A stretch of DNA of 10,762 bases from an uncultured archaeon (GTDB lineage: Archaea > Asgardarchaeota > Lokiarchaeia > Sigyniarchaeales > SOKP01). The translations under genes and the position numbers were made by a program. The stretch is taken from NCBI GenBank assembly GCA_964632315.1, contig CAZWEM010000079.1, positions 1 to 10,762 of the forward strand. The letters run 5' to 3'. Under the pieces are notes generated by a model. The model saw nothing but the letters and a program-made list of their open reading frames with translations, made no database searches and was not told where the DNA came from. Numbering within the stretch: position 1 is the first letter of the stretch; every line of letters starts with the position of its first letter. Positions 1 through 10,762 of this stretch are shown here, in pieces.

Positions 1-538
1 GCTAAGAGATGTCTGGGGTGACACGGAGCGGTTCAAATCCACCTATCTAAATCGATATCCGGGGCATTACTATACGGGAGATGGCGCGAGACGAGATGAA
101 GACGGTTATTATTGGATCTTAGGTCGACTTGATGATGTCATCAAGGTATCAGGTCACCGCATCGGAACGATGGAAGTGGAATCAGCTATAGTGAGCCATC
201 CAAAAGTGGCAGAAGCTGCAGTTGCTCCATTCCCACACAAGATTAAGGGGCAAGCAATCTGGGCATTCGTTACACTACTAAGTGGAATCGAGAAATCCGA
301 GGAATTAAGGAAGGATATCAAGATGCACGTGCGGAAGGAAATTGGACCCGTATTCCAACCAGATGTGGTTCAATTTGCAGATGATCTCCCCAAAACGAGA
401 AGTGGAAAAATCATGCGCCGTATCTTGAAAGCTATCGCGTCCGGTACGGAGATTGGAAATGTCACAACGCTAGCCGATCCTTCAGTGGTAGATGATCTAT
501 TAGCAGAACGCAAGAAACTAGATGTTGAAGTAGGATAA
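1..538 (+). CDS. acs: Acetyl-CoA synthetase (AMP-forming), 3' part; the gene starts upstream of the window
   Basis: The frame is open from base 2 ([62 protein letters not shown]...), so the ATG at 170 is internal. It carries the ACS motifs YYTGDG, [15 protein letters not shown], [12 protein letters not shown] (catalytic/acetylated Lys) and TTLADPSVV. Confidence 0.95.
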
Positions 539-540
539 TT

Positions 541-586
541 AATCTTTAACTTTTATTTTTTCTTTTAATTTTATTTATTTTTTTTA
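541..586 (+). terminator. T-rich tract, likely archaeal terminator of acs
   Basis: Several oligo-T runs immediately follow the acs TAA. Confidence 0.55.
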
Positions 587-823
587 GTGTATTTCTCATA
601 TAGTTTATATAGCCCAGACTTAATCTCAATAATACTTTTACCTACTAATTTTGAAACTGTATTTTTACATAGTAGTATTAAAAATTAAAAATTTTTTTTT
701 ATGATGGACTTCATACAATTCAGATATTCTCACATGATTCACTAGGTGAGAAATATGCTTCGGAACTACGCCATTTTACCATGAATGACTTATAGTGGTA
801 ATTTTTTGCTGGTTGAATTCATA

Positions 824-2233
824 TTAGGGGAATTGGTTAGTTGTAGCGCCTCCTATAACATTTAAAGCTCCAGCATTAAGATAAAAACTGTAATCATTAG
901 CATGAGCAACATTACCATATATAATGCTGTTGTCTCCACCCGCTCCAATTCCAAATCCATATGCATCATTGCTAACATCAGCGTTAGTGCATGAATAAAC
1001 TCCATTTCCACTAATAGTACAGTATTGAGTATTAATATATATACCATATCGATTACCAGAGTAATTCGCTGCTAAATTTTTGACTATATTTCCCGAAATA
1101 ACCGAATTATCACCATTGCTGGTCACTGTAATTCCACCATAAAAAACATCCTTAACATAATTACTTGTAATTAAAGTATGAGGTCTCGTTACAAATATTC
1201 CTGAATCACAGTTCTGAATGGAGTTTTCTGAGAGTATATTATCCCCACCCGTAATACCAGCATATATCCCATATTGAGCGTATGAAATGTGATTATTAGA
1301 GACAACATTATCGTAACCATTTAAACTAATTCCAGCTTGGGGTATACCACTAATATGGTTTTCTGATACAATATTGTCATTACTACCTCCACCAAATATA
1401 TAAATAGCAGGAAAAGCCGCCGATAATGAATATATTTCATTTCTTATTATTGTATTATTACAGGAATATGAAAGTTCAATGCCACGATCTGTATTATTTA
1501 GCAGGTTATCAGTGATCCTATTATAATCACTACTACTGCCCAAATATATTGCAAAGTCTGAACAAGCTTCAAATTTATTGCCATGAATATTATTATAATC
1601 CCCATTAATAGACACGGCATATGAAACACAACCAGAAATGACATTATAAGAAATATCTGCATAATTTCCACCACTATTAGGTTGGTAGATAGCTTGATAA
1701 ATTTGATTCATATAGCAATTCTTAACTCTGATATTATCTGATAAAATATTTATTCCCATACCAGCGGTACCTGATATTCGTGTAATTTGAACATTTTCAA
1801 TGTAAACTGGATTATTATTAATTTCCTCTATGTTAATTATTGCCTTCGAATTTGTTATCACATCTGTAACATTTAATATTAAATTTTGAATTCTACAGTA
1901 AGCAGCATTCGAGATATTAAATGACATCCAATCACCTTCAGAATGAATAGTTATAGCTGGACTTTGCCCTTGAATTACATAAGACCCCCCACCATTGACA
2001 TTTATTTCTCCATTTAGTGTAATATCATTTGTTATAGTTATTACGCCACTTTCATTACCAATAGAATCTAATGTTTGTTGAAGCTCTAAAGCTGAAGCAC
2101 AATAATAACCTGGAGGTCCTTGGATTTCTCCAACATTTAAATCGCTTATAAATACATATCCTCCAAGCCCTAATCCCGCAACGCTCAGAATAATTGCTAA
2201 AATTCCAACTATGTTACTTTTACTTTTACTCAT
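824..2233 (-). CDS. Membrane-anchored right-handed parallel beta-helix protein (NosD / pectin-lyase-like fold)
   Basis: 469 aa. N-terminal hydrophobic helix (IVGILAIILSVAGLGLGGYVFI), a short QGPPG linker, then many Asn/Gly/Ile-rich ~22-aa repeats (e.g. GISLNGYDNVVSNNHIS, NSVISGNIV). An SD-like AAGGAG lies 7 nt upstream of the ATG. Confidence 0.85.
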   Translation of the reverse strand: MSKSKSNIVGILAIILSVAGLGLGGYVFISDLNVGEIQGPPGYYCASALELQQTLDSIGNESGVITITNDITLNGEINVNGGGSYVIQGQSPAITIHSEGDWMSFNISNAAYCRIQNLILNVTDVITNSKAIINIEEINNNPVYIENVQITRISGTAGMGINILSDNIRVKNCYMNQIYQAIYQPNSGGNYADISYNVISGCVSYAVSINGDYNNIHGNKFEACSDFAIYLGSSSDYNRITDNLLNNTDRGIELSYSCNNTIIRNEIYSLSAAFPAIYIFGGGSNDNIVSENHISGIPQAGISLNGYDNVVSNNHISYAQYGIYAGITGGDNILSENSIQNCDSGIFVTRPHTLITSNYVKDVFYGGITVTSNGDNSVISGNIVKNLAANYSGNRYGIYINTQYCTISGNGVYSCTNADVSNDAYGFGIGAGGDNSIIYGNVAHANDYSFYLNAGALNVIGGATTNQFP

Positions 2234-2487
2234 ATTCTTACTCCTTTTTATTTTTTAATAGATTTAATTCTTAATTTCTTTTCTTGTTAGTTGATTTAAT
2301 TGTCATTATTTAATTATTTATTGATTAAAAAGCATTCTAAGATCTCTTACATATTCGTCAATAGAGCAAATCAGTCAAAGTTATAATCTAAATGTAATAT
2401 CTCTAAATTTTCCGATTGAAGAACAGACTCTCATTAAAGACGATCATTTCATTTGCTCAACGAAATCATATAAATATTAAAGATGTT

Positions 2488-2526
2488 TTAGCAGAACGCA
2501 AGAAACTGGATGTCGAAGTAGGTTAA
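2488..2526 (+). repeat. Displaced copy 1 of the acs 3' end (direct repeat of 500-538; encodes [12 protein letters not shown]-stop)
   Basis: 36/39 nt identical to 500-538. The three differences are all synonymous (CTA>CTG, GTT>GTC, GGA>GGT). It has its own T-tract downstream. Confidence 0.95.
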
Positions 2527-2530
2527 GCAA

Positions 2531-2550
2531 TTATTTTTTTTTCTTTTTTT
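2531..2550 (+). terminator. T-tract after the displaced acs end, likely a former acs terminator
   Basis: ttatttttttttcttttttt starts 5 nt after the TAA of copy 1. Confidence 0.45.
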
Positions 2551-2571
2551 AAAATTAATGATATTTAATAC

Positions 2572-2973
2572 CTACCAAGATCTAAGCTCTAACTTAAAAA
2601 TTTCTCTAAATTTTAAATTTGTGGAAAAAATAATGTTAGTCTTATATTTTTTGCAGGTCATTGCTATAATTTCATCGAGTAGTTCATGACTTTCGGTGTT
2701 ATTTAGCATCAATTTAATAATTTTTAAATCAAATTCATCAATAATAACATTTTCAGAAGCTTCCCATCGAGCCAGAGCTTTTTTGAATGCATTAATCTTT
2801 CCTGCTTTTCTCATTTTCCATAATAACTCTGAGATTGCGATGGTAGGAATAATCACCATGATATCTCCTTTAATAACGTCATCTTTCAGTTCTCGAAGCA
2901 GGGGAGGGATTTTTTCATAATCGTAATGAAAGTAGAATAAAACTTGAGCGTCAACTACTACAATCTGGCTCAT
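2572..2973 (-). CDS. PIN-domain (VapC-like) toxin
   Basis: 133 aa. VVVDAQV near the N-terminus, IIPTIAISELL and HELLDEIIAMT provide three PIN acidic residues. The fourth (TxD) position reads STN. It lies 3 nt downstream of an AbrB-type gene. Confidence 0.8.
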   Translation of the reverse strand: MSQIVVVDAQVLFYFHYDYEKIPPLLRELKDDVIKGDIMVIIPTIAISELLWKMRKAGKINAFKKALARWEASENVIIDEFDLKIIKLMLNNTESHELLDEIIAMTCKKYKTNIIFSTNLKFREIFKLELRSW

Positions 2974-2976
2974 TAG

Positions 2977-3246
2977 TCACTCACTTGGAAATAATGATTT
3001 TTTGGCTTCTTTTAATTCATCTTCCGTAAAAGGTGATACACCCTCAAATAGGTTATCATTAATTTCAAGGGGATGGATCTTTTTTTTGATTAAAATCGTC
3101 TTGTCCTCTTTTAATTCCATCTCAATTTCATTTTTATCCTTGATTGCCAGTTTATCTCTCCATTCCTTAGGGATTACGATTCTCCCATTTGAAGAAACTT
3201 TTTGAGTAATCTTTTCTGTCATAAACATTTCACATTCAATTGTCAT
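2977..3246 (-). CDS. AbrB/MazE/SpoVT-family DNA-binding antitoxin (start may be 3246, 3228 or 3222)
   Basis: KVSSNGRIVIPKEWRDKLAIKDKNEIEMELKEDKTILIKK is a typical AbrB swapped-hairpin motif. It has an acidic C-terminal tail and is coupled to a PIN gene. Confidence 0.9.
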   Translation of the reverse strand: MTIECEMFMTEKITQKVSSNGRIVIPKEWRDKLAIKDKNEIEMELKEDKTILIKKKIHPLEINDNLFEGVSPFTEDELKEAKKSLFPSE

Positions 3247-3280
3247 TCTAACAATGTGAATGACATTTAATATATTTTGC
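3229..3280 (-). promoter_or_regulatory. TATA-like box plus overlapping inverted-repeat operators for TA pair 1
   Basis: The minus strand reads gcaaaa-TATATTAAA, about 25 nt before the ATG at 3246. Perfect inverted repeats are TGTCATTC (3241-3248) / GAATGACA (3258-3265) and TTCACATT (3229-3236) / AATGTGAA (3253-3260). Confidence 0.6.
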
Positions 3281-3362
3281 GATCAAATATTACTTGACCA
3301 TCTTTTTTAAAATAACTATTTATAAAAGCTCATCCTACCTTATCGAATTAACGACGATTTTG

Positions 3363-3410
3363 GCATCGGGTACTGAAATCGGAAATGTCACGACGTTAGT
3401 GGATCCTTCC
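3363..3410 (+). repeat. Displaced copy 2 of acs near-3' sequence (homologous to 437-484; encodes [16 protein letters not shown])
   Basis: 38/48 nt and 15/16 aa identical to acs [16 protein letters not shown]. Eight codons differ synonymously and one differs non-synonymously (GCC>GTG). Confidence 0.92.
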
Positions 3411-3441
3411 ACAATGTTAGTTTTCGCAATCATCAGATAGG

Positions 3442-3464
3442 TTTTTAAGTCACTAAGTCACTAA
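3442..3464 (+). promoter_or_regulatory. TATA-like box and tandem direct-repeat operator for TA pair 2 (probably a leaderless transcript)
   Basis: TTTTTAA at 3442-3448 lies about 25 nt before the ATG at 3471. TAAGTCAC-TAAGTCAC-TAA occupies 3446-3464. Confidence 0.55.
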
Positions 3465-3470
3465 ATTATT

Positions 3471-3755
3471 ATGGCAACTATAAAATTTGATCGTCAAGAT
3501 GAATTAGATGAGCTTATAGCTCGCGTGTATTTAGATACTAATAAAAAATTCACTAAAAAAGATCTTTTAGAAATTATTTTCGAATTAGGCATCCAGGACT
3601 ATCATGCTTTACTTGAGAAGATAAATACCATGGAACAATCAGATTCAAAGGACCTAAGAAGGGAATTTATCAAAAAATTTTCAGGATCAATTTCAGTTTC
3701 AAATCCAGATGAGATTGAACCTAAATCAATTTGGGAAAAAGATTTAGAGGATTAA
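3471..3755 (+). CDS. Putative VapB-type antitoxin (ribbon-helix-helix-like N-terminus)
   Basis: 94 aa. MATIKFD strand followed by two helices (ELDELIARVYL, KKDLLEIIFELG) and an acidic tail. It ends 1 nt before a PIN gene. Confidence 0.7.
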   Translation: MATIKFDRQDELDELIARVYLDTNKKFTKKDLLEIIFELGIQDYHALLEKINTMEQSDSKDLRREFIKKFSGSISVSNPDEIEPKSIWEKDLED

Positions 3756-3756
3756 C

Positions 3757-4188
3757 ATGACGAGATTTTTCCTTGATACTAATATATTATGGTGGTATTT
3801 CGTCAAAAACTCAAAATATCATCAATCAATAAAAATTTACATGGATAAACTAATAATGGATGATCAAAATTCCTTTATAATAAATGAGTTCGTTGTTATT
3901 GAATTATATCATTTACTTATCAAGAAAAAAGGGGAAGATGGATTTAAAATTGCATCCTTGTTACTCAATGAAAGATATCCATTTTTAGAAGTTAAATATG
4001 ATGTACTTCATGTATCTGATTTGAAGGCAGTATTGAAGAATTTATATAAATATGGGATAACAAGTTCAATTGGTGGAAGAGATTCTACGATTATTTACAC
4101 CATGAATCGGCATAAAGTGAAAAATATTATTACAAACGATAAAGGATTTGAAAAAGTCGAGTCTCTACTTGTTCACAATCCCTTATAA
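3757..4188 (+). CDS. vapC: PIN-domain VapC toxin
   Basis: Canonical motifs FFLDTNIL, VVIELYH, GGRDSTII and IITNDKGF, with all four acidic residues present. Confidence 0.9.
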   Translation: MTRFFLDTNILWWYFVKNSKYHQSIKIYMDKLIMDDQNSFIINEFVVIELYHLLIKKKGEDGFKIASLLLNERYPFLEVKYDVLHVSDLKAVLKNLYKYGITSSIGGRDSTIIYTMNRHKVKNIITNDKGFEKVESLLVHNPL

Positions 4189-4205
4189 ATTGATAAATAA
4201 TTAGA

Positions 4206-4334
4206 ATGATAAAAATAATGATAAAAATAATTAGCCTGAACCCGAATAACGCAGCTTATAAAACATCTCAAGATAATCGAGCTAATCAATTAAACCCGAA
4301 TAATGAAGAGTATGAAGGAGAGTCTGAAGATTAA
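4206..4334 (+). CDS. Small 42-aa ORF or gene 3' remnant with two LNPNN repeats (not in the ORF track)
   Basis: Reads MIKIMIKIISLNPNNAAYKTSQDNRANQLNPNNEEYEGESED*. AACCCGAATAA is repeated at 4239 and 4293, a 54-nt / 18-codon period. A hairpin and T-tract follow. Confidence 0.5.
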   Translation: MIKIMIKIISLNPNNAAYKTSQDNRANQLNPNNEEYEGESED

Positions 4335-4381
4335 GGAAAGGAACTCAACCCTTAATTATTTTTTTTAGCTTTTTTTATTTT
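4331..4381 (+). terminator. Hairpin plus T-tract terminator
   Basis: TTAAGG...CCTTAA inverted repeat followed by two long T runs. Confidence 0.5.
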
Positions 4382-4499
4382 CATACACTTATCTCCTAAA
4401 TATTGTAGGATAAGAATAAAATATAAATAACCCAATTTTTATTTACTTTAGAGATGCGAAAATAATGAATATTACAGACATCTACGAAGACTGATCCGC

Positions 4500-5010
4500 T
4501 TGTATGACGCAGTGTTTAAGATCGTGGTATTTGGAGATTTCACTAACAAGAAAGAAACTTGTAATGGATAGATTTGTTCGCCCAATTGATTCCTCAGAGG
4601 CAAAAATGACAATAGGAGTGGACTTCATATCCAAGAGTCTTGTTGTCGATAATCAGAAGGTTAAACTTGGGATATGGAATTTTAGTGGGGAACGATTTCG
4701 CCATCTATTTCCTATCTATTGTCGGGGTGCACGAGGAGGTCTCTTCATGTTCGACACTACTTACCATGAATCCATAGCCCATGTTGATGATTGGCTGACA
4801 ATCATTAAAAAGGAAATTAAAGTATTATTTCCAATAATTTGCGTTGGCCTTACATCAAAAGATAATAATAATCGTGAGGTTTCAATTGAAGAAGGCATTA
4901 AAATAGCAAGATCTCGAGGGTTAGATGGATATATTGAATATGATGTGGAAACGGGGGAAAATATGGAAAAAATGTTCCACGCATTAGTTCAATTGATGCT
5001 TGCCGAGTAA
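4500..5010 (+). pseudogene. Rab-like small GTPase (Asgard type), frameshifted in the P-loop region, with degenerate G motifs
   Basis: The frame from TTG 4500 gives (M)YDAVFKIVVFGDFTNKKETCNG* (TAG at 4569), a typical small-GTPase N-terminus. The body (LVMDRF...MTIGVDF...KVKLGIWNFSGERFR...YCRGARG...TGENMEKMF) is in the +1 frame, which is the listed ORF 4504-5010, whose first ~15 aa look spurious. Confidence 0.75.
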
Positions 5011-5119
5011 ATCATGAATTTTCCTTTTTTTCTACTAATTGCCCTTTATATAGAGTCGTTTTAAAGCCATTCATGATGGTACTATTCTCTCTGTTTTATC
5101 CAATTTCTCTTTTTTTTTA

Positions 5120-6256
5120 TTAGCACCAGACTGGTGGTGTATATTTTTTTAAGGGTAAATTAATTATTTTTTGAGTTCGAGAAGATTCATATGACGCTAA
5201 AACCAGTTCCAAAGCTGCCCTACCATCATATATCGTTGGAATCCATTTTTCTGGAAATCCAACATCATCGTTTGAAACATCTAATGCTTGGTTTATAAAT
5301 GATCGAACCTCGCGTGCGTAAGAAAGATTCCATTTATCCTTAGGCAGTTCTTTTCCTATATTTTTCATGCTTTTTCTCCTAGTTTGTTGTTGAATCTTCA
5401 TTGGTTCTACGAAATAGGCGTGAGGAACCTCAAAAAAATAATTCCCTTTTGTTCCGTGTATCCTTCCTTTTTCTTCTCCGAATGGGTCTCCAAATATGGC
5501 TTGCGAACGTTCAAAAGATGCCGTTATGTTCTCATTTTTAAATGTTAAAATTATATTCATGTGATCTTCATTAACCCTACTTTGATTAATCCGCCGAACT
5601 TGAGCGTACACACTTTTTATATCACCAAACCACCATCTTAGCAAATCAAAATAATGGGGTCCGTGATCAAGTAAGTCTCCACCACCACAGCGCTCATCTA
5701 ACATCCTCCACATTCTTCCACCTTCAATTAGTTCTTTCTTTGGATTTGGTCCGAGATCAGGTATAGAATGATACCAAAAAATTGAAACATGAAAGATATC
5801 TCCAATTGTTTTTTTCATAATCTGTTCTTTAATATATTGAAAAGCATGATCAAATCTTTTTTGAGTAGCAGTTTGAAACAAAATTTTATTTTTCTCTACA
5901 GCCTTAATCATTTTATCAACTTCTTCTAAATTTAAACCAAGAGGTTTTTCACATAAAACATGTTTTCCATTTTCAGCGGCTCTGAGAACTTGATTAAGAT
6001 GAGCCCAGTGAGGAGAACAAATACTAACAGCATCTATATCGGGATCATCGAGTAATTCGTCAGGATTAGTATATACCTTAGGAACATTATACAAATCTTG
6101 AACTTCTTTAAGATGAGCCTTTACGGGATCAGCAATAGCTATAATTTCTGAGAGTGGGGATTTTTGATAAGTTGGTAAATGCCCGATTTTTGCAGCATCC
6201 CCGCACCCCACCACACCAACTCTTAATTTTTTCTTTGGCATAATTAATATCTTCAA
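5120..6256 (-). CDS. Gfo/Idh/MocA-family NAD(P)-dependent oxidoreductase (likely start is ATG 6241, MPKKKL)
   Basis: RVGVVGCG Rossmann motif, DAVSICSPHWAH, GKHVLCEKP, GGGDLLDHGPHYFDL. Confidence 0.93.
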   Translation of the reverse strand: MKILIMPKKKLRVGVVGCGDAAKIGHLPTYQKSPLSEIIAIADPVKAHLKEVQDLYNVPKVYTNPDELLDDPDIDAVSICSPHWAHLNQVLRAAENGKHVLCEKPLGLNLEEVDKMIKAVEKNKILFQTATQKRFDHAFQYIKEQIMKKTIGDIFHVSIFWYHSIPDLGPNPKKELIEGGRMWRMLDERCGGGDLLDHGPHYFDLLRWWFGDIKSVYAQVRRINQSRVNEDHMNIILTFKNENITASFERSQAIFGDPFGEEKGRIHGTKGNYFFEVPHAYFVEPMKIQQQTRRKSMKNIGKELPKDKWNLSYAREVRSFINQALDVSNDDVGFPEKWIPTIYDGRAALELVLASYESSRTQKIINLPLKKYTPPVWC

Positions 6257-6351
6257 AGCAAGAAAATAAAAAAACTTTATTTAGATACTTAATCTATATA
6301 CTAAAGATCTTTAGAATTCATAATAAAACAAACTGTTCATGAGAGATTGAT

Positions 6352-7041
6352 ATGAAAGAGCCCATGTTTAAGAATATGACCCTAATAGATTTATCTGTTC
6401 CAATCTATAATGATGCTCCAATTTGGAGTGCTGAACCCCGGTGTATCGTTCATAACTGGTTTATTATAGGTCGAAATAGAGGACAAGAAGAAAGAATAAA
6501 CATGAAGTATTTTTGCATGTCTGGTCACCAAGGAACTCACATAGATGCTCCTTACCACCTCAATAATGAAGGAGTTAAGCTTGATGAAATCCCTTTAAAT
6601 AGATTTATGGGTTGGTGCAAGGTTCTAGATTTCACGGATAAAAAACTAGGAGATCACTATCAACCTGATGATTTTATTAAAAAAAATATCCAAAAAGGTG
6701 ATAATATTCTAATTCATACAGGATGGGACAAATATTTTGATCCTTTTGATGAGAAATATTTTAACATGGATCATCCACATTTTTCAGAGGACGCAATAAA
6801 TTGGATTTTAGATAATAAAATTGGAATCCTGGGCATGGATACCCCCAGTACGGATCCTGCTCTAATAGACCATCCAAAAATATTCAAAAATAGGGAAGAT
6901 TTTCCGATTGTTATAGAATTATTGACTAATCTCGACAAAATCGTTGATAAAGAAGTCTATCTGATCGCATTACCTATTAATGTTAAAGAAGGGGATGGTG
7001 CATGGATACGTGCCGTGTGTTTTGTTCCAAACGATTCTTAA
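6352..7041 (+). CDS. Cyclase-family metal-dependent hydrolase (kynurenine formamidase KynB-like)
   Basis: LIDLSVPI, the signature HQGTHIDAPYH (HxGTHxDxPxH), LIHTGW, GMDTPSTD, IELLTNLD and ALPINVKEGDGAWIRA. Confidence 0.92.
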   Translation: MKEPMFKNMTLIDLSVPIYNDAPIWSAEPRCIVHNWFIIGRNRGQEERINMKYFCMSGHQGTHIDAPYHLNNEGVKLDEIPLNRFMGWCKVLDFTDKKLGDHYQPDDFIKKNIQKGDNILIHTGWDKYFDPFDEKYFNMDHPHFSEDAINWILDNKIGILGMDTPSTDPALIDHPKIFKNREDFPIVIELLTNLDKIVDKEVYLIALPINVKEGDGAWIRAVCFVPNDS

Positions 7042-7194
7042 AAAAAGAGAAATCATTTCCGTGCATCATTCAAGATATCAAAACGAAATTCGAGCATAAC
7101 TTGATCTATATATAATAATAAATTATTATAGAATTTCACTAGAAGGCGTTTTAACAGAAGCTAAGTTCTCATCGAATCTCTTTCTTCCATAGAA

Positions 7195-7258
7195 GGGACT
7201 TTAAGTCATGGGACGAGTCCCCCAATTTGGGGACACTCTCTTCCAGAATTTATATAAG
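7195..7258 (+). promoter_or_regulatory. TATA box with an upstream GGGAC/GTCCC palindrome cluster for the surface-protein gene
   Basis: TTTATATA at 7249-7256. GGGAC at 7195, 7210 and 7230, and GTCCC at 7217. Confidence 0.5.
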
Positions 7259-7318
7259 AGGGGATCGCATGATAATAAATATAATAAATGTAGGCAAAAA
7301 TCAATAGAGTGATAAAAA

Positions 7319-10300
7319 ATGAAACATAATAAACTCATGGTTAGCGTGCTCTTTCTCGCATTCTTGGGCCTTGCGTGCTCATTTGGCTGCTATAACTCTC
7401 CTTCTACAGATTCAGAAAGTTTAATTACAGAACCAGATCCCGAAACAAGCGCGGGAGAGATCAATATCACAACTCCAGAAACTAAGACGTATACTAGCCC
7501 CATGAGTGGATACTATCCTGGAACATACAGTTTTGATGATGAAATCAGTGGGTTATATGGTGATGCTATGGACTTTCTTGACGAATACCATGGCTCTTCC
7601 CCTAGTAGCTATTGTTATATTAGAACAATAACAAATTATGATGGACATATGAGTGAATTGCTCGTACAAGATGCGCAAGGTGGATCTTATACCTCTGGCA
7701 CTCATCACATTGATTCACCTCAATCTTCTGGGACTATAGAATTTTTATTGAATATCCATTTTGGTCTAGATAGCGGGTCCACTTTAAGAAGACAATACTT
7801 ATCTTTTCGAGCTTTTGATGGTACCATTGGGTTTAGAGCAATGATTGAAATTCATGATGGAGATATTTTATATTATGATGGATCAAATTGGCAAGAGATT
7901 GTATCTGGTTTAAATTATGTGGTTTGGTATCATCATTCGATTTCATTTAATTGTAATGGTGGCACAAACGGAAATTTCACTTGGATAGTCAGCAATGAAG
8001 AAGGAGAAGAAATTAGTAGAGTAGAAAACATAGAATTTGAAAATAAGTTGTCTTTAGTTGAAGAAATACATTTTGAATCCGTTCTTGGAGATTATGGAGG
8101 ACATTGCGTATATGATGCCTTTGGATTCAGTTGGGATCCAAATTATAATGTCGGTGATAATTTAAAAGAAGGATTACTTCTAAGTTATGATTCTAGTGTC
8201 AATTTTGATTGGCAGGGATATTCATTAGATGGTCAAACCAACAAAACTATAAATGGAAATTATACAATTCCATTGCCTTCAGATGGACAACATTATATTC
8301 AGGTGTTTGGAAATGATAGTTTAGGAACGATCTATGAGTCAGAGGTTCGTTACTTTGATGTAGATGCGAATCCAATTGATATTACCATAATTTCACCCCT
8401 TTCCAACGATCTTTTTCAGACGACGCCCCCCGATTTTGAGATTTTCATCGATGATCTTGATCTCAATGCCACGTGGTATTCAATAGACGGAGGAATTACA
8501 AGCATTCCATTTACTGGTTTTATTGGAACAATCGATCAAGTAGAATGGGATAAGATTTTTAATGGAACAGTTACCGTTGGCTTCTATGCCAACGATTCCG
8601 CGAATCGTATTAGTTATGAGTCCGTCACCGTTAGGAAGGATATCTTGGGGCCCATTATCACGGTGATTTCCCCTCAAGACGAAGACGTGCTTGGATTTAA
8701 TGCGCCTAATTATGCGTTATCAATAGAAGAATTCAATCTTGATGAAATTTGGTGTTCGTTGGATGATGGAATCACCACTTTTCCACTTTATGGTCTAATG
8801 GGAACCCTCAACCAAGGAGAGTGGGAAAAATTTCCAGCTGGAGAAATGAATATTCGATTTTATGCCAACGACAGCTTGGGTCATGAATCGTTCAGTGATG
8901 TAGTGGTTGAAAAAGATCTCACGTCTCCAGAGATATTTATCAATTCACTTGCTTACTTTACTAATAATATCTTCGGTGATTTTGCTCCCGATTATGACAT
9001 TACAATCATTGAGGGAAACTTGGACTCTTACTGGTACACGTTAGATAACGGTGAAACAAACATATCTATCAGTAGCTTTGCAGGTTCGTTCAATGAATTC
9101 GAATGGGACAAGCTTGGAAACGGAACATTGATTATTAAATTTTATGCGAGAGATGAGGCTGGAAATCTTGGATCTGTTTCAGCGTTAATCAGAAAGGATA
9201 TCATCGCCCCTATTATTGCCATTAATTCTCCCAATCAGTACGAATTATTTGGGACAGCGCCACCTGAGTTTGAGCTTTCCATACTTGAAGCGAATCTTCA
9301 ATCATCTTGGTATTCTCTTGATAGGGGTGTTACGACTTATCCCTTCACTGGATTAAGTGGAACAATAAATTTCGCAGAATGGAACAAATTTTCTAATGGA
9401 ACAGTGACGATAACCTTCTCAGCAGTCGACAGTTCGCTTTCACAAAATTACGCAGAAACATCGGTCATGGTTTATAAAGATGTCGTTGGTCCCATCATTG
9501 ACGTAATCAATCCTACTCAGAATGAGGTGTTTGGATCTGAAGCACCACAATATGAGTTGTTAATCGAGGAATTCCGTTTGGATTCCATTTGGTATTCCCT
9601 TGATTATGGAGTAACTGTGTTAGCTTTATCTTCTCTAACTGGAACTCTCGACCAAGCAGCATGGGAATCGAAAGGAGGTGGTACAGTACCAATCCGCTTT
9701 TATGCCAATGATAGTTTAGGACACGAATCCTTTATTGACGTGTTGGTTGTTAAAGATTTAATTCATCCCGTTGTAACCATAAATTCACCAAATAAGGGAG
9801 AAGTGTTCGGCTCGACTTCTCCTGATTATGATATCTCCATAATGGAATCTCACTTGGAGTCATACTGGTATACCATAGATGGTGGGACCACGAATATTAC
9901 GATAGGAAGCCTAACGGGAACAATCAGTCAAACGGAATGGAATAAAAAAGGAAATGGTACGGTCACGATTCGATTTTATGCCCGAGATGAAGGTGGTAAT
10001 GAAGCACATGCGGAATTGATGGTGAGAAAAGACATTAACGTGCCACTGATTAGCATCATTTCACCCAGCATATCAGATGTGACCGGTCATACTCCCCCAG
10101 ACTTCGAGTTATCGGTAACAGAACCTAATCTTGATTCCATGTGGTATACCTTGGATGATGGAACAACCACGTATCCTATATCAGCATTATCAGGGACTAT
10201 TGACTTAGCAGAGTGGAATAAGTTCGGAGAAGGAATGATCACGATTAAGTTCCATGCCGAAGATAGTGCCGGAAACCAAGCATTTTCCGAAGTACAAGTT

Positions 10301-10699
10301 GAAAAGGATTTAACCAAGCCGGTCATAACAATCAATAAACCAGAAATTGGAGATGTTTTCGAAGCGTTTTCTCCAATTTATAGCATTACAATTGATGAAA
10401 TAAATTTGCACTCCTATTGGTATTCATTGGACGGGGGTATTACAAATATTTCGATAACTGAACTTACTGGTACGATATCCGAAAACGAATGGATTGATCT
10501 CTCAAATGGCCATGTGACCCTTACGTTCTATGCGAAAGATGAAGGAGGAAATGTGGGGTCTGCTCACGTTTTGATCACCAAAAACGCTCCAGAAAAATCA
10601 ACACCGCCTCCAGCAATTCTGGGATACGATCTCTCTTTAATAATTGGAATTTTCAGCATAATTTCGATTTTAATCATTCGAAAGCGACTCAAATCCTAA
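7319..10699 (+). CDS. Large secreted cell-surface (glyco)protein with tandem Ig-like repeats and a Loki-CTERM-type C-terminal anchor
   Basis: Signal-peptide-like N-terminus, a beta-rich lectin/LamG-like region, then eight ~92-aa repeats (PxIxIxSP...WYSLDxG...FYAxDxxGN...KD). Many NxS/T sequons. The C-terminus is PPAILGY + TM helix + RKRLKS. Confidence 0.88.
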   Translation: MKHNKLMVSVLFLAFLGLACSFGCYNSPSTDSESLITEPDPETSAGEINITTPETKTYTSPMSGYYPGTYSFDDEISGLYGDAMDFLDEYHGSSPSSYCYIRTITNYDGHMSELLVQDAQGGSYTSGTHHIDSPQSSGTIEFLLNIHFGLDSGSTLRRQYLSFRAFDGTIGFRAMIEIHDGDILYYDGSNWQEIVSGLNYVVWYHHSISFNCNGGTNGNFTWIVSNEEGEEISRVENIEFENKLSLVEEIHFESVLGDYGGHCVYDAFGFSWDPNYNVGDNLKEGLLLSYDSSVNFDWQGYSLDGQTNKTINGNYTIPLPSDGQHYIQVFGNDSLGTIYESEVRYFDVDANPIDITIISPLSNDLFQTTPPDFEIFIDDLDLNATWYSIDGGITSIPFTGFIGTIDQVEWDKIFNGTVTVGFYANDSANRISYESVTVRKDILGPIITVISPQDEDVLGFNAPNYALSIEEFNLDEIWCSLDDGITTFPLYGLMGTLNQGEWEKFPAGEMNIRFYANDSLGHESFSDVVVEKDLTSPEIFINSLAYFTNNIFGDFAPDYDITIIEGNLDSYWYTLDNGETNISISSFAGSFNEFEWDKLGNGTLIIKFYARDEAGNLGSVSALIRKDIIAPIIAINSPNQYELFGTAPPEFELSILEANLQSSWYSLDRGVTTYPFTGLSGTINFAEWNKFSNGTVTITFSAVDSSLSQNYAETSVMVYKDVVGPIIDVINPTQNEVFGSEAPQYELLIEEFRLDSIWYSLDYGVTVLALSSLTGTLDQAAWESKGGGTVPIRFYANDSLGHESFIDVLVVKDLIHPVVTINSPNKGEVFGSTSPDYDISIMESHLESYWYTIDGGTTNITIGSLTGTISQTEWNKKGNGTVTIRFYARDEGGNEAHAELMVRKDINVPLISIISPSISDVTGHTPPDFELSVTEPNLDSMWYTLDDGTTTYPISALSGTIDLAEWNKFGEGMITIKFHAEDSAGNQAFSEVQVEKDLTKPVITINKPEIGDVFEAFSPIYSITIDEINLHSYWYSLDGGITNISITELTGTISENEWIDLSNGHVTLTFYAKDEGGNVGSAHVLITKNAPEKSTPPPAILGYDLSLIIGIFSIISILIIRKRLKS
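8372..10585 (+). repeat. Eight tandem ~276-nt intragenic Ig-like domain repeats
   Basis: Eight W[YC][ST][LI]DxG motifs, each paired with an F[YHS]AxD motif at regular spacing. Confidence 0.85.
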
Positions 10700-10722
10700 T
10701 TTTATCCATTTTTTTCTTTTTC
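10700..10722 (+). terminator. T-tract terminator
   Basis: ttttatccatttttttctttttc directly after the stop codon. Confidence 0.5.
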
Positions 10723-10762
10723 CAAATTAATTTCCTATCTGATTGGGGATTGGATCAATAAT

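Follow-up and report, generated by a model that had tools for sequence, protein, structure and literature searches.

Relics of earlier acs 3' ends mark a recurrent gene-capture site in a clade of Lokiarchaeia

Introduction

In E. coli, e14 and phage 21 integrate in icd and supply a replacement 3' end whose differences are mostly silent, leaving the old end as a pseudogene fragment; both are prophage-type elements of 15-40 kb that encode an integrase and use one fixed attachment site. In archaea, integrative elements and casposons insert at the 3' end of a tRNA gene or of aEF-2 and leave target-end repeats, sometimes with tandem remnants; they carry a gene for an integrase or casposase, and their terminal repeats and target-site duplications are defined. 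Small cassettes, many of them with one gene only, rich in toxin-antitoxin genes and separated by a short repeated spacer, are known from integron arrays, from attC clusters that lack an integrase, and from the 'additive' flexible genomic islands that lie by tRNA genes. Campbell-type integration by a single crossover, mainly a laboratory tool and a habit of plasmids, predicts an intact gene followed by cargo and then by a direct partial copy running into the original downstream DNA, with each junction passed on along with its cargo. Serial replacement of a housekeeping gene's 3' end has been described for the WHO elements at FBA1 of Torulaspora and Lachancea yeasts (Coughlan et al. 2020, PMC7282813). 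There, displaced old ends come to lie downstream in arrays with the cargo, an open frame in the fragments is not required, and target alleles are identical upstream of a sharp point and about 80-85% identical downstream of it.

Here we describe arrays behind the acs gene of an archaeon that resemble the WHO arrays of yeasts in that both appear to replace a gene end serially and to stack the old ends with cargo. They differ from e14 and phage 21 in having units of only 0.7-7 kb, no integrase, variable repeat extents and serial events. With the archaeal integrative elements and casposons they share insertion at a 3' end, but they are without the integrase or casposase, the terminal repeats and the target-site duplications. 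And unlike in integrons, there is no IntI, a piece of the neighbouring coding gene takes the place that folded attC sites have there, and the array is built up from that gene's end. The stretch analysed, hereafter the window, comprises the 10,762 nt of contig CAZWEM010000079.1 (assembly GCA_964632315.1) of an uncultured Lokiarchaeia archaeon (Sigyniarchaeales; SOKP01).

Two relics of the acs tail

The window opens inside acs, whose 3' part (last 178 codons; Pfam AMP-binding_C, 1.8e-26) lies on the forward strand at 2-538. The 5' part is on contig C25, the end of which overlaps the window by 117 nt, and the protein is 86-92% identical to acs of genus relatives. Downstream of acs follow a beta-helix gene, a first copy of the acs tail (c1), a predicted toxin-antitoxin module (TA1), a short element (M), a second tail copy (c2) and another predicted toxin-antitoxin module (TA2). 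Past this variable stretch, a forward-strand gene for a Ras-family GTPase (4504-5010; Pfam Ras, 4.8e-23) serves as a conserved landmark; in four relatives its homologues are found 12-16 kb beyond acs, and in G041 directly after a TA2-type module. No Rfam family and no tRNA gene was found in the window.

A preliminary description had reported that 2488-2526 and 3363-3410 match the end of acs, and this is borne out by a repeat search, by reading and by a tail profile. The repeat search pairs 494-561 with 2482-2549 (68 nt, 81%) and 437-483 with 3363-3409 (47 nt, 81%). Read by hand, 2488-2526 agrees with 500-538 at 36/39 nt and at 12/12 residues plus the stop, and 3363-3410 agrees with 437-484 at 38/48 nt and 15/16 residues. 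When about 0.4 Mb was searched with a nucleotide profile of 31 acs tails, both copies were recovered (E = 1.2e-9 and 9.4e-9). c1 (2482-2533, forward strand; 14 residues and the stop as annotated) starts at the equivalent of nt 491 and holds the final 14-15 acs codons, the stop and the terminator; its homology extends about 40 nt beyond the stop into the T-rich terminator, and terminator-like sequence continues to about 2568. Because the duplication includes this stretch of terminator, a unit of tail plus terminator fits c1, and the resident copy of that unit (the last 16 codons, stop and T-rich terminator) lies at 491-582 on the forward strand, 76-81% identical to 2482-2566. c2 (3363-3410, forward strand) consists of 16 codons, is without the last 17 codons of acs and ends exactly at the equivalent of nt 484, such that c1 and c2 are complementary pieces of the tail that meet within 6 nt.

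Compared with the resident acs, the two copies carry 12 changed codons, 11 of which are synonymous, the exception being GCC>GTG (Ala>Val). By our arithmetic, which assumes that about 1/4 of random codon changes are synonymous, the chance of at least 11/12 is p ~2e-6. Our recount thus matches that of the preliminary description and favors its reading that the copies were functional alleles: judging from their codons, c1 and c2 derive from acs alleles under selection. Whether they match other alleles better than the resident one, a comparison that it had proposed, has a split answer, since c2 does (43/48 nt to the allele of species G043, only 38/48 to the resident allele) and c1 does not (33/36 nt to the resident tail, at most 31/36 to the allele of any other species). 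c1 and c2 are relics of earlier acs 3' ends, c2 probably of the older one.

Cargo between and beyond the relics

The youngest cargo (583-2481, reverse strand) is a single gene for a beta-helix/NosD-like secreted protein (824-2233; Pfam Beta_helix 6e-26, NosD 4.5e-21) with its upstream region. This gene has no close homologue in 42 genus genomes and no paralogue in its own genome, and for its cassette no near-identical strain with an empty site was found among the retrieved sequences. TA1 (2534-3278, reverse strand) combines a PIN toxin (2572-2973; 7e-8) with a MazE/AbrB antitoxin (2977-3246; MazE_antitoxin 3.5e-14), its limits being set by homologues at 85-87% in G016 and G006 and at 71-72% in nine other genomes. 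TA2 (3411-4361, forward strand) comprises an upstream region, an antitoxin-like 94-aa gene (3471-3755), a PIN toxin that follows after a 1-nt gap (3757-4188; Pfam 9e-11) and a 42-aa ORF (4206-4334); homologues at 79-80% occur in G057, G041 and G017, and the match to strain variants stops at 4361-4376. In both modules a small antitoxin gene directly precedes the PIN-domain gene in one operon, as is required of VapBC/MazE-PIN systems, and we predict both to be toxin-antitoxin modules. Since the two families occupy other loci in other species, the modules are not specific to acs. An exact-protein look-up among the cargo recovered contigs for PIN1 only.

Element M (about 60 nt; 3303-3362, forward strand) is present in single copy and is not a repeat family in its own genome. 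TA2-type modules follow directly behind it in G057 and G041, and in G041 one also precedes it, which argues that the position of M beside TA2 is conserved rather than imported. The segment c2 sits between M and the promoter region of TA2. It is not a displaced whole tail but an internal piece cut at nt 484. The 20 nt that follow it (3411-3430) match nothing else in the genome and nothing in the fetched loci, and are probably diverged TA2 upstream sequence. Beyond TA2, a low-complexity T-rich stretch (4349-4382, forward strand), picked out by reading and by repeat family D2, resembles the acs stop and terminator of relatives; on that likeness it might just possibly be the last remnant of the oldest tail.

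Recurrence in relatives and metagenomes

Relics were found in 6 of the 28 same-genus species genomes with a detectable acs tail (G005, G019, G021, G022, G043 and the genome of the window), and the closed genome G038, from another genus, has an extra tail 16 kb downstream of acs. They are likewise present on about 20 of 63 metagenome contigs: 14 have either a full acs with one or two relics or two to three relics, all in direct orientation and downstream, and another 6 have solitary relics only. Arrays hold up to three relics, every one directly oriented and downstream of one intact acs, and most extend past the stop codon into the conserved DNA beyond it. Each insertion carries 1-7 accessory, toxin-antitoxin or defence genes, and the cargo of other arrays includes metabolic genes. 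Changes relative to the resident tail are mostly synonymous in younger relics (19:3, 18:5, 15:1, 15:1), while older ones are decayed (13:11, 12:13, 21:20). Identical junctions accompany identical cargo (L035/L142, L082/L097, L036/L101, L043/L096), and no motif is common to the junctions between cargo and relic. Four further genes of the window's own genome, ahcY and hypB among them, show the same architecture; at hypB a relic was confirmed, but no nuclease domain. Matches to the tail pattern in G041:C19, G046:C5, G055:C130 and G009 lie inside other genes and were set aside as chance, and a comparison for a 'native' tail in G005 and G021 did not point clearly to one. A metagenome scan for a tail pattern specific to the window's genome had no matches.

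In this clade, genes have been captured repeatedly at the acs 3' end. The hotspot proposed in the preliminary description is therefore supported, with variable cargo, additional tail copies and an empty/occupied pair downstream of acs in relatives, but the age-ordered array that it envisaged does not hold in general: in L085 decay is further advanced in the nearer relic. The empty/occupied pair consists of L109 and G049. DNA after the relic in L109 matches the DNA directly after acs in G049 at 92% over 4 kb, and from this match L109 is the occupied and G049 the empty site; such empty-site alleles were just what the preliminary description had wanted to see among relatives. Moreover, the two acs genes are 100% identical at residues 501-600 and about 78% (73-83%) identical thereafter. 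This mosaic, with its switch at about residue 600, indicates that the resident tail was replaced, in line with the earlier claim that insertion replaces the gene tail.

Breakpoints and the search for a recombinase

Breakpoints in the acs tail concentrate in a hot zone at 484-498 (forward strand), seen in alignments and in Logan contigs. c2 ends at 484, and c1 and three short relics from other genomes or contigs start at 491-497; the four assembled short relics that start there each have different cargo. Three Logan contigs break in the same zone (a loose end at 484 in X1, a contig start at 491 in X6 and a joint at 498 in X3). This clustering hints at a preferred cut site and is not predicted by pure homologous recombination. 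Relic left ends as a whole are spread over the last ~100 codons (residues 563, 577, 583, 588, 599, 603, 617, 620, 633 and ~646 of 660), and strain-variant breakpoints in the window, read from Logan contigs rather than raw reads, fall at 2306, 2411 and 3307. None of these contigs joins 499 to 2488, an absence that carries no weight. One Logan joint, in one run, goes back from 4366 to 498 with 16 other letters between, and may reflect a short tail relic beyond TA2, a tandem copy or a circle.

Pfam searches found no integrase among about 58 scanned cargo ORFs or the 10 ORFs of the window, and none lies in or beside any of more than 20 arrays, closed genome included. PF00589 has no match on the window contig or near acs in 5 genomes; its matches in the window's own genome are confined to contigs C56 and C116, and in G038 the nearest is >170 kb away. 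The tyrosine or serine recombinase that the preliminary description suggested looking for next to acs tails is thus missing in and near every array. Among the ~58 cargo ORFs the sole mobile-element match is one IS110, in G038, and the only nucleases are PIN, HicA or OLD-type defence or toxin genes; in G022, a 148-aa ORF that separates acs from the relic, considered as a nuclease, proved to be a low-complexity Lys/Glu-rich frame. Acs-tail motifs were not found on IMG/VR viral contigs. The lack of a recombinase in or near the arrays, together with the scattered left ends of the relics, makes a single att-type site unlikely.

Discussion

We are largely convinced that the segments are scars of insertions that replaced the acs tail. 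That c1 and c2 record successive insertions, in which the tail and cargo of a diverged donor were joined to the resident gene by host recombination, is our favored account and a probable one, held with less assurance; that host recombination does the joining alone falls a little short of an even chance. The preliminary description had allowed for either a recombinase acting in trans or homology-anchored recombination, and recombination with diverged donors now appears most likely, whereas the recombinase finds no counterpart at the arrays, nor in the scattered left ends. On the favored account, each insert would be DNA of a diverged relative in which that relative's acs 3' end and terminator precede the cargo, and a crossover within acs would join the resident 5' part to the incoming 3' end, so that acs is kept intact and the old tail is displaced downstream, still joined to the DNA that formerly flanked the gene. 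In the window, an older event would have brought TA1 and M and left a relic from the equivalent of nt 437, with c2 as its survivor; a younger one would have brought the beta-helix gene and a new tail, leaving c1 from the equivalent of nt 491. The older relic would then have lost its last 17 codons, either when TA2 inserted into it or by a small deletion. Alternatively, because M adjoins TA2-type modules without an acs piece in G041 and G057, c2 could be 48 nt that were inserted at an old M-TA2 junction.

Host homologous recombination may have acted as a double crossover with an array-bearing donor, or else a circular unit of tail plus cargo may have entered by a Campbell-type single crossover. 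The acs layout is exactly the one that Campbell-type integration predicts, which makes it a candidate mechanism, yet the repeats are short and diverged: resident tail and relic share just 68-92% identity over 40-300 nt, which would serve homologous recombination poorly were the short repeat the sole homology. Each new unit would first be made by a one-off illegitimate join, and toxin-antitoxin cargo might then guard the arrays from loss via recombination between direct repeats.

Several other processes could produce such scars. A homing-type nuclease, provided in trans or lost from the cargo, might cut acs at about nt 484-498, with repair templated by donor DNA in which a resistant tail with synonymous differences is accompanied by cargo; relics starting at the cut site would then be displaced ends. 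The clustering of breakpoints at 484-498 in independent contexts speaks for such a nuclease, and the synonymous recoding and the chimeric acs with its sharp drop in identity (L109 versus G049) match the WHO description (PMC7282813). However, WHO cargo is the endonuclease itself, whereas the acs cargo consists of accessory, defence or toxin-antitoxin genes (the beta-helix gene adjoining c1) and its ~58 ORFs hold no nuclease other than PIN, HicA or OLD-type genes; and WHO fragments all start at the cleavage site, whereas a subset of acs relics clusters at 484-498 and most start far from it. We therefore consider homing unlikely. Slightly more doubtful still is that the arrays are remnants of integrative elements in the manner of e14, with an attachment site in the acs tail and a tyrosine or serine recombinase that is lost or remote. 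Direct repeats of the target 3' end around cargo are the classical footprint of such elements, and tyrosine recombinase genes are present in the genome (C56 and C116), but arrays without a nearby integrase, cargo that is often one gene only, left ends that share no common junction core, and the absence of the acs tail from IMG/VR viral contigs all argue against them.

We give less credence again to a minicircle, in which c1, TA1, M and c2 (2482-3410) would be one circle with a contiguous tail copy, opened at 484-491 and inserted upstream of TA2. Opening inside the tail copy would account for the circular permutation (its later part first and its earlier part last). The exact complementarity of c1 and c2 on either side of TA1, divergences from the resident tail that are not significantly different (3/36 versus 10/48), and the joint that goes back, which shows permuted or tandem forms nearby, are in its favor. 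But M, which would lie within the circle, immediately precedes TA2-type modules in two other species, the strain-variant breakpoints in the window differ from 2481|3411, and right-truncated relics without permutation occur elsewhere (G019 p2, L091, L097, L139). Least credible of all is an artefact, be it chance matches, a decayed full-length acs paralogue or a chimeric strain assembly, even though the sequence comes from a metagenome bin whose contamination is estimated at 8.6%, and the contig breaks within acs. E-values of about 1e-9 speak against chance. The preliminary description had itself named the other two possibilities as ways in which it might be wrong. A paralogue does not account for the copies: the pieces (39-52 nt and 48 nt) are not collinear, appearing in reversed order with the tail end first and covering only 87 nt in all, and the 4.45-Mb assembly has no second acs, its other AMP-binding genes being at most 36% identical. 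As for a chimera, the same junctions recur at 98-99.8% in independent assemblies from four other samples (L065 1984-3218, L064 2501-4234, L061 3231-5373), which makes it unlikely.

Asgard archaea are the closest known relatives of eukaryotes, and to our knowledge the uptake of foreign genes by their large and gene-rich genomes is poorly understood, the described elements relying on integrases. The acs locus represents recurrent, population-level gene gain behind a central metabolic gene that is kept intact by an end swap. Its scars are a ready marker of between-species gene flow in metagenomes; they are also the reason why genus assemblies often break just after acs. We can only tentatively suggest that Asgard archaea (Promethearchaeota) possess a recombinase-free cassette system, in which the last 40-300 nt and the terminator of a host gene travel with cargo, moved by host recombination or by a putative nuclease cut (at about nt 484-498 of acs tails), and build arrays behind acs, ahcY, hypB and others. 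If true, this would be a general way for Asgard archaea to gather defence and accessory genes from diverged relatives, and should several genes be subject to it, as the four other loci suggest, the mechanism may be a general one.

Results

The window is the whole of contig C79 (10,762 nt), from a metagenome bin of 4.45 Mb in 119 contigs (33% G+C) whose closest relatives are classed under Promethearchaeota (Asgard archaea). The last 178 codons of acs fill its first 538 nt on the plus strand; the remainder lies on contig C25, the end of which overlaps the contig start (1-117) by 117 nt inside acs, and a search of the 4.45-Mb assembly found no second acs in the bin. Outside Asgard relatives, this C-terminus (2-538) best matches proteobacterial Acs proteins at 61-67% identity, and acs may accordingly be a bacterial-type gene. 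By Pfam, acs is followed by a beta-helix/NosD-like gene (824-2233, minus strand), the toxin-antitoxin module TA1 (PIN, 2572-2973, and MazE/AbrB, 2977-3246, both minus strand), the module TA2 (a 94-aa gene plus PIN, 3471-4188, plus strand) and then, in order, a Ras-family GTPase, a GFO/IDH oxidoreductase, a cyclase and a 1126-aa Ig-repeat protein. This last protein, secreted and encoded at 7319-10699, consists of tandem units of ~276-282 nt with Big_13-type Ig domains; related strains have 820-aa versions or 3' fragments only. A 42-aa ORF after TA2 (4206-4334) carries repeated Asn-Pro-Asn-Asn motifs and is exactly conserved in contigs of four other samples. The contig end (10708-10762) overlaps the end of contig C30 by 55 nt, and C30 continues with a MazE-like and PIN pair on the opposite strand. 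Contigs of many relatives likewise stop within a few kb past acs, which suggests that strain variation breaks assemblies there.

Two partial copies of the acs 3' end, which we call relics, lie between these modules, and the preliminary description of them holds: identities to acs are 36/39 and 38/48 nt, 11 of 12 codon changes are silent, and a profile from 31 acs tails matches both at E ~1e-9. Relic c1 (2482-2533) corresponds to acs from nt 491 onwards, and its homology runs ~40 nt past the stop codon into the T-rich terminator. Relic c2 (3363-3410) stops precisely where acs nt 484 would fall, and the six bases after it are unrelated. The two thus complement each other, adjoining to within 6 nt on acs, and the piece from the tail end comes first, the reverse of the order in acs. 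Four other samples yielded independent assemblies in which 1984-5373 recurs at 98-99.8% identity, which makes an assembly artefact in the c1/c2 region, including a chimera of strains, unlikely. The nearer copy was said to be less diverged, and numerically it is (33/36 for c1 and 38/48 for c2 against the resident tail), but the sites are too few for the difference to be significant; c2 matches the tail of species G043 at 43/48. Among strains otherwise ~98% identical, 5-6 positions differ within the 26 nt at 3411-3436, and a further strain change at 3393 in c2 is non-synonymous, which fits a relic free of selection.

Relics recur widely downstream of acs, together with the variable cargo that serial insertion had been expected to leave. 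The 'a'-part motif has a single match in most genomes of the genus, two each in G005 and G021 and three in G019, and reversed-pattern controls were almost empty; a tail-end motif added one short relic in G022. Profile and protein searches place relics in G005, G019 (two or three), G021 (two), G022 and G043, and in the closed genome G038, of another genus, acs is followed by one at a distance of 16 kb. Scanning public metagenome contigs for a common tail motif gave 63 matching contigs, of which 14 carry either full acs with one or two relics or two or three relics, and 6 more carry solitary relics. Relics are always in direct orientation downstream of intact acs, and nearly all carry on past the stop codon and across the terminator into the DNA beyond. 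The cargo between acs and relics comprises one to seven genes: metabolic types (TPR-nitrilase, HAD/ATC hydrolase, URO-D-type methyltransferase with corrinoid protein, peptidase M20, ThuA, cupin), toxin-antitoxin genes (VapBC, HicB), and Schlafen/AlbA, a Lamassu LmuB homologue, a cyclase with Pycsar-type effector and an OLD nuclease.

Younger relics differ from the resident tail mostly silently (19:3, 18:5, 15:1 and 15:1 synonymous to non-synonymous codons) and older ones do not (13:11, 12:13 and 21:20), a pattern indicating that the copies diverged as parts of working genes and decayed afterwards. The acs of metagenome contig L109 is 100% identical to that of species genome G049 over residues 501-600 and falls to 73-83% from there to the end; a 2.6-kb TPR-nitrilase gene absent from G049 lies between acs and the relic, and the 4 kb past the relic match the DNA directly after G049 acs at 92%. 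The pair is an occupied and an empty site with the gene end swapped, which supports the proposed replacement of the gene tail upon insertion.

The toxin-antitoxin modules of the window are not specific to acs. TA1, whose limits (2534-3278) are set by homologues, has counterparts at 85-87% nucleotide identity in two other species and 71-72% in nine more, and in G006 and several metagenome strains it follows the end of the Ig-repeat gene instead. TA2 homologues reach 79-80% in three species, and the one in G041 is followed by a Ras-like gene, as in the window. A 60-nt element, M (3303-3362), is single-copy in this genome and lies directly upstream of TA2-type modules in G057 (C22, about 1450-1500 of locus L072) and G041 (C139, 810-855 and 1659-1719 of locus L073), in G041 downstream too, so that c2 is wedged between M and the upstream region of TA2. 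Conserved in three species, where it borders TA2-type modules on a single side or on both, M may be a promoter/operator or a site of recombination. No close relative of the beta-helix gene was found among 42 genus genomes. Strains 95-98% identical to the window diverge directly after TA2 (4361-4376): L066 and L067 lack the Ras-oxidoreductase-cyclase block (4377-7216) and have an Ig-repeat gene directly after TA2 (7217), and in L062 and L063 that gene is reduced to a 3' fragment of 440 nt, behind which lies a second PIN1-like copy (93%).

Self-comparison of this genome revealed the same layout of gene, cargo and direct copy of the gene's end at four other genes, namely ahcY, hypB and two without assigned function. 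Each has a copy of its own last 70-170 nt, stop codon included, 0.8-3.8 kb downstream (gene ends and copies at C16:55188-55326 and 58981-59118, C51:18993-19166 and 21264-21437, C42:43085-43192 and 41910-42017, and C7:53288-53435 and 52023-52169). Behind ahcY the cargo consists of a SIR2-TPR protein and a CAAX protease; one of the unassigned genes is followed by a glyoxalase-family gene. A small search of the literature on Asgard mobile elements and archaeal variable hotspots found no mention of acs or gene-end relics, although a prior description may exist.

Discussion

How might such arrays arise? Elements whose integrase was lost would account for insertion at a gene end, but no cargo gene between acs and a relic is an integrase, the sole transposase is an IS110 in G038, and the tyrosine recombinase genes of five genomes all lie far from acs, so the recombinase sought beside acs-tail sequence did not appear. 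Left ends of relics fall anywhere within the last 100 codons, and no shared motif was found on the cargo side of junctions, which together argue against a fixed attachment site. Contigs that share cargo also share the junction (L035/L142, L082/L097, L036/L101 and L043/L096), which means that cargo and relic are inherited as one block. The age-ordered array of the preliminary description was not borne out: arrays are not ordered by age, and L085 has its more decayed relic closer to acs. We favour host recombination with diverged donor DNA, either by double crossover with a donor already carrying an array or by a circular tail-plus-cargo unit entering via a single crossover; either route predicts the observed layout and junctions inherited with the cargo. 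A homing nuclease, trans-acting or since lost, as with the yeast WHO elements (PMC7282813), stays alive as an alternative, since recombination alone would hardly cluster breakpoints as seen here. Four assembled short relics with unrelated cargo (c1, G019:C120, G022 and L090) start at 491-497, c2 ends at 484, and among Logan contigs of other samples, foreign sequence in one runs as far as 484, another begins at 491 and a third has a joint at 498, making 484-498 a possible breakpoint hot zone in the acs tail.

For the window, we propose that an older event put TA1 and M behind acs, leaving a relic that started at the equivalent of nt 437, and that a younger one brought the beta-helix gene with a new tail, leaving c1. 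The last 17 codons of the older relic would then have been lost, through TA2 lying inside the relic or through a small deletion. In that third Logan contig the end of TA2 (4366, plus 16 letters) runs on into 498, which suggests that in some strains a tail end follows TA2. A linearised minicircle could also yield the reversed order of c1 and c2, but the M-TA2 neighbourhood is conserved in other species, which argues against it and also means that c2 could be a short insertion at an old M-TA2 junction.

Under host recombination, new tail-plus-cargo units would stem from rare illegitimate joins. Toxin-antitoxin pairs, known stabilisers of integrons and islands, are frequent beside short relics, and, judging from that role, they would hinder the loss of arrays by recombination between repeats.
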